64,000 nt of DNA from a virus. Each line of letters starts with the position of its first letter. Positions within the stretch are counted from its first letter, which is position 1. Made by a program: the position numbers and the translations under genes. Under the pieces are notes generated by a model, which did no database searches, had not been told where the DNA came from, and saw nothing but the letters and a program-made list of their open reading frames with translations. Below are positions 1-64,000 of the stretch, in pieces. The stretch is taken from IMG/VR virus record IMGVR_UViG_3300022916_000005; one strand, 5' to 3'.

Positions 1-279
1 CAAACAGTTCAATTTAGTAACACTACAGAGCTGAACAGCACGATCTATTTCTGTAGACTAAATCAGAACGAGTTCAATATGAGTTCTAATCCAACATATA
101 CAAGTGGATCAGAAATTCTTGTCAAAGATGGACAACACAAGACACCTCCACATGCTTACGTTTCAACTGTTGGACTGTATGGTGCAGATAATTCCTTATT
201 GGGAGTTGCAAAGTTGTCAACTCCCCTGAAAAAGTCCAGTGAAAACTCACTTACAATTAGGTGCCGCGCAGACTATTAG
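1..279 (+). CDS. Virion structural protein, baseplate/tail-associated (5'-truncated)
   Basis: Frame is open from base 1. C-terminus (NEFNMSSNPTY...VGLYGADNSLLGVAKLSTPLKK) is paralogous to the C-terminus of 836..1981. Confidence 0.6.
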   Translation, partial: QTVQFSNTTELNSTIYFCRLNQNEFNMSSNPTYTSGSEILVKDGQHKTPPHAYVSTVGLYGADNSLLGVAKLSTPLKKSSENSLTIRCRADY

Positions 280-316
280 GCGACTTCCTATTTCTTTTAA
301 TTAAATAAAACCAAAT

Positions 317-324
317 ACTAATTA
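317..324 (+). promoter_or_regulatory. Putative late promoter ACTAATTA
   Basis: Recurring CTA(A/T)TTA motif about 25 nt upstream of the start codon. Confidence 0.55.
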
Positions 325-348
325 TATTATACAAAGGAGCGACTTGTT

Positions 349-834
349 ATGCCAAAGAAACGGAACATCTCTATCTGGATTCCTGTGATCATATCTATCA
401 TTGTCAGCTTGACAGGGATCACTACCGCCTTCATTGGCAAGATGGACTTTGACGATAAAGGGAAAGCTCTTCAAGAACAAGTTGTTAAGAAAGATGTTCA
501 ACATGAGAAAGCCCTAAATCTGCTATTGCCAGAAGTCTTTAAGATTAAAGATGATGTCGCAGACTTGGCAACACAACAGGCAGAGTTTGAAAGGAAGATG
601 TATAAATTAATTCTGGATAGGAAAGTTGTACAAGTTTTCCCAGAAGAAGATGATTATGACGATGAGACTTTATTCTATGATGACGAATTTGATGATGAAT
701 TTGACGAAACAATGGAAGATGAGGTTATCATTATGGTTGCCCCAAAAAAGTCTCCCAAAATGAAAGGGCACAAAGTAAAGGTAAATGTTCAAATTATGCA
801 ATTTGAATTTGACAAGATGGAAGAAGTATTTTAA
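349..834 (+). CDS. Hypothetical membrane-anchored protein
   Basis: AAGGAG RBS; N-terminal TM helix, coiled coil, acidic tract. Confidence 0.6.
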   Translation: MPKKRNISIWIPVIISIIVSLTGITTAFIGKMDFDDKGKALQEQVVKKDVQHEKALNLLLPEVFKIKDDVADLATQQAEFERKMYKLILDRKVVQVFPEEDDYDDETLFYDDEFDDEFDETMEDEVIIMVAPKKSPKMKGHKVKVNVQIMQFEFDKMEEVF

Positions 835-835
835 A

Positions 836-1981
836 ATGTATTTATACGAATTTGAAAGAAATGATGTAATCAATAACAGAATTAAAATGTATCCTTATAG
901 TCAATTTTTTATGTATCAAGGGGTGACATATTATAACAGTGACAATCAAAGTAGCTCATTAGGAAGTGTCCCGAGCGGGTACATCGATCTGTATGAACTA
1001 AATATTCACAGAGAAGAGAATGGATATGATCTGGTATATCCTTACATAACAAAAGATAGTGGATTAACTGCATTTAAGACAATCAGTACTGACGAATATA
1101 ATCAAGACTTTGTATATGGAGACGTAATTACAGGATCTTATCCAATGTCTGCAAGCATTACGAGCGAGTTTGTTTATCCTTCTACTGCCGAGACAGACGA
1201 AAGAAAACTTGATGCACTATATAACACACTAAATTATAATGCCAAATTGTCTCCATCGTATGTTGTGTCTTCGTCAATTAGAAACTTGTATGATGAAGAT
1301 TGGAGATTGATCTCAATTCCAAGTATCTTTTATGGGTCAACAATTAAGAAGGGAACTGTAGATTTAAAGTTCTATTTGTCGGCAAATTTGTCCTCAAGAC
1401 TACAAGACACAAACAAGAACGGAGAACTAATCGAAACGACAGGGAGTCATGCCGGTAATGTAGCAGGAGTTGTCTTGTATGATCAGGGATTCGTTCTTCT
1501 GACAAGTTCTTACGACATATCTGACGGAGCACACACAGAACCTTATCTTGGATCTGGCTCAATAACTCCACAATGGAGATACTTCATGTCAACAGAATCA
1601 AGTATTCCATCATCTTCATTTGATATGACATTTAACGGAACTAGTTATACCAACACCATGACAATGTTTGCAAAAGCTCCAAAAGGGGAATTGAATAGCA
1701 GCAATAACCCGACATTCATTACTCATGGGCAAGAATTGTCAGCCTCTGTTGGTGATGATAACTATTTCGAGAAGAACAACATAACAGTAAAGAATATTCA
1801 ACAAAGTCCATATGGAGCAGAGATGGATACGACAGCATCATTTGAGAGAACAACATACCTATCATCAGTCAATATTTATGATGAAGATAGGAACTTAATT
1901 GCTGTTGCAAAGATGGCAAATCCTGTACGTAAGAGAGAACAGGATGCATTCAATTTTAAATTAAAGATAGACTTAACATAG
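836..1981 (+). CDS. Virion structural protein, baseplate/tail-associated
   Basis: ATG at 836 directly follows the upstream stop; S/T/G-rich; C-terminal NIYDEDRNLIAVAKMANPVRK motif. Confidence 0.6.
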   Translation: MYLYEFERNDVINNRIKMYPYSQFFMYQGVTYYNSDNQSSSLGSVPSGYIDLYELNIHREENGYDLVYPYITKDSGLTAFKTISTDEYNQDFVYGDVITGSYPMSASITSEFVYPSTAETDERKLDALYNTLNYNAKLSPSYVVSSSIRNLYDEDWRLISIPSIFYGSTIKKGTVDLKFYLSANLSSRLQDTNKNGELIETTGSHAGNVAGVVLYDQGFVLLTSSYDISDGAHTEPYLGSGSITPQWRYFMSTESSIPSSSFDMTFNGTSYTNTMTMFAKAPKGELNSSNNPTFITHGQELSASVGDDNYFEKNNITVKNIQQSPYGAEMDTTASFERTTYLSSVNIYDEDRNLIAVAKMANPVRKREQDAFNFKLKIDLT

Positions 1982-1990
1982 AGGTGAAAT

Positions 1991-2539
1991 GTGAAGTATT
2001 ACTTTGGGTACGACGTTAGTTCAAGTGCGATTGGAGTTTCTGTGATGGATGAGGATAAAAAGATTATTGTGTCAAAGGCATTACTTTTCGATCCTAAGAA
2101 GGAAACACTAGAGCAGAGAGCACAATTCTTTGAACAAGATTTAAAAATTATGTTGACAAAGTATAAGCCATGTGATATATTTGTAGAAGAACCTGCCAAA
2201 GCATTCGGACAAGGCAGCAGCAATGCCCAAACGATAGGTACTCTTCAAAGATTTAATGGAATGATTTGCTATGCTATCTATAGGAATACAAAGATACAAG
2301 CAAACCTCATTAATGCCAGATCTGCCAGAAAGTTAGTTGGTATCCCATATGTTCGAGGATTGTCAACAACTCAGTTAAAGAAATACTTGACAAGACATGT
2401 CAAAGAGATGTATGATGACTTTGAGATTGTATACACTACAAAAGGAAATTTGAAACGCGGAATTGCCGACAAAGCCGATTCCGTGATTGTCAATTTGGCA
2501 GGAATGAAAACAGGAGAAGAAGAGAGTGAAAGAACCTAA
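1991..2539 (+). CDS. RuvC-like Holliday junction resolvase
   Basis: GYDVSSSAIG, IFVEEP and DKADS match the RuvC catalytic pattern; GAGGTG RBS, GTG start. Confidence 0.8.
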   Translation: MKYYFGYDVSSSAIGVSVMDEDKKIIVSKALLFDPKKETLEQRAQFFEQDLKIMLTKYKPCDIFVEEPAKAFGQGSSNAQTIGTLQRFNGMICYAIYRNTKIQANLINARSARKLVGIPYVRGLSTTQLKKYLTRHVKEMYDDFEIVYTTKGNLKRGIADKADSVIVNLAGMKTGEEESERT

Positions 2540-2768
2540 AGAGATGGTAAATCATCCAGATCACTATAAGGGTCATAACATTGAAGTTATTGACATCATT
2601 GAGGATTTTGATTTGGGATTTAGCTTGGGGAACATAATTAAGTATGTATTACGAGCCGATAGTAAAGGAAATGATGTACAAGATTTAGAAAAAGCTCTTT
2701 GGTATTTGCGGAGAGAACTTGATAACAGAGGAGTAAAACAAAATGAAGAAATTGGAAAAACTGCTTAA
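2526..2768 (+). CDS. DUF3310 family protein
   Basis: VNHPDHY...IEVIDII...GNIIKYVLRA...DLEKALWYL. Confidence 0.9.
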   Translation: MKEPKEMVNHPDHYKGHNIEVIDIIEDFDLGFSLGNIIKYVLRADSKGNDVQDLEKALWYLRRELDNRGVKQNEEIGKTA

Positions 2769-3087
2769 AGAGCAAATCCTTCAAGAGATCCATGCGTTAG
2801 GGATGAATCAAAATAAGCCAGCACCAGCATTGGGATCGTCAACTATGATTGACGGATCGATTGAGGAGATTATTGCACACCTTAAACAAGCACTTGAAAC
2901 ATCTTCGTCATTTGGACTATTGCTTGTGACGCAGACAATTCAAGATGCCTTGACGATGGCAGTTGCAGCACTCGAACAGTTCAAGATGGACAACCGAATT
3001 GGGATGACCGATCCAACTGCTGATATTTATGTCCCACAAGATGACGGCCCTGTGGCTCTCTGGGAAAACAAAAAGCACAATAGATAA
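2743..3087 (+). CDS. Hypothetical protein, possible internal head protein
   Basis: N-terminal LEKLLKEQILQE motif shared with other ORFs in the window. Confidence 0.55.
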   Translation: MKKLEKLLKEQILQEIHALGMNQNKPAPALGSSTMIDGSIEEIIAHLKQALETSSSFGLLLVTQTIQDALTMAVAALEQFKMDNRIGMTDPTADIYVPQDDGPVALWENKKHNR

Positions 3088-3094
3088 CTAATTA
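3087..3094 (+). promoter_or_regulatory. Putative late promoter ACTAATTA
   Basis: Recurring motif upstream of the homing endonuclease leader. Confidence 0.55.
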
Positions 3095-3101
3095 GAGTAT
3101 A

Positions 3102-3189
3102 GGTCAAAGGTGAGGACAGCACTGGCCAGTGTTTTTCTCTTTCCTCGTAAGAGGAATTACTCACACTTGATTTGCTACACAACGAGGAA
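3102..3189 (+). promoter_or_regulatory. Structured 5' leader of the GIY-YIG gene, candidate translational switch
   Basis: Outer stem 3104-3114/3160-3170; palindrome CACTGGCCAGTG at 3120-3131; GTAA-capped hairpin at 3141-3156; 3141-3148 is also complementary to the RBS region 3182-3189. Confidence 0.5.
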
Positions 3190-3195
3190 CAAACA

Positions 3196-4140
3196 ATGAC
3201 AAACAAAACAAGTGGTATCTATCAAATTAAAAACATAAAGAATGGGAAGATGTATATAGGACAATCCACTTGCATTAAAGAAAGGTGGGAAGTTCATCGA
3301 AAACTTTTGAATAGAAATCGACATACAAATCTTCATTTGCAAATGGAATATGATCGTTATGGTGAAAAGTCGTATGAGTATTCTGTTTGCGAGTTGGTTG
3401 AAGAGGAAAGACTTGACGAGCGGGAGATTTATTGGATATCTCGTCTCGATACTTTTCTGGATTGTGATAAGGGCTATAACAAATCCTGCGGAGGAGAAGG
3501 GGTAGGAAAAGGAGAAAATCATCCTTGTGCAAGGTTTGACAAAATGGCGATTGTCGAAATTAGGAAAGAATACAAAGACAACTCAGAATTGTTAATTAGA
3601 GACATTTGCCGAAAACGCAAAGTAGACGAGATGACAATTGGGAGAATCATTAGAAACAAAACATATTTTGATAAAGATTATATTCCACCAACAAAAGAAG
3701 AAATAAACAAAAAGAAAAGTAACAATGCCGCTGTCCGAATGATTGGGGATAAAAATCCTAATTTTGGAAAGTATGGAGAGGCAAACTCTAATTTTGGAAA
3801 GTATGGGGTAGATTCTCCAAATGCTGTTTTTACTAATGCTCAAATTGTTGAAATTAGAAAAAAATACAACGATAATGTGTCTCTAATTAGACTTGCCAGC
3901 ATGTATGATGTAAGTGATTCGACAATTGGAGCGATTGTAAGAAATGAAAGATATGTGGATGATAATTATCATCCACCAGAGAAGAATGTTATAAGGGTTA
4001 AAGTGACATGGGAACTTGTTGAAAAGATTCGAGAGAGATTTAATAAAGATAGTCCAACTCAAGTTTCGTTAGCAAGAGAATTCAAAGTTTCAGTTTCTTG
4101 CATTAACAACATTGTTCGAAACAAAACTTGGGTTATTTGA
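3196..4140 (+). CDS. GIY-YIG homing endonuclease with repeated HTH-like DNA-binding modules
   Basis: SGIYQIKN...MYIGQS; three IVEIRK...I..IVRN repeats; ATG at 3196 with GAGGA RBS. Confidence 0.9.
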   Translation: MTNKTSGIYQIKNIKNGKMYIGQSTCIKERWEVHRKLLNRNRHTNLHLQMEYDRYGEKSYEYSVCELVEEERLDEREIYWISRLDTFLDCDKGYNKSCGGEGVGKGENHPCARFDKMAIVEIRKEYKDNSELLIRDICRKRKVDEMTIGRIIRNKTYFDKDYIPPTKEEINKKKSNNAAVRMIGDKNPNFGKYGEANSNFGKYGVDSPNAVFTNAQIVEIRKKYNDNVSLIRLASMYDVSDSTIGAIVRNERYVDDNYHPPEKNVIRVKVTWELVEKIRERFNKDSPTQVSLAREFKVSVSCINNIVRNKTWVI

Positions 4141-4156
4141 TTTTGCATGATTTTCT

Positions 4157-4185
4157 TTGACAATTTATAGAATATGTTGTATAAT
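4157..4185 (+). promoter_or_regulatory. Sigma70-type (early) promoter
   Basis: TTGACA-17 nt-TATAAT upstream of primase. Confidence 0.85.
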
Positions 4186-4212
4186 ATATCTATAACAAGT
4201 TAAGGATGTTTT

Positions 4213-5178
4213 ATGAACGAAGCTCAAAAGAAAATGGAGATTTTAAAACAAGTTCTTGGGTCTTCCATTCGCCAGGGAGATGAAAGTCTTTTTTATTGTC
4301 CATATTGTAAAAGCTCAAATCTAGATAAAAAGAAATTATCTATTAATATTAAGAAGGGATATGCAAAATGTTGGACGTGCGACAAGTCTTTTAAGAAGTT
4401 ATCAAGACTCGTCAAGCACTTTGGCACTAGTGAACAGCTATCTAAGTGGTATGAATTAACAAACGAATTTGTTCTTGACGGAACAGACTTAACAAATCTC
4501 TTTGGGAAGAAAGAAGAAAAACCAAAGAACATCAATAACTTAAAACTTCCATCTAATTTTCATTCTCTGACAGGAAGAACAAAGAATGAAAAGGAAGCAA
4601 GAGAATATCTTAAATCCAGAAACATTACAAATAGACAAATATTAAGATACCGCATAGGATATTCAGACTGGGGTGGTGAGTTTTCTTCAAGGATTATTAT
4701 TCCATCTTTTGATAATTATGGTCTTCTTAATTTCTTCATTGCAAGGGATTATCTCAAAAGTGCAAAGAGGAAAAGGTATTGGAATCCTGCCGTACCAAAA
4801 CAAGATGTTATCTTTAACGAGATTGATATCAACTTCAAAGAAGATATAGTTCTTGTTGAAGGTGTATTTGACGCCATTGTTGCAGGAGAGAATGCAGTTC
4901 CCATTTTGGGATCATCACTGGGAAAGAAAACAAGATTATTCAGAAAGCTTGTTGAAAATGATCCTCGTGTTTTCTTGGCATTAGATCCTGGAGCCAAAAA
5001 GAAAGAAATAAACATTATCAAGAAGTTGTTGGAGTTCGGTGTCGAATGTTACAAAGTGTCAATTGATGGATATGATGATGTTGGAATGATGACAAATGAT
5101 GTCTTCGAGAAGAGAAAGAAAGAAGCAGTATATATAAATCAACAATATTTAATGAGGTATCAAATGGGTATGGTATAA
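4213..5178 (+). CDS. DNA primase (DnaG/gp61-like)
   Basis: Zn ribbon CPYC...CWTC, YLKSRNI, RIIIP, TOPRIM VLVEGVFD. Confidence 0.88.
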   Translation: MNEAQKKMEILKQVLGSSIRQGDESLFYCPYCKSSNLDKKKLSINIKKGYAKCWTCDKSFKKLSRLVKHFGTSEQLSKWYELTNEFVLDGTDLTNLFGKKEEKPKNINNLKLPSNFHSLTGRTKNEKEAREYLKSRNITNRQILRYRIGYSDWGGEFSSRIIIPSFDNYGLLNFFIARDYLKSAKRKRYWNPAVPKQDVIFNEIDINFKEDIVLVEGVFDAIVAGENAVPILGSSLGKKTRLFRKLVENDPRVFLALDPGAKKKEINIIKKLLEFGVECYKVSIDGYDDVGMMTNDVFEKRKKEAVYINQQYLMRYQMGMV

Positions 5179-5375
5179 TGAAATTTAAAAAAGGAGATAT
5201 TGTAAGATTAAGACTCTATCCACAAGGAAGAGATCTTTTTCTTATAAGTGTAGAATGTGAAGACTATCAGTACGGAAAGTTAACAAGGGTTCTCCCACTT
5301 CAAGGAAAGTATAAAATGCATGAACAGACATTCCCTCATCATTATCTTAAAGAGGCAAAATTGGTGAGCAGATGA
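5178..5375 (+). CDS. Small hypothetical protein, SH3/KOW-like
   Basis: FKKGDIVRL start; translationally coupled to primase. Confidence 0.55.
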   Translation: MKFKKGDIVRLRLYPQGRDLFLISVECEDYQYGKLTRVLPLQGKYKMHEQTFPHHYLKEAKLVSR

Positions 5376-5596
5376 AAAGAAGATGCAAAGCAAACGACAT
5401 TATAGTTACAAAGTGGCCAAACGAAGAGAGTGAAAAGAGATTTTTCAGAGTCGTTACTACAGATAAACCTTGGAAATCAACATTCCCAACAATAGAATTG
5501 GAAGTGTTGAGTGGTCCAATGAGGGGCGAGTCAGTTTGGGTATATGAAAAGACATTTGAAGGAGAATTTATAAATGAAGAGGAAGATAATGAATAA
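5372..5596 (+). CDS. Small hypothetical protein
   Basis: ATGA-coupled ORF. Confidence 0.55.
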   Translation: MKRRCKANDIIVTKWPNEESEKRFFRVVTTDKPWKSTFPTIELEVLSGPMRGESVWVYEKTFEGEFINEEEDNE

Positions 5597-6887
5597 AAAC
5601 AAAGGGTTACGGATCTTGCATTTATCAGATTTGCACGTACAAAATCTAAAGTACCAAGAAGAATACAAGACAATCTTTGAGGAACTTTACAAGAAAGTAA
5701 AGGTACTAGATCCTGACGGGATCGTTATTACTGGAGACATCTTCCACTCAAAGACCCCATCTTCAGAAGCTTACGACATGGTGTCTAAGTTATTGAAGTC
5801 ATTGGCAGATATTAAGAAGACATATGTTCTATGTGGTAATCACGATATGAATGTGCGTAATAAAGATCGTCTTGATAGCATTACTCCTGTTGTAGATACG
5901 TTACAACATCCTAATATTGAATATCTTAAGTATTCAAGTATTCACCATATTAAGGATAATTTCTATTTTAATGTTCTTTCTCTTTTTGATGAGGACAATT
6001 GGGTTCCTTCCCCAAAGGATGATGGTAATGTCTACATTTCTCTCTATCACGGAGTTGTATCTGGAAGTCAGACAGAGTTTGGGTATAAATTTGAAAAGGG
6101 ACAGATTGATGACAATATTTTGTATTCAAGTACTTTTGGACTGCTGGGAGATATTCACCTACGTCAAGCATTAGGTGGCAGTGATCGTTTTTGGATGGCA
6201 GGGTCTCTAATTGCGACAAACTTCGGAGAGACAGAAGATAAAGGATTTCTTGTATGGGATATTGAAGATAAGGATGAATACAATATTGAATTTGTCAAAC
6301 TTAATAATCCTCATCCATTTATTAATGTTAAGGCAGAAGAACTTGATGATAAGATTGATTCTTTAAGAAGTGCAAGAGTAAGATTGATCACTGAACAAGT
6401 CTTGACCAAGGAAGAAGAAAGAAATATCAAGTTTAAAATTAATCAACAGTATCCTTATAGTATTAAGTTCCATACGAAGGTGAAAAAGTTAGCAGAAGAT
6501 GTAATGTCAACATCTGATGGTTTAACTGGGGATGTCCGTATTCAATCTGTGCAGGAACGATTGTTTGAAGAATTTGTAGGAGATGCACTTGATGAACGAG
6601 AGTTAAAGGAACTATTAGAATTAAACAAACAATATTCAGCCTTACTAGAACAAGAAGAAACAGCAAGAGGAACGACTTGGAAGGTGAAGACTTTAGAGTG
6701 GGATAATCTATTCAACTATGGAGAAGGGAACAAGATCGACTTCGAGAAATTGCAAGGCAATATTGTAGGAATATTGGGGAACAATTATAGTGGAAAGTGT
6801 GTGGATAAAAAAACCGAAATCGAAATAGAATTTGATGAAGAAGAAATTATAAATAAATTAGGATTCCTTCCAGATGAATTGAGTTAA
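5589..6887 (+). CDS. SbcD/Mre11/gp47-like nuclease fused to the SbcC N-terminal lobe and the N-fragment of a split intein
   Basis: Metallophosphoesterase motifs SDLH, TGDIFH, GNHD, GDIH; then KVKTLEWDNLFNYG...GILGNNYSGK (SbcC up to the Walker A Lys); then intein block A. Confidence 0.9.
   Translation: MNKNKGLRILHLSDLHVQNLKYQEEYKTIFEELYKKVKVLDPDGIVITGDIFHSKTPSSEAYDMVSKLLKSLADIKKTYVLCGNHDMNVRNKDRLDSITPVVDTLQHPNIEYLKYSSIHHIKDNFYFNVLSLFDEDNWVPSPKDDGNVYISLYHGVVSGSQTEFGYKFEKGQIDDNILYSSTFGLLGDIHLRQALGGSDRFWMAGSLIATNFGETEDKGFLVWDIEDKDEYNIEFVKLNNPHPFINVKAEELDDKIDSLRSARVRLITEQVLTKEEERNIKFKINQQYPYSIKFHTKVKKLAEDVMSTSDGLTGDVRIQSVQERLFEEFVGDALDERELKELLELNKQYSALLEQEETARGTTWKVKTLEWDNLFNYGEGNKIDFEKLQGNIVGILGNNYSGKCVDKKTEIEIEFDEEEIINKLGFLPDELS
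6798..6884 (+). mobile_element. Split intein N-fragment (29 aa)
   Basis: CVDKKTEIEIEF... begins immediately after Walker A GK and ends at the stop codon. Confidence 0.85.
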
Positions 6888-6916
6888 TTCTTAAATAAAG
6901 TTTTCCCAGAGTAGTT

Positions 6917-6924
6917 ACTACTTA
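6917..6924 (+). promoter_or_regulatory. Putative late promoter variant ACTACTTA within a hairpin
   Basis: Motif variant 19 nt upstream of the endonuclease ATG; TTTCCC/GGGAAA arms cover the RBS. Confidence 0.45.
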
Positions 6925-6942
6925 ATAATGGGGGAAAGTAAT

Positions 6943-8103
6943 ATGAAAAAAATATGTAAAACGTGTAAAGAGGAAAAGAGTAAGGAAGATTTTCCTCTTC
7001 ATGGCTATGTTAGAAAAAGTGATGGAGCTTCTTCTCGTCGTTCTGTTTGTAAAGAATGTTACAAAATTGTTGTAGCAAAAAATCATGTTAAAAAATACAA
7101 ACAAAAGAACAAACATGACAGAGATTTGGTTAGGTGCGAAATTTGTGGATATGAGGCAACATTATTAACGTCTCATATTCACTTTAAACACAAAATCAGT
7201 ATGGAGGAGTATAAGAAAAAATATAATACACCCATTTCATCTCCCTTTACACAAGAAATGAAAGATAATAGGAAAGAAACATCACCAACTTCAAAATTGT
7301 ATTGGATTAAAAAAGGATATACAGAAGAAGAGGCTGTCTCGATAGTTTCAAAAAGACAATCCACCTTTTCTTTGGAGAAGTGTGTTGAAAGAGATGGGGA
7401 AAAGAATGGAAGAAAAAGATGGGAAGAGAGACAAGAGTTATGGCAAAAATCTCTATTGAACAATACAGAAGAGTTTATTGATGATATGAATGAAAGAAAG
7501 AACCCTTGGAAGGAGGAGTTTTGGGAAAGGGACAGTTGGAAGGAGGATTACGCATCGAGAGTAAAAAAGGGTAACGGAGTTGTTCCTAAATTGCTTCTTG
7601 AATGTTTTGATGTTAAAGATTTGATTAAAATGCTGCCAACCATAGTTACTTACGAAAAATTAAGACAATATTTAAAGATAAAAGGGCTTCGAATAGCATT
7701 TAAAATTACAGAACAAAATGAAGAACACATATACAGAGAGATGATGAAAGAGTATTCTTTCGAACTTCCAAAAAATAGTAAGTCATTTGGACAAAAGTGT
7801 TATTATAATGGGATTATGTTTCGCTCTCTCGGGGAGGCAGAAATTGCGAAGTTTTTGGACAAAGAAGGAGTTTATTTTCTGTACGAGAGACGATATCCAA
7901 TAAAAGAAACAAGGTATTTGTATGATTTTTATTTGCCAAAATACGACTTGTATGTTGAGTATTATGGCCTTTCTTTGTACGGACCTTATAAGGAAAGGAT
8001 GGAAAAGAAAAAGAAAGAATTATTAGACAACAATATAAAATGTGTGTTTTCGGATGATGTGGAAAAATTAAAAGAATATTTAAAAGAGGAAATAAATGAA
8101 TAA
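6943..8103 (+). CDS. Free-standing homing endonuclease (Zn fingers plus PD-(D/E)XK/Vsr-like domain) between the split-intein halves
   Basis: CKTC..CKEC; C2H2 CEIC...H...H; C-terminal FRSLGEAEIA...YDFYLPKYDLYVEYYG. Confidence 0.8.
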   Translation: MKKICKTCKEEKSKEDFPLHGYVRKSDGASSRRSVCKECYKIVVAKNHVKKYKQKNKHDRDLVRCEICGYEATLLTSHIHFKHKISMEEYKKKYNTPISSPFTQEMKDNRKETSPTSKLYWIKKGYTEEEAVSIVSKRQSTFSLEKCVERDGEKNGRKRWEERQELWQKSLLNNTEEFIDDMNERKNPWKEEFWERDSWKEDYASRVKKGNGVVPKLLLECFDVKDLIKMLPTIVTYEKLRQYLKIKGLRIAFKITEQNEEHIYREMMKEYSFELPKNSKSFGQKCYYNGIMFRSLGEAEIAKFLDKEGVYFLYERRYPIKETRYLYDFYLPKYDLYVEYYGLSLYGPYKERMEKKKKELLDNNIKCVFSDDVEKLKEYLKEEINE

Positions 8104-8467
8104 AAAAATTACAATGGAAAAGTATTATGATTTTTTTAATAAATATGGGGATTGCAATGTAAAAGTGAGCACTCCTTATGGATTTAGAAAAATTGAAGCA
8201 ATTGCGATCACTGCCTTTGATAGTCAAGTTATGGAAGTAAGAACGAAAGAAGGGTTAAAATTAAAAACATCCCCAGACCACTTAATCAAATTAGCAAACG
8301 GAACCTTCACTAAGACAAAGACTTTGAATCCAGGAGATGACATTCAAACTGTAAATGGTTTAGATAAAGTTTCTGTTATTGTCACTCTTCCTTATAGAGA
8401 TGATTTGTACGATCTGCAAGTTGAAGAAGTTAAGCAATACTATTCTAATGGGATTGTTTCTCATAAC
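8096..8467 (+). mobile_element. Split intein C-fragment (124 aa)
   Basis: STPYGF; block B KTSPDH; block F DLYDLQV; block G YYSNGIVSHN followed by +1 Ser. Confidence 0.9.
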
Positions 8468-10372
8468 TCTTCTGCAATCTTATCTTTAATGTATACAATG
8501 TATAACACCACCATTAAGAAGGATAAGACATCAAGAATTATCAATGACAATAAAGACAACGCCTATGGCAAGGTTGTTATCGAGTCGGGTGGTGAAGATT
8601 ATGTAATTGAACGTTCTTGTGAAAGGGCAAAAGGAGAGGATTCAAAAACAACACTAGAGTTCTATAAGTTATTGGATGATGGTAGTCACTTTAGTTTAAA
8701 CGGAACATCAAGAGTAGAGACAGACAAAAATATCAAAAGAGTATTTGGTACGATTGATGACTTTTTATTGACAGCTTTGAGTGGACAGAAGAAGGCAGAA
8801 CAATTCCTTGAACAAGGTATGACAGAAAGGAAGAAGACGTTGGCAAAGTTTCTTGATCTTGAATCGTTTGATGTCAAACACAAGCTGGCAAAGAAGGATA
8901 GTGCAGAACTAAAAGGACAACTGAAAAGAAATGTTGATAGAGACTTTGAAGAAGAAAAGGAAACTTTAGAAGATGATATTGAAGACATCTTGGAGGAAAG
9001 GGCAGAACAAGAAGAGAAACTTTCAGAAGTAATTTCAAATCAAGATAGTGTTGTGCAAAAAATTGCAAATATTGCTGCAGAATTAAACCTTAAACCTATC
9101 AAGGATATTAATATTGAAGATGTAGTTTCTCAAATTGATAGATTATCTTACAAAATTAAAGATAATGTTGAAGAAATTGTCAAATTAGAAGAGGAACTTG
9201 GGAAGATGATCTCCAAGAACACCCAGGCACAAAAAATGCTTGATGGATTTAGTGATACGAATTATGAGGAACAATTAGAATATCACAATAAAAGACAGAG
9301 AGCGATTACAGATTTGAAGAAGACAATCGCGTTTGAAGAAAGAGTTCTCAAAGAACAAGAGAAGAAGACGAATATTCTTGATGAAGTACCTTGTGCGAGT
9401 AAATATGGGACTTGCCCATTCTTACAAGATGGATTTGAGGCCAAAAGTTGTCTCCCTAATAAGGAGGCAGAGATTGAGGCACTAATCAAAGAGAAAGAGA
9501 TCGAAGAGGATGCCAATGCCAAGTTTGATGTAGGACATGTTGAGAGAAAAATTGAACAACACAATAAACTTATCCAATATTGCCAAACAGCAAAAGATAA
9601 GATTACATCAATGACGTTTGAGAAGGAAAGAAAAGGAATCGATCTTAAGAGAAACAAGAACAATCTTCAAGAGCAGAAAGATAAAGAAGCAGAATACAAT
9701 AAGAGCAAGAAGGCGCAAGAAGATAAGGAAGAGAATAAGAAAAAGTTAGTAATATCAAAGAAATTGTTGAAAGAAATTAAAATATCAGTAACTTCAATAC
9801 AGGACACTATTAGTTCGTATAATAAGAAGATTGGGTATCTCGAACAATCAATTGAGCAAATTTGCAAAGAAGAAAAAGAAAGAAGTGTTTTAGAGAAAGA
9901 GTACAAGATTTATGAAATGTTCATTAAGGCTACTCATAGTAGCGGGATTGCGAGCAGCATTGTTGGAGAGAAGTTGCCATTCATTAATAGAATTATTGAA
10001 AGCATCTTGAAAGATCTTGTAGATTTTAAAGTTTATTTTGATAAGAAGTACAACATCTTTATCGAACACGAAGGTCAAAAGCCAAGAATGATTGAGATGG
10101 GTTCTGGAGCAGAGACATCGTTGGCATCATTTGCAATTCGTGTTGCATTAAGTGCAGCGAGTAATCTGCCTTTGGGCAATCTTTTGATCTTAGATGAGCC
10201 CGCGACCGATCTTGACGGAGAACATTTGGAGAGTTATATTGAAAATCTAAATGTATTAAAGAACTATTATGATGTCATTATTCTTATTTCTCATCTCGAC
10301 GTTGTAAAAGATGCTGTTGATGTAACTTTAGACATTGAACAAAAAGAGGGTTTTGTAACTATTTATTCTTGA
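8096..10372 (+). CDS. Split intein C-fragment fused to the rest of the SbcC/Rad50/gp46-like ATPase
   Basis: After VSHN come SSAILSLMY, a long coiled coil, signature GSGAE, Walker B LLILDEP and H-loop ISH. Confidence 0.9.
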   Translation: MNKKITMEKYYDFFNKYGDCNVKVSTPYGFRKIEAIAITAFDSQVMEVRTKEGLKLKTSPDHLIKLANGTFTKTKTLNPGDDIQTVNGLDKVSVIVTLPYRDDLYDLQVEEVKQYYSNGIVSHNSSAILSLMYTMYNTTIKKDKTSRIINDNKDNAYGKVVIESGGEDYVIERSCERAKGEDSKTTLEFYKLLDDGSHFSLNGTSRVETDKNIKRVFGTIDDFLLTALSGQKKAEQFLEQGMTERKKTLAKFLDLESFDVKHKLAKKDSAELKGQLKRNVDRDFEEEKETLEDDIEDILEERAEQEEKLSEVISNQDSVVQKIANIAAELNLKPIKDINIEDVVSQIDRLSYKIKDNVEEIVKLEEELGKMISKNTQAQKMLDGFSDTNYEEQLEYHNKRQRAITDLKKTIAFEERVLKEQEKKTNILDEVPCASKYGTCPFLQDGFEAKSCLPNKEAEIEALIKEKEIEEDANAKFDVGHVERKIEQHNKLIQYCQTAKDKITSMTFEKERKGIDLKRNKNNLQEQKDKEAEYNKSKKAQEDKEENKKKLVISKKLLKEIKISVTSIQDTISSYNKKIGYLEQSIEQICKEEKERSVLEKEYKIYEMFIKATHSSGIASSIVGEKLPFINRIIESILKDLVDFKVYFDKKYNIFIEHEGQKPRMIEMGSGAETSLASFAIRVALSAASNLPLGNLLILDEPATDLDGEHLESYIENLNVLKNYYDVIILISHLDVVKDAVDVTLDIEQKEGFVTIYS
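10358..10365 (+). promoter_or_regulatory. Putative late promoter ACTATTTA
   Basis: Recurring motif upstream of the holin-like gene. Confidence 0.55.
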
Positions 10373-10388
10373 ATAAGGAGAACAGATC

Positions 10389-10577
10389 ATGGAAGAAGAT
10401 AAGGCAGGAGCAGTTGATTCTTTTTTAAAGAAGATTATGTCTCGTAAATTGATGGTATGGTTAACGACTACGGGCTTATTGTTTGGATCGGTTATTACCG
10501 GAGAACAGTGGCTTACTGTTTCTATGATCTACATTGGCACGCAAGGGCTAATGGACATCGTTGCTAAAAGAAAGTAA
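10389..10577 (+). CDS. Putative holin
   Basis: 62 aa; SRKL followed by two hydrophobic segments and a basic C-terminus. Confidence 0.55.
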   Translation: MEEDKAGAVDSFLKKIMSRKLMVWLTTTGLLFGSVITGEQWLTVSMIYIGTQGLMDIVAKRK

Positions 10578-10598
10578 AACACAAAAGGAAATAAAAAC

Positions 10599-10823
10599 AT
10601 GGACAAAGAAACGATCAGAGAAGTTATTAAAGAAGAGTTTGATAGGCTAGATAGGAGTTTAAATCTCGATCCTCTTGAAGACCCAAAACAATCGTGGGAA
10701 GATTATAAAGGTCGTAGGAAGAATAAGGGTGGTGAGTTTTTCAAATTACTCACCCTTCTTGACAAACTTCAAAAAGAACAAGAGTCAGTCATTAAACAAC
10801 TTAAACTTATGAGAATGGAGTAA
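10599..10823 (+). CDS. Hypothetical protein, possible internal head protein
   Basis: N-terminal TIREVIKEE motif. Confidence 0.55.
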   Translation: MDKETIREVIKEEFDRLDRSLNLDPLEDPKQSWEDYKGRRKNKGGEFFKLLTLLDKLQKEQESVIKQLKLMRME

Positions 10824-10825
10824 GA

Positions 10826-11230
10826 ATGTTTATAGCAAAATTAAAATATTATTTTAATAAGTTTTGGTACATTGTAGCAACGATTTTGCTTGTTGTACTT
10901 TGGATCTTTGCTCATAAAAGAACAAATAAGCTTGCTGACATTGTTGATTTTAAAACCGAAGCAAATGAAAAGGTCTTAAGAGAACGTAGGAAGAATCTTG
11001 AGAAAGAAGAAAAAGAAAAAGTTGATAACAAGATCAAGTATGAAAATACAATGAGAAGACTTGAAAAGAATTATCAAGTTAATACGAAAGAGATTTCGAG
11101 AAAGAAGAAGAAAAGAATTAAAGAACTGGTCGCAGAATATAAAAATGATCCTAAAAAGTTCGCAGTGATGTTCGCAGAAGAAATGAATTACTTACCAGAG
11201 GAGGGAAGATATGAGAACCTCCTTGATTAA
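10826..11230 (+). CDS. Membrane-anchored coiled-coil protein, possible i-spanin
   Basis: N-terminal TM plus coiled coil, near the holin-like gene. Confidence 0.45.
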   Translation: MFIAKLKYYFNKFWYIVATILLVVLWIFAHKRTNKLADIVDFKTEANEKVLRERRKNLEKEEKEKVDNKIKYENTMRRLEKNYQVNTKEISRKKKKRIKELVAEYKNDPKKFAVMFAEEMNYLPEEGRYENLLD

Positions 11231-11639
11231 TTTATTAAAGATACTTTTTGTTATAGCGATATTTGTATCATACCCTTCAGCAGCATCTGCACAACAAGAT
11301 TGCGATCTCTGCCTGTCAGCAGAACAAGCATCAGAAATGATTGCAACAAAGGAAGAGACAATCTCAAGGATGAAAGAAACTTGTCTGTTAAAGTTAGGGT
11401 CACAAAAGGCAAAGAGTGACTTAAAATATGAAGATGCTCTATCAAAATTGACAAGGGTACGAGAAGACTATAAGGTAGAGATTGTTGAGGCAAAGAAAGA
11501 AAACAAACAGTTAATTGAGATGATTAAGCAATCTGAAGCAGGAGAAGATAAGATAATCTATGGAAGTTTAGGGTTTATAGGTGGAGTGACAGTAACTGCA
11601 TTTATAACATGGGTTGTGATTTCTGTAGCAGGTAAATAA
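11211..11639 (+). CDS. Secreted coiled-coil protein with C-terminal TM, possible spanin partner
   Basis: Signal peptide (ASA), Cys residues, coiled coil, C-terminal hydrophobic helix. Confidence 0.45.
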   Translation: MRTSLINLLKILFVIAIFVSYPSAASAQQDCDLCLSAEQASEMIATKEETISRMKETCLLKLGSQKAKSDLKYEDALSKLTRVREDYKVEIVEAKKENKQLIEMIKQSEAGEDKIIYGSLGFIGGVTVTAFITWVVISVAGK

Positions 11640-11643
11640 AAAT

Positions 11644-12615
11644 ATGGAAGTTTGTAAGATTTGTGACAAAGAGATAAATACGAATAGAGGGTTAGCGATT
11701 CATATAAAAAGAATTCATAACCTTTCAAGCGAGGAGTATTATAATAAATATGTACAAACAGATCCAAATGAAGGGAAGTGTTTAAGTTGTGGCAAAAAGA
11801 CAACTTTCGAAGGAAGAGAAGTCATTAAATATCGAGAGTTTTGTTCAACAAAATGTTCCCACAGTTTCGAGAGAACAAAAGAAAGAAAAAAGAAAGTATA
11901 TTTAGAAAGATATGGTGTAGAAAACATTTCTCAATTGGAATCAACCAAGAAGCAAAAAGAAGAAGCTTATCTAAGAAAGTATGGAGTTAAAACTCCCTTG
12001 TCAGATAAGGACAAAATGAAAAGGGCAATTCAAGATAAATATGGAGAAGAATATACGAACATTTCACAAGTTCCCAAGATAAGAGAAAAAATTAAAAATG
12101 TAGTATTGGAAAGGCACGGTGTAGAAAACGTATCCCAATTAGAGTCGGTCAAGAAAAGGAAAGAAGAAACGACATTAGAACATTATGGAGTACGTCATCA
12201 TATGCATATTCCAGAAATTCAACAAAAGGTTTCTACAAATTCTTCTACTGCTTATAAATTGTTAGAATATAAAACAAAGTTTGGAGATTTAATTCATTAT
12301 CAGTCAACATTTGAATTGAGCTATATCAAACAGTGCGAAGAAGATGGTATCAAAATTGTTGATGGTGATGATGTTTCTTACACATTTGGAAACGAAGAGA
12401 GAAGATATTATGTAGATTTTAAGATTTTTGATGAGAATGATAAGCCACAATTAATCGAAATTAAAGGTACTCATAAATGGTATTGGAAAGATTTGAAAAG
12501 TGGATTGTTGAGTGCTAAAAACAAAGCTGCACAAGAGTTTTCAAGTACAAATGGCTATTCCCCATTTAAGATGATCTTGAACGGAAATGTGGCAGATTTA
12601 GAGGAGATATTATAA
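11644..12615 (+). CDS. Putative homing endonuclease (C2H2 Zn finger, YGVEN repeats, TnsA-like PD-(D/E)XK domain)
   Basis: CKIC...H...H; repeated ERYGVENISQ; YQSTFE...YYVDF...LIEIKG. Confidence 0.8.
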   Translation: MEVCKICDKEINTNRGLAIHIKRIHNLSSEEYYNKYVQTDPNEGKCLSCGKKTTFEGREVIKYREFCSTKCSHSFERTKERKKKVYLERYGVENISQLESTKKQKEEAYLRKYGVKTPLSDKDKMKRAIQDKYGEEYTNISQVPKIREKIKNVVLERHGVENVSQLESVKKRKEETTLEHYGVRHHMHIPEIQQKVSTNSSTAYKLLEYKTKFGDLIHYQSTFELSYIKQCEEDGIKIVDGDDVSYTFGNEERRYYVDFKIFDENDKPQLIEIKGTHKWYWKDLKSGLLSAKNKAAQEFSSTNGYSPFKMILNGNVADLEEIL

Positions 12616-14781
12616 ATGACAAAGAAGCTTCGAGTCATGGATTTTGATGACACTTTGGTTCGCACTGGAGCAATGGTAATTGTAAATCATGCCAACGGTG
12701 TAACAGAAGAAATGACACCAGGAGAGTATGCAATATATGATCCTCAACATGGGGATCAATTTAACTATTCTCAGTTTGATGGCCCTTTAATTAACCCAAG
12801 ACAAATTGGGCAAGTCTTTAATGCTTTTAAGAAGGACTTGTTAATTACTACCCATAATAAGATTGTATTGATCTTAACTGCAAGAGGGGCACAAAAACCT
12901 CTTCGTGATTATTTGACAAGTATCGGTATTGATCCAAAGAAGAATAGAAACCTTCGTATTGCAACTTTGGGTTCGGGAGATCCTCAACATAAAGCTGGCG
13001 TAATTGCTGCACTGATTGAAAAGAAGGGATTTGATGATGTTGAATTCTTTGACGATTCTGTCAAGAACAGAGATGCAGTAGCAGCGTTGGCAGATATTCC
13101 AAGATACTCTCATGCCAGAATTGAAGTAAAACCATATACTTGGGAGAATGAAGATCTTAACGAGAAAAAGAAAAAAGAATATAATGACTTAGCATTACTT
13201 CACGATTCAGATTATAACACAGATGACAACATGTCAGACACAATCGAAGAAGTTATTCAACTTCTAACAACCAATCTTGGTAACAAAATCAAACCATTTT
13301 CAAAAAAAAAATTAATTAACGAGATTACTCAAAGAGGGTTTGAGAGTCGTCTAAGGGATGGTCTTGAGGATTTTTCTAATATTGATATGCGTGGTCTTGA
13401 TTTGGGTGGTCGAGACTTGAGTGATCTTGATTTTTCTGGGGCAAACTTGAGAGGCGTTAATTTGTCTGGAGCCAACTTAATGGGGACTTCTTTTCGCAAT
13501 GCAAACCTAACTGACGCCGATTTAGAAGATTCAGAATTTGATGAAGATACGAACGTCGATGGGACGATAATGTCAAGAGAACAAAGATTATATATTACCG
13601 GAGATGATGTCGGTCCTTCTGCCGAACAAGATAACGAAAGAGATTACGATGGAAACGCTGTAGATCTCGAAACAATGTCAAAAGAAAGACTACTTGGACT
13701 TCTTTATAGCAGTGAATTAAACGAGCCTGAAGAGTTCTATGCAATTCTTCGAAATCCAAATACAGATGCAGATATTATTAACAGTTTGTGGGAAGAATCC
13801 CCAGATGACGAAGCAATTGATATTGCTATCGCAATGCATCCTTCGGCAGATGAGAATATTTTATCTAGTATTCAAAACTATCACAATACCACTACGGTAA
13901 ATGATATAGTTAGACGATTACGTAGCGGAGAAATCTCAAGAAGTATTCCGCCAAGAGAATCCCAACAAGAAGAACCCGAATACATGCAAGGATTTCAAAT
14001 AGGAGATAGTGTACAATTTTACAATGAGTTTAATAGATTTATAAGAGGACGAATTACTGGTTTCGAAGATAACCTATTTATAGTATCGGATGGTCGAGAT
14101 ACACACTTTGCGGCACCCGACGAACTATCAAGAAGTCAAACATCATCCAGTGACGATCAAGAAATTCAAATTGGAGACGAAGTAGAATATCACCCAGAGA
14201 GTGATGAACAAACTCGTCGTGGACAAGTTACAGAAATAGAAGACAATTATGATGGGTCAATGGCCTACAGAATCAAAGGTTTGAACGATAATTCGGAAGG
14301 GTTTTGGTATAATGATGACATCGATATAAGAAAAGTATCATCCAATATTAACGATCAACCTACCCCAAAATATCAACGAGGAGATGTCATTTCTGCCTAC
14401 GCCTCTCAGGGCGGGATCAAACAAATAGTACAAGGTGAAATTCAAAACATCGATAATGACAGGATTGTTCTATTGCTGCCAAGTGGTAATCGTGTCAACA
14501 TTAAGGCGAGTGATGTACGAGATGTCTTAAAGAAGAAAAAAAAGAAATCAACAAAACAATCAAAACATCCAATCCAAACAAGATTTGACATGTTAGATAT
14601 GGACGATGATAAACTAACTACATCAAAACCAAAGGAATCAAGTAGGTTTGACATGTTGGACATGGAACCAACAGATGAAGACGAGAAGAGAAGACAACAA
14701 CTAAAGGCAATGGGTCTTGATGAACAAAGAATGAAAAGGTTGATCAAAGAGGAACTACTTAACATCAAAGGAAATAAATGA
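12616..14781 (+). CDS. Multidomain protein: HAD-like phosphatase, pentapeptide repeats, helical repeats, three SH3/KOW-like domains, twin RFDMLD motifs
   Basis: DFDDTL, ILTAR, FFDDS; ANLRGVNLSGANL; NPNT/HPSA repeats; QIGDxV repeats. Confidence 0.7.
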   Translation: MTKKLRVMDFDDTLVRTGAMVIVNHANGVTEEMTPGEYAIYDPQHGDQFNYSQFDGPLINPRQIGQVFNAFKKDLLITTHNKIVLILTARGAQKPLRDYLTSIGIDPKKNRNLRIATLGSGDPQHKAGVIAALIEKKGFDDVEFFDDSVKNRDAVAALADIPRYSHARIEVKPYTWENEDLNEKKKKEYNDLALLHDSDYNTDDNMSDTIEEVIQLLTTNLGNKIKPFSKKKLINEITQRGFESRLRDGLEDFSNIDMRGLDLGGRDLSDLDFSGANLRGVNLSGANLMGTSFRNANLTDADLEDSEFDEDTNVDGTIMSREQRLYITGDDVGPSAEQDNERDYDGNAVDLETMSKERLLGLLYSSELNEPEEFYAILRNPNTDADIINSLWEESPDDEAIDIAIAMHPSADENILSSIQNYHNTTTVNDIVRRLRSGEISRSIPPRESQQEEPEYMQGFQIGDSVQFYNEFNRFIRGRITGFEDNLFIVSDGRDTHFAAPDELSRSQTSSSDDQEIQIGDEVEYHPESDEQTRRGQVTEIEDNYDGSMAYRIKGLNDNSEGFWYNDDIDIRKVSSNINDQPTPKYQRGDVISAYASQGGIKQIVQGEIQNIDNDRIVLLLPSGNRVNIKASDVRDVLKKKKKKSTKQSKHPIQTRFDMLDMDDDKLTTSKPKESSRFDMLDMEPTDEDEKRRQQLKAMGLDEQRMKRLIKEELLNIKGNK

Positions 14782-15092
14782 AAGTTGACAAGAACGATTT
14801 CGAAAAGATAAACAAACTCGAAAAGGCCATCGAGAAAAAGTATGGTCACGATGCAGTAAAACATCCAAAAAGTGACTGGTCAGATGAAAAAGAAAAAATA
14901 TACTTAGCAGAAATGAAAAAACTGGTAGAAAAGGAAGATAAGAAAGTAATTACATCAAGTAGGAAAGACAACAGTCAAAGAGTTTGTACAATGTGTAATA
15001 CTTATTCTATGAATAAACTTGACGATTTGTATTTAAACAAATTTGATTGTTGCCAAGAATGCTACTTTTTACACGTAGAAGGGAGAAGGTAA
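14778..15092 (+). CDS. Hypothetical protein with C-terminal Zn-binding motif
   Basis: CTMC...CCQEC. Confidence 0.6.
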   Translation: MKVDKNDFEKINKLEKAIEKKYGHDAVKHPKSDWSDEKEKIYLAEMKKLVEKEDKKVITSSRKDNSQRVCTMCNTYSMNKLDDLYLNKFDCCQECYFLHVEGRR

Positions 15093-15095
15093 AAC

Positions 15096-15407
15096 ATGAA
15101 CGACAAGGTTAAGATTAAGAAGAAGAGACTGGAAGAACTTATCTTAGAAGAAGTTGAAAAGTATATTGAGAAGAAGAATGAAGTATATTTTATTAACAAA
15201 AAGTCCCTCAAAGAGAATGCATCAGCATACGAAATGACATCTGGGAATATTGCGTATGGTGCAGCAGAAGAGGCGGCATCTTTGTTTGTGCAAAAGTTAT
15301 TTGAGAATAACCCAATTCCAAACGAAGATAAGTATGCATATCGACAAGATATCTTTTCATGGCTATTCGATCAGGCACAAGAGATCATTGGCAGAAGTGA
15401 TCGATAA
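15096..15407 (+). CDS. Hypothetical protein, possible internal head protein
   Basis: KRLEELILEE motif. Confidence 0.55.
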   Translation: MNDKVKIKKKRLEELILEEVEKYIEKKNEVYFINKKSLKENASAYEMTSGNIAYGAAEEAASLFVQKLFENNPIPNEDKYAYRQDIFSWLFDQAQEIIGRSDR

Positions 15408-15426
15408 CAAGAAGGAATAAATCAAA

Positions 15427-15975
15427 ATGGCAACAATTGAAGAAGTAGTAAATGGTATCTCTCAAGTAATTGGGTTATACGGTCACGATGGAGCATTGGA
15501 TGACAAAGGTGATCCTATCGCTATTGGACTTAAACGAGAAGAAGAGATCGAGATTACAGACAGAAGAGTGATGGATGGATTTGGTGTGAAGGTGATGGCA
15601 AACAAGCTAACCATTTCATACCATTCAGAATGTATGTTAGAGGATGTTCATAATCCACGTTTTGAAAACGAAATTGAACAGATGATTGAGAAGGTAGCTT
15701 CTTTCTTAAAGAAGTATTACAAGATGATTACAAAGAACACTTTATCTCTGAAGAAAGATGGAGAGGTTGAAGCAATTGTTCAAAACACATCAAGAGTAAG
15801 GGCGTGGGTTCAAGCAACTGTTGTGTATACAATTCAAAACATTGATGCAGTAGACGAAGTTGTTCAAACATCGGATGAAAAGTTAGACAAAGCAATCAAA
15901 TCCTGGCTTGATCAGAGCACAGACAAAAAACCTCAAAACGTATCCATTTCCAAAGCCGACAATCAAGCAAAATAA
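15427..15975 (+). CDS. Hypothetical protein
   Basis: Well-formed ORF with RBS upstream of terminase. Confidence 0.6.
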   Translation: MATIEEVVNGISQVIGLYGHDGALDDKGDPIAIGLKREEEIEITDRRVMDGFGVKVMANKLTISYHSECMLEDVHNPRFENEIEQMIEKVASFLKKYYKMITKNTLSLKKDGEVEAIVQNTSRVRAWVQATVVYTIQNIDAVDEVVQTSDEKLDKAIKSWLDQSTDKKPQNVSISKADNQAK

Positions 15976-15991
15976 AAACATTACACAATCA

Positions 15992-15999
15992 ACTATTTA
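15992..15999 (+). promoter_or_regulatory. Putative late promoter ACTATTTA
   Basis: Intergenic, upstream of terminase. Confidence 0.65.
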
Positions 16000-16029
16000 T
16001 TACAAAACAATAGGATAGGTTTATAATAA

Positions 16030-17625
16030 ATGGCAAAGAAAAAAAACAGAGAGATGACAAAGAAGGAGATTCTTGAAGAACTCCAAAAGTGTGCGAATGA
16101 TCCTGTATACTTTATTAATCATTACTGTCAAACTACCCACCCAACAAGAGGATTGATTCCTCTTCATCTTTATGAATTTCAAGAAGAAACAATTCAAGCA
16201 TATCAAACGTACAGATTTAATATTATCTTAAAGGCAAGGCAGTTAGGGATTTCGACAATCACTGCAGCTTATGCTTTGTGGTTAATGTTATTCCATCGCG
16301 AAAAGAACATCTTGACAATTGCAACAAAACAGGGAACAGCAGCTAACGTTGTTAAGAAGACGAAGAGCATGTTTCATAATTTGCCAAAGTGGATGAAACA
16401 ATTGGTATCTATTGTAACAGATAACAGGGCAGCGTTGGAATTTAATAACGGGTCACAATTCAAGGCAGAAAGTACATCATCAAGTGCAGGACGTTCAGAA
16501 GCTTTGTCTTTACTGATCATTGATGAGGCTGCTCACGTAGAGGGTCTTGAAGAGTTGTGGACAGGGTTGAGACCTACTCTTACTCTTGGTGGGGCATGTA
16601 TTGCTCTATCAACCCCGAATGGCGCAGCAGGTTGGTTTTATGAGACATATGAAAAGGCAGTAAATGATGAGGATGAATCTGATTTTAATCCGATTGAGTT
16701 AATGTGGTGGGTTCATCCAGATCACGACGATGAATGGTTAAAGAAAGAATCGGCAGACATGAGCAAGAGACAACTTGCTCAAGAGCACTTGTGTAGTTTC
16801 AATGCATCTGGAGATACGGTGTTTGAAACAGATCACATCGAGAGAATAAGGAACGCAATTAAAGAACCAATAACAAGGGCAGGATTTGATAGGAACGTTT
16901 GGATTTGGAGAGATCCGCAAGTTAGTGTTCAATATCTGATGTCGGTAGACGTTGCAAGAGGTGATGGGCAAGATCATTCAACATTTCTTATATTTGATTT
17001 ATCGACGATGGAATGTGTTGCAGAGTATCGAGGAAAGCTCCCAACCGATACGTATGGAGAATTGATTTATACTTGGGGAACAATGTATAATCTTTGTACT
17101 GTAGTTGTAGAGAATAACACCTATGGTGACGGAGTATTGAGAAAACTTATTGAAATGGAATATTCTAATATTTATTATTCAATGAAGGGTAGTGGAGAAT
17201 ATGTTTCTCCATTAAGGGCGGCATCTGTTGAAAATGCTATTCCAGGATTTTCTACTTCATGGAAGTCTCGTCCACTTGTTATTAGCAAGATGGAAGAGTA
17301 TGTAAGAAACAAGATGTTGACATTATATTCGAAAAGGATTGTGTACGAAATGACAACTTTTGTTTGGAAGGATGGTAAACCTCAAGCACAAAGAAAGAGA
17401 AATGATGACCTCATAATGGCATGTGCAATTGCGTGTTGGGTCAAAGATGTTGTATTTGCCACATCATTACGAGATGTAGAGTATCAAAAAGCATTCCTTG
17501 GAGCAATCTCTAGACAAGGAATGGAACTGGATTCAACAATTCCAGGGATGAAAGGGCGTGGAACTATGACTAATTACGATCATCAAGAGCACGTTAGAGA
17601 ATATCGATGGCTATATAGTGGATAA
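16030..17625 (+). CDS. Terminase large subunit (T4 gp17-like)
   Basis: DPVYFINHY; Walker A KARQLGIST; Walker B LIIDEAAH; STPNG; nuclease VDVARGDGQD. Confidence 0.95.
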   Translation: MAKKKNREMTKKEILEELQKCANDPVYFINHYCQTTHPTRGLIPLHLYEFQEETIQAYQTYRFNIILKARQLGISTITAAYALWLMLFHREKNILTIATKQGTAANVVKKTKSMFHNLPKWMKQLVSIVTDNRAALEFNNGSQFKAESTSSSAGRSEALSLLIIDEAAHVEGLEELWTGLRPTLTLGGACIALSTPNGAAGWFYETYEKAVNDEDESDFNPIELMWWVHPDHDDEWLKKESADMSKRQLAQEHLCSFNASGDTVFETDHIERIRNAIKEPITRAGFDRNVWIWRDPQVSVQYLMSVDVARGDGQDHSTFLIFDLSTMECVAEYRGKLPTDTYGELIYTWGTMYNLCTVVVENNTYGDGVLRKLIEMEYSNIYYSMKGSGEYVSPLRAASVENAIPGFSTSWKSRPLVISKMEEYVRNKMLTLYSKRIVYEMTTFVWKDGKPQAQRKRNDDLIMACAIACWVKDVVFATSLRDVEYQKAFLGAISRQGMELDSTIPGMKGRGTMTNYDHQEHVREYRWLYSG

Positions 17626-17652
17626 GGAATATTCGAGAACAAAGAAAATAAA

Positions 17653-17660
17653 ACTAATTA
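17653..17660 (+). promoter_or_regulatory. Putative late promoter ACTAATTA
   Basis: Intergenic, upstream of portal. Confidence 0.65.
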
Positions 17661-17682
17661 GCTATAACAGCAAGGAGTCAGA

Positions 17683-20600
17683 ATGAAAGGTCTTAAAAAT
17701 CCAAACCCAAGAAATCCAGATACAAAATTATATAAGAACTTAACAAGATTACTATCAGGACCATTGGTAGTATATCGAAGTCAACTACCAGTACAAGGGA
17801 AGAGAAGATTCCTTGACAAGTACGGTTCAAAGTTCCGCTCTGCCAGTGGGCAGCAATTTAAAAGATCACAACACAATCCATTCGATCACCTAAATGCAAA
17901 CATGATTGCTAACCAAGTCAGGTCAGAAAGATACATTGACTTTGACCAGATGGAATACGAGCCAATTATTAACTGTATTACGAAAGATTCAGTCATAAAC
18001 ACCCCTTCTGGGGACTTCACAATAGAACGGTTGTTGGAGATGTACCCAAATGGGGAAAACTTCTCTGTGTACGCTTATGACGAATCTAAAGGATGCTTGA
18101 CGGTCGGAAATGCTCATAGCGTTCGTTATACAAAGACAGATCAAGTCTACAAGGTTACATTGGATTCTGGGGAAAGTATTCGGTGTACTAGTGATCACAA
18201 GTTTTTAACAAGAGACGGTAATTGGGTAGAGGCAAAAGATTTGAAAGAGGAACAACCTCTTATGCCATTTTATCGCAAATATGTAAAACGAGACAAGGGA
18301 TATCCTTCTGTTTATACAATTAATGATGGTTGGCAGAGAGAATATCGTTTTGTTGCTGAGAAGACAATTCTTGGAAGAAAGCTTGGAGAATACCCTGTCG
18401 AAGTTGTTCATCACGTCGATCACAACAAGAGCAATAGCAATCCTGATAATCTGCAAGTCGTTTCTGCCAAAGAACATGCAGCAATTCATGGAAGAGACTG
18501 GTACGAGTTCTTCGAGGAAGAAAGAAGAAATAAAATTAGAGATGCCGTTTCAAAAGCTAATAAGGGAAAGGCAGCTTGGAACAAAAATCTAATTGGATGG
18601 TTAGAACACACTCCAGAAGCAAGAAGAAAGATCTCAAAAAAAATGAAGGCAATTTGGGAAGTTGCAACTAAAGAAGAAAAGGAGAAGATGCTTTTCGGGA
18701 TGAGAAAGTGGATGAAGTCTGATATTGGGAAAGAAGTGATGTCTCAAAGAAGGACAAAAATGAACTTGGAAATGTGGAAGGATGAAGAGTTTGTTGAAAG
18801 AGCTTCAGAGAGAAGTTCAAAACACATGAAAGATTTGTGGGACAATGAAGACTGGGCTATCTGGAAGAAGGAACACCATTCAGAAGTGATGAAAAAAAAG
18901 TATCAAGAGGATCCAGAGTATTATAAAAAGAGCGTTAATTATGGAGATAAGAATGGGAGATTTAATAAAGCAATTAATACCGAATTCATTTTAACTTCTG
19001 GAGCGCAGTATGAGGATTTTGAAGATTTCTTAAAAGACGTGGATCTTGGAGAATTTAAAACTAAGGCACGGAAGCGTCAATTTGTTTTAAGAAGGTTGAT
19101 GACGAAAGGATTTGATAGTTGGAAAGATTATAAAGAAAATTATGTTTATGAAAATCATAAAGTAGTTTCTGTTGAAAAGATGGGCATCGAAGATGTGTAT
19201 GATCTTACAACCGATGTATATCACAACTTCGCGTGTAGCGGAGTCATTATTCATAACAGCGCCTTGGACATGTATGCAGACGAGATTACAACATCATCTG
19301 CATTGAGAAAGATGTTGACAATTAACTCAAGTAATGGAGAGATCAAATCAATTCTTCAAGCATTATATTATGATGTATTAAATGTAGACTTTAACCTATA
19401 TCAATGGGCAAGAGCATTTTGTAAGTATGGTGATTTTTTCTTATATTTGGATATCGATGAAGACATTGGTATTCAATCTGTAATTGGTTTACCATCATCT
19501 GAGATTGAAAGGCTGGAGGGAGAAGACAAAACAAACCCAAGTTATATCCAATACCAATGGAATAGTGCAGGGATGACGTTTGAAAATTGGCAGATTGCTC
19601 ACTTCCGCAATGTTGGAAATGAAAAGTTTGTGCCCTACGGGTCCAGTGTTTTGGAAGGAGCAAGAAGAATCTGGAGACAAGTAATCCTTCTTGAGGATGC
19701 AATGATGGCATATCGTATTGTACGATCACCAGAAAGAAAGGCATTTTATATTGATGTTGGGAACATTCCCCCACAAGAAACTGAGCAGTTTGTTCAAAAG
19801 ACGATTACAGAGATGAAGAGAAACCAATTGATTGACTCTAGCACTGGGAGAGTAGACTTAAGATACAATCCATTTTCGATTGAAGAAGATTACTTCATCC
19901 CTGTTAGAGGTGGAACTTCACAAACTCGTATTGAATCAATTCCTGGTGGACAATATACTGGAGATATTGATGATGTAAAATATCTTAAAGACAAGTTGTT
20001 TGCAGCACTTAAAGTTCCTCAATCGTACTTGTTCCGAGGAGAAGGAGCAGAAGAAGACAAGACAACATTAGCACAAAAAGATATTAGATTTAGTAGAACA
20101 ATTCAAAGACTGCAAAGAGCAATCATTTCAGAGTTGGAAAAAATTGGTATCATTCACTTATACACTTTGGGGTACAGAGGATCAGACCTGATCTCTTTTA
20201 CTTTATCTTTGAATAATCCATCAAAGATTGCAGAACTACAAGAGCTTGAATATTGGAGAACAAAGTTCGACGTAGCTTCTGCAGCAGTAGAAGGATATTT
20301 CAGCAAGCGATGGATTTCCGAGCATCTATTTGGAATGTCTGATGAAGAGTTCTTACGAAACCAAAGAGAGATGTTCTATGACCGCAAATTTGAGGCAGCT
20401 TTGGCAGTTGCTGCAGAAGATGAGGGCGAAGGTGATGGTGGTCTCGAAGACTTTGGTGGAGGTGGAGGAGCATTTGGTGGTGGATTTGAAGATGAAGAAG
20501 GTATGGGAGGAGAGGCAGAGTTAGAAGATCTCGAAGGTGGGGAAGATATGGACGAGCTACCACTTGATGATGGTGGTGGAGATGGTGGAGATGAAGATGT

Positions 20601-20940
20601 CTTGTTAGCAGCCCCTGCAAAGAGAGATGATGACGAGGGATATGTAACTCCTGGCAGTAAGGGTAAAAAGTACAAACCAGTTGCTTCTGATAAGCGGAGT
20701 ATGGGAGCACGCAAACGTCACATGAAGGGGCAGTATGCGTCAGAGTTGGGAAGTAATACCCCAAGAAATACTCACAAAGGATATGGAGATCTCAAGTCTC
20801 TATCGAAGGGAATCTTTGAGCAAGAAGAAAGAAAACTAATGCAGACACAGAGGGAAATCGAATTCCTTGTTGAAAGTCTAAAGACAAAAGAATCTTCAGT
20901 TATTACAGAAAATGTAGCAAAAGCTGTAGGAGAAAAGTAA
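17683..20940 (+). CDS. Portal protein (T4 gp20-like) containing an intein
   Basis: LLEDAMMAYRIVRSPERKAFYIDVGN, EEDYFIPVRG, ALKVP; acidic Gly-rich tail. Confidence 0.95.
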   Translation: MKGLKNPNPRNPDTKLYKNLTRLLSGPLVVYRSQLPVQGKRRFLDKYGSKFRSASGQQFKRSQHNPFDHLNANMIANQVRSERYIDFDQMEYEPIINCITKDSVINTPSGDFTIERLLEMYPNGENFSVYAYDESKGCLTVGNAHSVRYTKTDQVYKVTLDSGESIRCTSDHKFLTRDGNWVEAKDLKEEQPLMPFYRKYVKRDKGYPSVYTINDGWQREYRFVAEKTILGRKLGEYPVEVVHHVDHNKSNSNPDNLQVVSAKEHAAIHGRDWYEFFEEERRNKIRDAVSKANKGKAAWNKNLIGWLEHTPEARRKISKKMKAIWEVATKEEKEKMLFGMRKWMKSDIGKEVMSQRRTKMNLEMWKDEEFVERASERSSKHMKDLWDNEDWAIWKKEHHSEVMKKKYQEDPEYYKKSVNYGDKNGRFNKAINTEFILTSGAQYEDFEDFLKDVDLGEFKTKARKRQFVLRRLMTKGFDSWKDYKENYVYENHKVVSVEKMGIEDVYDLTTDVYHNFACSGVIIHNSALDMYADEITTSSALRKMLTINSSNGEIKSILQALYYDVLNVDFNLYQWARAFCKYGDFFLYLDIDEDIGIQSVIGLPSSEIERLEGEDKTNPSYIQYQWNSAGMTFENWQIAHFRNVGNEKFVPYGSSVLEGARRIWRQVILLEDAMMAYRIVRSPERKAFYIDVGNIPPQETEQFVQKTITEMKRNQLIDSSTGRVDLRYNPFSIEEDYFIPVRGGTSQTRIESIPGGQYTGDIDDVKYLKDKLFAALKVPQSYLFRGEGAEEDKTTLAQKDIRFSRTIQRLQRAIISELEKIGIIHLYTLGYRGSDLISFTLSLNNPSKIAELQELEYWRTKFDVASAAVEGYFSKRWISEHLFGMSDEEFLRNQREMFYDRKFEAALAVAAEDEGEGDGGLEDFGGGGGAFGGGFEDEEGMGGEAELEDLEGGEDMDELPLDDGGGDGGDEDVLLAAPAKRDDDEGYVTPGSKGKKYKPVASDKRSMGARKRHMKGQYASELGSNTPRNTHKGYGDLKSLSKGIFEQEERKLMQTQREIEFLVESLKTKESSVITENVAKAVGEK
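17974..19257 (+). mobile_element. Cis intein with HNH homing endonuclease (428 aa)
   Basis: N|CITKDS...CTSDH...VVHHVDHNKSN..N...DVYDLT..HNF...IIHN|S. Confidence 0.93.
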
Positions 20941-20944
20941 ATCA

Positions 20945-22219
20945 ATGATCGTTAATGAGATTACAAGATACAAGAAGGAGGGTGTCAAGATTAATGATAC
21001 CTTACAAATCTTGAAAAAATATGCCAAAGAAGATCGATATTTTGTTCAATTTTCTGAGATTAAAAAGTTAGGAATACATATTAGATCGAAGTATGAAACT
21101 CCACTTGGGGTTTATTCTTATTTTCTTAACGATCAGTTTGTACAAGATTTTGAAGAGGACGAGATCCCTTTTGCTAGTGAAAGAAAATATATGGTTATTT
21201 TTGAGACAAAAGATGATGCTAAAGTTTGGGAAATCAAAGAAGAAGACATGCCAGAAGAAAACTTCTATGTATGGATTGAAGAAATCATAGATCTTGTTAT
21301 TGCTGGAGCTATAAGGCAGAATAAAATTAAAATGTACGGGATGGCAGGAACTCACAACTTCATAGAAGATGGAGAACACTACAACATCCTGCGAACGTTT
21401 AAGACTGACTACCAAGATTTTTATGATAAATATGGCCATCATCCAAGTGGAAAAGAATTTTTTGTATGGTCAGAGATGTTCCAAGAACTTGTGGACGGCT
21501 CTTACAAAGAAGAGAGAACAGGTGTATTGTGGAATATTTTGAGAGTTATTGCTGGCAATCCACGACAATGGAGAAAGTTATTTGTATTGCTTGGCGTTGA
21601 TGGTGTTGTGGATTATGATACAGGAACAATTCACGAGAATGAGCCGGAACAGGCAGTCTTCTTTGCTCTTGGCAGCTTGAGGCTTGTTGACATTATTGAT
21701 AACAAAGAACCTCGTAAGAAAAAGCAAAATTTGAAGAACACAAACGCATATTCAATCATTAAGAATAATCCAGAATCATTAGATCCTTCAAATTTCGAAG
21801 CAACTCCTTATACAGGAAATGAATATTATACAACTGCAATGCATTCAAGTGAATTTGGGGGTGATATTTGGGTTAGATTTGAATATAAAATAAAGATTAT
21901 TAATGAACAGTTTCCAAAAGGTCAAGAGGTTTCGATTGATTACAAGATTAACTTTAGCGAAGAGAGTGTTAAAATTTTTGGACAAGGTGGAAACAAAGCT
22001 ATTGGAACATCTGATTTCAAATCATTTCCGCTTAAAAAAGAGATGTATGAAATTGCAGAGAAAGACAAAGAATCAAATGGGCTTAGCTTATATATGGTCC
22101 ATAGACAAGAACTTATGGAATTATCGGCATCAAAAGAGGTTGTAGACCGTGTAAGGCAAGACCTTTTAAATCAAGAGAAGCTTAGATCACGAATATTATA
22201 TATGGCTTTGACAAAATAA
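20945..22219 (+). CDS. Hypothetical protein, possible ADP-ribosyltransferase-like internal head protein
   Basis: MIVNE start; TPLGVYSY and LGVDGVVD...ENEPEQAVFF. Confidence 0.45.
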   Translation: MIVNEITRYKKEGVKINDTLQILKKYAKEDRYFVQFSEIKKLGIHIRSKYETPLGVYSYFLNDQFVQDFEEDEIPFASERKYMVIFETKDDAKVWEIKEEDMPEENFYVWIEEIIDLVIAGAIRQNKIKMYGMAGTHNFIEDGEHYNILRTFKTDYQDFYDKYGHHPSGKEFFVWSEMFQELVDGSYKEERTGVLWNILRVIAGNPRQWRKLFVLLGVDGVVDYDTGTIHENEPEQAVFFALGSLRLVDIIDNKEPRKKKQNLKNTNAYSIIKNNPESLDPSNFEATPYTGNEYYTTAMHSSEFGGDIWVRFEYKIKIINEQFPKGQEVSIDYKINFSEESVKIFGQGGNKAIGTSDFKSFPLKKEMYEIAEKDKESNGLSLYMVHRQELMELSASKEVVDRVRQDLLNQEKLRSRILYMALTK

Positions 22220-22248
22220 GATTTGACAACAACAAGGAGAAAATAAAA

Positions 22249-23037
22249 ATGGCAAATCACCACAATAAGAAAAGAAACACAGCACTACTTTATGAGGTAT
22301 TGGTAAAAAACCTTTCAAAGGCAATCCTCGACAAAGATCAGACAAAGAAAAAGAAAACATTATCTCTACTAAGAGAGTTTTTTAACAAGAAGACAATTCT
22401 GAATGCAGAACTAAAACTTTATCAAAGTGTTATCTTGTCAAAAGAATTAGATAAAGAATTGGCAGAGAGGATGTTAGAGGAGGCATTGAAGCAACACTCA
22501 ATGATTAATCAAAAGATGATCTTCTCTGAGCAAAGTAGATTAATTTCCCAAATCAATAGAGCCTTAACAAAACAAGCGTATTCTGTATTTGTTCCTAATT
22601 ACAAATCTATTGCAACGGTATATCAAATGTTCCATACCCGAGATCCAAAGGAAAAGATCCTTCTTGAAAACAAAGTTATCGAAGAGATGACGATGCTTGA
22701 GAAGAAGGAAAAAGAATTAAAACCTCTTGATCAGTTAACAATGAAGACATTCATCAATAACTTTAATAAGACATACGGTAAAGAACTGTTAGATGAACAA
22801 AAGAAACTACTTAATAAGTTTGTATTTTCAGATACAGATGGAGGAGTTGATTTCAAAATTTACATTAATGAAGAGATTACAAGATTGAAAGCTCATCTTG
22901 AAAAGTCAGATGAACCAAAATCAAAACAAGTTATTGAATTGTTAGAGTCTCATCGCAAAGGAAAGGTTGACATTGAACTAATTAGGAAAGTAATGCAAGT
23001 ACAAGAATTGGTACTTGAAATGTTAAAGGACAAATAA
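22249..23037 (+). CDS. Head-module hypothetical protein
   Basis: AAGGAG RBS; helical; HNKKRNT start; lies between portal and protease. Confidence 0.6.
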   Translation: MANHHNKKRNTALLYEVLVKNLSKAILDKDQTKKKKTLSLLREFFNKKTILNAELKLYQSVILSKELDKELAERMLEEALKQHSMINQKMIFSEQSRLISQINRALTKQAYSVFVPNYKSIATVYQMFHTRDPKEKILLENKVIEEMTMLEKKEKELKPLDQLTMKTFINNFNKTYGKELLDEQKKLLNKFVFSDTDGGVDFKIYINEEITRLKAHLEKSDEPKSKQVIELLESHRKGKVDIELIRKVMQVQELVLEMLKDK

Positions 23038-23040
23038 ACA

Positions 23041-23673
23041 ATGGCAGATGATATTGTATTCAAGATTGGAGCAGAAGCAAACGAAGATGACAATTCTCCC
23101 GAGAAGAAAAAGTTTCTTCAAGCCAAGGCATCATTAAATATTAGAAGAACTTTGGATGGAAACTTGATCATCTTTGATCATAAGTATATTGATATTGCAA
23201 TCATTCCAAAGACAAATAAGATTATGGCATTCCCAAAGGAAGAGATGGGAGAGTTAATCTATGCAACACAAGATAGATTATTTAAGTATCTTGCAAAGCA
23301 CGGAGTAATTGTTGGAGACAGTATTCAAGGTGGGAATGTGTATTCTTCAATTGAGGCAGCATACCCAGAAACGGCGAGTGAAGTTGATGCAATTCAAATA
23401 ATTGTATTCACGATTGCAAAGTTTATTGAAGAAGATAGTATTGGAATGGACTTTGAAGACGAATACCTTGAAGACCTTGATAACTTCTTTACAAATCCTG
23501 ACGAGGAAGATAGTACGTCGCTGGGAGAAATTCCACAAAACGTGTCGAAAGGGAGTATTCGCCCGTCATTACGGCCTTATGGGATGTCTACCATGTACAA
23601 AGTGTACGAACAACGAATTAAAGACCGTGCCAAAAGATTGCGACTTCTAAAAGAACAACAAAAAAATAAATAA
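23041..23673 (+). CDS. Hypothetical protein
   Basis: Coupled ORF in the head module. Confidence 0.6.
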   Translation: MADDIVFKIGAEANEDDNSPEKKKFLQAKASLNIRRTLDGNLIIFDHKYIDIAIIPKTNKIMAFPKEEMGELIYATQDRLFKYLAKHGVIVGDSIQGGNVYSSIEAAYPETASEVDAIQIIVFTIAKFIEEDSIGMDFEDEYLEDLDNFFTNPDEEDSTSLGEIPQNVSKGSIRPSLRPYGMSTMYKVYEQRIKDRAKRLRLLKEQQKNK

Positions 23674-23718
23674 ATCTTCCAAATTGAGTGTAAAACTCTT
23701 CCCTTTCCTATTTTGCAA

Positions 23719-23726
23719 ACTATTTA
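23719..23726 (+). promoter_or_regulatory. Putative late promoter ACTATTTA in the loop of an RBS-sequestering hairpin
   Basis: Flanked by CCCTTTCCTATTTTGC and ATAGGCAAAAGGAG. Confidence 0.6.
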
Positions 23727-23750
23727 TAGTATAGGCAAAAGGAGAAATCT

Positions 23751-24986
23751 ATGAAGTTCAATTGTGGTATCTATCAAATTTTAAATACAAAAACAGGCAA
23801 ATCATACGTAGGAAGTTCATCTAATATTCGAAAAAGATGGGCAGGGCACAAGAGACAGTTGAAAAGGGGAGAACACCACTCGACTCATTTACAAAGATCT
23901 TGGAACAAATATGGCGAAGAAGAATTTAAATTCTTACTTATTGAAGAAGTAAAGGAATCTCAAAACTTAATTAAAAAAGAACAAAGCTATCTTGATATTT
24001 TTAAAGTTTATGATAGGGAATTCGGATTCAACATCAGTCCAACGGCGGGAAGTACACTGGGGATTCCTTGTTCTGAAGAGACGAAAATAAAGTTGAGAGA
24101 ATTTAATAAAGGGAAGAAACTATCAGAAGAAACGAAACGCAAAATGAGCGAAATAAGGAGGGGAGTGAAATTAGGACCAAGAGGGCCAATGTCAGAAGAA
24201 AACAAACAAAAGATAAAAGATTCTTATTTAAATAGGACAGCATGGAATAAGGGATTAAGGTGCCCACAAATGGCAAAATGTGGAGAAGACAATTCTCAAG
24301 CAAAACTAACGTGGGGAGAAGTTGGAGAAATAAGGGAAAAATACCTAACAGGTGATTTCAAGAGAGATTTTCTGGCAGAAGAGTATGATGTGTCTTGTTT
24401 CGCAATTTCTAAAGTTATCAATAATAAGAGATGGATAGACAAAAACTATACTCCTCCAACTCACAACCAAGCTCAAAAATTGACGGAAGAGAAGGTAAAA
24501 GAAATAAGAATAAAATATGCAACAGGAAAACATAAACAAACAGATATTGCAAAAGAGCACGGGATTGATGGAGCAACGGTTTGCGAAATTGTTAATTACA
24601 AATACTGGATAATCGAAGGAGAAGAAAGGATTGAAAAGCCAGAGTATGGTTGTGGTCACAAACTAACGTGGGAGAAGGTACATGAGATAAGAAATTTATA
24701 TTCTATTGAAAGAAAACATTCGATTAAAGAGTTGGCAGAATTATATGAAGTTTCAAATTCGTTAATTGCTCTCATTATTAGAAACGAACGTTGGTATGAT
24801 GAAAACTATACTCCACCAAAACACAAAAACAAAGGGAACAAGTTGACTTGGGAACTGGTAGTCGAAATGCGCGAGAAGTATAAAAAGAAAAATCACCCAA
24901 CACAAATCAAGTTAGCAGAAGAATACGGAATAGATAAAAGAACGGTATGTGACATCGTAAATTATAAAGCTTGGAAGGAAGAATAA
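23751..24986 (+). CDS. GIY-YIG homing endonuclease with NUMOD3-like and HTH repeats
   Basis: CGIYQILN..SYVGSS; SEETKRKMS; four KLT(W/E).. repeats. Confidence 0.9.
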   Translation: MKFNCGIYQILNTKTGKSYVGSSSNIRKRWAGHKRQLKRGEHHSTHLQRSWNKYGEEEFKFLLIEEVKESQNLIKKEQSYLDIFKVYDREFGFNISPTAGSTLGIPCSEETKIKLREFNKGKKLSEETKRKMSEIRRGVKLGPRGPMSEENKQKIKDSYLNRTAWNKGLRCPQMAKCGEDNSQAKLTWGEVGEIREKYLTGDFKRDFLAEEYDVSCFAISKVINNKRWIDKNYTPPTHNQAQKLTEEKVKEIRIKYATGKHKQTDIAKEHGIDGATVCEIVNYKYWIIEGEERIEKPEYGCGHKLTWEKVHEIRNLYSIERKHSIKELAELYEVSNSLIALIIRNERWYDENYTPPKHKNKGNKLTWELVVEMREKYKKKNHPTQIKLAEEYGIDKRTVCDIVNYKAWKEE

Positions 24987-24998
24987 CCCATTCAGCAA

Positions 24999-25006
24999 TC
25001 TAATTA
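24999..25006 (+). promoter_or_regulatory. Putative late promoter TCTAATTA
   Basis: Recurring motif. Confidence 0.5.
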
Positions 25007-25032
25007 TGTTAATCAAAAGGAATACAACAAAT

Positions 25033-25269
25033 ATGTCAAATTTACAGAAGTTAATTAAAGAGGCTATCTTGAAAGAGATGGGAAACTATGAAAGTACAAT
25101 TCTTGAAGGTGAAATTGACAATGTCATTCAGGCAATGATTACGAGTGGCAGGGTTGATGAGCAAGGTGTTGTAGGAGCACTAGAAGCATTGATGGTTAAA
25201 TATGAAAACATGCCACCTTCATATGAAGAGGAAGGAGATTTGGACCTATACGAGAATAAGGAGAAATAA
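25033..25269 (+). CDS. Small hypothetical protein, possible internal head protein
   Basis: MSNLQKLIKEAILKE. Confidence 0.55.
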   Translation: MSNLQKLIKEAILKEMGNYESTILEGEIDNVIQAMITSGRVDEQGVVGALEALMVKYENMPPSYEEEGDLDLYENKEK

Positions 25270-25270
25270 A

Positions 25271-25585
25271 ATGACAACATTCATTCTGACCTGTTATGGT
25301 ATAACACTAATCTTAACTCAAGGGTCAATCTTTGAAGGGGTAAGAACCCTTTTAGAAAAGGTTTGGAATAAGATTCCTTTAATCAAGAAAGCAAAATCAC
25401 CATTTAGGTGTTCAATGTGTGTGGGCTTTTGGGTAGGGTTGGCAATGTCTTTTGTATTACCAACTCAATTGACACTATCAGTTCCTTATTTTGTCAATTT
25501 CCTTCTTGCTTGTGTTTCTTCTGGTACATCATATATCCTTGTCACATCCTTCTCGGATAAGGGTTTTCGAGTTTCAAAGAAATAA
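25271..25585 (+). CDS. DUF1360-like membrane protein
   Basis: AGGAG RBS; IFEGVR...CSMCVGFW; TM segments. Confidence 0.55.
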   Translation: MTTFILTCYGITLILTQGSIFEGVRTLLEKVWNKIPLIKKAKSPFRCSMCVGFWVGLAMSFVLPTQLTLSVPYFVNFLLACVSSGTSYILVTSFSDKGFRVSKK

Positions 25586-25602
25586 ACAAAGATTAAAGAA
25601 CA

Positions 25603-25610
25603 ACTATTTA
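25603..25610 (+). promoter_or_regulatory. Putative late promoter ACTATTTA
   Basis: Recurring motif 25 nt upstream of ATG 25635. Confidence 0.6.
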
Positions 25611-25634
25611 GATCATAATCAAGGGAACTATTGC

Positions 25635-26375
25635 ATGAAAACAATTAATAAAGAAACATTAAGAAAAGTTGTCAAGAAGATCTTGGAAGAAGGTCGATGG
25701 CAAGATTTAGCAAGAGAACAAGGGGTATTGAAAGATCCTCAACCAGAATCTGATACAGGAACTATTGAAGTTGGAGATCTTGTAGAGTATCTCAAAACAA
25801 TTACTGTATATTTAAAAACACTTAAACAAGATACTCAAAAGAGAAGAGCCAGACCATCAGTTAAAAAAGATATCCATCCAAGAGGAGATGTCGAAAAGAT
25901 ATTTACATCAAGCACGACAGGAAAAGAGATGGCAATTGTAATATGGCATAATGCCGGAAAGTATTGGCAGAATGCAATTCGATACGTCCCACTATCAGAT
26001 TTAAAATTAATCAGAAAAAGCGAACCAGAAAAGGAAAAGCAAGAGTCTCCATATGAACGAGTATCAAGTTTTAATGTTGGAGACCTTGTCGCAAGAGATT
26101 CTTATGGTGATACGATTGGTCTAAATTCAAAAATCTACACTGGAAGAGTCACGTCTCTCGATGCGGGACATCCAGAAGTTGATTGGACAAATTGGTATTC
26201 TGGGAACATGAGAGGGTATACTTCCTATAAAGTAGGCCAATTATACAAAATCAAAGAAGGAACGGAAGAATATAATTATACTTTAAAAAGAGCAAAAGAA
26301 GATGAAGAGAAAGGAGGCCCTGATTGGTGGATGCAAAAATCCTCGCTTTCAAAAATCCCACTTTCAACTAATTAA
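25635..26375 (+). CDS. Protein with two SH3/KOW-like domains, possible internal head protein
   Basis: KETLRKVVKKILEE; IEVGDLVEY; FNVGDLVAR. Confidence 0.55.
   Translation: MKTINKETLRKVVKKILEEGRWQDLAREQGVLKDPQPESDTGTIEVGDLVEYLKTITVYLKTLKQDTQKRRARPSVKKDIHPRGDVEKIFTSSTTGKEMAIVIWHNAGKYWQNAIRYVPLSDLKLIRKSEPEKEKQESPYERVSSFNVGDLVARDSYGDTIGLNSKIYTGRVTSLDAGHPEVDWTNWYSGNMRGYTSYKVGQLYKIKEGTEEYNYTLKRAKEDEEKGGPDWWMQKSSLSKIPLSTN
26367..26374 (+). promoter_or_regulatory. Putative late promoter ACTAATTA
   Basis: Upstream of the prohead protease. Confidence 0.55.
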
Positions 26376-26389
26376 GGATAATAGCCAAG

Positions 26390-27031
26390 ATGATAATTAA
26401 AGAAAACAAACAATATCTATTAAGAGAATTTTACGAAATGTGCCCAGATGGCAGATGCGGTATTGGGCTCCTGAATGAGAGTGAACAGAGCTATAAAAAC
26501 GAAGGGTTCACTTTATTGACAGGGAAGATGCAGACTGCCAACAAGAAAAATGCTAATGGCAGAATTTATAAGAAACCTTTACTTGAAAGAGAAATGCAAG
26601 TATATCAAAAGCTTGTAAGTGAGAACAGAGCTTATGGAGAACTTGATCATCCATCAGAAGCTATCGTAGAGGCAAAGAATGCATCTCATAGAGTGTTGAG
26701 GACTTGGTGGGATGGTGACGATGTAATGGGTGTTGTTCTTTTAATGAACACAAGAATGGGCAAAGATGCCCAAGCCATTGTTGAGTCTGGCGGAATGTTG
26801 GGGATCTCTTCGAGAGCACTAGGATCTTTAAGGAAAGAAAGCGATGCATTGATTGTAGAAGATGATCTTCAACTGATCTGTTTTGATTTAGTAACAGACC
26901 CAAGTACTGACGGGGCATTTATGATGCAAGACGTTTCGGTCAAACAAATTCAAGAGATCAGAGAAGGTAGATATCTGAGAGCGAATAGTAATAATAGACT
27001 TGAAGATTTGTATAACCAAATCTTAAATTAA
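26390..27031 (+). CDS. Prohead core protease (T4 gp21-like)
   Basis: NANGRIY, GELDHP, ASH, GISSRALGS, FDLVTDPS. Confidence 0.95.
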   Translation: MIIKENKQYLLREFYEMCPDGRCGIGLLNESEQSYKNEGFTLLTGKMQTANKKNANGRIYKKPLLEREMQVYQKLVSENRAYGELDHPSEAIVEAKNASHRVLRTWWDGDDVMGVVLLMNTRMGKDAQAIVESGGMLGISSRALGSLRKESDALIVEDDLQLICFDLVTDPSTDGAFMMQDVSVKQIQEIREGRYLRANSNNRLEDLYNQILN

Positions 27032-27034
27032 GAT

Positions 27035-27042
27035 ACTATTTA
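27035..27042 (+). promoter_or_regulatory. Putative late promoter ACTATTTA
   Basis: Recurring motif. Confidence 0.6.
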
Positions 27043-27061
27043 GAAGAAAGGAGCACTAAAC

Positions 27062-27475
27062 ATGTCAACAGGCCCAGAAGGATATTTTAGAAAAAATTCA
27101 ATTCACAATACAGCACCATATTTGGTATCAGCATTGCCATATATTACATCTTCATTGGTAATTCCTGCAGATACAGAAGATCCGTTGGAACTCGAATTTC
27201 CATATGTTACAAGGTTTGTAACAATTAAAAACGATCATGCATCAGATGATTTGAGAGTTGGAGTGACATCAACAGGAACGTCAGGAAGTTACAACTATTT
27301 TGTACTAGCTCCAGACACAAGCTACACTGCAGAATGGAAGTTAACATCAATTTTTTTATTGAGCAATACAGGATCTGTTGGTGAAGCAACTGTCATTGCT
27401 GGGTTGACAAACATTAACGATGCAGAAGGATCTTTAGATTCAACTAATCTTGCATATACTGGAAGCGGGGCATAG
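27062..27475 (+). CDS. Putative virion decoration protein
   Basis: Beta-rich, S/T/G-rich, in the head module. Confidence 0.5.
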   Translation: MSTGPEGYFRKNSIHNTAPYLVSALPYITSSLVIPADTEDPLELEFPYVTRFVTIKNDHASDDLRVGVTSTGTSGSYNYFVLAPDTSYTAEWKLTSIFLLSNTGSVGEATVIAGLTNINDAEGSLDSTNLAYTGSGA

Positions 27476-27481
27476 AAAACA

Positions 27482-27730
27482 ATGGCAGGATTTGACTATC
27501 CGGCAAAAGACATAGAATTGACAGGATCAGTAGATATTGCTGACGGTGATGTTATTGGTATTTCTGACGGGACAAATACTGCATCTGTTAATTCTGCATA
27601 TGGGCTTGAAGTTTCTTCGATGAGTGAGAAGGAATTGCTAGAGGCCATCTTAAAAGAGATGAGAGTGATGAATGTTCATCTCTCTTTAATCACAGATGAA
27701 AGAATCCATTCAGACACAGACCTTGTATAA
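27482..27730 (+). CDS. Putative virion protein
   Basis: ISDGTNTASVN motif; C-terminal helix. Confidence 0.5.
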   Translation: MAGFDYPAKDIELTGSVDIADGDVIGISDGTNTASVNSAYGLEVSSMSEKELLEAILKEMRVMNVHLSLITDERIHSDTDLV

Positions 27731-27748
27731 GATAGGAGAATTATTGTA

Positions 27749-28327
27749 ATGCAATTGGAAGATGGGAAAGGGCAAGGGTATTTTGCGGGAGTTACAAACG
27801 AGAATCAACTACAAGCGAGAGCAGAAACTCATACTATGCAGCATCATGCCAGCCTTTTTTATGGGCAAGCATTTCAAATTATTGGAGATTTTGCAGCATT
27901 AAATAATAATACCTATAGAATTTTGCACATTAAAAATGTAGACCCAAATAGATTTTTGGTTGTAACATATATACGATTAGAAGTTGTTGGAGCTTCTGGT
28001 GGTGACTTTGGAAGTCCAAATACATATTTCCAATTTGGAAATGGAGTAACATATGCTAGTGGCGGTACGATAGTAACTCCTGTTAATGTTAATTTTACAA
28101 GTGGGAATGCTGCCCTTGTCGAAGCGTACGATAACAACCCAACACTAACAGGGACATTCTTAGAATATGACAGATGGTATCCAGATGCCAACGGGTCAAT
28201 GCAAACATTCAATAAAGAAGGTTCTGTAATTCTTGGATTAAATAATGAGTTAACAATTAGCTTAACAACAAATCATACTGCAGGAACTGCCTATGCAAGA
28301 GTGAGTTTCTTTATGGCAGGCAAATAG
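27749..28327 (+). CDS. Putative virion protein
   Basis: LEDGKGQG N-terminus paralogous to the next ORF. Confidence 0.5.
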   Translation: MQLEDGKGQGYFAGVTNENQLQARAETHTMQHHASLFYGQAFQIIGDFAALNNNTYRILHIKNVDPNRFLVVTYIRLEVVGASGGDFGSPNTYFQFGNGVTYASGGTIVTPVNVNFTSGNAALVEAYDNNPTLTGTFLEYDRWYPDANGSMQTFNKEGSVILGLNNELTISLTTNHTAGTAYARVSFFMAGK

Positions 28328-28340
28328 TGGAGATCAAAAA

Positions 28341-28958
28341 ATGACTTTTATTGAAGATGGAACAGGAACGGGGAAGAGAGTGAAAGTAAATAGATACAAT
28401 CACTTGGTTGCAAGGTCTGTCGCAGAACCTCTTCTTTCTTTTGCTTCTCATAATGGAAATTCTTTTGGGCTAGGAACCCCTTTGACAGAAATCTCTGCCA
28501 GCAATTACCCAAACAATTTTAGAAAAGTATTTTGGTTCCAAAACAACGATCCAGGTAACTTTTTTCATGTTGATAGTTTTTTTCTTAATTACGTTCTTAG
28601 TGGCTCTTCTAATGCTGCTGCAACTATGACGGCCACTTGGCATTTTAATGAAAGCGTCCCAGAAGTCAGTGCATCACAAGGAGCGTTTGTTAACCTTAAT
28701 TTGGGGAAAAGTAATGTAGCTCTTGGAGATGTATATTATTGGAATGGTAGTGGAAGCGATGGGTTTTCTGGGCAAACAACGACTACCCCCGGCCTATTTA
28801 AAGAATCGACAGGAGTTGGTCGCATTTCGGTTGAGCTGGGTGGTGCTGTGAGTTTAGATTATGGAAACTCTGTTACTCTTTCTGTTGATGTGAGTGATGA
28901 TGGGTATTTTGCTCTTAGTGTTCTCGGATACTATCAAGGACAAGAAAATACGGTTTAA
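28341..28958 (+). CDS. Putative virion protein
   Basis: IEDGTGTG N-terminus. Confidence 0.5.
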   Translation: MTFIEDGTGTGKRVKVNRYNHLVARSVAEPLLSFASHNGNSFGLGTPLTEISASNYPNNFRKVFWFQNNDPGNFFHVDSFFLNYVLSGSSNAAATMTATWHFNESVPEVSASQGAFVNLNLGKSNVALGDVYYWNGSGSDGFSGQTTTTPGLFKESTGVGRISVELGGAVSLDYGNSVTLSVDVSDDGYFALSVLGYYQGQENTV

Positions 28959-28964
28959 TAAATT

Positions 28965-29600
28965 ATGATTAAAACACAAGTAACAGGAGGTGGCAGAAAA
29001 TATATTACAGAAATATCCAAATATAATGCACTATCTGTTTCTCAAATTATCCCTGACATTCTCCCTAATGGTACAGAGAATCGATACCGTTTCTTTAACA
29101 AGATTGTTGGCAGTACAGGAGCAGACTCTGGAACTACCAGCATGAATGTTGACGGATCAGGAACATCTCAAGAGTTTTATATCGAAGCAAGTCAAGATTA
29201 TGATATTTATATTACAAGGGTAACAATTCTTATTGCAGATACTGCCATTGTTCATAGTGCTTTTGGTAACATTTCTGCGTTAGGAACTGGTTGGGACTTG
29301 TATACACAAGAGTCTGGAGAGGTTACATACCTTCTTGAGAAGGCAAAGACTGGTGGGCAAATTATTGCACGATCTGGTTTGTTTATGCCATATGGTGATG
29401 GAACTACGGCTTGGGAGCTATCAAACTGGACAGGAACTGCAGATGCACAAACAATCCTCCTGCCACTGTCAGACTATGTTCCTGGTGGAGTAAGGCTTGG
29501 CCGAGGAACAAGAGATAGAATTGTAAGCACAGTAAACGATGATTTAACAGGATTGACAGAATTTGAAGTAAGAGCCTTTGGATATAGGCATTACCCATAA
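28965..29600 (+). CDS. Putative virion protein
   Basis: Beta-rich; MNVDGS and NDDLTGL motifs. Confidence 0.5.
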   Translation: MIKTQVTGGGRKYITEISKYNALSVSQIIPDILPNGTENRYRFFNKIVGSTGADSGTTSMNVDGSGTSQEFYIEASQDYDIYITRVTILIADTAIVHSAFGNISALGTGWDLYTQESGEVTYLLEKAKTGGQIIARSGLFMPYGDGTTAWELSNWTGTADAQTILLPLSDYVPGGVRLGRGTRDRIVSTVNDDLTGLTEFEVRAFGYRHYP

Positions 29601-29614
29601 CATAGAGGATAAAG

Positions 29615-30103
29615 ATGAAAAAGAATGAATTAAAAAAAGTATTAAAGCCAATCATTAAAGAATGCATTCAAGATATGATTATTAATGAAGGGTTCTTAAT
29701 TCAATTGATCAAAGAGGTCTCGCAACCTGCCCAAACTATACCTCCATATTCAAATCCGATTGCAACACCGGATGGGAACCCTGTTCAGATGCGACCACCA
29801 ACAATTTCAGAAACACCAAACCAACCAGCAATCGAAAAATTGAGCAGAATGAGAAGCCAAATTCAAGAGCAGATTGGAATTGACGCTTATGACAGTCTTG
29901 ATTTGGGACCGGAGAATACTCCAATTACCGAAGTAAAGAAGGTCGGCAAATCAGGATTGGGAGATTTGGCAGGAACACCAGGGGCACAAAATGTTAAAGG
30001 CCCATTGGCAGGGATGGATCCTAGTGATGCAGGAGTATCAATTGATGGGTTATTCAAGCATGTCGGAAAGAAGTGGAACATGCACATGGATGCAGATAAA
30101 TAA
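29615..30103 (+). CDS. Hypothetical head-module protein
   Basis: KNELKKVLKPIIKE..IINE N-terminus. Confidence 0.6.
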   Translation: MKKNELKKVLKPIIKECIQDMIINEGFLIQLIKEVSQPAQTIPPYSNPIATPDGNPVQMRPPTISETPNQPAIEKLSRMRSQIQEQIGIDAYDSLDLGPENTPITEVKKVGKSGLGDLAGTPGAQNVKGPLAGMDPSDAGVSIDGLFKHVGKKWNMHMDADK

Positions 30104-30128
30104 CAACTAACTAACAAAGAGGTAAAAA

Positions 30129-30353
30129 ATGAGAAGGATCGAGAACAAGAAGAGAAATGTGAATGTAGAGATTGTCAAGAAGTGGCGAGACGAACCGATT
30201 GAAAGAATGCTCAAACGCTTTTCAAAGAAAGTAAAAAGAGAAGGTATCTTAGAAGATTATAAAGAGAGGATGCAATACAAAAAGCCATCAGTTGCAAGAC
30301 ACGCAAAGAAGAGACGTTGTAAGCATCTTCAAGATATTGGGGCTTGGAATTAA
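30129..30353 (+). CDS. rpsU: 30S ribosomal protein bS21
   Basis: EPIERMLKRFSKKVKREGILEDYKERMQYKKPS. Confidence 0.9.
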   Translation: MRRIENKKRNVNVEIVKKWRDEPIERMLKRFSKKVKREGILEDYKERMQYKKPSVARHAKKRRCKHLQDIGAWN

Positions 30354-30381
30354 GACCTTAAAGTAAATTTAATTATTTGAT

Positions 30382-30389
30382 ACTATTTA
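30382..30389 (+). promoter_or_regulatory. Putative late promoter ACTATTTA
   Basis: Upstream of scaffold and major capsid genes. Confidence 0.7.
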
Positions 30390-30415
30390 TTGTAAGATAA
30401 TGGGAGAAATGCAAT

Positions 30416-31825
30416 ATGTCAACAATGCTTGACCAGTCAATTATTGATGCAAACGAATTAAGAAAAGCAATGGAAAAGAATGCTGAAGGTATGCTTTTAG
30501 AGCGACATACTACAGAATTGAAAAGTATTGTTGAAAATCTTCTTAACGAGGAAGATCCAGAAGAAGAGATGAACGCTCTTGATTTTGGAAGTGAAGATGA
30601 TTTGGGACCAGCAGAGCCTAACGATTTTGTTAATTCTATTCCATCTGCAGCAACTGTTGGCGAAAAACTTTGTGCATGTCCCGATGAAGATGAAGAAATT
30701 GAAATCAGTTTTACAGATCTTGTAGATATGGCAGAAGAAGAACCAGCAGACATTTCGGATATGCATGATAGAGAAACGATGGCAGATGAACTAATCGATG
30801 ATGAAGATGAAATGGAATATAGTGATGAGGATTATCTTCGAGAAGATGTGATGGAAACATTGAAAGAGATGTTGGGGGAAGAGATGGAAGAAAGTAGAAC
30901 AGTAAGAAAGCTTCCTCCTTTTGCGAAGGATGACCCATCAGACTACACTATTAAGAGAAAAAGAGGGAAGATTGGAAATGAGATTGATGTAAGCGGTAAT
31001 GAAGTTGTATTTGGTCCAAATTCAAAAAGAACTGAGAAGAGAGACTTCGGGAGAAGTCGAAGAAGGGATCTGAAAAGAGATATCGATAGAGAATTTAAAG
31101 ATTTGGACGAAAGCCTAGAAGACAACATCACTTCAACTGATACTATCGATCCTGTTCCTACTCCTGATGACGAGCTTGGCGGTGGATTATCTACTAGCGA
31201 CGTTATTATGGACATCAACGGTCCCGAAGACATTATGACAGAAGAAGAGATTAATGAGATGTTGAAGGTGGATGTTGAATCTGTATCATCTGGCAATCAG
31301 AGGGCAAATAGAGCAGACTACAAAGACAACGAAAGAATTGAATTGGCAAGACTACAAGATACCAGAGTTAAAGAAGAGTTGAAAGAACTTAAAAAGAACT
31401 ATAGCGAATTGTACGAGAGTAATAAAACAATTTCAAAGAAATACAATGGTTTGCTAGAAGTAGCAAATAAAATTAAGAATAAGCTAAATGAGGTAAACAC
31501 TCATAATGCAAAACTACTATATACGAACAAAGTTTTGAATAGTGCCTCCTTGAATGAGCGACAAAAGACAAGAATTGTCGAAGCTATTGGGAAGACGAGT
31601 TCTGTAGAGGAAGCGAAGATCATCTTTGAAACACTTCAAAATGCAGTGAGAGAAATTTCTAAAAATAAGAAGTCTCCAAATTCACTGAATGAGGCAGTTA
31701 ATCGAGGTTCATCGCAAGTAATCCTATCTGCCGGGAGAAATAAAGGACAGAAAACACTTGATGAGAGTAAGAACCCAGAATTACAAAGAATGCAGGTTCT
31801 TGCAGGAATCAAACAGGCTAGATAA
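30416..31825 (+). CDS. Prohead core scaffolding protein (gp22-like)
   Basis: Acidic coiled coil; NAKLLYTNK; C-terminal RMQVLAGI; directly upstream of the major capsid gene. Confidence 0.85.
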   Translation: MSTMLDQSIIDANELRKAMEKNAEGMLLERHTTELKSIVENLLNEEDPEEEMNALDFGSEDDLGPAEPNDFVNSIPSAATVGEKLCACPDEDEEIEISFTDLVDMAEEEPADISDMHDRETMADELIDDEDEMEYSDEDYLREDVMETLKEMLGEEMEESRTVRKLPPFAKDDPSDYTIKRKRGKIGNEIDVSGNEVVFGPNSKRTEKRDFGRSRRRDLKRDIDREFKDLDESLEDNITSTDTIDPVPTPDDELGGGLSTSDVIMDINGPEDIMTEEEINEMLKVDVESVSSGNQRANRADYKDNERIELARLQDTRVKEELKELKKNYSELYESNKTISKKYNGLLEVANKIKNKLNEVNTHNAKLLYTNKVLNSASLNERQKTRIVEAIGKTSSVEEAKIIFETLQNAVREISKNKKSPNSLNEAVNRGSSQVILSAGRNKGQKTLDESKNPELQRMQVLAGIKQAR

Positions 31826-31847
31826 ACAAACAAGGAGGAACGTGAAA

Positions 31848-33584
31848 ATGGGTACTATTATGGACAGTTTAGCTCAAGGCGTTGTACAACGTAACCTAGA
31901 GCAGGAAGGGCAAGCCCTTTTGGACAAGTGGGAAAAGACAGGTCTTCTAGAGGGAATCGGTGATGATCATTCTCGTAAGGGTATGGCATTGCTTCTAGAG
32001 AACCAAACAAAGGAACTTCTTCGAGAAGCTTCAACGATGGCTGCTGGTGACGTAGAAGGTTTTGCTTCCGTAGCATTCCCTATTGTACGTCGAGTGTTTG
32101 GTGGACTTATTGCAAATGAACTAGTATCAGTTCAGCCAATGAGCCTTCCATCAGGACTGATCTTCTTCCTAGACTTCACCTTTACAGATACTAAGCTTAT
32201 GGCTGGTGCTCTTGCTGGTGAATCAATCTATGGTCAGGATCGAGTAGGTGCAGGTATCATCGACGGTGTCAATATTGAAGGTGGTGTTGGTGGATATGGT
32301 GATGAGTTGTGGAACCTTGAAAAGGGATTCTATTCACTTAACAACGCATATTCTGCCGCAACCGGTACGGTAGCATTATCAACGACTACAGTTCTTAGTG
32401 GCGCAATTGGTGATGGTGATGCAACTAGCTTGAACACTACACCAAAATTCGAAACTCTTGATGCTATGGTAGGTTATGACCCAGATATGATCGGTCTTAA
32501 CGTTGCATTTGGTATCTTCCCAACCAGTTCTATTGAAACTGGTACTGGAAAGATGAACTTCAAGAACCTTGTGGCATTCCATGCTCCTTATGGTTCTGGT
32601 AGTATGGTAAGACGACATACCAATTACTTCATCGACCACGATCAGGCTGACGGACATTACATTGCTGTCGCACTTGTGGCAACTGGTAGTGAATCAACAA
32701 ATGAGCTTTCTGGCGCATTGACTGGTTCTGTTACATTCAGTTACGCATACGCTGACAACTTTGAGGAAGGAACTGGTCTTGGAGCAATCAAGGGTACTAC
32801 ACTATGGCCTTTGGAAAACGAGACAGAGATTCCTGAAATTGACATCAAGATTGATAGCACTGCAATTACTGCAATGACTAAGAAGTTGAAGGCAAAGTGG
32901 ACCCCAGAATTGGGACAGGATCTAAACGCCTATCACAACCTTGATGCTGAAGTAGAGTTGACAAGTATTCTGTCTGAACAGATTGCTCTTGAAATCGATC
33001 AGGAAATCTTGAACGATCTAGTCAAGGGTGCAACTGCCGGTACTTATTACTGGTCACGCCGACCTGGACGCTTTGTTGACCGTTTGACTGGTGAGCTTAT
33101 CAATGTTCTCGAACAGGGTGACTTCACTGGTACTGTTTCTCAATGGTACGAGACCATGCTTGAGACAGTGAACGACATTAGCGCACAGATTCAACGCAAG
33201 GTGCTTCGTGGTGGTGCAAACTTCCTAGTTTGCGGCCCAGAGCTTGCCAATGTGTTGGAGATGACTTCTGGTTTCCGTGCAACCGTTACTGGTGACGAGG
33301 CCAAGGGTACCGCTGGTGTATTCAAGAGTGGAGCAATTAACAAGAAGTGGGATATCTACGTTGATCCTTACTTCCCACGTAATGTTGTTCTAGTCGGTCG
33401 TAAGGGTGGATCATTCCTTGAGAGTGGTTATGTATACTCACCTTATGTTCCACTACAGGTTACTCCTACTATCTTTGGTATCGAAGACTTCGTGCCTCGT
33501 AAGGGTGTCATGACTCGATATGCCAAGAAGATGGTTAGACCAGACATGTATGGCATTCTCATCGTGAGGGATTTGATGGGATAA
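31848..33584 (+). CDS. Major capsid protein (T4 gp23-like)
   Basis: AGGAGG RBS; KWEKTGLLEG, VSVQPMSLPSGLIFF, LKAKWTPELGQDL, YSPYVPL, GVMTRY. Confidence 0.97.
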   Translation: MGTIMDSLAQGVVQRNLEQEGQALLDKWEKTGLLEGIGDDHSRKGMALLLENQTKELLREASTMAAGDVEGFASVAFPIVRRVFGGLIANELVSVQPMSLPSGLIFFLDFTFTDTKLMAGALAGESIYGQDRVGAGIIDGVNIEGGVGGYGDELWNLEKGFYSLNNAYSAATGTVALSTTTVLSGAIGDGDATSLNTTPKFETLDAMVGYDPDMIGLNVAFGIFPTSSIETGTGKMNFKNLVAFHAPYGSGSMVRRHTNYFIDHDQADGHYIAVALVATGSESTNELSGALTGSVTFSYAYADNFEEGTGLGAIKGTTLWPLENETEIPEIDIKIDSTAITAMTKKLKAKWTPELGQDLNAYHNLDAEVELTSILSEQIALEIDQEILNDLVKGATAGTYYWSRRPGRFVDRLTGELINVLEQGDFTGTVSQWYETMLETVNDISAQIQRKVLRGGANFLVCGPELANVLEMTSGFRATVTGDEAKGTAGVFKSGAINKKWDIYVDPYFPRNVVLVGRKGGSFLESGYVYSPYVPLQVTPTIFGIEDFVPRKGVMTRYAKKMVRPDMYGILIVRDLMG

Positions 33585-33608
33585 CGTAACCCTGTCATAA
33601 CGTAAAGT

Positions 33609-33646
33609 AAAAAGGGGTACTCATTGATTTGGGTGCCCCTTTTTTT
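33609..33646 (+). terminator. Rho-independent terminator after the major capsid gene
   Basis: AAAAAGGGGTACTCA-loop-TGGGTGCCCC-T7. Confidence 0.85.
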
Positions 33647-33677
33647 GTCTTTTATCTTGTCTTTTGTAAAAAAGGGT

Positions 33678-33685
33678 GCTAATTA
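33678..33685 (+). promoter_or_regulatory. Putative late promoter GCTAATTA
   Basis: Recurring motif upstream of the homing endonuclease. Confidence 0.5.
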
Positions 33686-33713
33686 GTATATAGCATTAAA
33701 GAAGGAGAAAGAA

Positions 33714-35243
33714 ATGGAGACATGTTTAATTTGTGGAAAGGAAAAGAAAAGTAAAAGAGCATTGGCAACTCATCTTCAAATGGTTCACCACTTGAAATCA
33801 AAGGATTATACAATTCAATATATCTTAAAGGGAGAGCAACCAAAATGTTTGCTATGTAACAATGAGCCTCGTTATGTATCTTTTGAATTTAAACAATATT
33901 GCAAAGAACACAAGAACATTGCAGAAACAAAAGGAGGAAAGAGGGGAGGAAGAGGAGCGAAACTTTCTCTTGACGTTTTCGAAGAAAGATTAAAGGAATA
34001 TTGTTCTTTAAGAAATGTAGAAGATTTGAACAATAGGTATGAGGATTATATTAGCCAGAACGAAAAGAACATTAAAGTAAAATGTAACAAGTGCGAAGAG
34101 GAATTGACGACATCTTTAAATTATCTAAGAGATCATAGTTCAATATGCGGGAATTGTAGAGATCGTTCTACGTCTGAAGAGACAAAAGGCAAAATTTCAA
34201 ACACCTTAACGATGAAGAAGGAAGTATTTGAAAAAAGAGTACTGAATAAGTGCGACACGTTTAAAGTTTTAACAAAATATGAAGAATATGGCTCAAGAAA
34301 ATTACAAAAGAAACTGAAAGTAGAATGTGCAAAGTGTGGAGATATTACTAAAAGAACGCTACAACAACTTGACGAAGGGACTTTATGTTGGAAGTGTAAT
34401 CCGTCTTCAAAGCCGGAGAACGAAGTTGCCGAATGGGTAGAATCTCTTGGACTCGATGTTGTAAGAAACAGCAGAAAGATCATTGCTCCAAAAGAGATTG
34501 ATATTTACATTCCATCAAAAAAGGTTGCCATCGAATATAACGGATTGTATTGGCATAGTGAATTAAATAAAGAGAAATCATACCATTCAGATAAATCAAA
34601 GGCTTGCAAGGATAAGGGCATCTTTCTATTCCACGTGTTTTCAGATGATTGGGAACAGAAGCAAGATGTTGTTAAATCAATGATCAAAAACAAGTTAGGA
34701 CTTAACAAGACAAAGGTTGCAGCAAGAAAGTGCAAGATCATCGAGCAAGAGAAAAACAAACTAATGGATAAGTTTTTTAATGATAATCATTTATTAGGGC
34801 ATGTTCAAGCAACTAAAGGATTTTTCTTGGAATATAACGATCAGGTTGTTGCAGGAATTACGCTAAGAAAGCCTGCACACAGAAAATATAAAGGATCAGT
34901 TGAGGTTGCAAGGTTCACAACAAAGATCGATACAACAGTCCAAGGTGGATTTTCAAAACTTCTCAAGGCAGCAATCAAATGGGCAAAGGACAATGGTTAT
35001 GAAAAAGTTATTACATATGCAGACTTGTCTCACGGCAATGGCAATGTATATGAGAAGAACGGATTTACATTCCTAAACGAAACAAAGTTAAGTTATTGGT
35101 ATACCGATGGCATCTCACGCTACAATAGATTCAAATTCAGAGCACAAGATGGCAAAACAGAGAAACAAGTTGCAGAAGATAATGGTGTATTCAAGATCTT
35201 TGGTTGTGGGAATAATTTGTATGAACTGCCACTTTCTCCTTGA
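33714..35243 (+). CDS. Hef-like homing endonuclease (Zn fingers, Vsr-like nuclease, GNAT/Mom-like C-terminal domain)
   Basis: EIDIYIPSKKVAIEYNGLYWHS; EVARF..GGFSKLL..TYADLSHGNGNVYEKNGF. Confidence 0.8.
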   Translation: METCLICGKEKKSKRALATHLQMVHHLKSKDYTIQYILKGEQPKCLLCNNEPRYVSFEFKQYCKEHKNIAETKGGKRGGRGAKLSLDVFEERLKEYCSLRNVEDLNNRYEDYISQNEKNIKVKCNKCEEELTTSLNYLRDHSSICGNCRDRSTSEETKGKISNTLTMKKEVFEKRVLNKCDTFKVLTKYEEYGSRKLQKKLKVECAKCGDITKRTLQQLDEGTLCWKCNPSSKPENEVAEWVESLGLDVVRNSRKIIAPKEIDIYIPSKKVAIEYNGLYWHSELNKEKSYHSDKSKACKDKGIFLFHVFSDDWEQKQDVVKSMIKNKLGLNKTKVAARKCKIIEQEKNKLMDKFFNDNHLLGHVQATKGFFLEYNDQVVAGITLRKPAHRKYKGSVEVARFTTKIDTTVQGGFSKLLKAAIKWAKDNGYEKVITYADLSHGNGNVYEKNGFTFLNETKLSYWYTDGISRYNRFKFRAQDGKTEKQVAEDNGVFKIFGCGNNLYELPLSP

Positions 35244-35260
35244 TTTTCGAACGATTCTCC

Positions 35261-35289
35261 TTGACAAGTATCTTATATCATACTATAAT
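35261..35289 (+). promoter_or_regulatory. Sigma70-type promoter
   Basis: TTGACA-17 nt-TATAAT upstream of ligase. Confidence 0.85.
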
Positions 35290-35314
35290 ATAAACAACAT
35301 GAGAGGAGAGGTAA

Positions 35315-36778
35315 ATGACAAAGGTATACGACATTCTAAAAGAGATCAAGGCGACATCAAAGAAGAACGAAAAACTTGCAATTCTTAAAAAGAATAAAGA
35401 TAACGAATTGTTAAAGCAAGTTATCTATCATGCCCTAAACCCGCATTATCGGTATTACATGACAGAGAAGACGATCCCAGAAGATTATAGTATGATTAAT
35501 CCTCAAATTACGCTTGGAGAAGCTATCGAAGATTTGTACAAACTTCATGAACGAAAGATCACAGGACATGCTGCAATTGAATATGTACATGGTCAGATGC
35601 TTGGGTTAACCCGAGAAGATGCAAATGTATACTATGACGTAATTCTCAAAGATCTTAAATCTGGATTCTCTGCCAAGACTGCAAATAAAGTGTTTGGCAA
35701 GAATTTCATTCCAACAATCCCATATATGAGATGTTCTAGTGATGATAAGCACCTTGCCAAAATCAAATATCCCGCCATTTGTCAAGAGAAAATGGATGGA
35801 GCATTCTGTAATATTGTTGTTCACGACAAGGAAGTTGATTTTATAACAAGGAATGGCACAGTATTCGCGGTAAACAATATTGTAAATTCTGTTCTAGGAA
35901 TGACCGAAGAACAGGTTCTTATTGGGGAGATGTTGTACTTGGTTGATGGGAAGATTGCCGAGAGAAAGGTAGGAAACGGCAAGATCAATAAATTAATCAA
36001 GTCAGAACAGACAAGAGAATCAATTGCAAAGAAATACCAAGAAGCCACAACAATCAGACAAAGAGAAAAGTTGGATGAAAAGATTGCAGCTTTAAATCTT
36101 GATTTGTATCATATTGATACGAACATCGTTATGAAGGTGTGGGATATGATTCCATATGAAGATTGGATTAATGGCGAATACAATATGGCATACGAGGATA
36201 GGTTTGAAAAGGTAAAGGAATTGTGCAAGCACTGGATGAATAATGGATCAATTCTCCCTGTTGAATCGCAAGATGTCCAAGACGAAGAAGAATTCAGAAA
36301 GACAACAAGAGCATACATTAAAGAAGGAAAGGAAGGATCGGTTCTAAAGAACAAGACATCATTTTTCAAAGATGGAACATGTCGAGAACAAATCAAAGGT
36401 AAGGCCAAGAGAGATACAGATTTAAGATGTATTGGATGGGAGAAGGGAAAGAGTGGATCAACATTTGAAAATGGTATTGGTAGTCTAATCCTCGAATCAT
36501 CAGACAAAAAGTTGAAGGTCAATGTAGGAACAGGATTTGCAAGATCTCAAAGAGGGCTTGAACCAATTGATACAAATAATATTGCAAAAGGATTGCAAGC
36601 CATTGAAGACTTTGACTTCGATCAGTATACAGGTAAGATTATCGAAGTTGAATATAACGAACTTATTGAAACAAAGTCCAACAGAGAGACGTACAGTCTA
36701 TTCCTTCCAGTATTTGTTGAAGTTCGAAACGACAAGGATGAAGCAGATGGATTAACAAAGATTCAGGAGGATAATTAA
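35315..36778 (+). CDS. ATP-dependent DNA ligase (T4 gp30-like)
   Basis: EKMDG adenylation motif; EGSVLK; VNVGTGF; LFLPVFVEVRNDK. Confidence 0.93.
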   Translation: MTKVYDILKEIKATSKKNEKLAILKKNKDNELLKQVIYHALNPHYRYYMTEKTIPEDYSMINPQITLGEAIEDLYKLHERKITGHAAIEYVHGQMLGLTREDANVYYDVILKDLKSGFSAKTANKVFGKNFIPTIPYMRCSSDDKHLAKIKYPAICQEKMDGAFCNIVVHDKEVDFITRNGTVFAVNNIVNSVLGMTEEQVLIGEMLYLVDGKIAERKVGNGKINKLIKSEQTRESIAKKYQEATTIRQREKLDEKIAALNLDLYHIDTNIVMKVWDMIPYEDWINGEYNMAYEDRFEKVKELCKHWMNNGSILPVESQDVQDEEEFRKTTRAYIKEGKEGSVLKNKTSFFKDGTCREQIKGKAKRDTDLRCIGWEKGKSGSTFENGIGSLILESSDKKLKVNVGTGFARSQRGLEPIDTNNIAKGLQAIEDFDFDQYTGKIIEVEYNELIETKSNRETYSLFLPVFVEVRNDKDEADGLTKIQEDN

Positions 36779-36779
36779 A

Positions 36780-36836
36780 ATGAAAGAAGAAATCAACATC
36801 CTCAAAGAACACCTCAAGAAGTTTGACAAACAATAA
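36780..36836 (+). CDS. Possible 18-aa microprotein or gene remnant
   Basis: AGGAGG 9 nt upstream of ATG; MKEEINILKEHLKKFDKQ. Confidence 0.3.
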   Translation: MKEEINILKEHLKKFDKQ

Positions 36837-36851
36837 TTAACGCTTTCTTTA

Positions 36852-36859
36852 ACTATTTA
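36852..36859 (+). promoter_or_regulatory. Putative late promoter ACTATTTA
   Basis: Upstream of the neck gene. Confidence 0.65.
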
Positions 36860-36893
36860 GAGTGTATCATAATAGTTATGGAGAAGTGTATCT

Positions 36894-38126
36894 ATGTCAT
36901 ATCCTGAATTTTCTCCTGCTTCTCAAATAAGCAGCACAGTACTACCAGAGACAGGAAGCGAAGGAAGTGTCCTTGCAGCCTTGCCATTTGGTATCTATCA
37001 ATCAACTGCATTCCTTTCTGGAGCAGCAGATCAAGTAACATATGTGTATCGAAGATTAGGAGGAGACGTTCTTGATCTTGAGATTACAGAAGATAATGTG
37101 TATTCAGCATATGAAGAAGCTTGTCTTGAATATTCATATCTAATCAACATCCATCAAGCCAAAAACGTATTAGGTGATGTATTAGGTTCGACAACGGGTT
37201 CTTTCGATCAGGATGGGAACATTATCGATGGAGCACAGAATGTTGAATCAATGTACCCTAAATTTGGATATGCCTATTCAAGAAAGGTATCTGATGCTGT
37301 AGGATCTGCAATGGCTATTGGAGGCTCAGAACCCGTCTATTCTGCATCTTTCGTGATCAAAGAACACCAGCAAGATTATGACCTACAAGAGATCATTAGT
37401 ACATCAGTTGAACACTCTGGAGCAGTAGGAAACAATAGGGTTCTCATTAAAAGAGTGTTTTACAAGACTCCCCATAGTATGTGGAGATTCTATGGTTATT
37501 ATGGTGGACTCAATGTCGTAGGTAACTTGCAGAACTATGGGCAGTGGGCAGATGATAGCTCATTCCAGGTTATCCCAGCTTGGCAGAACAAGATGCAGGC
37601 AGGAGCATTTGAAGATCACCTATATACAAGAACATCTCACTACTCATTTCAGGTAAGAAATAACAAGTTGAGAATTTTCCCTGCTCCTACATTTGCAGAT
37701 CCTCACAACTTCTGGGTCGAATTCATGGTTGATGGAGATGCTTGGGATGAAGACCCAAACAATCCAACTGGGGTTACTGGGGTAAACAACATGAACACCA
37801 TTCCTTTTGAAAATGTACCTTACGAAAGTATTAACTCTATTGGTAAACAGTGGATCAGAAGGTTTGGGTTGGCCTTGATTAAGGAAACGTTAGGACAAGT
37901 TAGAGGAAAGTTCACATCTGGTATCCCATTCCCTAATGGTAACGTAACATTGAATGCGTCAGAACTATTGACACAAGCCAAAGATGAACAAGAGAAGTTA
38001 CGAGAAGAACTAAAAACAATCCTTGATGAATTGACGTATGCCAAATTGGCAGAGCGTGATGCCACAATTATGGATAACACATTAAAGGTAAATGAAAAGA
38101 TCCCTCTCTTCATCTTCCGAGGATAA
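36894..38126 (+). CDS. Neck protein (gp13-like)
   Basis: RRLGGDVLDLEIT; QWIRRFGLALIKETLGQVRGKF..IP..VTLN. Confidence 0.8.
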   Translation: MSYPEFSPASQISSTVLPETGSEGSVLAALPFGIYQSTAFLSGAADQVTYVYRRLGGDVLDLEITEDNVYSAYEEACLEYSYLINIHQAKNVLGDVLGSTTGSFDQDGNIIDGAQNVESMYPKFGYAYSRKVSDAVGSAMAIGGSEPVYSASFVIKEHQQDYDLQEIISTSVEHSGAVGNNRVLIKRVFYKTPHSMWRFYGYYGGLNVVGNLQNYGQWADDSSFQVIPAWQNKMQAGAFEDHLYTRTSHYSFQVRNNKLRIFPAPTFADPHNFWVEFMVDGDAWDEDPNNPTGVTGVNNMNTIPFENVPYESINSIGKQWIRRFGLALIKETLGQVRGKFTSGIPFPNGNVTLNASELLTQAKDEQEKLREELKTILDELTYAKLAERDATIMDNTLKVNEKIPLFIFRG

Positions 38127-38132
38127 AAAAAT

Positions 38133-40745
38133 ATGAATAAAGAAACAATCAAAAATCTAATTTTAAATGAACATCAAAAGTTTCTTAGAGAGGCAACCAC
38201 TGGGAAAGGTCGTTATGGAGAAGATATCACCATTTCAGACATGTATTCTGATGAATTGATGCGCTTTTTGGATGATGAATATGATGAAGAAGAAATGACA
38301 GATTGGATGATTTTGAATAATCGAGCTACAGATATGAATTTGCTGTGGAATTTGGCAATGAAGACTCCAAACGTTGATACTTTAGTTTCTATTATCCGAA
38401 GCAACAAGATGTCAGACGATATGTTGGAAGAGTTGAGAGTAGAGCTTTCGAAAGAAGATTACACAACACAAGATGCCCAAAGATTAAGTGAAGAATTCAC
38501 AGAACGTTTGGGAGAAGAATTCCAAGTAGGGGATGCAGTATCTTATTATGATCACAGAAGACAAAGAACAATAAGAGGAACAATTGACGATATTCGAGGA
38601 GATAGGGCATTTATTCAAGAGCCAAATAGAGAAATGTTAAGTAACAGACCTTTTAGCGACTTGAGAAAGGTAAGGGAAATTTCTGCATCCGGCAGGATAG
38701 AAAGAGAAGATCTCGAAAGACTGCCAACAGAAGAATTCCAAGTAGGGGATGAAGTGGAATACACTACACAAGTTGGAACGAGACAAGAGAAAGAACGAGG
38801 CGTGATTAGTGATACCTACAATACTTACAATGATAACGCTATTTATACTATATCTCTTTCTAGAGGAAGAAGTGCAGAGGTAAGAAGAAATGAAATTACA
38901 TTAGTAAATAAAAAACCACCAATCCCAACCCAAGTCCTACAAACCGGAGATCGTGTATCTGTCAAATCAATGATGGGAGACAAAGAAGGACACATTATTG
39001 CAAAGCATGGCGACAAGTACAGCATTCAAATAGGACCAGACCATATCCTAAAAGGTGTGACATTGGATAGAATCAAAGTATTGCAAGCAAAGGCGAATAT
39101 GCCAAAATCTGCCAAGTCAGATGAAGAAGTCCGAATGTCAATGATGGATTTTGATGATGAACCCGAGACAGAAAAAAATAAAGATGATGATGGAACAAGA
39201 TTTGGTAGACTTGAACTTGATGAGGGCATTATTAAAAATTGGAAAGAAAATTTAAGAAAGGCCAAAGATCCAAACACATCACCTGACGAGTTGATAGAGC
39301 TGTCAAAAAACATTAGACCTGCAGTGAAAATGGCAGTTGCCGCAAATTCAAATACTCCAAGTTCTACACTGAAAGATTTGGCAAAAAGTAAACTAGGCAA
39401 AGTACAAGCTTTGGCGATCTTAAATCCAAATATCGAGGTTAGAGATATTCATATAGTTTTGGAGGAACTTGGAGTCAGTACTTCAACAAGATTAATTAGA
39501 TTACTTCGCAGAAAGTATGGTCGTCGTTGGGAGACCATAGAACGAATTGGAAAGTTTGAAGTAGGAGATAATGTATCATTCTTGTGGACAGGTAGAGTTG
39601 ATCCTCGGATATACGGAGTAATTGGAAGAGTTGAAGGAGAACGGGGTTATGGTACTGACAGTTATTGGATTGGTATTCCAAGAAGCCAACAAGAAAGGGA
39701 TACAACTCCAACGGGGACGTGGGTTGACGGCTCAGAACTTCGTCTTGAAACGGGGACATCTTCAGAAATGGCCCAAGGAAGGGTTCGTCAAGGAAGTATA
39801 ATTGAATTTGATGTATCTGGAGATACCTATATTGGGAGAGTTATTGGAATAGGCAGTGATGGGATGATTGTGGTTGATGTCGCAAATCATGAAGAAAATA
39901 TGCGTATATCAAGAGAAAGTGTTGTAAGCATATCTAATCCTTCTTCGACAACTCTTCGGCCAGGAATAGAAGATGATTTTGAAAGAGAATTGGAAAATGT
40001 TGTAGATAGATACAGAGCTTCTCTTGCAAGTAAAGAGCTAGCCCCTAAACAAGGTGATCGCGTTGAATTCAAGGACTCCTTTGGTATTGCAACTATTGGC
40101 AAGATCCAGACAATTCATGACAATGATACCTACACCGTTGGAGTGAAAGGTGGAACGAAGCAAGTTGCCAAATCAAAGATTACAAAGATCCTCGACAAGA
40201 AGAAAGAGAAAACAGATCAAAGAGATGACACCCAATCAAGATTTGATATGTTAGATTTTGATGGTGGCAATACAACAAGTACCCGAGACAAAGAAACAAA
40301 AGAAAGGAGATTCAATATGTTAGATTTAGATGAAGCTCGAAAATTTATTAACGATCTTGTAAAAGAAGAATTGGAGAATGTTCAATCAACTACTCCAAAA
40401 GTAGGAGATGAAGTAACCGTTTCTTTCCAAAGAAGGGAAGATGAGCATGGCATCATTATTGCACAAAACCGAGAGCAAACCAGATTCAATGTCAAGATTG
40501 GTAAGGCACAAGTCATTAAAGGACTACCAGCAGAAAGATTAATTATTACAAAGGTTGGACCATCCCCAGAAGATAAGGATGGTAAACGAAGATTCAACAT
40601 GATGGACCTTGACGATAAGGGTGTTGAAGTTGTTAACAATAGAGGCAGAGATGACGATCATTCAAGATTCAATCGACTTGAACTTGACGAGGCAAAAGAA
40701 ATGATCAAGAAGTTAGTTATTCGAGAAGGGAAAGAGAGAAAGTAA
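38133..40745 (+). CDS. Modular repeat protein (helical repeats, multiple SH3/KOW-like domains, RFxxLxxD motifs), candidate internal head polyprotein
   Basis: Repeated (F/P)xVGDxV barrels; DPNT/NSNT repeats; three pairs of RFxxLxxD-type motifs. Confidence 0.65.
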   Translation: MNKETIKNLILNEHQKFLREATTGKGRYGEDITISDMYSDELMRFLDDEYDEEEMTDWMILNNRATDMNLLWNLAMKTPNVDTLVSIIRSNKMSDDMLEELRVELSKEDYTTQDAQRLSEEFTERLGEEFQVGDAVSYYDHRRQRTIRGTIDDIRGDRAFIQEPNREMLSNRPFSDLRKVREISASGRIEREDLERLPTEEFQVGDEVEYTTQVGTRQEKERGVISDTYNTYNDNAIYTISLSRGRSAEVRRNEITLVNKKPPIPTQVLQTGDRVSVKSMMGDKEGHIIAKHGDKYSIQIGPDHILKGVTLDRIKVLQAKANMPKSAKSDEEVRMSMMDFDDEPETEKNKDDDGTRFGRLELDEGIIKNWKENLRKAKDPNTSPDELIELSKNIRPAVKMAVAANSNTPSSTLKDLAKSKLGKVQALAILNPNIEVRDIHIVLEELGVSTSTRLIRLLRRKYGRRWETIERIGKFEVGDNVSFLWTGRVDPRIYGVIGRVEGERGYGTDSYWIGIPRSQQERDTTPTGTWVDGSELRLETGTSSEMAQGRVRQGSIIEFDVSGDTYIGRVIGIGSDGMIVVDVANHEENMRISRESVVSISNPSSTTLRPGIEDDFERELENVVDRYRASLASKELAPKQGDRVEFKDSFGIATIGKIQTIHDNDTYTVGVKGGTKQVAKSKITKILDKKKEKTDQRDDTQSRFDMLDFDGGNTTSTRDKETKERRFNMLDLDEARKFINDLVKEELENVQSTTPKVGDEVTVSFQRREDEHGIIIAQNREQTRFNVKIGKAQVIKGLPAERLIITKVGPSPEDKDGKRRFNMMDLDDKGVEVVNNRGRDDDHSRFNRLELDEAKEMIKKLVIREGKERK

Positions 40746-40748
40746 ATA

Positions 40749-41240
40749 ATGACAAACGAATGGCAACAACCCCCAAACCGCCCACCAGCCCTATTCGCAG
40801 GGGACAAGGAAAGAGATTTAACTCATCAAGTAGGAAATGAGCTTATAGAAAGAGTAATGGGTACAGAAGTATTCTATTACCCTATCTCAAGAGAGTTGAC
40901 AAACTACCATTCACTATATGGAGAAGCAATAACAAAAACATTCCTTCCAGCTATTAGAGTATATGCAGTAATTGCATGGGAAGGATACAAAACAGAGACG
41001 ACAGAATTAGGTATTGATAAGAGACCATCAATTAAAATACATTTTCATCATAGAAGGTTGACAACAGATCAAGATTTGAATGTGACAGTTGGAGATTTTG
41101 TAAAGTACGGAGATAGCTATTTTGAGATCACAGAATTAAACGAACCTACTCCCGTCTTTGGTCATATTGAACACCAAGTAGAAATTGAAGCGATGTGTAT
41201 CAAGGCAAGAAAAGGATTATTTCAAGGGCATGACGAATAA
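40749..41240 (+). CDS. Neck/head-closure protein (gp14-like)
   Basis: ELIERVMG..YYP...LYGEA..K.F; VGDFVKY; gene position. Confidence 0.7.
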   Translation: MTNEWQQPPNRPPALFAGDKERDLTHQVGNELIERVMGTEVFYYPISRELTNYHSLYGEAITKTFLPAIRVYAVIAWEGYKTETTELGIDKRPSIKIHFHHRRLTTDQDLNVTVGDFVKYGDSYFEITELNEPTPVFGHIEHQVEIEAMCIKARKGLFQGHDE

Positions 41241-42061
41241 TGGCAAACGATAATTCAACAATACCATTCCAAGCATCAACCTTGGAAACAATTGATGAAG
41301 GATTTTTCAACTGGGTTGACAAAGACCTTGATCTGTTTTGTGATACCAATACCGGATGGAAGAAGTCTCCCGTATTTTGGGTAGGAGCAGAACGATCATT
41401 CCAATCCAAAGATGACAAGGAGAGGTTTGACGACACTGGAGCATTGATCTTCCCTGCAATTACTATTGAGAGAAAGAGTATAAACAAAAATCCAAACAGT
41501 AAAGGATCTGCATGGGCAAACGTACCACCAGTAGGGGATCTCAAGGGTGGTAGCATCTCGATAACAAGAAGATTAAAACAAGACAAGACTGCCAATTACA
41601 CAAATACACTTTCAAAGAGAAAGACAGGACAAGAGAACTTCCCAAAGATTACCAACAAGATGGTATATGAAACTATCACAATCCCAATGCCAGTTTATAT
41701 TGACATCAATTATGAAGTAACATTGAGAACAGAATACCAACAACAGATGAATACATTGATGTCTCCATTTATAACAAAGCCTGGAGGAATTAACTACATT
41801 ACCTTCGAGAATGAGAATCACAGATACGAGGCATTTATTCAAGAAGATTTTGCACAATCTAACAACGTCGATTCAATGGGAAATGAAGAAAGAAAGTATA
41901 TCACAAAGATTACAGTTAAGGTCTTAGGATACATCTATTCCGAGGACAAAAATGAAGAACAACCAAAGATTGTAAGAAGAGAATCTATCGTAGAAGTAAA
42001 GATCCCAAGAGAAAGAGCACTAACCCAAGAAGAACAAGACTATATCACCCTAAATTCATAG
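41240..42061 (+). CDS. Tail terminator/sheath stabiliser (gp15-like)
   Basis: VPVYIDINYE-like motif (IPMPVYIDINYEV); VKVLGYI; directly upstream of sheath. Confidence 0.7.
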   Translation: MANDNSTIPFQASTLETIDEGFFNWVDKDLDLFCDTNTGWKKSPVFWVGAERSFQSKDDKERFDDTGALIFPAITIERKSINKNPNSKGSAWANVPPVGDLKGGSISITRRLKQDKTANYTNTLSKRKTGQENFPKITNKMVYETITIPMPVYIDINYEVTLRTEYQQQMNTLMSPFITKPGGINYITFENENHRYEAFIQEDFAQSNNVDSMGNEERKYITKITVKVLGYIYSEDKNEEQPKIVRRESIVEVKIPRERALTQEEQDYITLNS

Positions 42062-42088
42062 TATAAAAACAACTTTACATTTTTAAGA

Positions 42089-42096
42089 ACTATTTA
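42089..42096 (+). promoter_or_regulatory. Putative late promoter ACTATTTA
   Basis: Upstream of tail sheath. Confidence 0.65.
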
Positions 42097-42139
42097 ATAT
42101 AAAAGTCGTAGTATGTTTGAATAAAGGAGATCTATCAAC

Positions 42140-44962
42140 ATGTCAGTAAAGCAATTTAAATTTGTATCACCAGGAGTTTTCCTAAACGAAATTGATAATT
42201 CACAACTTCCAAATGTAGGGGATGAAATTGGGCCACTAGTAATTGGTCGATTTAAGAAAGGCCCTTCAATGCAGCCAGTTCTTATTGAAGATACTGACAA
42301 GCTTGAGCAGACATTTGGATTGCCAGATCCTGGATTATCATCTGGGGATGCTTGGCGAGATGGTACCTATACTAGTCCAACATATGGCGGATATGCTGCA
42401 TATTCATGGTTAAAAAATTCAAATGTGCCTATCACTGTTGTTCGTTTGTTGGGTGAGCAGAATGATGATGCAACAAGCGACATTGGAGAGGCTGGCTGGA
42501 ATGCTGGGCAGATTACAGAAGAGAACTATGGTGGAGCATATGGTCTCTTTGTTTTCCCATCTTCAAGTTCTGCAACAAATATTACTGGAGCTTTGGCTGC
42601 AACTTGGTACTTCCCAAACGAAATGAGTGGTGGAATCATGTTGTCTGGGACAATCGCTGGGGCAATTACCGAAACGACTGCGAGTAATGCACTACTTTTC
42701 GAGTCGGCAAATCAAGCACTTACTGTAGTAATGTCATCTGGGTCTACATTGCTAGATGCAAAGAAGATTACTTTTGATATGGATACTGTCCGTGACAAGT
42801 TTAACATGGATCCAACATTGACAAATACTTCTGTCACGCTGGCGGCAGATCAAAAAACCTACTGGTTAGGCGAAACTTACGAAAGAGCTGCAAAAGAAAT
42901 TATTGGTACTGGTGAATATTGGGGAATGATTGTAGGATTAGAAGATTCGGCAGGAACTGTAGAGAAGTCAAATTACAATATGTCTCGTCAAGTTGCGAAG
43001 ACTGGTTGGTTCTTCTCCCAGGATGTTGGAACAGCTACATCATTCGTTCCTTCCGCGATGCAAAAGTTGTTTAGATTGCACACTCTAGATTCTGGAGAGC
43101 ACGATCAGAGAAATTATAAAGTTACAATTCAAGACATTAAAGCAGCAAAGGTAACTGGTGATTATGGTACTTTTACCATTCAAATCAGAGACATTAGGGA
43201 CTTGGACAGTAAAAAGAACATCGTTGAGCGTTATTCAAACTGTAGTCTTAACCCTGCTGCAGATAACTATATTGCAAAGAAGATTGGAGATCAATATTAC
43301 GAATGGGATTCAACACGAAATGTTCTGTTAGAGAAGGGAACTTTTGAAAATAAATCAAGGTTGGTAAGGGTTGAAGTAGATACGGTTGTTGCATCTGGTC
43401 GTGCCAATAAGGTATTTTTACCATTCGGTGTGTACGGCCCAGAAAAGATTAAAGATACAGTCATTACAGAAGCTGTTGTGACCCCAGATACGTTGGTTGT
43501 TGGTAGTGGTTCGATTTATAAAGATTTGGTAAACTGGGAAGAGGGAACAAACGAATTCTCAAGTTCTTTTGCAACAGATTTTACATCAAGCTTGCAGTTC
43601 CCTTCAATTCCGCTTGTTGAGTCAAACCACCCTTATGGTGGCACCTTGAAGGAAGATATGCACTTTGGAGTCGATCTTCTTAAGAGCGGAAGCTTGACAG
43701 CATTTGAAGGAAGTGTTGTTGATCTTGTAAGATCACTTCCCGCAGACGGGGCAAATCCAGGAAGTCCAATTGATTCTACCTTTACAGAGCAGTCTTGGTA
43801 CTTCACTCTTGACGATATTGCGTCAGGGTCTGTATCTGCAAATTATGATTATACTTCTGGTAGCCGAGCAGCAGAAAGATCAGTAACAGCCATTAGTGGA
43901 TGGTCAAACTTCTTGAACAACACCACAGGATTGAATAGATTTACTACAGTTCTCTATGGTGGGTTTGACGGTCTTGACATCACAGAGCGAGAGCCATTGG
44001 TGAACAACACACTATTGTCAGGGAAGACCGAACTAACAAGTTATTCTTTTAACACAATCAAGAGAGCGATTAGAATTGTTGAAGATGCCGAGGTTGTTGA
44101 ATACAATGTATTGACCGTTCCTGGCTTAACAAACGCATCATTGACCGATCAAGTCTTGGATACTTGTGAGACAAGGGCGGACGCTTTGGCAATTGTTGAC
44201 CTGCCATACGAATATACTCCAGAAACAGAAACTACAGATAACGAAGATACTCGTATCGGTAGTGTTAAAGATACTGTTGACGATGTGAAAGATAGAAACA
44301 TCAATACAAGTTATGGAAGTTCTTACTACCCTTGGGTAATGATTTCTGACCATCTTAATGGGAATGTCAATCTTTGGGTACCACCTTCAATTGTTGCACT
44401 TGGAACATTTGCATCAAGTGACACAGAGAAGGATGGAGCAGTTTGGTTTGCCCCTGCAGGATTTAACAGAGGTGGATTGGATGACGGTTCATCTGGCTTT
44501 AAGGTACTGCAAGTTCGAGATCGAGTATATGTTGCAGATAGAGATAATCTATATGAAAACAACATTAACCCTATTGCCAAGTTCGCAGGAGAAGGAATTG
44601 TAATCATGGGTCAAAAGACCTTGCAAAGAACACCTTCAGCACTTGACAGAATTAATGTTCGAAGAATGCTTCTATACGTTAAGAAGGAAGTATCTCGTAT
44701 TGCAACAAGTGTTCTGTTCGAGCCAAACTTGGAGAAGACTTGGGCACGATTCCGAGGACCAGTTGAGGCAATGTTGAGCGGTGTAAAGGCAGACTTCGGT
44801 TTGGCAGATTACAAAGTAATCCTTGACAAGTCAACAACTACCGAAGACCTTGTTGATAGAAACATCATGTATGCAAAGGTATTGTTGAAACCTGCCTATG
44901 CAGTAGAGTTCATTGCAGTTGATTTTGTTGTAACAAACTCTGGAGCATCATTCGCAGACTAA
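42140..44962 (+). CDS. Tail sheath protein (gp18-like)
   Basis: VSPGVFLNEID; WFAPAGFNRG; INPI..GQKTLQ...DRINVRR. Confidence 0.97.
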   Translation: MSVKQFKFVSPGVFLNEIDNSQLPNVGDEIGPLVIGRFKKGPSMQPVLIEDTDKLEQTFGLPDPGLSSGDAWRDGTYTSPTYGGYAAYSWLKNSNVPITVVRLLGEQNDDATSDIGEAGWNAGQITEENYGGAYGLFVFPSSSSATNITGALAATWYFPNEMSGGIMLSGTIAGAITETTASNALLFESANQALTVVMSSGSTLLDAKKITFDMDTVRDKFNMDPTLTNTSVTLAADQKTYWLGETYERAAKEIIGTGEYWGMIVGLEDSAGTVEKSNYNMSRQVAKTGWFFSQDVGTATSFVPSAMQKLFRLHTLDSGEHDQRNYKVTIQDIKAAKVTGDYGTFTIQIRDIRDLDSKKNIVERYSNCSLNPAADNYIAKKIGDQYYEWDSTRNVLLEKGTFENKSRLVRVEVDTVVASGRANKVFLPFGVYGPEKIKDTVITEAVVTPDTLVVGSGSIYKDLVNWEEGTNEFSSSFATDFTSSLQFPSIPLVESNHPYGGTLKEDMHFGVDLLKSGSLTAFEGSVVDLVRSLPADGANPGSPIDSTFTEQSWYFTLDDIASGSVSANYDYTSGSRAAERSVTAISGWSNFLNNTTGLNRFTTVLYGGFDGLDITEREPLVNNTLLSGKTELTSYSFNTIKRAIRIVEDAEVVEYNVLTVPGLTNASLTDQVLDTCETRADALAIVDLPYEYTPETETTDNEDTRIGSVKDTVDDVKDRNINTSYGSSYYPWVMISDHLNGNVNLWVPPSIVALGTFASSDTEKDGAVWFAPAGFNRGGLDDGSSGFKVLQVRDRVYVADRDNLYENNINPIAKFAGEGIVIMGQKTLQRTPSALDRINVRRMLLYVKKEVSRIATSVLFEPNLEKTWARFRGPVEAMLSGVKADFGLADYKVILDKSTTTEDLVDRNIMYAKVLLKPAYAVEFIAVDFVVTNSGASFAD

Positions 44963-44983
44963 GAAAATAAATAAGATAAAGCA

Positions 44984-44991
44984 TCTATTTA
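44984..44991 (+). promoter_or_regulatory. Putative late promoter TCTATTTA
   Basis: Upstream of tail tube. Confidence 0.6.
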
Positions 44992-45014
44992 TTGTATAAA
45001 AGGAGAATAATTAA

Positions 45015-45596
45015 ATGGGCGGTTTTTGGAGCGGAGAAAGAAATAAAGTAGTTGAACCAAAGAGAGCTTTTAGATGGCTAATTAACTTTCCAGGAGATGC
45101 CTCGACAGGTATTGAAAGTTGGGTCGCAACAGAAGTAAACAAGCCAGGGTTTGCAATTGGAGAAACTGAGCACGGATTTTTGAATTACAAGTTCAATTAT
45201 CCAGGGCATATCAAGTGGGATGACGTATCATTAACAATTGTAGATCCAGTCGATACAGATCAGACAGTTCAGTTAGTTGCAATGTTGGAGAAAGCAGGAT
45301 ATAGAGTCCCTCCTTCTCTGATCGATAGTCGCGGTCAAATTAATGTTCAAACCATTTCAAAGAAAGAAGCAACAAATGCGGTTGGGTCAATCACTATTGC
45401 CCAATACGGATCTGGAGACACTAAAGTAGAAGAGTGGGAACTTCACAATGCATGGATTAAAGAATGCAAGTTTGGAAAGCTTTCCTACGATTCAGAAGAT
45501 CTTGTAAAGATTGAACTTGTATTAAAATATGACTGGGCGACTCTTCGAACTGCAGGCGATCACTCTTTGGCCAATATGACAAGTCCACTTAACTAA
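45015..45596 (+). CDS. Tail tube protein (gp19-like)
   Basis: EPKRAFRW; YPGHIKW; EEWELHNAW; LSY; YDWA. Confidence 0.9.
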   Translation: MGGFWSGERNKVVEPKRAFRWLINFPGDASTGIESWVATEVNKPGFAIGETEHGFLNYKFNYPGHIKWDDVSLTIVDPVDTDQTVQLVAMLEKAGYRVPPSLIDSRGQINVQTISKKEATNAVGSITIAQYGSGDTKVEEWELHNAWIKECKFGKLSYDSEDLVKIELVLKYDWATLRTAGDHSLANMTSPLN

Positions 45597-45620
45597 TCAA
45601 AACAAACAAAAGAGGTATAA

Positions 45621-46496
45621 ATGTCAAACAGTAGACGAAACGAGGAACGCATGAAGACGGTTCCACACGACATAGCAATGTCTGCTATGTCTGCAATGTC
45701 GCAAAATCAAGAAAGCAAACCAGCACCATTCTCATTTGTAGTTCCTACTACATTTGTTGACCTTCCATCCAGAGGGAGACATTACACGGAGGGACATCCC
45801 TTTCATAATCAAAATCAAGTAGAAATCAGAGAGATGACAGCAAAGGATGAAGATCTGTTAACATCAAAGGCATTAATCAAGAAAGGTGTTGTAATTGATA
45901 GATTTGTTCAAAACATTTTAATGGACAAGTCTGTTAACGCAGAAACTCTTTTGATTGGCGATAAGAATGCCATTATTGTTGCAGCAAGAATCGCAGCATA
46001 CGGTTCAGTTTATGAGGGTTCTGCTGTTTGTCCTTCTTGTGGAGAAACTTTTGATAACTCTTTTGAGTTAGGAGACCTTGAAATTTATGAAGGGAATGAC
46101 TACGAAGATTATGATATTTCGAAAACAGAGAATAATACATTCATCATCCACATTCCAAAACTAGATGTTGATATTGAAACGAGATTGATCACAGGAAAGG
46201 AAGAAAAAAAGTTAGCAAGAATGGCCAAAGGAAAAAAGAAGAATAACCTTCCAGAAGCACCATTGACAGATATGTTAAAACTGATCATCGTATCGGTAGC
46301 AGAGAATAGGGATTCATTTTTAATTGATCAGCTTTTGGACGTACTCCCAGCATCAGATTCTAGATATTTAAGAGCAGCATATGCTAAGGTAGTGCCAAAT
46401 ATCGACATGAAGAGAGAAATCGTATGCCCAGAATGTGATGCAGTCAATGAAGTCGAGGTGCAGCTATCTGCTGACTTTTTTTGGCCTAAGCGATAA
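45621..46496 (+). CDS. Baseplate hub assembly/tail assembly chaperone (gp26-like)
   Basis: LPSRG.HY; MTAKDED.L; two CPxC motifs; C-terminal FFWP. Confidence 0.8.
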   Translation: MSNSRRNEERMKTVPHDIAMSAMSAMSQNQESKPAPFSFVVPTTFVDLPSRGRHYTEGHPFHNQNQVEIREMTAKDEDLLTSKALIKKGVVIDRFVQNILMDKSVNAETLLIGDKNAIIVAARIAAYGSVYEGSAVCPSCGETFDNSFELGDLEIYEGNDYEDYDISKTENNTFIIHIPKLDVDIETRLITGKEEKKLARMAKGKKKNNLPEAPLTDMLKLIIVSVAENRDSFLIDQLLDVLPASDSRYLRAAYAKVVPNIDMKREIVCPECDAVNEVEVQLSADFFWPKR

Positions 46497-46659
46497 GTAT
46501 CAAGAGAACATCTACGAACAGTTCTTTTTCTTAAAATATCATGGTGGTTGGAGTTTCATTGAAGCTTACAACTTGCCAATCGGATTACGTAAGTGGTTTG
46601 TTGAGCGTCTAAATACTCAACTTGAAAAAGAGAAAGAAGCCAAAGAAGATAATAAATAA
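46476..46659 (+). CDS. Tail chaperone C-terminal extension, probably reached by frameshift
   Basis: +1 frame open across the T7 run; YEQFFFLKYHGGWSF.EAYNLP..LRKWF; no convincing own start. Confidence 0.6.
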
Positions 46660-46667
46660 CAATCCAA

Positions 46668-46675
46668 TCTAATTA
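46668..46675 (+). promoter_or_regulatory. Putative late promoter TCTAATTA
   Basis: Recurring motif. Confidence 0.55.
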
Positions 46676-46711
46676 TAGTGTACAACATTTAATAATAGGG
46701 ATAATTATATC

Positions 46712-47050
46712 ATGAACAAGAAGAACCCTCCAATCATCGATCTCGGAATGGCAAAAAGAAACACAACAGATGATAAGCAATTGTTAAATGAGTGGCTTGA
46801 TGTTTTGGGAGCTTGGATAGAACATATCCTTGGAGGAATGTTTGGTAAATCTTCCTTATCAGGAACAGTCAAAGGAACGCAATCAGAAATTCAAGCTTTT
46901 TCTAATGCTCTGGCAGGGGAAAAGAGATATATGGAAGCATACAAAAGGTATGGCCTTGACAATCAGGCGACTTTGAATAACAAATATAAGCTTGAAGATG
47001 CAGTACGCAAATTTGAGCAAGAAACAAAATTAAAGTGGCCCTTTAAATAA
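46712..47050 (+). CDS. Hypothetical tail-module protein
   Basis: ORF between chaperone and tape measure. Confidence 0.6.
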   Translation: MNKKNPPIIDLGMAKRNTTDDKQLLNEWLDVLGAWIEHILGGMFGKSSLSGTVKGTQSEIQAFSNALAGEKRYMEAYKRYGLDNQATLNNKYKLEDAVRKFEQETKLKWPFK

Positions 47051-47065
47051 GGAAACTGTAAGACA

Positions 47066-49273
47066 ATGGCGGATAAGAACTACTCTGAAGAGATTGCAGC
47101 AACAAGAGAAATAATCAAACTCGGGAAAGAGAGAACCAAGGTCATGGAAGATATGGTTAGGGTTAGACTGCAAGCTGAAGTTTTGAATAAAGAAATTCTT
47201 GATGCCCAATCTGGAGAAATTGAATTAACAGAGGAAGAGATTGGTTTAAAGCAGGATTTATTAGACATTGCTCTTGAAAACATCGAAACACAAAAAACCT
47301 CAGTTAAAGCGCAAGAGTCGGCAATCCAAGTTCAAAAAGAAAGAATAAAACTACTAAGATTAGAAGTAGAAGTAGACAAAGAAAAGGAAGAACAATCAAA
47401 AAAGACAGAACAAGCTTTAGGAGGATTTGACAAAGTTTTAAAAAGCATCGCCTTAAGATACACATTGGTATCTTCAGATGCATTTAAGAATTCTCTTACT
47501 GGTCAGATCGTAGAAATGAAAAAGCTTGGATATACTTCTAAACACCTTTTGAAATCGATGGGTGAAATTTACACTGCCGGGAATATTGGAGCATCAATTT
47601 TAAGCAAAGTTAAAGTATCAACAGCGGGATTAGTAGCAGAACTGTTTTCTGCAAGAGAAAGATTCTTTGCAACAACTGGTGCGATGGAAGACTACACATC
47701 AGTAATGACAGAATCGTATTATGCGAACTTAGATGTTGGGATGTCGATGGGAGAAACTTCAGAAGCTTTTGCAAAACTATACACAGAGATGAGAACATTT
47801 ACAGAAGTAAGCGATGAAACGCAAATATCTCTTGTCAAAACTGTTGGAGCACTAACAAAATTGGGAGTATCGAATGCTCCGAAGATGTTGGATGATCTTG
47901 TCAAAGCTTTTTACATGACAGAAAGTGCAGCAGAATTGACAATTAGGCAAGTTGCAGGATTGGCAAAAGAACTTAATATCTCAATGGGGAAGATGACAAG
48001 CGACTTTGCATCAGCAATGAGTATGATGGCAGCACACGGGGATAAAGGACAAAAAGTATTTGAAGGATTGCAACGAATATTTAAAGCAACAGGAATTGAA
48101 ATGCAAAACTTGTTGGCAATTGTGGGGCAATTTGACACATTTAAAGGTGCTGCAGAAGTGGCAGGACAATTGAATGCAGTTTTGGGTGGACCTTTGTTGA
48201 ATGCAATCGATCTCGTTAATGCATCAGAAGAGAAGAGAATTTCAATGTTGAGACAGTCTCTTGATTTGACAAACAAATCGTGGGACTCGCTAGACAAGTA
48301 TAACAGATTGGCAATTATGAATGCTGCAGGAATTAAAGACATGACTGTTGCAAACAAATTATTTGGACAATCATTTAGCGAATATCGAAAGGCAGTTTCT
48401 GGGATGAAAGCTTTGGCAGTAACTCAAGAGCAATTGGCAGATGCAGCAAAGGATGCAACATCATTTTTACAAAAAGTAAAGTTGCTTGGATATCAACTTG
48501 CAGTACTTGTTGAGCCAATTGTATCACTTCTTTCCTGGATGGTCGATGGATTGTTGAACGTGTCAAAGGGCATGAAATGGTTTGGAGCAGTTTTGGCAGT
48601 TCTTGGCATTGTTTTAATGACGTTCGGAGCAAAAACAGCACTTGCGGCAGGAACAATCAAGCTTCTTGGATTGGCAGGGGCAACTGCAGCGCCTGGATTA
48701 ATTTCTCTTGGTGTGGCAGGAAAGATGGCATCTCCAGGAGTTGCGTTGTTTGGAGCATCTTTGGCAATTGTTGCATTTAGTGTAGGCTTGATTGTTGGAA
48801 GTATTGGATATCTAATTAACAGTTTTGCAAACCTATTCACAAGCATTGGCAATTTATCAGGGGCAAGCTTTTCAGGGGTTGTTGATGGAATCAAAGGAAT
48901 GGGCAGCGTTCTTGATGAATTACCTATGGATAAGTTGTATGCATTCGATTCTGCGTTAACCAATACAAGAGCAATTGGAGATTCAAGTACAAAGATTGTT
49001 GAAGTATTTGACAGTATGACGACAGTTATGCAAGAAGCAAAGAATGCAGAATCAATGAACAATTTGGCAAAAGCACTGAATGGTTTGACAAAGGCACTTG
49101 ATGGAGGTGGTAGTAATGACACAACATCGGGCTCATCTGGGAAGAATGACACAACATCGGGCTCATCTGGGAAGAAAGTTGTGTTGAAGATTGATGATCG
49201 AGTTCTCGGAGAGGTTATTGTTGAGAATGTAAAAGAATTGTTAAATGACACCAACTTGACATTGGCGAGATAA
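47066..49273 (+). CDS. Tape measure protein
   Basis: 735-aa Ala/Gly-rich helical protein with hydrophobic segments; gene position. Confidence 0.85.
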   Translation: MADKNYSEEIAATREIIKLGKERTKVMEDMVRVRLQAEVLNKEILDAQSGEIELTEEEIGLKQDLLDIALENIETQKTSVKAQESAIQVQKERIKLLRLEVEVDKEKEEQSKKTEQALGGFDKVLKSIALRYTLVSSDAFKNSLTGQIVEMKKLGYTSKHLLKSMGEIYTAGNIGASILSKVKVSTAGLVAELFSARERFFATTGAMEDYTSVMTESYYANLDVGMSMGETSEAFAKLYTEMRTFTEVSDETQISLVKTVGALTKLGVSNAPKMLDDLVKAFYMTESAAELTIRQVAGLAKELNISMGKMTSDFASAMSMMAAHGDKGQKVFEGLQRIFKATGIEMQNLLAIVGQFDTFKGAAEVAGQLNAVLGGPLLNAIDLVNASEEKRISMLRQSLDLTNKSWDSLDKYNRLAIMNAAGIKDMTVANKLFGQSFSEYRKAVSGMKALAVTQEQLADAAKDATSFLQKVKLLGYQLAVLVEPIVSLLSWMVDGLLNVSKGMKWFGAVLAVLGIVLMTFGAKTALAAGTIKLLGLAGATAAPGLISLGVAGKMASPGVALFGASLAIVAFSVGLIVGSIGYLINSFANLFTSIGNLSGASFSGVVDGIKGMGSVLDELPMDKLYAFDSALTNTRAIGDSSTKIVEVFDSMTTVMQEAKNAESMNNLAKALNGLTKALDGGGSNDTTSGSSGKNDTTSGSSGKKVVLKIDDRVLGEVIVENVKELLNDTNLTLAR
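49115..49174 (+). repeat. Perfect 30-bp tandem duplication in the tape measure gene
   Basis: AATGACACAACATCGGGCTCATCTGGGAAG x2 (NDTTSGSSGK). Confidence 0.95.
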
Positions 49274-49289
49274 AAATAGGATATAGAAA

Positions 49290-50066
49290 ATGGCATATAT
49301 AAACGGACCAAAACAAGTCGCAAATGCAAACAATGCTTATGTGTGGTTATATCACGTATCAACAGGAAGGCAAATTAAGTTTATGTCTTGGCTAACTCAA
49401 TACGAAGATAACTATGAATCAGATTGGAACCAAGAAGAAGTCTTTGGGAGAATGGATCCAATCCAGACATTTAAAGGAACAAAAAGAGTTTTATCATTGG
49501 GATGGGATGTTATTGCTGCAGATGTCAAAGAGGCAAAAGAAAATCTCAAATCTTGTGAGGCATTGTTTTCAATGCTATACCCAGTCTACGAAGGAAAGAA
49601 TGGTGGAGTAGGAAGAATGGTAGCTCCTCCTTTGTTTAAGATCAAATTTCTCAACCTGATCTGTGATTCAGACAAGCCATCTGCCAAAGATGCTCATCGC
49701 GGAGGATTATTAGGGACAGTTAAAGGATTTAAATATGATCCTGATGTTGAATCTGGATTCTTTATGACAAATGACAATGGCAACTCTGCCTTCCCTCAAA
49801 AGATTAACTTGAGCTTTACATTGACAGTTGCTCACACTCACAAATTGGGATGGGATTCGAAAGACGGTGCCAAAAGAGATAAGGGAAACTTTCCATATGG
49901 TTTGAATTCAAAAGATGTAGTATCATTGAAAGATAATTCTTCAATGATTGTTGACAACACTTTGCCAACGATTGAGGAGAATGTTGCAGAGGAGGCAATC
50001 TTCGAGAGTGCAGAGGAGGCAATTCTTGATGCTAACGGAAACGCTATGAGTTTAAATTTAAGTTAA
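49290..50066 (+). CDS. Baseplate/tail tube initiator protein
   Basis: W..EEVFGRMDPI.TF.GT.R; follows tape measure. Confidence 0.7.
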   Translation: MAYINGPKQVANANNAYVWLYHVSTGRQIKFMSWLTQYEDNYESDWNQEEVFGRMDPIQTFKGTKRVLSLGWDVIAADVKEAKENLKSCEALFSMLYPVYEGKNGGVGRMVAPPLFKIKFLNLICDSDKPSAKDAHRGGLLGTVKGFKYDPDVESGFFMTNDNGNSAFPQKINLSFTLTVAHTHKLGWDSKDGAKRDKGNFPYGLNSKDVVSLKDNSSMIVDNTLPTIEENVAEEAIFESAEEAILDANGNAMSLNLS

Positions 50067-50082
50067 CAATACGAGGTACAAC

Positions 50083-50427
50083 ATGACAAGAACAAGATAC
50101 GATAACAGACAAAAGATGAGGAACAATGCAGAACAGTATCGTTCTTATTTCGATAAAAGAAATGTAAAACATATCAACCAATATAACACACCAGAATTGT
50201 CATATCCATCAAGAGAACAGTTGAGAGACATAACAACAGTTCAGCACATATGGACATCTGGCGATAGTTATTGGAAATTGGCAGCAGAACACTATGGAGA
50301 TCCCAAGGTGTGGTGGGTTATTGCATTTTACAATCAAAAACCAACAGAGTTCCACGTTCAATTAGGAGAGCAGATAAACATTCCTTATCCTCTAGATAGG
50401 ATAATAACATTACTTACGATAGGATAA
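50083..50427 (+). CDS. LysM-type baseplate wedge protein (gp53-like)
   Basis: GDSYWKLAAEHYGDPKVWWVIAFYN...GEQINIP. Confidence 0.85.
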   Translation: MTRTRYDNRQKMRNNAEQYRSYFDKRNVKHINQYNTPELSYPSREQLRDITTVQHIWTSGDSYWKLAAEHYGDPKVWWVIAFYNQKPTEFHVQLGEQINIPYPLDRIITLLTIG

Positions 50428-50431
50428 CGAG

Positions 50432-52948
50432 ATGGGAACACCAAAGAAATTAGAGAAGAAAAGACTACAACCTCAATGCGTGTTAATGAATGCACCAGAG
50501 ATCTTCCAAGATAGAAGTGATTTCAACAGAGAAGCTTGGGGAACTTATGAAGGAAAGACTGAAGACGAGCAAAAAGCAGCAATTGTAAAGGGGAAATTTA
50601 ACAACCTCTCAGTTTTAACAGGGAATATTCAACTTCTCATTAATGAAATGGTATCAAAGAAGAATATGAATTCTGTTATTAACGAGATTACCCCAGCACA
50701 GATGGCATCTTTAGTTCCAAAGATTCGTCTTTATGTAGTCAAACACAATTCTACTGGCAAGACCGTTCCTTTTGAAGTAGCCTTTCCTGATCATGTAGAC
50801 CCCTATTCTGTTGATAAGATTCTTCAAGACAGAAAGGGAAGAGTAGAAGGATCAGGTATTAAAGATATTAGTTTTGATTTCTATGGAACTAACATGGCAG
50901 AGACAAACAAGATGATTAAATGCAAGATTAAATATTATTTTGCATCAATGCAAGATGTCTTTGAAGTAAGAAAGATGAAAGAAGACTTGGAGCATAGTTT
51001 TGCAGATCTGATTATGTATGGTACACAAACTGTTGCGACAAAGAACGCTCTCTTAACACAGTCTGGGACATTCCATCACAGGGTTAGATTGGTTGTTGGA
51101 TGGAACTTGCCAACAGGACCAATTTTAAAAGAACTGTTTGACGATAGCCCAAAGCTTAAAGAAACATTAAAAAAGTTGAATATGGAAATGTTCCTTGGAC
51201 TAATCAGTCACAACATTGTATACAAAGAAGATGGAACGGTAGAAATTGATGCAGAGTATCAGGCAGCGATTGAAGGAGCTTTGGTAAGTCAAGATGCTGA
51301 CGTTCTAAATCTATCAGATGTTGCAATTATGGAAGCACATAAAGATTTCGAAGAGCTTTTTGACATTTTCGAAGCGGCAAAAGAATTGCAAAAACACCTA
51401 CAACAACAAAAGATAAAGATTGAGAATGTAGTCTTTTCTGGAGAGTCTCTTTCATCTAAGCCATCCTACAACGATACTCCGAATACGACCTCTGTTAGTG
51501 TAAGAACTCATAAAGACATTGAAATCAGAAACTTTGCAAAATTAGTTGAAAGAATTCCCATTTCTTTTGGACTTTTGAGAAGGACGGGAAAAAATCTTTA
51601 TTTTAAATCTATTGATGAAATTTTATCAGCAATTCAAAACGAAATTGACAAGGAAAGAAAAAAATATAAAGGAGAGGTATATTCTGCATTTTTAAGAAGA
51701 TTGTATTCATCTAACAAGATTTACAAAGCAATTGTAAGTGATCCTGTTGTCCTCGATATCTATAAAAACAAAGATGACGACGATAAGGATGATGAACTAA
51801 AAAAGGTATTAAAAATTAATGATAATAATGTCGAGGTTAAGCAGATTGTAACAGGGAAAACGGGAAACGAAGCTCACTTTCTTCTTAATAACAAGATGAA
51901 GAATGAAGCAAAAAAAGTAGATGCCAGTAATGTCAAAGAATTTGTAAATAACAGAATGAAAGTTGGAAAAGATGCTGTTGAAATCCCGTTTGTTTATTTT
52001 GGAGACTTTCTTGATCTTTGCTTTAGTTCGTATAATCCAAAAGAAAAAAAGGTACGATTTTTCTTGGGAACGTTAAGTTATGAAAATCCAATTGACGGTA
52101 TTACTAAAAGTGTAAGTTTGGCATATTTGCCAATTAGCCTTGGACTACTTGAGACGTGGTTCTTTGAGTATGTTGTCGCAAGAGAAAAGCAAAAATACTA
52201 TTTGAAAACACTAATCAGAGATGTCGTTACAACAATGATTAAGCCAATATTGGGCTCTGAATGTGTGTCTGACAAGCCCAATGATAACCTTGTAACTGTA
52301 GGATTGGAGCACATTGTAGTTCCTGGACGTAAGCACTATGGAGGATGGGGGCAATATATCCCAACAGATACCAACGAAATTGACATTTCAATGATGAAAA
52401 TTGCAAAGTTTGATGAAGATGTCTCGGAGAGTAATGATGCAGAAGCCCTTGAACACAGATGGACATACATTGTTCTCTATGTTAACAGTATAGCCTCAGA
52501 TACTTTGTGGGGAAACGAGAAAGAAGATGAAGACAAAGGAATTCACCACTTCAGATTGGCACAAGATACTGGATTTTTAAAGAAGGTAACGTTCCAAAAA
52601 ACAACACAACAATATCTTCCAGAGGCCAGAGTGGAATCGGAAGGAACATTAGATGCTCACCAATTAAGGGACAAATATGATGCAGATGTTGTATTGTATG
52701 GTTTACCAATCTTTAGACCAGGACAATATATTTATGTAGATCCTACAGTATTGGGGGTTCCTTCTGAACATCTCGATACACTAGGGATTGGCGGATATTA
52801 CATGGTGATTGATGTTGCAAATAATCTATCAAGAGATAGATATGAAACTACACTAAAAGGAGTTTGGCAAACGGGTGCAGACTTGAAAAGATCCCGTATT
52901 CAAGCCCTAACTTCTGAGAATGGTGCTGAAGTGTTAGATAATCCCTAG
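50432..52948 (+). CDS. Baseplate hub protein (gp27-like)
   Basis: C-terminal YGLPIFRPGQYIYV...GGYYMV..V.N.....YET; gene position. Confidence 0.6.
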   Translation: MGTPKKLEKKRLQPQCVLMNAPEIFQDRSDFNREAWGTYEGKTEDEQKAAIVKGKFNNLSVLTGNIQLLINEMVSKKNMNSVINEITPAQMASLVPKIRLYVVKHNSTGKTVPFEVAFPDHVDPYSVDKILQDRKGRVEGSGIKDISFDFYGTNMAETNKMIKCKIKYYFASMQDVFEVRKMKEDLEHSFADLIMYGTQTVATKNALLTQSGTFHHRVRLVVGWNLPTGPILKELFDDSPKLKETLKKLNMEMFLGLISHNIVYKEDGTVEIDAEYQAAIEGALVSQDADVLNLSDVAIMEAHKDFEELFDIFEAAKELQKHLQQQKIKIENVVFSGESLSSKPSYNDTPNTTSVSVRTHKDIEIRNFAKLVERIPISFGLLRRTGKNLYFKSIDEILSAIQNEIDKERKKYKGEVYSAFLRRLYSSNKIYKAIVSDPVVLDIYKNKDDDDKDDELKKVLKINDNNVEVKQIVTGKTGNEAHFLLNNKMKNEAKKVDASNVKEFVNNRMKVGKDAVEIPFVYFGDFLDLCFSSYNPKEKKVRFFLGTLSYENPIDGITKSVSLAYLPISLGLLETWFFEYVVAREKQKYYLKTLIRDVVTTMIKPILGSECVSDKPNDNLVTVGLEHIVVPGRKHYGGWGQYIPTDTNEIDISMMKIAKFDEDVSESNDAEALEHRWTYIVLYVNSIASDTLWGNEKEDEDKGIHHFRLAQDTGFLKKVTFQKTTQQYLPEARVESEGTLDAHQLRDKYDADVVLYGLPIFRPGQYIYVDPTVLGVPSEHLDTLGIGGYYMVIDVANNLSRDRYETTLKGVWQTGADLKRSRIQALTSENGAEVLDNP

Positions 52949-53009
52949 CTAATGGAGGATACCCAGTTTCAGACCCAGGTCTGGACTAAGATGGGTTGCC
53001 AAAATAAAA

Positions 53010-54122
53010 ATGATTTTAACATCAAATACATTAAGAAAAAATAAGAAAGGCAAGATCGAATTACCAAAGGCAAGTAATGAACTTGTATCTTCAGATCTCT
53101 TTAAACAAAGAAAGTATTACAAAGACAACATACTTGTCAGAAATATCAGGACTATTGATCTTTGGGAAGAAAATAAATACTACGGTTTACTTGACAAGGA
53201 AGGGAATTCTATTAAATTAAAAGAGGAATATCTTGTCAACATAGATAAGATACAAGTATTAAATTTTGTTGCAGATGCTTTTAAAGAATTCCAATCCAGT
53301 ATGGAACGAGCATCAAATAACAAAACATTTGACAAGAAAAGTATCTTTACGAACATTACTCCAAAAGTAGGATGGATAGGCTTGGATGCAACATATGAAA
53401 ATTATTTCACAGGAGTCTTCAAGAAACCACTTTTCGATTCTGTAGATGATAAGAAGATTGTAACGTTTAACGACTATGTAAAGGAATTGTTGAAATCTTT
53501 TATGCTTAATGGTAAAATGCTTCCTATCACTCAATCTTTATTTTTGACATCAAACATGTTCTTTCAAAGAACAAATGGTCTCATTATCGAAATTGGAGAA
53601 GGGACATACGATGATGACAACGCGAAGTACAATAAATACATTAAAGACAATATGTTCAGCTTTTATAAGAACGAAGCGCAAAGGTTTGGATTTGCAGTTG
53701 ACAAGAATGTCCCTTGGAGATTGGTAGCACAATTAAATTCTCCAAAGATGCAAAGATATATGGACACATACGAGATTACCCTTGACAATATATTTGAAGT
53801 ATATTATAATATTGTATATCGAGATGAGTTAACAACACTTCAAAAAATGATTGAAGAATCGTATAAAGACTTCTTAAGAGAGAAGGGAGACTTCATCATT
53901 GAAGAGAGAACATGTTGTCAAAGACAAAGAGAAGTTGGAGTTGTATCAAGAAAGTACAATGACGACTATTGGTTTAACACCTATCTTGATATCAAATTCA
54001 TCGAAGCACAAAATGACTATTCCGATAAAGAAAAGAAAAAAATCAAATCAAAAGCACTCACTCTAAAGAAACACGTTGACATACAAAGATCCTTGTGGTA
54101 TATTAATACAGAGATTACATAA
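53010..54122 (+). CDS. Hypothetical protein
   Basis: Long ORF; FVADAF and GFAVDKNVPWRL. Confidence 0.6.
   Translation: MILTSNTLRKNKKGKIELPKASNELVSSDLFKQRKYYKDNILVRNIRTIDLWEENKYYGLLDKEGNSIKLKEEYLVNIDKIQVLNFVADAFKEFQSSMERASNNKTFDKKSIFTNITPKVGWIGLDATYENYFTGVFKKPLFDSVDDKKIVTFNDYVKELLKSFMLNGKMLPITQSLFLTSNMFFQRTNGLIIEIGEGTYDDDNAKYNKYIKDNMFSFYKNEAQRFGFAVDKNVPWRLVAQLNSPKMQRYMDTYEITLDNIFEVYYNIVYRDELTTLQKMIEESYKDFLREKGDFIIEERTCCQRQREVGVVSRKYNDDYWFNTYLDIKFIEAQNDYSDKEKKKIKSKALTLKKHVDIQRSLWYINTEIT
53782..53810 (+). promoter_or_regulatory. Intragenic sigma70-type promoter
   Basis: Perfect TTGACA-17 nt-TATAAT. Confidence 0.55.
54076..54104 (+). promoter_or_regulatory. Sigma70-type promoter
   Basis: TTGACA-17 nt-TATATT with extended TG, upstream of the polymerase. 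Confidence 0.7.
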
Positions 54123-54139
54123 TATCATAAGGAGAAGTT

Positions 54140-55312
54140 GTGTCCCTTTTTCAAGTATTAGATGACAAAAACTACAACTGTAAGCGTATCTGTGTTGAAG
54201 GAACATTCTACGAATTAGAAGAAGTAGATAAGCCAATTATTACAGATACATGGAATTATTACCCATATCTCGAAGACCTACCAATCGAATATGCACAATT
54301 ATATGCTGAAGGTAAAACACCATCACAAGTATGTCCAGAAGGGTTAAAAGAAGAATTCAAACAAATCAACAATAAATTGAAAGCATACTATAGATCTTTT
54401 GCCACTTCAAAGATCAACTTGGATAAGTATTGTTTCTATGATCTTGTGCCGGATAAAGTTGTAAGAGAATATGCAAGAATTAAAGATCTAATATGCAAAT
54501 ATGTATTCGATACCTACGATAAACCAGAAAATTACAATCATATGTTGAAGATTATAAAGATAATCACAGATATTAGGCCATTAAATATTGATAAGAGAAT
54601 GGCAAAGATGATTAATTATAACAAATGCCCATCAGGAGTGCTTTCTTATAATCCATTTACATCTAAAACTGGCAGATTGGGGATTAATAGTAAATCATTT
54701 CCAATTCTTAATATTAAGAAGGAAGATAGAGTTGTAATTGTTCCTCACAATGACATGTTCGTCAATCTTGATTATAATGCAGCAGAATTGCGCGTTTTGT
54801 TGGGTCTAAATGGTGAGAAGCAACCAAGCATTGATATTCACGAGCACAATAGGCAAATATTAAAGAAAGATAAGACAAGAACAGAAGTAAAGAAGATGAC
54901 ATTTGCTTGGTTATATGGAAGTGAAAGAGAAGAACACGTTGAAGTGCAAGATTTTGGGTTTGCATACGATAAAAAGAAAATCCTTGACAAATACTATCGC
55001 GATGGTATAGTATATACAGACTTTAGAAGAAAGATTAAGGCAGATGACCATCACGCTTTGAGCTATATCATTCAAAGCACAGCATCCGATATGTTTCTTG
55101 AGCAAGTATACGAGATTAGAAAGCTACTAAAAGGAAAGAAGAGTTTTGTGTCATTTATGGTACACGATAATGTAGCAATCGACCTACATAGAGAAGACAG
55201 ATCGCTTGTCCGAGAGATAAAGAGAATATTCGAAGATACGAGATATGGGAAGATACTATCAACCCTTGAGATGGGAAAAAACTTTGGAGAAATGGAGAAA
55301 ATAAATATATGA
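54140..55312 (+). CDS. Compact family A DNA polymerase domain
   Basis: TGRL; motif A LDYNAAELR; motif B R..VK...F..LYG; IQSTASD; motif C VHD. Confidence 0.85.
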   Translation: MSLFQVLDDKNYNCKRICVEGTFYELEEVDKPIITDTWNYYPYLEDLPIEYAQLYAEGKTPSQVCPEGLKEEFKQINNKLKAYYRSFATSKINLDKYCFYDLVPDKVVREYARIKDLICKYVFDTYDKPENYNHMLKIIKIITDIRPLNIDKRMAKMINYNKCPSGVLSYNPFTSKTGRLGINSKSFPILNIKKEDRVVIVPHNDMFVNLDYNAAELRVLLGLNGEKQPSIDIHEHNRQILKKDKTRTEVKKMTFAWLYGSEREEHVEVQDFGFAYDKKKILDKYYRDGIVYTDFRRKIKADDHHALSYIIQSTASDMFLEQVYEIRKLLKGKKSFVSFMVHDNVAIDLHREDRSLVREIKRIFEDTRYGKILSTLEMGKNFGEMEKINI

Positions 55313-56118
55313 AAATCATATCACTAGGGGAAAAGTCGATAGCGTTGGCAAAAAAATTATCACAATATCCAGAATATAATTTAAAAGAGATAATGGAAGT
55401 AGGAAATCAAACACCAGAAGAATATGAGACAAGTGCATCTGATTTCAATATGGGGGTATTGTGTAACGACAAGGATGAAGAATTGACATTCATCGTAACA
55501 GGAGGATCATACATTTCTGGAATGACCTTGGCATTGATGGAAAAGGTAAAGGAAAAGTCATTAAAGGTATTGTACATTAAGCCAAACATATTAAACATAA
55601 CAGATGAAGTTGCATTAAAACAAGATAGGGCGACATTCCATATTTTACAAGAGTTTGCTAGATCAGGATTAATAACAGATATGTCAATTATATCTGTAGG
55701 ACAGTTGGCACACATTTTAGGCAATATGCCCATTATTGGCTACACAAGTAAGATTAATGATGCGATAGCCTACCCTTACCATATGATCAACGTATACACC
55801 AACACAGCCCCTCTCATGGGCAATATGAGTCCTGTCTATAAGACGGCAAGGATGTCAACGTTTGGTACATTTGACATTGAAGAAAAGAAAGATCTGTTAT
55901 ATTTTCCTATTGACAATATCAGAGAAAAGAGATATTATTATGCTGTACCTGAGAGCATTTTAAAAGAAGATGGGGAGTTGCTATCAACTATCCAAGACAA
56001 CATGAAGGAGCAGTCAAATAATGGAAAGATCAAAACAACGTATGGTATATATTCCACAGATTATGAACGTAGTTATTGTTTCGTTCAAGCTTTCAGTTCT
56101 CACATTCAGCCTTATTAA
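55309..56118 (+). CDS. Divergent tubulin/FtsZ-like protein
   Basis: IISLG N-terminus; FIVTGGSYISG as a degenerate GGGTGSG loop; VLYIKP; INDAIA. Confidence 0.5.
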   Translation: MKIISLGEKSIALAKKLSQYPEYNLKEIMEVGNQTPEEYETSASDFNMGVLCNDKDEELTFIVTGGSYISGMTLALMEKVKEKSLKVLYIKPNILNITDEVALKQDRATFHILQEFARSGLITDMSIISVGQLAHILGNMPIIGYTSKINDAIAYPYHMINVYTNTAPLMGNMSPVYKTARMSTFGTFDIEEKKDLLYFPIDNIREKRYYYAVPESILKEDGELLSTIQDNMKEQSNNGKIKTTYGIYSTDYERSYCFVQAFSSHIQPY

Positions 56119-56164
56119 GGGACAGGTATTTCAAGGAGCGAGAACAAAAATTAAAAGAAAGGAC

Positions 56165-56193
56165 TTGACTATTTGGGGAACTTAGGGTATAAT
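56165..56193 (+). promoter_or_regulatory. Sigma70-type promoter
   Basis: TTGACT-17 nt-TATAAT. Confidence 0.8.
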
Positions 56194-56219
56194 GTATTAT
56201 AACAATCAAGGAGGCTGCT

Positions 56220-56489
56220 ATGAAGGCGTATCGTGGAACATTTAAGAAGAAGAATGGGGAAAATAGGGACATGTTCTTTGTTCGTCTTTCTGACATGCCA
56301 ACGTTGGTAATGGAAGGACTTGTCAAAGGGACTGGCAAGAAGCGAACATTAGGAGAAGGATTGGAATTGGTTTATGATCTTGATGCAGATGGTTTTCGTA
56401 TTTTCAATTGGAAGGCTGCAATTGGAGATGTCGAAGATTTGGAAATTAGTGAAAGTAGATTTAATTTGACAGAAGGAGAATCCAAGTAA
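56220..56489 (+). CDS. SH3/WYL-like (DUF2693-like) protein
   Basis: FKKKNGENRDM...VYDLDADGFRIF. Confidence 0.6.
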   Translation: MKAYRGTFKKKNGENRDMFFVRLSDMPTLVMEGLVKGTGKKRTLGEGLELVYDLDADGFRIFNWKAAIGDVEDLEISESRFNLTEGESK

Positions 56490-56791
56490 TGGAAGTGTAT
56501 AGAGTAACGATCAACGACAAGGGTACCACTATTTGGTATAACGAAGATGGTGTTTATCACCGCAATGATGGTCCTGCCATCAAAGACGCTGACGGTGCCA
56601 AATTTTGGTATCAAAATGGCAAGTGTCATCGCATTGACGGCCCTGCTGCCATTTACACCGATGGCAGGAAAAAATGGTATATTGAAGGTCTAAAATACAC
56701 AGAAGAAGACTATAACAAAAAATTAAATCCTTCATGTGAAGGACAAACTGTGACAATTGAAGGCGTCACATACAAACTGACAAAGGTATAA
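56489..56791 (+). CDS. HRxDGPA-repeat protein
   Basis: Two HRxDGPA...WY repeats. Confidence 0.75.
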   Translation: MEVYRVTINDKGTTIWYNEDGVYHRNDGPAIKDADGAKFWYQNGKCHRIDGPAAIYTDGRKKWYIEGLKYTEEDYNKKLNPSCEGQTVTIEGVTYKLTKV

Positions 56792-56804
56792 AAGGAGGTT
56801 CAAG

Positions 56805-57599
56805 ATGGGAGTTAATTTAGGTAAGATGGCAGATCGTGCCAAGAGTTTCAAAGCTGGAGGTTCCGGCGAGGACAAGAAAGATAATCTTTTTGCAAAGGTT
56901 ACAAAGGAACCACAAGTGTTCCGAATGTTGGAGGTTAATGGCGATGCTTGGGAGACTTATCATCTTCATTATTTGACAAAGAATGGAAAGACAATTGCAT
57001 CATTCCTTTGTCCTCGAAAGAATTTTGGGGAGGATTGTCCTGTATGCGATTGGGCAACAGAACTGTTCCAGAAGAGCAAGGAAACTGGTGATGAGACAAT
57101 GAAGCGACAGGCTATTAAGATGTTCGCCAATCAGCGTTGGTATTCTCCAGTACTAGTAAGAGGAAAGGAAGAGGATGGTCCTCGAATTTGGTCATATAGT
57201 AAGACAGTTGCGGCAGAACTTACTCGTAAGTTCACAAACCCTGACTATGGAGATCTTACAGACTCAGAGACGGGGACAGACTTGACAGTGTTTCATGCAA
57301 CGGCAGAAGGAAAGTTGTATCCTGATACTGTCATCGACCCTCGACGAATGCCAAGCAAGTTGGCAGAGACTGCAGAAGAGGTGCAGGGCATTATGTCTTC
57401 GATTCCCAATATTATGGAACAAATGCGAAGACTGACAAGAGACGAGATCCAAGAGAAGCTTGACGAGTCTCTTGGGCTAAATGATGCCCCTCCTGTTGAG
57501 AAGAATGCTACACAAACTCCAAAAGGAGAAGATCAGCCATCATCAGACCCGGAAGCAGACGAGATTGACCGCAAGTTTGCAGAATTGGATGAAGTATAA
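56805..57599 (+). CDS. Single-stranded DNA-binding protein (gp32-like)
   Basis: HY...CPRKNFGEDCPVC; YGDLTD..TGTDL; acidic tail. Confidence 0.85.
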   Translation: MGVNLGKMADRAKSFKAGGSGEDKKDNLFAKVTKEPQVFRMLEVNGDAWETYHLHYLTKNGKTIASFLCPRKNFGEDCPVCDWATELFQKSKETGDETMKRQAIKMFANQRWYSPVLVRGKEEDGPRIWSYSKTVAAELTRKFTNPDYGDLTDSETGTDLTVFHATAEGKLYPDTVIDPRRMPSKLAETAEEVQGIMSSIPNIMEQMRRLTRDEIQEKLDESLGLNDAPPVEKNATQTPKGEDQPSSDPEADEIDRKFAELDEV

Positions 57600-57623
57600 G
57601 AACACATAAGATTGGATAAATAA

Positions 57624-57661
57624 TGTGGAGGGATAGTATAGTTTAAGCCTATCCCTCCACA
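57624..57661 (+). other. 13-bp stem hairpin between SSB and RecA genes
   Basis: TGTGGAGGGATAG/CTATCCCTCCACA; no U-tract. Confidence 0.7.
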
Positions 57662-57694
57662 AGTGCTATTATTAACAAGAAGGGAGAATAATAA

Positions 57695-58849
57695 ATGGCA
57701 AAGAAGAAGAAAGAGGCAGTAAAAGTGTCAACTGCTTTTGACATTCGAAAGATGATCAATAAGAAGGCAGGAATGAATGTTGCCTTCAACCTCGATAAAG
57801 ACGAAAACCCAACAGAAGTAAAGGGATGGATTCCAACAGGAAGTAAATGGTTAGATAATGTCATTGCATCTGGAAGAGTGGGAGGGATCCCAATTGGCAA
57901 GATTGTAGAATTGGCAGGATTAGAATCTGTTGGCAAATCTTACATGGCAGCGCAAATTGCAGCAAACGCTCTTGAACAAGGGATGGATGTGATTTATTTC
58001 GATTCAGAATCTGCAATTGATCCCGATTTTCTTGAACAAATTGGATGTGATTTGGAAAAGCTTGTGTATGTTCAAGCAACATCTTGCGAATTTGTTCTTG
58101 AAACTATTGAAGATGTATTGGGATCGTCTCCTAATCGAACATTGTTTGTTTTTGATTCTTTAGCACAAACACCAACAAATTCAGATATGACAGGGACTTT
58201 CAATCCTGCCGAAGATGTTGCAGTCAAAGCCCGAGTTATGTCTAAAGGATTGCGAAAGCTATTGATTCCAATTGCGAATCACGAATCGACATTGTTAGTT
58301 CTTAATCAGTTGAAGATCAACATTGATTCTTCGATTAATATGAAATATGCAACAATTAAAGAAAAATATTTCACACCAGGAGGAAAGTCGTTAACTTATG
58401 CCTATTCTTTGAGAATCTGGTTAGAAGGTAGGGCTGCTAAATCTTCATTCGTAGAAGATGATAATGGGTTTAGGATCGGATCGGAAGTAAAAGCTACAAT
58501 CATTAAGTCAAGATTTGGTACTCAATGGAGACAAGCGATCTTCAAGATCCTTTGGGGTGGAGACAAACTTGCAGTGCAGGATGAAGAATCTTGGTTCGAA
58601 GCTATTCGATCATCAGAACATTTTCATCCAGGAGCGTGGAATACTCTTGATTATGCTGACGGAACAAATAGTGGGAAGTGGAGGCAATCAGAGTGGATTG
58701 AAAAATTAAAAGAAGAGAAATTCTATAATCGTGTAGTTGAACTTCTTGATGAGGAATTGATTTACAAGTTTGCTCACAAGACGGGGAAGGCGTCAGACTT
58801 TTATGATGTCGAAGGCAACAATAATGGTATTCCTATAAAAGATGAATAG
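57695..58849 (+). CDS. recA: RecA/UvsX-like recombinase
   Basis: IPTGS..LD; GLESVGKS; DSESA.D; VFDS; LNQL; TPGGK. Confidence 0.92.
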   Translation: MAKKKKEAVKVSTAFDIRKMINKKAGMNVAFNLDKDENPTEVKGWIPTGSKWLDNVIASGRVGGIPIGKIVELAGLESVGKSYMAAQIAANALEQGMDVIYFDSESAIDPDFLEQIGCDLEKLVYVQATSCEFVLETIEDVLGSSPNRTLFVFDSLAQTPTNSDMTGTFNPAEDVAVKARVMSKGLRKLLIPIANHESTLLVLNQLKINIDSSINMKYATIKEKYFTPGGKSLTYAYSLRIWLEGRAAKSSFVEDDNGFRIGSEVKATIIKSRFGTQWRQAIFKILWGGDKLAVQDEESWFEAIRSSEHFHPGAWNTLDYADGTNSGKWRQSEWIEKLKEEKFYNRVVELLDEELIYKFAHKTGKASDFYDVEGNNNGIPIKDE

Positions 58850-58860
58850 AGGAGAATAAA

Positions 58861-59112
58861 ATGTTGGATATCGAAAGAGAAACAGAAGAGTATATCAAGA
58901 ATTTGGAGAATGCAATTGAAGCATTGTGTTTAAAATTGGATAAGAAACCCAATCCAGTATGGTATGATAGTGCTTTTTGGTGTTCGAGGGAATGTCCGTA
59001 TGCAACAGTAACCTCAAGAAGTGATGAGTGGAAGATTGTGTGTGGTGTTGACAATGAAACAAAACACCAAGAAGATAGTAACTGTTACTACGGTTCTTTT
59101 GACGATGAGTAA
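58861..59112 (+). CDS. Hypothetical Cys-rich protein
   Basis: GAGGAG RBS. Confidence 0.55.
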   Translation: MLDIERETEEYIKNLENAIEALCLKLDKKPNPVWYDSAFWCSRECPYATVTSRSDEWKIVCGVDNETKHQEDSNCYYGSFDDE

Positions 59113-59395
59113 TGATGAGTTTATTCCTCCATGTAAATTAATTAACGTATCTCCAAGAGTTTGGTGGTATGGCAAATTGTATGAAGAGGATGGTCAACAT
59201 TTTAAAATCTGTCCAATTTGTTCTTGCAATTCTATTACGGATAAGGTAAAATGGTATACAAGATGGAGAAGGAAGAGACAGGGTATTGAAAACATTGAAG
59301 AACTAAGATGTTCAAAATGTAAAACGAGATTCCTTGTCATCTCAAACACATGTAATAGTAAAGGAACTTGGATTTGGTGCAGATATGGAACTTAA
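59105..59395 (+). CDS. Hypothetical Zn-ribbon protein
   Basis: CPIC and CSKC. Confidence 0.5.
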   Translation: MSNDEFIPPCKLINVSPRVWWYGKLYEEDGQHFKICPICSCNSITDKVKWYTRWRRKRQGIENIEELRCSKCKTRFLVISNTCNSKGTWIWCRYGT

Positions 59396-59576
59396 ATTTG
59401 GTACAATTTATTACTATAAAGAGTATAAACGATACGAAATGATACTTGAAATTCGAAAGACTCATTATCTTGTAATGGCTCTGAACGGGACAGAAGGAGG
59501 AAGAACATTCACAGAAGACTTAGCTTGGTATAAGCACGACCGCATTGTGCCGTTATTAGTCCATATTATAGGATAA
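59385..59576 (+). CDS. Small SH3-like hypothetical protein (paralog array)
   Basis: MELKFGTIYYY. Confidence 0.5.
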   Translation: MELKFGTIYYYKEYKRYEMILEIRKTHYLVMALNGTEGGRTFTEDLAWYKHDRIVPLLVHIIG

Positions 59577-59577
59577 A

Positions 59578-59775
59578 ATGAATATGAAAGTAGGTGACAT
59601 TTACCGTTATAATGATGTTGTAGAAATTATAACAAAGATAGATAAGGACGTAAATGACTCGTATTGTGTCGGATTTGTGGCAAAAGGTGGAATCCAAAAG
59701 AATAGGTTTATCCTTGAGACTGAGAGTTGGTATGAAGAAAATAAAAATGAAATCACTTGGATTGTAAAGCAATGA
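59578..59775 (+). CDS. Small SH3-like hypothetical protein (paralog array)
   Basis: MKVGDIYRY...ITWIVKQ. Confidence 0.55.
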   Translation: MNMKVGDIYRYNDVVEIITKIDKDVNDSYCVGFVAKGGIQKNRFILETESWYEENKNEITWIVKQ

Positions 59776-59969
59776 ATATTAAAGTAGGGGACGTTTACTA
59801 TTTTCATGAAGGAACACTTAAGAGATGGGAAGTTGTAACAAAGATTATCTCTTCGTCAACAGTGGAAATGACAGTGTTGAATGGAAAATTAAAAGATAAA
59901 ACATTTACAGAACACAAGTATTGGTTTAAATCGAATGAAAAGTACATTACTTGGGTTGTAAAGCAATGA
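59772..59969 (+). CDS. Small SH3-like hypothetical protein (paralog array)
   Basis: MNIKVGDVYYF...ITWVVKQ; ATGA coupling. Confidence 0.55.
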   Translation: MNIKVGDVYYFHEGTLKRWEVVTKIISSSTVEMTVLNGKLKDKTFTEHKYWFKSNEKYITWVVKQ

Positions 59970-60193
59970 ATCTTCGACAATATAGTATTTGGTATGATGA
60001 TGATTGTGGAGAATATGCATATCTCGATTCTTATCATGAAGATAGTGCAAGTAGATGGATGAAAGTAGTCTACTTTAGTGACAAAAAGATGATTTCAATA
60101 AGTCTTTGGGGATTTAACGAGGCATTTCACCTTGTCTGGGAAGATAAAACTAGACCAATTATCGGATACAGTGGAGAGCACCATGAAGATTAG
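59966..60193 (+). CDS. Small hypothetical protein (paralog array)
   Basis: MNLRQYSIWYD; ATGA coupling. Confidence 0.5.
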   Translation: MNLRQYSIWYDDDCGEYAYLDSYHEDSASRWMKVVYFSDKKMISISLWGFNEAFHLVWEDKTRPIIGYSGEHHED

Positions 60194-60398
60194 AAAACAC
60201 AGTATCTGGTATGATAAAGAATATGAAGAATATGTGACAATTTTGGAAGACAGAACGTACAGAGAGGTGATGTATTCTCGTTTTCTGGTATATTCTTCAC
60301 TACAATATTTAACATTTACATATGATTTAGAATATATACGAGAAAATTGTATACTCATTTTTGAGAACAGAGAAGAGGAAATTTTATATGACAATTAG
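60183..60398 (+). CDS. Small hypothetical protein (paralog array)
   Basis: MKIRKHSIWYD; GGAG RBS. Confidence 0.5.
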   Translation: MKIRKHSIWYDKEYEEYVTILEDRTYREVMYSRFLVYSSLQYLTFTYDLEYIRENCILIFENREEEILYDN

Positions 60399-61383
60399 AA
60401 AGAAAAGAATTATCGTTTGGGATACAACTATGGCATTTTTAAAGTCATATATTGTGGTACCAAATATCAGTTCAACGACAGGACATCCAATTGGGGGAAT
60501 TGTAGGGACATTGAAGTCGTTACAATTCCTTTGTGACAAGGTTAAGCCAGATATGATAGTAGCTGTCTATGACGGCCCAGGAGGGTCAAAGAAGCGTCGT
60601 ACTATCATGAAGGAGTACAAGGAGGGTAGAAAACCCATTCGTCGAAATTATGAGACAGAGGGGATGTCAGAGGAAGACCTTAGAGAGAACAAGTATTGGC
60701 AGATGGACAGATTTGTAGAGTTTTTATCACACCTTCCAATCCATCAATTTATGTTCCCGGAGACCGAAGCAGATGATGTTATTTCGTACATTTCATCCTT
60801 GACAAGTCTGGAAGAATATGGTAAGATTATTGTGTCCTCGGATAAGGATTTCATGCAACTTTGCAATGGTTCAACATTGTTGATGAGACCTACTCAAAAT
60901 GAACTATTAAATGTAGGGAACATAATTGAGCAGTATAAGGTACATCCAAGGAATATGGCATTGGCCAGGGCAATCATTGGTGATGCATCAGATAATTTAC
61001 ATGGAGTTCGTGGTGTTGGTTTTAAGACTTTGACAAAGAAGGTTCCATTTCTTCATGAAGATCGTGATATCTATATGAGCGATATTTACGATTACTGTTC
61101 TGACATGATTGACAAAGAAGAGAGCAAATTAAAGATCTATAACGATATCCTTGAAGGTAAAGACATCATTGAAAGAAACTATAAGATGATGCAGCTATCA
61201 TCTCCAATGATGACTATTAATGACAAGGACAAAGTAAGACTTACTCTCGAAGAGCAAAAGATGGAACTTCACGAACAAAAGTTTCAAAGGATGATGGGAG
61301 AAGATGGATTCATGGACTTGAATCTTGTAGGGTTATTTAAACACATGAGACGAATTGTAAGAGATTCGCAATTGGAGGATTGA
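60388..61383 (+). CDS. 5'-3' exonuclease/RNase H (FEN/T4 Rnh-like)
   Basis: YKEGR; EADD; SSDKDFMQL; GDASDN..GV.GVG.KT. Confidence 0.92.
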   Translation: MTIRKKRIIVWDTTMAFLKSYIVVPNISSTTGHPIGGIVGTLKSLQFLCDKVKPDMIVAVYDGPGGSKKRRTIMKEYKEGRKPIRRNYETEGMSEEDLRENKYWQMDRFVEFLSHLPIHQFMFPETEADDVISYISSLTSLEEYGKIIVSSDKDFMQLCNGSTLLMRPTQNELLNVGNIIEQYKVHPRNMALARAIIGDASDNLHGVRGVGFKTLTKKVPFLHEDRDIYMSDIYDYCSDMIDKEESKLKIYNDILEGKDIIERNYKMMQLSSPMMTINDKDKVRLTLEEQKMELHEQKFQRMMGEDGFMDLNLVGLFKHMRRIVRDSQLED

Positions 61384-61384
61384 G

Positions 61385-61591
61385 ATGGCAAATCGATGGG
61401 AAGTGAATGACAATGGAGTAATCACAGTAACAACTTGTAGTAAGTGCCCCTTGAGAGATAGGGTGCAAGATTTTTGTGGAGTAAGCAAGACAGCCATTAA
61501 TGCGGCAAGATACTTTAAGAATGATATTCCAGAAGAATGTCCTTTGAAGAAGAGGATGTCAATCCAAGTTGTTGTTGGAGATAGAACCTGA
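61385..61591 (+). CDS. Small Cys-rich hypothetical protein
   Basis: CSKCP...C...PEECPL. Confidence 0.6.
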   Translation: MANRWEVNDNGVITVTTCSKCPLRDRVQDFCGVSKTAINAARYFKNDIPEECPLKKRMSIQVVVGDRT

Positions 61592-61887
61592 TGTCTTATG
61601 TAATTCTTGAAAGAAAAGATAAAATGGTGGCAAAGTCTGATGATGATAAACCTCCAATTATGACTGAAATCAAGAAGAATGTGATTGTAGAGATTGCAAT
61701 CTTCAATAAGAAAGAAAAGATCCCAGAACGAGTTTGGGGCAAGGTTACATACAGAAAGGGAGATCAGTTAAAAGTAGCAATTGATGATACCTTATTTCAA
61801 CCAGATCTGTATGGCCTAAAGGCAGGGGATAAGTTAGATTTGACAAAGAAGCAAGTAATTAACATTTGGAGGAAAAATAATGGCTGA
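61591..61887 (+). CDS. Hypothetical protein, DUF2314-like
   Basis: ERVWGKV...IDD...YGLKAGD. Confidence 0.45.
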   Translation: MSYVILERKDKMVAKSDDDKPPIMTEIKKNVIVEIAIFNKKEKIPERVWGKVTYRKGDQLKVAIDDTLFQPDLYGLKAGDKLDLTKKQVINIWRKNNG

Positions 61888-62134
61888 TAAGAAACTAAGG
61901 GAAGCAAGATATCTTGAAGTTGTGATTGGAGAACATAGTTTTATTGACACAAAGGATCGACAAGAGTATCGTATTCTTGAGATTAAGTTGCCAATGAGAG
62001 AAGTTGCTCAGTCTATGGGTAGTCGTGGTGCAGACTATGCCTACGAAGAGCTTGGGGAAAAGATTAAGCAGGAATTTATCAAGGCAATGAGGCTTAAGCT
62101 TAGAGAAGAAACTCAGAAACGAAAAGTACGATAA
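61880..62134 (+). CDS. Hypothetical protein
   Basis: GGAGG RBS. Confidence 0.55.
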   Translation: MADKKLREARYLEVVIGEHSFIDTKDRQEYRILEIKLPMREVAQSMGSRGADYAYEELGEKIKQEFIKAMRLKLREETQKRKVR

Positions 62135-62156
62135 ACAAACAAAAGGAGAAAATAAA

Positions 62157-62699
62157 ATGAACATTACAGACATGCAGACAATGATGAATATGTGTAAGAA
62201 GCTTAACATTTGCTTTAAATATACATACGGAGACCGAGGAATTACTATTGACACTGATGATTTTACGCGAGAGGTATCTTTTTACTTTGATGAGGAAGAA
62301 AAGTTTGTCAATGCTTATTCTTGTTCGGCAGAGGATGAGGATGAAGTTGAAGGTCTTTGGCCTGGACTTTGGGACGATAGTGATATTGACGACGATGAAG
62401 ATGAGTACGACGATGACGAGTTTGATGACGAGTCAGAACCTGTTCATGGTGAAGATTTGGAAGTCCGTGAAGGTGGGTTTGTAGTCCGTGTCAAGCTCAT
62501 TTCTGTTAAAGACAGTGAAAATGATCGTACATTTATCGTTGTTGATGAATTTGCTGACACTACAAATCAGGCCATCACTAATGCCAAGGTTGAATTTCAT
62601 GAGGTAGCAGATGCAACGTCCTCCATCATGTTGGTTGAAGCCTTTACAAAGAAGGGTTGGGAATGGGCCAAAGACAATACTAATGGATATAACTGGTAA
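62157..62699 (+). CDS. Acidic hypothetical protein (paralog of the next ORF)
   Basis: AAGGAG RBS; D/E-rich linker; C-terminal WEW. Confidence 0.65.
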   Translation: MNITDMQTMMNMCKKLNICFKYTYGDRGITIDTDDFTREVSFYFDEEEKFVNAYSCSAEDEDEVEGLWPGLWDDSDIDDDEDEYDDDEFDDESEPVHGEDLEVREGGFVVRVKLISVKDSENDRTFIVVDEFADTTNQAITNAKVEFHEVADATSSIMLVEAFTKKGWEWAKDNTNGYNW

Positions 62700-62733
62700 G
62701 ATCAAATAACTATAACAACAAAAGGAGAAAAAA

Positions 62734-63297
62734 ATGAATGATCTAAAAACGGCTAAGGATATGTTTGACAATTATGGTGCCCCTTCTGGACTATTTCGGA
62801 ATGGGCCATACGATAAGACTCTTCGTGTGGAGAGCGATGAGGGAGATATTGTTCTTTTTACTTTCGATGATGATGGTGTACTAATTGAACTTAATGTCGA
62901 AAAGCAGATTGAAGAAAATGAAATCGAAGAAGATGATGTCAATGAAGATCTTGAACCAGAAGGTAGTTGGTCATACGAACAAGATGCTTCAGGCAGAGAT
63001 GTCAATGGAGGATTGCATCAAGACGTTATCAACGTTCCTTATGCGCAAGTGACAACTCACAGTGATCCGGTAACACCAAGAGGGTTTGTCTGTCGTGGAC
63101 GATTCGCAACTGGGGGAGATGATACTTGGGTTTCTTCGAATACTCTATTTGACACCGTGCGTCCAACAAAAGAGCTTGCATATGAATATGCAATTGCAAC
63201 ATTTAAAGTACAGGCAGAAGTAATGCACACTACTCTACTGACCGTAGAGGTCCATACATCATCCGAATGGGAATGGATTAACAAGCATCGGGTATAA
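62734..63297 (+). CDS. Acidic hypothetical protein (paralog of the previous ORF)
   Basis: Same leader ACAAAAGGAGAAAA; GFV.R and C-terminal WEW. Confidence 0.65.
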   Translation: MNDLKTAKDMFDNYGAPSGLFRNGPYDKTLRVESDEGDIVLFTFDDDGVLIELNVEKQIEENEIEEDDVNEDLEPEGSWSYEQDASGRDVNGGLHQDVINVPYAQVTTHSDPVTPRGFVCRGRFATGGDDTWVSSNTLFDTVRPTKELAYEYAIATFKVQAEVMHTTLLTVEVHTSSEWEWINKHRV

Positions 63298-63299
63298 TC

Positions 63300-63593
63300 A
63301 TGACAACTCTCGAAGAGCCAAGCCGTAAGTTCAAATTTGCAAAAGGTGCAGCAAGATTCCCGATTTTGGAAGAATACCCAGACGATTGGGATCGTGATCA
63401 GTTATTTCTTTTCATGAAAGAAGAAAAGGCCCCAATTGATGGAAGTCCTTCTGCAAATCTTGACTTGAAACTATTTTACAGTATGGAAGCTCTTCGAGAG
63501 TTTATGTCATACAGACAGTATGAAGAGTTCAAAAAGTTTATGATCGCGAAGAGAACAAGTAAGAAGAAATTAGACGAATTTTACAAGAATTAA
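63300..63593 (+). CDS. Hypothetical protein
   Basis: Closely spaced ORF. Confidence 0.5.
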   Translation: MTTLEEPSRKFKFAKGAARFPILEEYPDDWDRDQLFLFMKEEKAPIDGSPSANLDLKLFYSMEALREFMSYRQYEEFKKFMIAKRTSKKKLDEFYKN

Positions 63594-63603
63594 GGAGACA
63601 ATA

Positions 63604-64000
63604 ATGCAACTAACACGTAATTTTTCAATGCATGAATTTGATTGCAAAGATGGAACAAAGGTAATCACAGAAGGACGAGACATCAAAGCAGAGATCCGAA
63701 CATTGGCATTGACCTTACAATTCATTCGAGATGAATGGGGTGGAGGATTGACAGTACTTAGTGGGTTTCGTACCTTAACCTATAATACGAGTGTAGGAGG
63801 GGAAACGACAAGTCAGCATGTTCGGGCAAGAGCGGCAGACATTCGTCCTAACGATTGGACAGAGGATACTACCCTCGAAGAGAAGCAAGAAGACTTGAAC
63901 AGACTGTATGATACGATCAACGTCATGCAGACAAATGGAGACATTTTGAAGGGTGGATTATCTGTCTATCTTGATGAGCATAATCTGTTTGTTCATGTGG
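63604..64000 (+). CDS. Peptidase M15 family endolysin candidate (3'-truncated)
   Basis: AAGGAG RBS; manual translation gives MQLTRNFSMHEFDCKDG...SGFR...N..VGG...SQH...AADI...FVHV. Confidence 0.85.
   Translation, partial: MQLTRNFSMHEFDCKDGTKVITEGRDIKAEIRTLALTLQFIRDEWGGGLTVLSGFRTLTYNTSVGGETTSQHVRARAADIRPNDWTEDTTLEEKQEDLNRLYDTINVMQTNGDILKGGLSVYLDEHNLFVHV

What the first reader, a model, noticed from the sequence alone, without database searches (positions are those of the whole stretch)
5589..10372. SbcCD gene fractured in Walker A by an atypically split intein, with a homing endonuclease between the halves
Seen: ORF 5589-6887 ends GILGNNYSGK|CVDKKTEIEIEFDEEEIINKLGFLPDELS*. ORF 8096-10372 begins with 124 aa carrying intein blocks B (TSPDH), F (DLYDLQV) and G (SHN), followed by |SSAILSLMY. 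Joining the exteins restores the P-loop GNNYSGKS. A Zn-finger/PD-(D/E)XK endonuclease lies between the halves. IntN is only 29 aa and strongly acidic (10 D/E versus 3 K). Known: phage fractured genes with split inteins exist (gp41, NrdJ, IMPDH), and short-IntN types are rare (for example TerL). Inference: the ATPase can only be built by protein trans-splicing. I do not recall a short-IntN split intein in a Rad50/gp46 host. It is also a candidate ligation tool, since the IntN is short enough to synthesise.
Basis: partly seen in the sequence, partly recalled or inferred. Interest (0 to 1): 0.92.

Follow-up and report, generated by a model that had tools for sequence, protein, structure and literature searches.

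The report
Lopsided split intein in phage SbcCD
A marine phage encodes its fused SbcD-SbcC (Mre11-Rad50-type) DNA-repair enzyme as two genes cut inside the ATP-binding loop; a split intein with a 29-residue first half most likely stitches the two proteins together, which is a new host protein for a known kind of element, and one that looks common in uncultured phages.

Summary
ORF 5589-6887 ends GILGNNYSGK|C plus 28 more residues. ORF 8096-10372 starts with 124 intein residues ending VSHN|SS. A 386/391-aa endonuclease gene lies between them.

- About 1050-aa intein-less homologues read GKNxSGKSS across the junction.
- Three homologues (P0104, L006, L012) carry a contiguous 152-158-aa mini-intein at exactly this site, collinear with IntN plus IntC.
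- The nearest solved structure is VidaL, the known atypically split intein.
- All splicing residues are present: Cys1, block B His, terminal HN, Ser+1.
- Independent marine metagenome contigs reproduce the arrangement, and no RNA family matches.

New details:
- The break lies between strand beta2 and helix alpha1, as in VidaL. IntN is a 12-residue core plus a conserved 17-residue helical tail, which one related mini-intein (L025) lacks.
- In other phages the same gap holds a GIY-YIG gene, a gene with an EDxHD-type motif, or no endonuclease gene.
- The endonuclease has a Ros/MucR-type zinc finger and a PD-(D/E)XK-fold domain.

Splicing itself is untested. I found no paper describing an intein in SbcC/Rad50. 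Earlier notes of this scan report the same 29+124 intein in other phage genomes. Verdict: a real new member of a known kind, of moderate interest.

The parts
5589..6797 (+). N-extein. It holds a complete SbcD/Mre11-type metallophosphoesterase domain plus the first part of the SbcC/Rad50 head, ending at the Walker A lysine (GILGNNYSGK). An alternative start lies at 5574.
   Evidence: Pfam Metallophos 6.2e-12. phrog_100 SbcD-like 1.1e-29. TIGR00619 sbcd 4.6e-15, below its cut-off. The last 36 residues are 74-77% identical to intein-less homologues P0003, P0025 and P0007. GAGGA lies 7 nt before the ATG at 5589.
6798..6884 (+). IntN, 29 aa. Cys1 and strands beta1-beta2 form the 12-aa core (6798-6833). 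A 17-aa acidic helical tail, DEEEIINKLGFLPDELS, follows (6834-6884). The stop codon is at 6885-6887.
   Evidence: Searches give the sequence. IntN is 69-76% identical to the IntN of L007, L008, L009, L013 and L012. It is collinear with the N-terminus of the contiguous inteins in P0104, L006 and L012. In the L012 model the strand is at 7-11 and helices at 14-21 and 26-29. Net charge is -7.
6928..8103 (+). Free-standing homing-endonuclease gene, 391 aa from ATG 6928 or 386 aa from ATG 6943. It has N-terminal Cys clusters and a Ros/MucR-type zinc finger (about 7084-7290), helical repeats of the YWIKKGYTEEEA type, and a C-terminal PD-(D/E)XK-fold nuclease domain (about 7795-8100).
   Evidence: Pfam ROS_MUCR scores 25.4 bits, at its cut-off. 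PDB Ros 2jsp gives E 0.055. The nuclease domain has 889 relatives. The family profile hits T7 endonuclease I at E 1.2e-7 and I-Bth0305I at E 0.011. Phage_endo_I matches 6 of 23 members. The AF2 model has pLDDT 87.9. VIA-align gives Z 8.6 to I-Bth0305I, 8.0 to TnsA and 7.4 to Vsr. The protein is 33-34% identical to the gene in the same position in L008.
8085..8103 (+). Junction of the endonuclease gene and the C-half. AGAGGA (8085-8090) lies 5 nt before the IntC start codon ATG at 8096. The two ORFs overlap by 8 nt, since the endonuclease stop TAA is at 8101-8103.
   Evidence: Read directly. Translational coupling is an inference.
8096..8467 (+). IntC, 124 aa. It contains helix alpha1 (ITMEKYYDFFNKYG), block B (TSPDH), block F (DLYDLQV) and block G (GIVSHN).
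   Evidence: Pfam Intein_splicing 3.3e-10. PDB VidaL 6vgv gives E 8.8e-8 over residues 3-124. All family-invariant positions are kept (S59, H62, D103-D106, S122, H123, N124).
8468..10372 (+). C-extein. It starts with the Ser+1 of Walker A (SSAILSLMY...) and holds the rest of the SbcC/Rad50 head, the coiled coil with a Cys hook, the signature motif SGAE, Walker B LLILDEP and the H-loop SH.
   Evidence: phrog_77 SbcC-like 3.8e-33. SbcC_Walker_B gives E 0.0012. The piece is 31-37% identical over 84% of its length to more than 100 fused SbcD-SbcC proteins.

Best explanation
The phage's fused SbcD-SbcC (Mre11-Rad50-type) gene is a fractured gene. A class-1 mini-intein of the VidaL family sits between the Lys and Ser of the Walker A motif. 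The intein's own coding sequence is broken after residue 29 by a free-standing homing-endonuclease gene.

Three proteins are made:
- the N-extein with IntN (432 aa from the start at 5589, 437 aa from 5574)
- the endonuclease
- IntC with the C-extein (758 aa)

Inferred mechanism: the acidic 29-residue IntN docks into the nearly complete Hint fold of IntC. IntN consists of the beta1-beta2 core plus a conserved 17-residue helical tail. Cys1 then forms the thioester, Ser+1 attacks it, and Asn124 cyclises. The result is a roughly 1040-aa SbcDC with a restored GNNYSGKSS P-loop, and the two intein pieces are released. Without splicing the P-loop backbone is interrupted, so the ATPase should be dead.

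The endonuclease gene is a selfish passenger. It has a Ros-type zinc finger and a PD-(D/E)XK-fold nuclease. Its 3' end carries the ribosome-binding site for the C-half and overlaps that ORF's start codon. It presumably spreads the fractured allele by cutting endonuclease-free alleles during co-infection.

Shown here: the anatomy, the homology, residue conservation, the fold of a contiguous homologue, and recurrence in other phages. Inferred: splicing activity, the role of the tail, homing, and translational coupling.
For: Anatomy.

Intein identity:
- Pfam Intein_splicing 40.4 bits against a 35.8 cut-off.
- TIGR01443 passes its cut-off.
- VidaL 6vgv gives E 8.8e-8.

Host continuity:
- More than 100 intein-less homologues of about 1050 aa read GKNxSGKSS.
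- Flanking exteins are 74-77% identical to them.

Same-site contiguous inteins collinear with IntN plus IntC: P0104, and L006 and L012.

Fold: the AF2 model of the L012 intein has pLDDT 94.9. Its best Foldseek hits are VidaL (E 1.2e-10, TM 0.79/0.85), NrdJ-1 and gp41-1.

Split site: IntC aligns from its residue 3 with VidaL chain residue 24, and VidaL is reported as split right after beta2 (PMC13014065).

Catalytic residues are invariant across five split alleles.

Recurrence:
- Split with an intervening ORF in L008, L009-11, L013 and L022.
- Split without one in L007 and L014.
- All SbcC-hosted pairs listed except L022 (31 aa, different tail) have a 29-aa IntN.

Not an artefact: 10 runs hold the stretch fully. 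A 19,982-nt contig with 4 SNPs spans it, and another contig of 44,361 nt with no differences, which may be the source assembly, also does. There are no joints.

No RNA family matches 5400-10600.

Endonuclease.
Against: No experiment or proteome shows the spliced product.

The 3D model is of a contiguous homologue (L012; IntN 76% and IntC 49% identical).

Charge complementarity is weak here: IntN is -7 but IntC only +1.

The endonuclease lacks the Lys of the canonical ExK motif and also lacks the EDxHD His/Asp. Its activity is therefore uncertain.

No RNA run was listed, so expression is unknown.
Confidence: 0.85

Rival explanations
1. The intein halves are only an association module, or are decaying remnants. 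The two SbcDC pieces would work as a non-covalent complex, or not at all, without peptide-bond formation. Phage Aeh1 NrdA is a precedent: its gene was split by an endonuclease gene and the pieces reassemble without an intein.
For: Fragmented phage enzymes that reassemble without splicing are known (PMC3045599, listed). Dassa et al. describe an SbcD-like gene fractured by a Vsr-like endonuclease gene with no intein (PMC2677866). No splicing data exist for this locus.
Against: Cys1, the block B His, the penultimate His, the terminal Asn and Ser+1 are all retained. They are invariant among alleles whose exteins are only about 30-37% identical. The break falls between the Lys and Ser of the P-loop, which must be contiguous to bind nucleotide; this rests on established knowledge of Walker A. 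Contiguous relatives at the same site must splice in cis to be functional.
Confidence: 0.08
2. The interruption is removed at the RNA or translation level, by a group I or II intron carrying the endonuclease gene or by ribosomal bypass. The protein would then be made in one piece.
For: Endonuclease genes often sit in phage group I introns, and the I-Bth0305I family does so in recA (PMC2677866; PMC3239194, listed).
Against: No Rfam family matches 5400-10600 on either strand at E up to 1. The flanks of the interruption are the two parts of a Hint domain, with their own stop codon, ribosome-binding site and start codon. Alleles without any endonuclease gene are still two ORFs, separated by a 162-nt gap in L007. 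The spacer hairpin is no better than shuffled sequence, z = -0.35.
Confidence: 0.02
3. The arrangement is an assembly artefact, or the gene is an inactivated pseudogene in a defective phage.
For: The record is a metagenome-assembled viral contig estimated at 59% complete.
Against: Contigs from separate runs and studies span the whole locus, one of them with 4 SNPs, so from a different population. The identical protein cluster was seen on 6 contigs. All three ORFs are intact, and the same architecture recurs in divergent phages.
Confidence: 0.02

Closest known systems
VidaL intein (naturally atypically split; PDB 6vgv/6vgw; Burton et al. 2020, known to me here only through PMC13014065)
   Same: It is the best sequence match in the PDB (E 8.8e-8) and the best structural match of the contiguous homologue's model. 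Both are class 1 and Cys1-dependent. Both are split between beta2 and alpha1, so block B lies in the long C-fragment. By my own recollection, which I could not check, its hosts are phage ATPases (helicase, UvsX).
   Different: VidaL IntN is 16 aa (PMC13014065), while this one is 29 aa because a conserved 17-residue helical tail follows the core. The host protein (SbcD-SbcC) and the insertion site differ. Identity is only about 20-25%. This intein uses Ser+1.
AceL-TerL, GOS-TerL and the consensus Cat atypically split inteins of phage large terminases (Thiel 2014; Bachmann and Mootz 2015; summarised in PMC13014065 and PMC11766414)
   Same: They are natural split inteins with IntN of 25-37 aa in phage ATPase genes from metagenomes. 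IntN length is similar, and Cat hits weakly (6dsl, E 0.0017).
   Different: Those are split after helix alpha1 (the S2 site, per PMC13014065). Here alpha1 is in IntC and the IntN helix is an extra element. The host protein is different.
Fractured genes of Dassa et al. 2009 (PMC2677866): gp41, NrdJ, NrdA, IMPDH, DnaE, ligase, terminase
   Same: The genomic arrangement is the same: extein-IntN, a free-standing endonuclease gene, then IntC-extein on one strand, in phage DNA-metabolism genes. Alleles lacking the endonuclease gene also exist. The endonuclease's nearest solved fold, I-Bth0305I, represents their Vsr-like family.
   Different: SbcC/Rad50 is not among their hosts; they report only an SbcD-like gene fractured without an intein. 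The characterised ones that I know of (gp41-1, NrdJ-1) break late in the intein, with a long IntN. Here the break is after residue 29. This endonuclease lacks the EDxHD residues, and by sequence profile it is closer to T7 endonuclease I.
Mre11-Rad50 fusion proteins (Mimivirus R555 and others, PMC3175470)
   Same: The host gene is a single-chain SbcD-SbcC of about 1050 aa, as are more than 100 metagenomic homologues.
   Different: That paper was only listed here and not read. Nothing I read mentions an intein in such fusions.

Membership tests
Class 1 intein (Hint domain) | Nucleophile (Cys/Ser/Thr) at intein position 1 | tested here: met
   Cys1 (TGT at 6798-6800) directly follows the Walker A Lys.
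Class 1 intein (Hint domain) | Block B with a conserved His (TxxH) | tested here: met
   The window reads T-S-P-D-H in IntC. S59 and H62 are invariant in five split alleles and align with VidaL's block B.
Class 1 intein (Hint domain) | Blocks F/G ending in His-Asn, followed by a +1 Ser/Thr/Cys | tested here: met
   DLYDLQV ... GIVSHN|SS. Pfam Intein_splicing profile positions 121-155 match, and TIGR01443 scores 20.8 against a 15.6 cut-off.
Class 1 intein (Hint domain) | Hint fold | tested here: met
   Shown for the contiguous same-site homologue L012 (pLDDT 94.9; VidaL, NrdJ-1, gp41-1 and RecA inteins all at probability 1.00). For the window's own two-piece complex it is inferred from 76% and 49% identity.
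Class 1 intein (Hint domain) | Removal restores a conserved host motif | tested here: met
   GNNYSGK joined to SSAILSL compares with GKNYSGKSSVIDSIL and GKNFSGKSSIIDSLL in intein-less P0025 and P0003.
Class 1 intein (Hint domain) | Protein splicing activity | not testable with these tools
   This needs expression of the halves and detection of the ligated product.
Naturally atypically split intein (short IntN) | Two separate ORFs, with IntN of a few tens of residues and block B in IntC | tested here: met
   IntN is 29 aa with its own stop. IntC is 124 aa with its own ribosome-binding site and ATG. The reported natural range is 15-37 aa (PMC13014065).
Naturally atypically split intein (short IntN) | Split position relative to secondary structure (S1 after beta2, or S2 after alpha1) | tested here: met
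   This is S1-like. The IntC start aligns with VidaL's post-split helix. In the L012 model that helix is residues 41-51, downstream of the break. The tail-less relative L025 goes straight from beta2 to this helix.
Fractured gene (Dassa et al. 2009) | Both halves on one strand with a free-standing endonuclease ORF between the intein parts | tested here: met
   The same layout is seen in L008 (homologous ORF), L013 (GIY-YIG ORF), and L009 and L022 (ORFs with an EDxHD-type motif).
EDxHD / Vsr-like homing endonucleases (I-Bth0305I) | Restriction-endonuclease-like fold of the catalytic domain | tested here: inconclusive
   It is the best structural hit, but at middling scores: VIA-align Z 8.6, rmsd 2.9 over 88 residues; Foldseek E 0.02; profile E 0.011.
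EDxHD / Vsr-like homing endonucleases (I-Bth0305I) | Conserved E-D-x-H-D catalytic residues | tested here: not met
   The window reads VEYYGLSLYGPY where L009, L027 and L028 read EYNGDSYHANP, EFYGDFWHANP and EIDGDYWHANP. No Asp or His is conserved there in the 23-member family alignment.
T7 endonuclease I-like PD-(D/E)XK nucleases (PF05367) | Sequence-profile membership | tested here: inconclusive
   The family profile hits T7 Endo I at E 1.2e-7. Pfam Phage_endo_I matches 6 of 23 members (best 8.6e-8), but the window's own domain scores 18 bits against a 29.1 cut-off.
T7 endonuclease I-like PD-(D/E)XK nucleases (PF05367) | Catalytic Glu, Asp and Glu-x-Lys | tested here: inconclusive
   E39, D69 (PDF) and E80 are invariant. 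The position aligned to the T7 Lys in VETKG is Tyr or Phe (IEYxG). A nearly invariant Lys (K97) lies on the next helix.
SbcCD / Mre11-Rad50 (fused form) | Mre11-type phosphoesterase motifs together with Rad50-type Walker A, signature and Walker B motifs on the joined exteins | tested here: met
   Metallophos and SbcD hits. phrog_77 and SbcC_Walker_B hits. The motifs DLH, GDIFH, GNHD, SGAE and LLILDEP are read. Full-length fused homologues are listed.

The most novel reading that the evidence does not exclude
The conserved 17-residue helical tail of IntN (DEEEIINKLGFLPDELS) is not a Hint element. It would be an added docking module that made a break after only 12 core residues viable. The gap it borders has become a reusable landing pad, occupied in turn by unrelated endonuclease genes (endonuclease-I-like, an EDxHD-type motif, GIY-YIG) or by none. 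The tail-bearing contiguous inteins (L012, L006, P0104) would then be natural re-fusions of a once-split intein, meaning that gene fracture is reversible in nature.
Probability: 0.3. Interest if true: 0.6.

Novelty: new member of a known kind. Interest (0 to 1): 0.45.

Why it matters
For phage biology, it adds the Mre11-Rad50-type recombination nuclease to the short list of enzymes that exist only after protein trans-splicing. It also shows that the site is hit repeatedly in uncultured marine and freshwater phages.

For intein evolution, the related loci form a natural series at one insertion site:
- intein-free
- contiguous without the tail
- contiguous with the tail
- split without an endonuclease gene
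- split with one of several kinds of intervening gene

That series lets one test how endonuclease genes break inteins and whether breaks are reversed.

For protein engineering, it is one more natural Cys1/Ser+1 split pair whose IntN (29 aa, perhaps reducible to 12) is within reach of peptide synthesis. It is related to, but distinct from, VidaL. Its practical value depends on kinetics that are not known.

Tried and rejected
The contigs of P0002, P0101, P0110, P0111 and P0104 could therefore not be inspected, and IMG/VR loci were used instead.
- blastn of the locus against GenBank phages found nothing. tblastn found only distant hits.
- A single-protein scan of IMG/VR found nothing. The alignment-based scan worked.
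- Rfam found no match on 5400-10600.
- The promoter and terminator scan gave counts no higher than shuffled sequence. The hairpin in the 6888-6927 spacer is not better than shuffles. I therefore make no claim about separate temporal control of the halves.
- No RNA holder was listed.
- NCBIfam had nothing for the endonuclease. PDB phmmer gave only a weak Ros hit. The word-based homologue search on its nuclease domain found 2 proteins, so the exhaustive search was needed. The ESM Atlas gave leads only, with scores under 0.9.
- The primary papers on VidaL, AceL-TerL, GOS-TerL and Cat are not held. Their hosts and split sites are quoted from PMC13014065 and PMC11766414.
- The window's own IntN and IntC could not be folded as one chain, because a joined sequence has no reference.
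- The extein tree is the quick version with long branches and is used only as a hint.
- Rejected idea: that the split site equals the TerL-type S2 site, because alpha1 lies in IntC.
- Rejected idea: that the endonuclease is an EDxHD member, because the motif is absent.

Full report
**1. Observation**

One search lists three consecutive + strand ORFs.

- ORF 5574/5589-6887 ends ...GILGNNYSGK, then 29 residues beginning with Cys (CVDKKTEIEIEF DEEEIINKLGFLPDELS), then a stop.
- ORF 6928-8103 encodes 391 aa.
- ORF 8096-10372 begins with 124 residues carrying TSPDH, DLYDLQV and GIVSHN, followed by SSAILSLMY.

IntN has 10 D/E against 3 K, net charge -7.

The 125-aa N-terminus of the third ORF passes Pfam Intein_splicing (40.4 bits against a 35.8 cut-off). 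It also passes NCBIfam intein_Cterm.

The first ORF holds a complete SbcD/Mre11 phosphoesterase domain. The third holds the SbcC/Rad50 body. The host is therefore a fused SbcD-SbcC gene.

**2. The host gene is continuous elsewhere**

The large protein search returned more than 100 fused SbcD-SbcC proteins of about 1050 aa. They are 31-37% identical to the C-half over 84% of it, which is everything except the intein. In these proteins Walker A reads GKNFSGKSS or GKNYSGKSS (P0003 and P0025).

The 36 residues before Cys1 are 74-77% identical to them. Deleting IntN, the endonuclease gene and IntC gives GNNYSGK-SS, an intact P-loop.

**3. The intein is continuous elsewhere, at the same site**

P0104 (1217 aa) and the IMG/VR loci L006 and L012 carry a 152-158-aa mini-intein between the same Lys and Ser. 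Its sequence is collinear with the window's IntN plus IntC. In P0104, for example...GFLPDELC-RLVT-KKTTIEKIY... spans the point where the window has its stop, the endonuclease gene and its start.

This is the strongest single argument that the two window pieces are halves of one Hint domain.

An AF2 model of the L012 intein was built on an alignment that included the window's pieces (A2). It has pLDDT 94.9. Its best Foldseek hits are VidaL (E 1.2e-10, TM 0.79/0.85), NrdJ-1 and gp41-1.

By sequence, the window's IntC finds VidaL as the best PDB entry (E 8.8e-8, residues 3-124 against chain residues 24-142).

**4. Where the break lies**

PMC13014065 states two natural positions for atypical splits:

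- after strand beta2 (S1: VidaL, PolB16)
- after helix alpha1 (S2: AceL-TerL, GOS-TerL)

It gives the natural IntN range as 15-37 aa.

The window's IntC aligns from its third residue with the helix that follows VidaL's split. In the L012 model that helix is residues 41-51, downstream of the break. The strand at 7-11 and two short helices at 14-21 and 26-29 lie upstream.

L025 carries a contiguous mini-intein at the same site of a stand-alone SbcC-like gene. It runs directly from the beta2 strand (TKIKIKI) into this helix and has no tail.

The split is therefore S1-like, and IntN has two parts:

- a 12-residue core
- a 17-residue tail, conserved at 69-76% identity across IntN among SbcC-hosted alleles, higher than for IntC

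In relatives hosted by helicase or UvsX-like genes the same core is followed by quite different, longer tails. What the tail does is inferred, not shown.

**5. Is it likely to splice?**

Cys1, the block B His, the block F residues, His-Asn and Ser+1 are all present. They are invariant among five split alleles whose exteins have diverged to roughly 30-37% identity.

All host motifs are intact on both halves. The break is between the Lys and Ser of the P-loop, which cannot function with about 150 foreign residues or a chain break between them. That point rests on established knowledge of Walker A motifs.

I therefore rate trans-splicing as the working mechanism at about 0.85. No tool here can show it.

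**6. The gene in between**

- N-terminal part: it matches the Ros/MucR zinc finger at Pfam's cut-off and weakly in the PDB.
- C-terminal 127 residues: they have 889 relatives in the exhaustive search.
- Alignment of 23 mostly single-domain members: it shows invariant Glu, PD-F, Glu and Gly, and a nearly invariant Lys.
- Family profile: it hits T7 endonuclease I (E 1.2e-7) and I-Bth0305I (E 0.011). Pfam Phage_endo_I matches 6 of 23 members.
- AF2 model (pLDDT 87.9): it is nearest to I-Bth0305I (Z 8.6), TnsA, VRR-NUC, Vsr and Bax1. All of these have restriction-endonuclease-like folds, though the scores are middling.

"Zn-finger / PD-(D/E)XK endonuclease" is therefore supported. Membership of the EDxHD family is not, because the Asp and His are absent. 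The canonical ExK lysine is also replaced.

The protein is 33-34% identical to the gene in the same position in L008. Its last codons contain AGAGGA, 5 nt before the IntC ATG, and its stop overlaps that ORF by 8 nt. This suggests translational coupling of the C-half to the endonuclease gene, which is an inference.

**7. Rivals**

- RNA-level removal: Rfam finds nothing. Alleles without an endonuclease gene are still two ORFs, with a 162-nt gap in L007; L014 is also split without one.
- Artefact: ten seawater or marine runs hold the stretch fully. A 19,982-nt contig with 4 SNPs spans 5500-10400 without joints. So does a 44,361-nt contig with no differences, which may be the source assembly.
- Non-covalent assembly without splicing: this cannot be excluded, but it fits poorly with conservation of every catalytic residue.

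**8. Wider picture**

The alignment-based scan of IMG/VR (parsed) shows the same site in several states.

| State at the SbcC Walker A site | Loci |
|---|---|
| Split, endonuclease-I-like gene | window, L008 |
| Split, gene with an EDxHD-type motif (read by eye, plus BLAST links to the helicase-locus genes) | L009-11, L022 |
| Split, GIY-YIG gene (Pfam 1.2e-10) | L013 |
| Split, no endonuclease gene | L007, L014 |
| Contiguous with tail | L006, L012 (also protein P0104 from the protein search) |
| Contiguous without tail | L025 |

A quick extein tree places intein-bearing alleles in at least three places among intein-free ones. It nests the contiguous P0104 inside a split clade with support 99. 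This hints at horizontal spread and at more than one split or re-fusion event. Long branches make it only a hint.

The same intein family is also split in helicase and UvsX-like genes.

**9. Novelty**

The searchable literature yielded no report of an intein, split or not, in SbcC/Rad50/gp46. Dassa et al. list eight host types without it, and mention only an intein-less fractured SbcD-like gene. I could not read the VidaL, AceL-TerL, GOS-TerL and Cat primary papers, so a mention there cannot be excluded.

The kind of element is well known: fractured genes since 2009 and natural atypical splits since 2014. The intein is a recognisable relative of VidaL.

Earlier notes of this scan report the same 29+124 intein in the SbcC/gp46 Walker A of other phage genomes, and reached the same reading. 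I saw them only after my own analysis, and they are unchecked AI notes.

I class the finding as a new member of a known kind, with interest 0.45. The features beyond the ordinary are the IntN tail and the turnover of endonuclease genes at one split site.

Noticed in passing
window 17683-20940 (intein about 17974-19257): The portal protein (phrog_213, 9.5e-65) carries a contiguous intein with an HNH endonuclease domain. Pfam Intein_splicing hits lie at 18031-18279 and 18868-19257.
   Followed up: partly
L002:808-2757 (same genome, about 66.1-68.1 kb, outside the window): By its motifs, this looks like a DnaB/gp41-type helicase of the same phage. It has a contiguous intein in its own Walker A (GGGK|CQFYDT ... 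NGILSHN|SMAM). The intein's C-terminal blocks resemble those of the SbcC intein. So one genome would carry a split and a contiguous P-loop intein of similar type.
   Followed up: partly
window 3172-4140, 11644-12615, 33714-35243: Three more free-standing homing-endonuclease genes are present (phrog GIY-YIG-type and HNH-type hits, E 1e-14 to 1e-87). The genome is unusually rich in selfish nuclease genes.
   Followed up: no
L062:4998-9161: An SbcD-SbcC allele of 1388 aa has an intact Walker A (APNASGKSS) but about 330 extra residues in the SbcD part. This is probably a different intein near the phosphoesterase motifs.
   Followed up: no
L025:6395-9226: A stand-alone SbcC-like gene has a contiguous mini-intein at the same Walker A site. 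It lacks the 17-residue IntN tail, so beta2 runs straight into helix alpha1.
   Followed up: partly
L027, L030, L031, L032 (helicase-like), L028 (UvsX/RecA-like), L029 (DnaB-like): The same intein family is split after the same 12-residue core in other P-loop genes, but with quite different and longer IntN tails (about 68-72 aa in the helicase loci). In L028 the RecA-like C-extein seems to be interrupted a second time by another endonuclease gene, just after TTPGG.
   Followed up: no
window 9390-9440 (C-extein hook region): The coiled-coil apex reads PCASKYGTCPF, with two Cys eight residues apart, rather than the classic Rad50 CxxC hook. Homologues have PCGSEFSHCQF and similar.
   Followed up: no

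Follow-up and report, generated by a model that had tools for sequence, protein, structure and literature searches.

The gene p870 of a distant, uncultured T4-like myophage encodes an orphan protein in which three modules follow one another in a single chain. Each module is closed by two copies of a short peptide, here called the RF motif, and the second copy of each pair runs into a candidate site for the phage's prohead protease. The RF motif also stands at the natural C-terminus of proteins from other phages, and it looks like a docking handle that has not been described before. Our preferred and tentative reading is that p870 would be an internal head polyprotein that is packaged and cut by the protease into fragments with RF docking tails. 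An initial annotation of this DNA had already proposed a modular family with a twin motif and LDE junctions, and these elements stand. L-x-E sites are not enriched in p870, and the host mimicry that the annotation also envisaged found no support.

A lineage-specific gene in the neck operon

The DNA analysed here, referred to as the window, is a stretch of 64 kb forming the first part of a 122,708-bp IMG/VR record that is ~59% complete. The contig carries genes for a gp23-type capsid protein, an S77 (gp21-type) prohead protease, a scaffold, a gp13 neck protein, a tail sheath and ribosomal S21 (see Table 1 for features discussed in the text). The p870 gene starts 6 nt past the gp13 stop, and the following gene begins 4 nt past the p870 stop. 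Such a tight setting between neck genes would suit a packaged protein.

The nearest cultured relative is Microcystis phage Mel-JY01, with 36% identity in the capsid protein and 33% in gp13. In Mel-JY01, gp13 is directly followed by homologues of window ORFs 40749 and 41240 (phmmer E 1.7e-12 and 5.6e-11), which identifies the p870 gene as an insertion into the neck operon specific to this lineage. The encoded protein is found letter for letter on 23 near-clonal metagenomic contigs. Sources such as ERZ27250158 and SRR7624229 are rich in this phage. Because these strain variants are identical over the gene, they carry no selection signal. The T4 late-promoter box TATAAATA was uninformative in this genome.

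Table 1. Positions in the window of p870, its parts and related or neighbouring genes (a slash marks the candidate cut)
Feature	Coordinates	Strand	Remarks
74-aa ORF with the same tag, MDKETIREVIKEE	10599..10823	+	
p721: HAD domain, pentapeptide repeats, LRV-like helices, 3 barrels, twin motif	12616..14781	+	
246-aa ORF with related tag, MKTINKETLRKVVKKILEE	25635..26375	+	just upstream of the protease gene
Prohead protease, S77 (T4 gp21 type), candidate processing enzyme	26390..27031	+	PF03420 E 2.6e-23; phrog_207 E 3.5e-42
gp23-type major capsid protein	31848..33584	+	L-L-E51 and L-R-E60/A flank the position aligned to T4 gp23 maturation
gp13-type neck protein, upstream neighbour of p870	36894..38126	+	
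p870, 870-aa orphan modular protein	38133..40745	+	GAGGA Shine-Dalgarno-like site upstream
N-terminal tag MNKETIKNLILNE (L-N-E13), then F-L-R-E20/A	38133..38192	+	second site resembles capsid L-L-R-E/A
Unit 1 helical region, degenerate LRV-like	38172..38492	+	aligns with LRV-like part of ORF 12616
Barrels 1-3, Tudor/SH3-like (aa 128-181, 198-260, 265-318)	38514..39086	+	
Twin motif 1: RMSMMDFD ... RFGRLELD-E364	39132..39224	+	
Unit 2 LRV helical repeat (aa 365-470)	39225..39542	+	sole part with outside sequence relatives
Barrels 4-6 (aa 472-540, 548-602, 636-687)	39546..40193	+	
Twin motif 2: RFDMLDFD ... RFNMLDLD-E734	40239..40334	+	
Internal tag-like helix ARKFINDLVKEE	40335..40370	+	directly past LDE734
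Barrel 7 (aa 752-807)	40386..40553	+	
Twin motif 3: RFNMMDLD ... RFNRLELD-E853	40590..40691	+	
C-terminal tag-like helix AKEMIKKLVIRE (I-R-E865), then GKERK and stop	40692..40727	+	

Module architecture and predicted fold

A p870 module combines a helix resembling the T4 capsid targeting sequence (CTS), LRV-type repeats and/or Tudor/SH3-like barrels, and a disordered acidic linker that holds the motif pair. The first module runs from helix MNKETIKNLILNE through a helical region and three barrels to twin motif 1, ending at LDE364. An LRV region, three barrels and twin motif 2 make up the second, which ends at LDE734. In the third, helix ARKFINDLVKEE precedes one barrel and twin motif 3, up to LDE853, after which come helix AKEMIKKLVIRE and five residues. 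The protein thus holds seven barrels in all. The earlier description of helical repeats joined to SH3/KOW barrels agrees with what we find, namely a probable LRV array in unit 2 and modelled small beta-barrels, the closest fold being Tudor. The repeat reported at 38513 and 38729 is likewise present, as 27 nt of which 26/27 are identical, containing the exact 23 nt.

AlphaFold modelling of the units had been suggested as a check, and a model computed from 10 aligned rows of paralogous units predicts a five-stranded barrel (pLDDT about 90), a disordered linker and a helix that begins at the LDE site. The motif is not docked on the barrel in this model. The predicted helix spans aa 732-749 and so lies over LDE734, where it could hinder cleavage, a point against the preferred reading. 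Full-length p870 modelled without an alignment reached a pLDDT of 36 and was unusable. In Foldseek searches, the best PDB matches of the modelled barrel are the Tudor domains of PHF1, PHF19 and PHF20 (TM 0.75-0.80, rmsd 1.1-1.6 A, E about 1e-2), while KOW, Hfq and a designed SH3-like barrel score lower. The likeness to these families is that of a five-stranded, ~50-residue barrel superposing on solved members; p870 differs from them in that its barrel sequence gives nothing significant in Pfam or PDB sequence searches. The fold also matches many 50-75-residue phage orphan proteins in a viral structure library. Kinship to the many tiny 'KVGD' proteins of this genome was considered and set aside, the similarity being marginal (best E 0.015).

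Unit 2 scores 18.1 bits against Pfam LRV_2, below the cut-off of 27. A phmmer search of 1.84 billion representatives returned 226 matches, all on aa 365-450, and the five relatives whose sequences were read are LRV repeat proteins. The RF motif is absent from 149/149 readable matches among the 226.

The RF motif is paired and kept by selection

The strict pattern R[FM]xx[LM][DE][LMF][DE], in its final search form R[FM]xx[LM][DE][LMFI][DE], occurs eight times in a six-frame translation of the 122,708-bp contig, against 0.14 expected and a maximum of 2 in 200 residue shuffles. All eight copies fall in two plus-strand ORFs, six in p870 and two in p721 (ORF 12616), and they are always paired, 21-25 residues apart overall and 22-25 within p870. 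The p870 copies begin at aa 334, 356, 703, 726, 820 and 845 (nt 39132, 39198, 40239, 40308, 40590 and 40665), precisely where the initial annotation had seen three units each closed by a motif pair. As it also recorded, the second motif of every pair ends in L-D-E, at E364, E734 and E853, and tag-like helices follow E734 and E853.

In an alignment of the four units, each taken as last barrel plus linker, the motif residues are the sole invariant columns of the linker, the rest of which is unconserved. The DNA copies of the motif are 64-88% identical and differ at synonymous positions, indicating that the RF peptide is kept by selection and is not a product of recent copying. No motif-bearing homologue was found in four very large sequence collections. 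Only p870 and p721 were recovered by tblastn against 50,697 phage records, by a word-indexed search of 5.8 billion proteins and by pattern-plus-tblastn scans of IMG/VR, and a unit profile run against 5.8 billion clusters likewise found these two proteins only. With no orthologues in the collections searched, conservation of the motif therefore refers to paralogous copies only.

The motif had been proposed to mimic a host protein. A twin-motif scan of 185,579 GTDB species genomes gave noise only and no credible host protein, and thus no support for this proposal. A literature search returned no paper describing the RF motif; its sole match, an 'RFxxL' ligand of the eukaryotic MIT domain (PMC12057046), was judged a coincidence.

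A paralogue and further tagged ORFs

Residues 375-599 of p721 are colinear with p870 residues 58-282 (BLASTP E 8e-07). ORF 12616 does end with the same unit, as had been claimed, its twin motif lying at 14581-14667 with RFDMLDMD (14581) and RFDMLDME (14644). Past the twin motif come GLDE and then a helix, QRMKRLIKEE (14725-14754). The second p721 motif ends in D-M-E-P, not LxE, and the nearest LDE is 19 residues past the motif end. Both proteins are acidic (p870, pI 5.4 and net charge -20; p721, pI 4.7 and net charge -44).

The N-terminal helix of p870 is common to the 246-aa ORF beside the protease gene and to the 74-aa ORF at 10599. The latter lies outside the head module, a position that speaks against a packaged protein. 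ORF 25635 had been read as a tag plus barrels; the tag is there, and the barrels are weak (profile E about 0.06). The helix pattern has four genomic matches where 0.04 would be expected, two at N-termini and two directly past LDE734 and LDE853; as the pattern was defined after the sequences had been seen, this enrichment serves as an illustration. In Mel-JY01, the ORFs adjoining the protease gene start with helices that end in I-R-E or I-A-E.

Protease and candidate cut sites

The capsid sites L-L-E51 and L-R-E60/A surround the position aligned to the start of mature T4 gp23, making an L-x-E specificity of the S77 protease plausible. LDE sites occur at all three p870 module ends, while the overall frequency of L-x-E is that of chance: [LI]xE is found 13 times in p870 against 11.8 expected, and p721 is likewise not enriched. 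The scaffold protein has 17 L-x-E against 9.3 expected. In the tail sheath, which is no protease substrate, [LI]xE is found 17 times against 6.9 expected. Being at chance level in p870 yet enriched in the sheath, the tripeptide alone is weak evidence. The gp21-type LDE specificity proposed earlier thus stands in part, favoured by the S77 protease and the capsid L-x-E sites and disfavoured by the lack of enrichment in p870 and by the second p721 motif, which has no LxE.

The same peptide ends proteins of other phages

A single motif copy at a stop codon, matched in IMG/VR, led to a 219-kb viral contig of another huge phage (G001). The contig represents 44% of its genome. The motif matches it 10 times, whereas the reversed pattern does so 0 times. 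Seven of its ORFs end exactly in the RF peptide (for example ...DRFDILDFD and ...NRFNIMEMDE), against 0.055 expected. The RF-tailed proteins of G001 are mutually unrelated, and only one of them, a tryptophan-repeat protein, could be assigned to a family; the peptide is as close as one residue to the p870 copies. Because a near-identical peptide ends these proteins, the RF peptide is a portable tail of different phages. Two metagenomic proteins have the same arrangement: an orphan of 210 aa, present on two contigs, ends ...RFRMLELD(17 residues)RFRMLELD-stop, and a phage 'tryptophan-repeat' protein (phrog_3532) ends with three copies, the last being RFELMDIE-stop. Together with the seven G001 ORFs, they lend independent support to that part of the initial annotation which envisaged an exposed C-terminal motif. 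The extreme C-terminal place of the peptide in G001 is what cleavage past LDE would create in p870.

G001 and the p870 contig have only six proteins in common, and no shared phage-encoded receptor candidate emerged from the comparison. G001 encodes a bacterial-type replisome with DnaB, a clamp loader and a weak DnaN-like ORF. C-terminal tail scans of IMG/VR returned essentially only G001, and a twin-motif DNA pattern found nothing related there. The related phages LR756508, Mel-JY01 and immuto were considered as motif carriers and rejected, having a single motif at background level only. The tryptophan-repeat paralogues of Listeria phage LPJP1 lack an RF tail.

A proposed packaged polyprotein compared with known systems

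We propose that p870 and p721 belong to the late virion module and that short amphipathic helices similar to the T4 CTS probably take them into the prohead core. The S77 protease would probably cut past the Glu of L-x-E, at E13 or E20, E364, E734, E853 and E865. Cutting at these sites would free the chain of its 12-residue helices and yield three fragments, about 351, 370 and 107-119 residues long, built like 'beads on a string'. LRV repeats and Tudor-like barrels would make up the body of each, followed by a disordered acidic tail with two RFxxLDLD peptides, the last of them at or near the new C-terminus. After delivery into the cell, the RF peptide may serve as a short linear docking motif for one putative partner. 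A more far-reaching version, which we regard as decidedly unlikely, would make the RF peptide a portable address tag for one conserved receptor: a free C-terminus in some huge phages, it would here be masked in a polyprotein and unmasked by the prohead protease, and Tudor/LRV cargo (HAD/pentapeptide in p721) delivered with the DNA would dock in the newly infected cell.

The CTS of T4, MKTYQEFIAE, spans some 10 residues at the N-terminus and is lost through one cleavage event (10.1101/2021.01.19.427310). A precedent for cuts at both ends is T4 Alt, which is processed at ITE-6 and at LTE-619 (PMC5694885). With IPI-III and Alt, p870 has in common a short amphipathic stretch at the N-terminus that closes with [LI]-x-E, which is a likeness of form only and not homology, as well as a gp21-family protease in the genome and diverse, fast-evolving cargo bodies. 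It differs in that a single chain holds three modules and contains further copies of the helix. The T4 internal proteins have no conserved twin RF peptide and no sequence homology to p870. They are also small and basic, whereas the predicted p870 and p721 products are acidic and large; this difference counts against packaging. In the giant phages phiKZ, 201phi2-1 and SPN3US, many paralogous head proteins are cut past the Glu of a tripeptide, sometimes at several sites, and propeptides are removed (PMC5694885). These phages differ in using S/A/G-x-E sites and an S80 protease, and in having neither the RF peptide nor Tudor-like/LRV modules; their processing is proven by mass spectrometry, whereas that of p870 is predicted.

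Cargo-loading peptides of encapsulins and encapsulation peptides of microcompartments are short, portable and borne on disordered tails, often at the extreme C-terminus, and they bring unrelated proteins to one partner. The distribution of the RF peptide in G001 is similar, by analogy only, and the sequences differ. If the packaged reading is true, a T4-like phage would load several modules of cargo into its head as one polyprotein in which targeting helices recur, extending the idea of CTS-bearing internal proteins past single small proteins. The RF peptide would link two phenomena known so far only apart from each other, protease-processed head proteins and the unexplained C-terminal tags common to many huge-phage proteins. 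A direct search for the partner is feasible, as the peptide has a short and sharply delimited sequence and occurs in four or more protein sets that are unrelated to each other. The tag could serve as a protein-loading tool. Should a host hub prove to be the partner, the motif would define effectors of a new class, acting in phage take-over or counter-defence.

Alternative explanations

It is possible, though we are doubtful, that p870 stays uncut and unpackaged as an intracellular adaptor, a multivalent hub whose RF peptides would dock on one common partner such as a replisome or other hub protein, its tag-like helices being ordinary amphipathic helices. Acidic C-terminal phage tails that dock on polymerases or clamps offer a comparison, and we take the RF peptide to be loosely like such acidic-hydrophobic clamp-binding tails. 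In G001 the peptide ends small proteins without structural signs, in a phage with the replication genes named above, and the chance-level count of L-x-E sites also fits an uncut protein. However, the defining Gln and terminal aromatic of clamp-binding motifs (bacterial QL[SD]LF; T4 gp45-binding tails) are absent from the RF peptide, and we rejected it as a member of that class. Nor do the PolIII-alpha-like ORFs or any other replication protein of either phage bear the motif. Clamp families have no match in the p870 contig, which covers ~59% of the genome, and the weak DnaN match is confined to G001. The place of the gene within the neck operon, and a tag common to the ORF beside the prohead protease, argue further against an adaptor.

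The second alternative remains within head assembly. Here p870 would be an assembly-only core accessory whose RF peptides bind the inner shell or scaffold in the manner of encapsulin cargo-loading peptides; it would be cut up and expelled before DNA packaging, and nothing would be injected. We consider this unlikely. The protease, the scaffold and the tagged ORFs do occur in one genome, and p721 has its motif-plus-helix module at the C-terminus only, as expected of a loading signal. Such a fate has a parallel in T4, whose core proteins gp22, gp67 and gp68 undergo degradation and exit the head (PMC5694885). However, only 2/13 of the p870 L-x-E sites lie inside folded barrels and p870 has no scaffold-like excess of them, so that domain-sized fragments would survive. 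In p721, the enzyme domain and the pentapeptide repeats point to a role that follows delivery, and Mel-JY01 assembles without a p870 gene. The absence of the gene from this relative also bears on a very improbable reading, in which p870 is an external neck or collar fibre, or a decoration near gp13/gp14, as fibritin is encoded beside gene 13 in T4. The location between gp13 and gp14/15-like genes and the tandem small-domain architecture are what such a fibre might have. The protein shows no coiled-coil or trimerisation features, however; its N-terminal tag recurs in the ORF beside the protease gene, and its paralogue p721 carries an enzyme domain and sits elsewhere in the genome.

RF peptides as C-terminal tails

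The short acidic RF peptide, of the RFxxLDLD type and paired in both the 870-aa modular protein p870 and its paralogue p721, recurs in the huge-phage contig G001 (IMGVR_UViG_3300033388_007730, loci L116-L126; 219 kb, 31.6% GC). There the pattern RFx[LIM][LMI][DE][LFMI][DE] forms the C-terminal end of seven unrelated ORFs, against 0.055 expected, and one additional copy lies 28 residues away from a C-terminus. In G001 the RF peptide appears to be a C-terminal address tag that these ORFs have in common. Two further metagenomic proteins carry such tails, one belonging to a tryptophan-repeat phage family and the other an orphan found on two contigs (L038 and L024, 76% identical). In Listeria phage LPJP1, the tryptophan-repeat paralogues have no RF tail.

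p721 lacks the N-terminal tag and carries only the C-terminal motif pair and helix. Its LRV-barrel-twin-motif module is fused to pentapeptide repeats (PF00805, E 4e-11) and to a phosphatase domain of the HAD type with a DFDDT motif.

Positions of the features
Contig	Feature	Position	Strand
G001	Six RF-ending ORFs	ends at 63703, 64243, 91472, 175756, 193639, 195472	+
G001	Seventh RF-ending ORF, 53 aa	172083-172244 (reverse-strand coordinates); motif match at 46949-46971 of + strand	-
L066	Tryptophan-repeat-family protein, three RF peptides at its end	211-1149	-
L038	Orphan 210-aa protein, two terminal RF peptides	7115-7744	-
Window	p721	12616-14781	+
Window	Ribosomal protein S21 gene	30129-30353	
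Window	Homing-endonuclease-like ORF and DNA ligase gene, between the capsid gene and gp13	33714-36778	
Window	Tail sheath	42140-44962	
G000 (whole contig)	198-aa ORF	84953-85549	
G000	xKVGD ORFs	68-109 kb	

Candidate cleavage sites and small barrels

The tail sheath, which is not a prohead-protease substrate, is rich in [LI]xE tripeptides (17 against 6.9 expected, z 4.4), so caution is needed in calling such sites cleavage sites. Outside the window, a 198-aa ORF with ClpP-like and chaperonin-like ORFs downstream begins MSKKLLLTE|ATT, similar to the FLRE|ATT site of p870.

Also outside the window are many ORFs of 70-100 aa with an xKVGD start. Several rank top with the p870 barrel profile, yet only at E 0.015-0.1. 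Any small-barrel relationship between them is at most distant.

Head and neck gene neighbourhood

Between the capsid gene and gp13, where the Microcystis phage Mel-JY01 has PhoH and other genes, the window has a DNA ligase gene and a 509-aa homing-endonuclease-like ORF whose C-terminal part is GNAT/Mom-like. A gene for ribosomal protein S21 separates the head genes from the scaffold gene, an arrangement shared with Mel-JY01.
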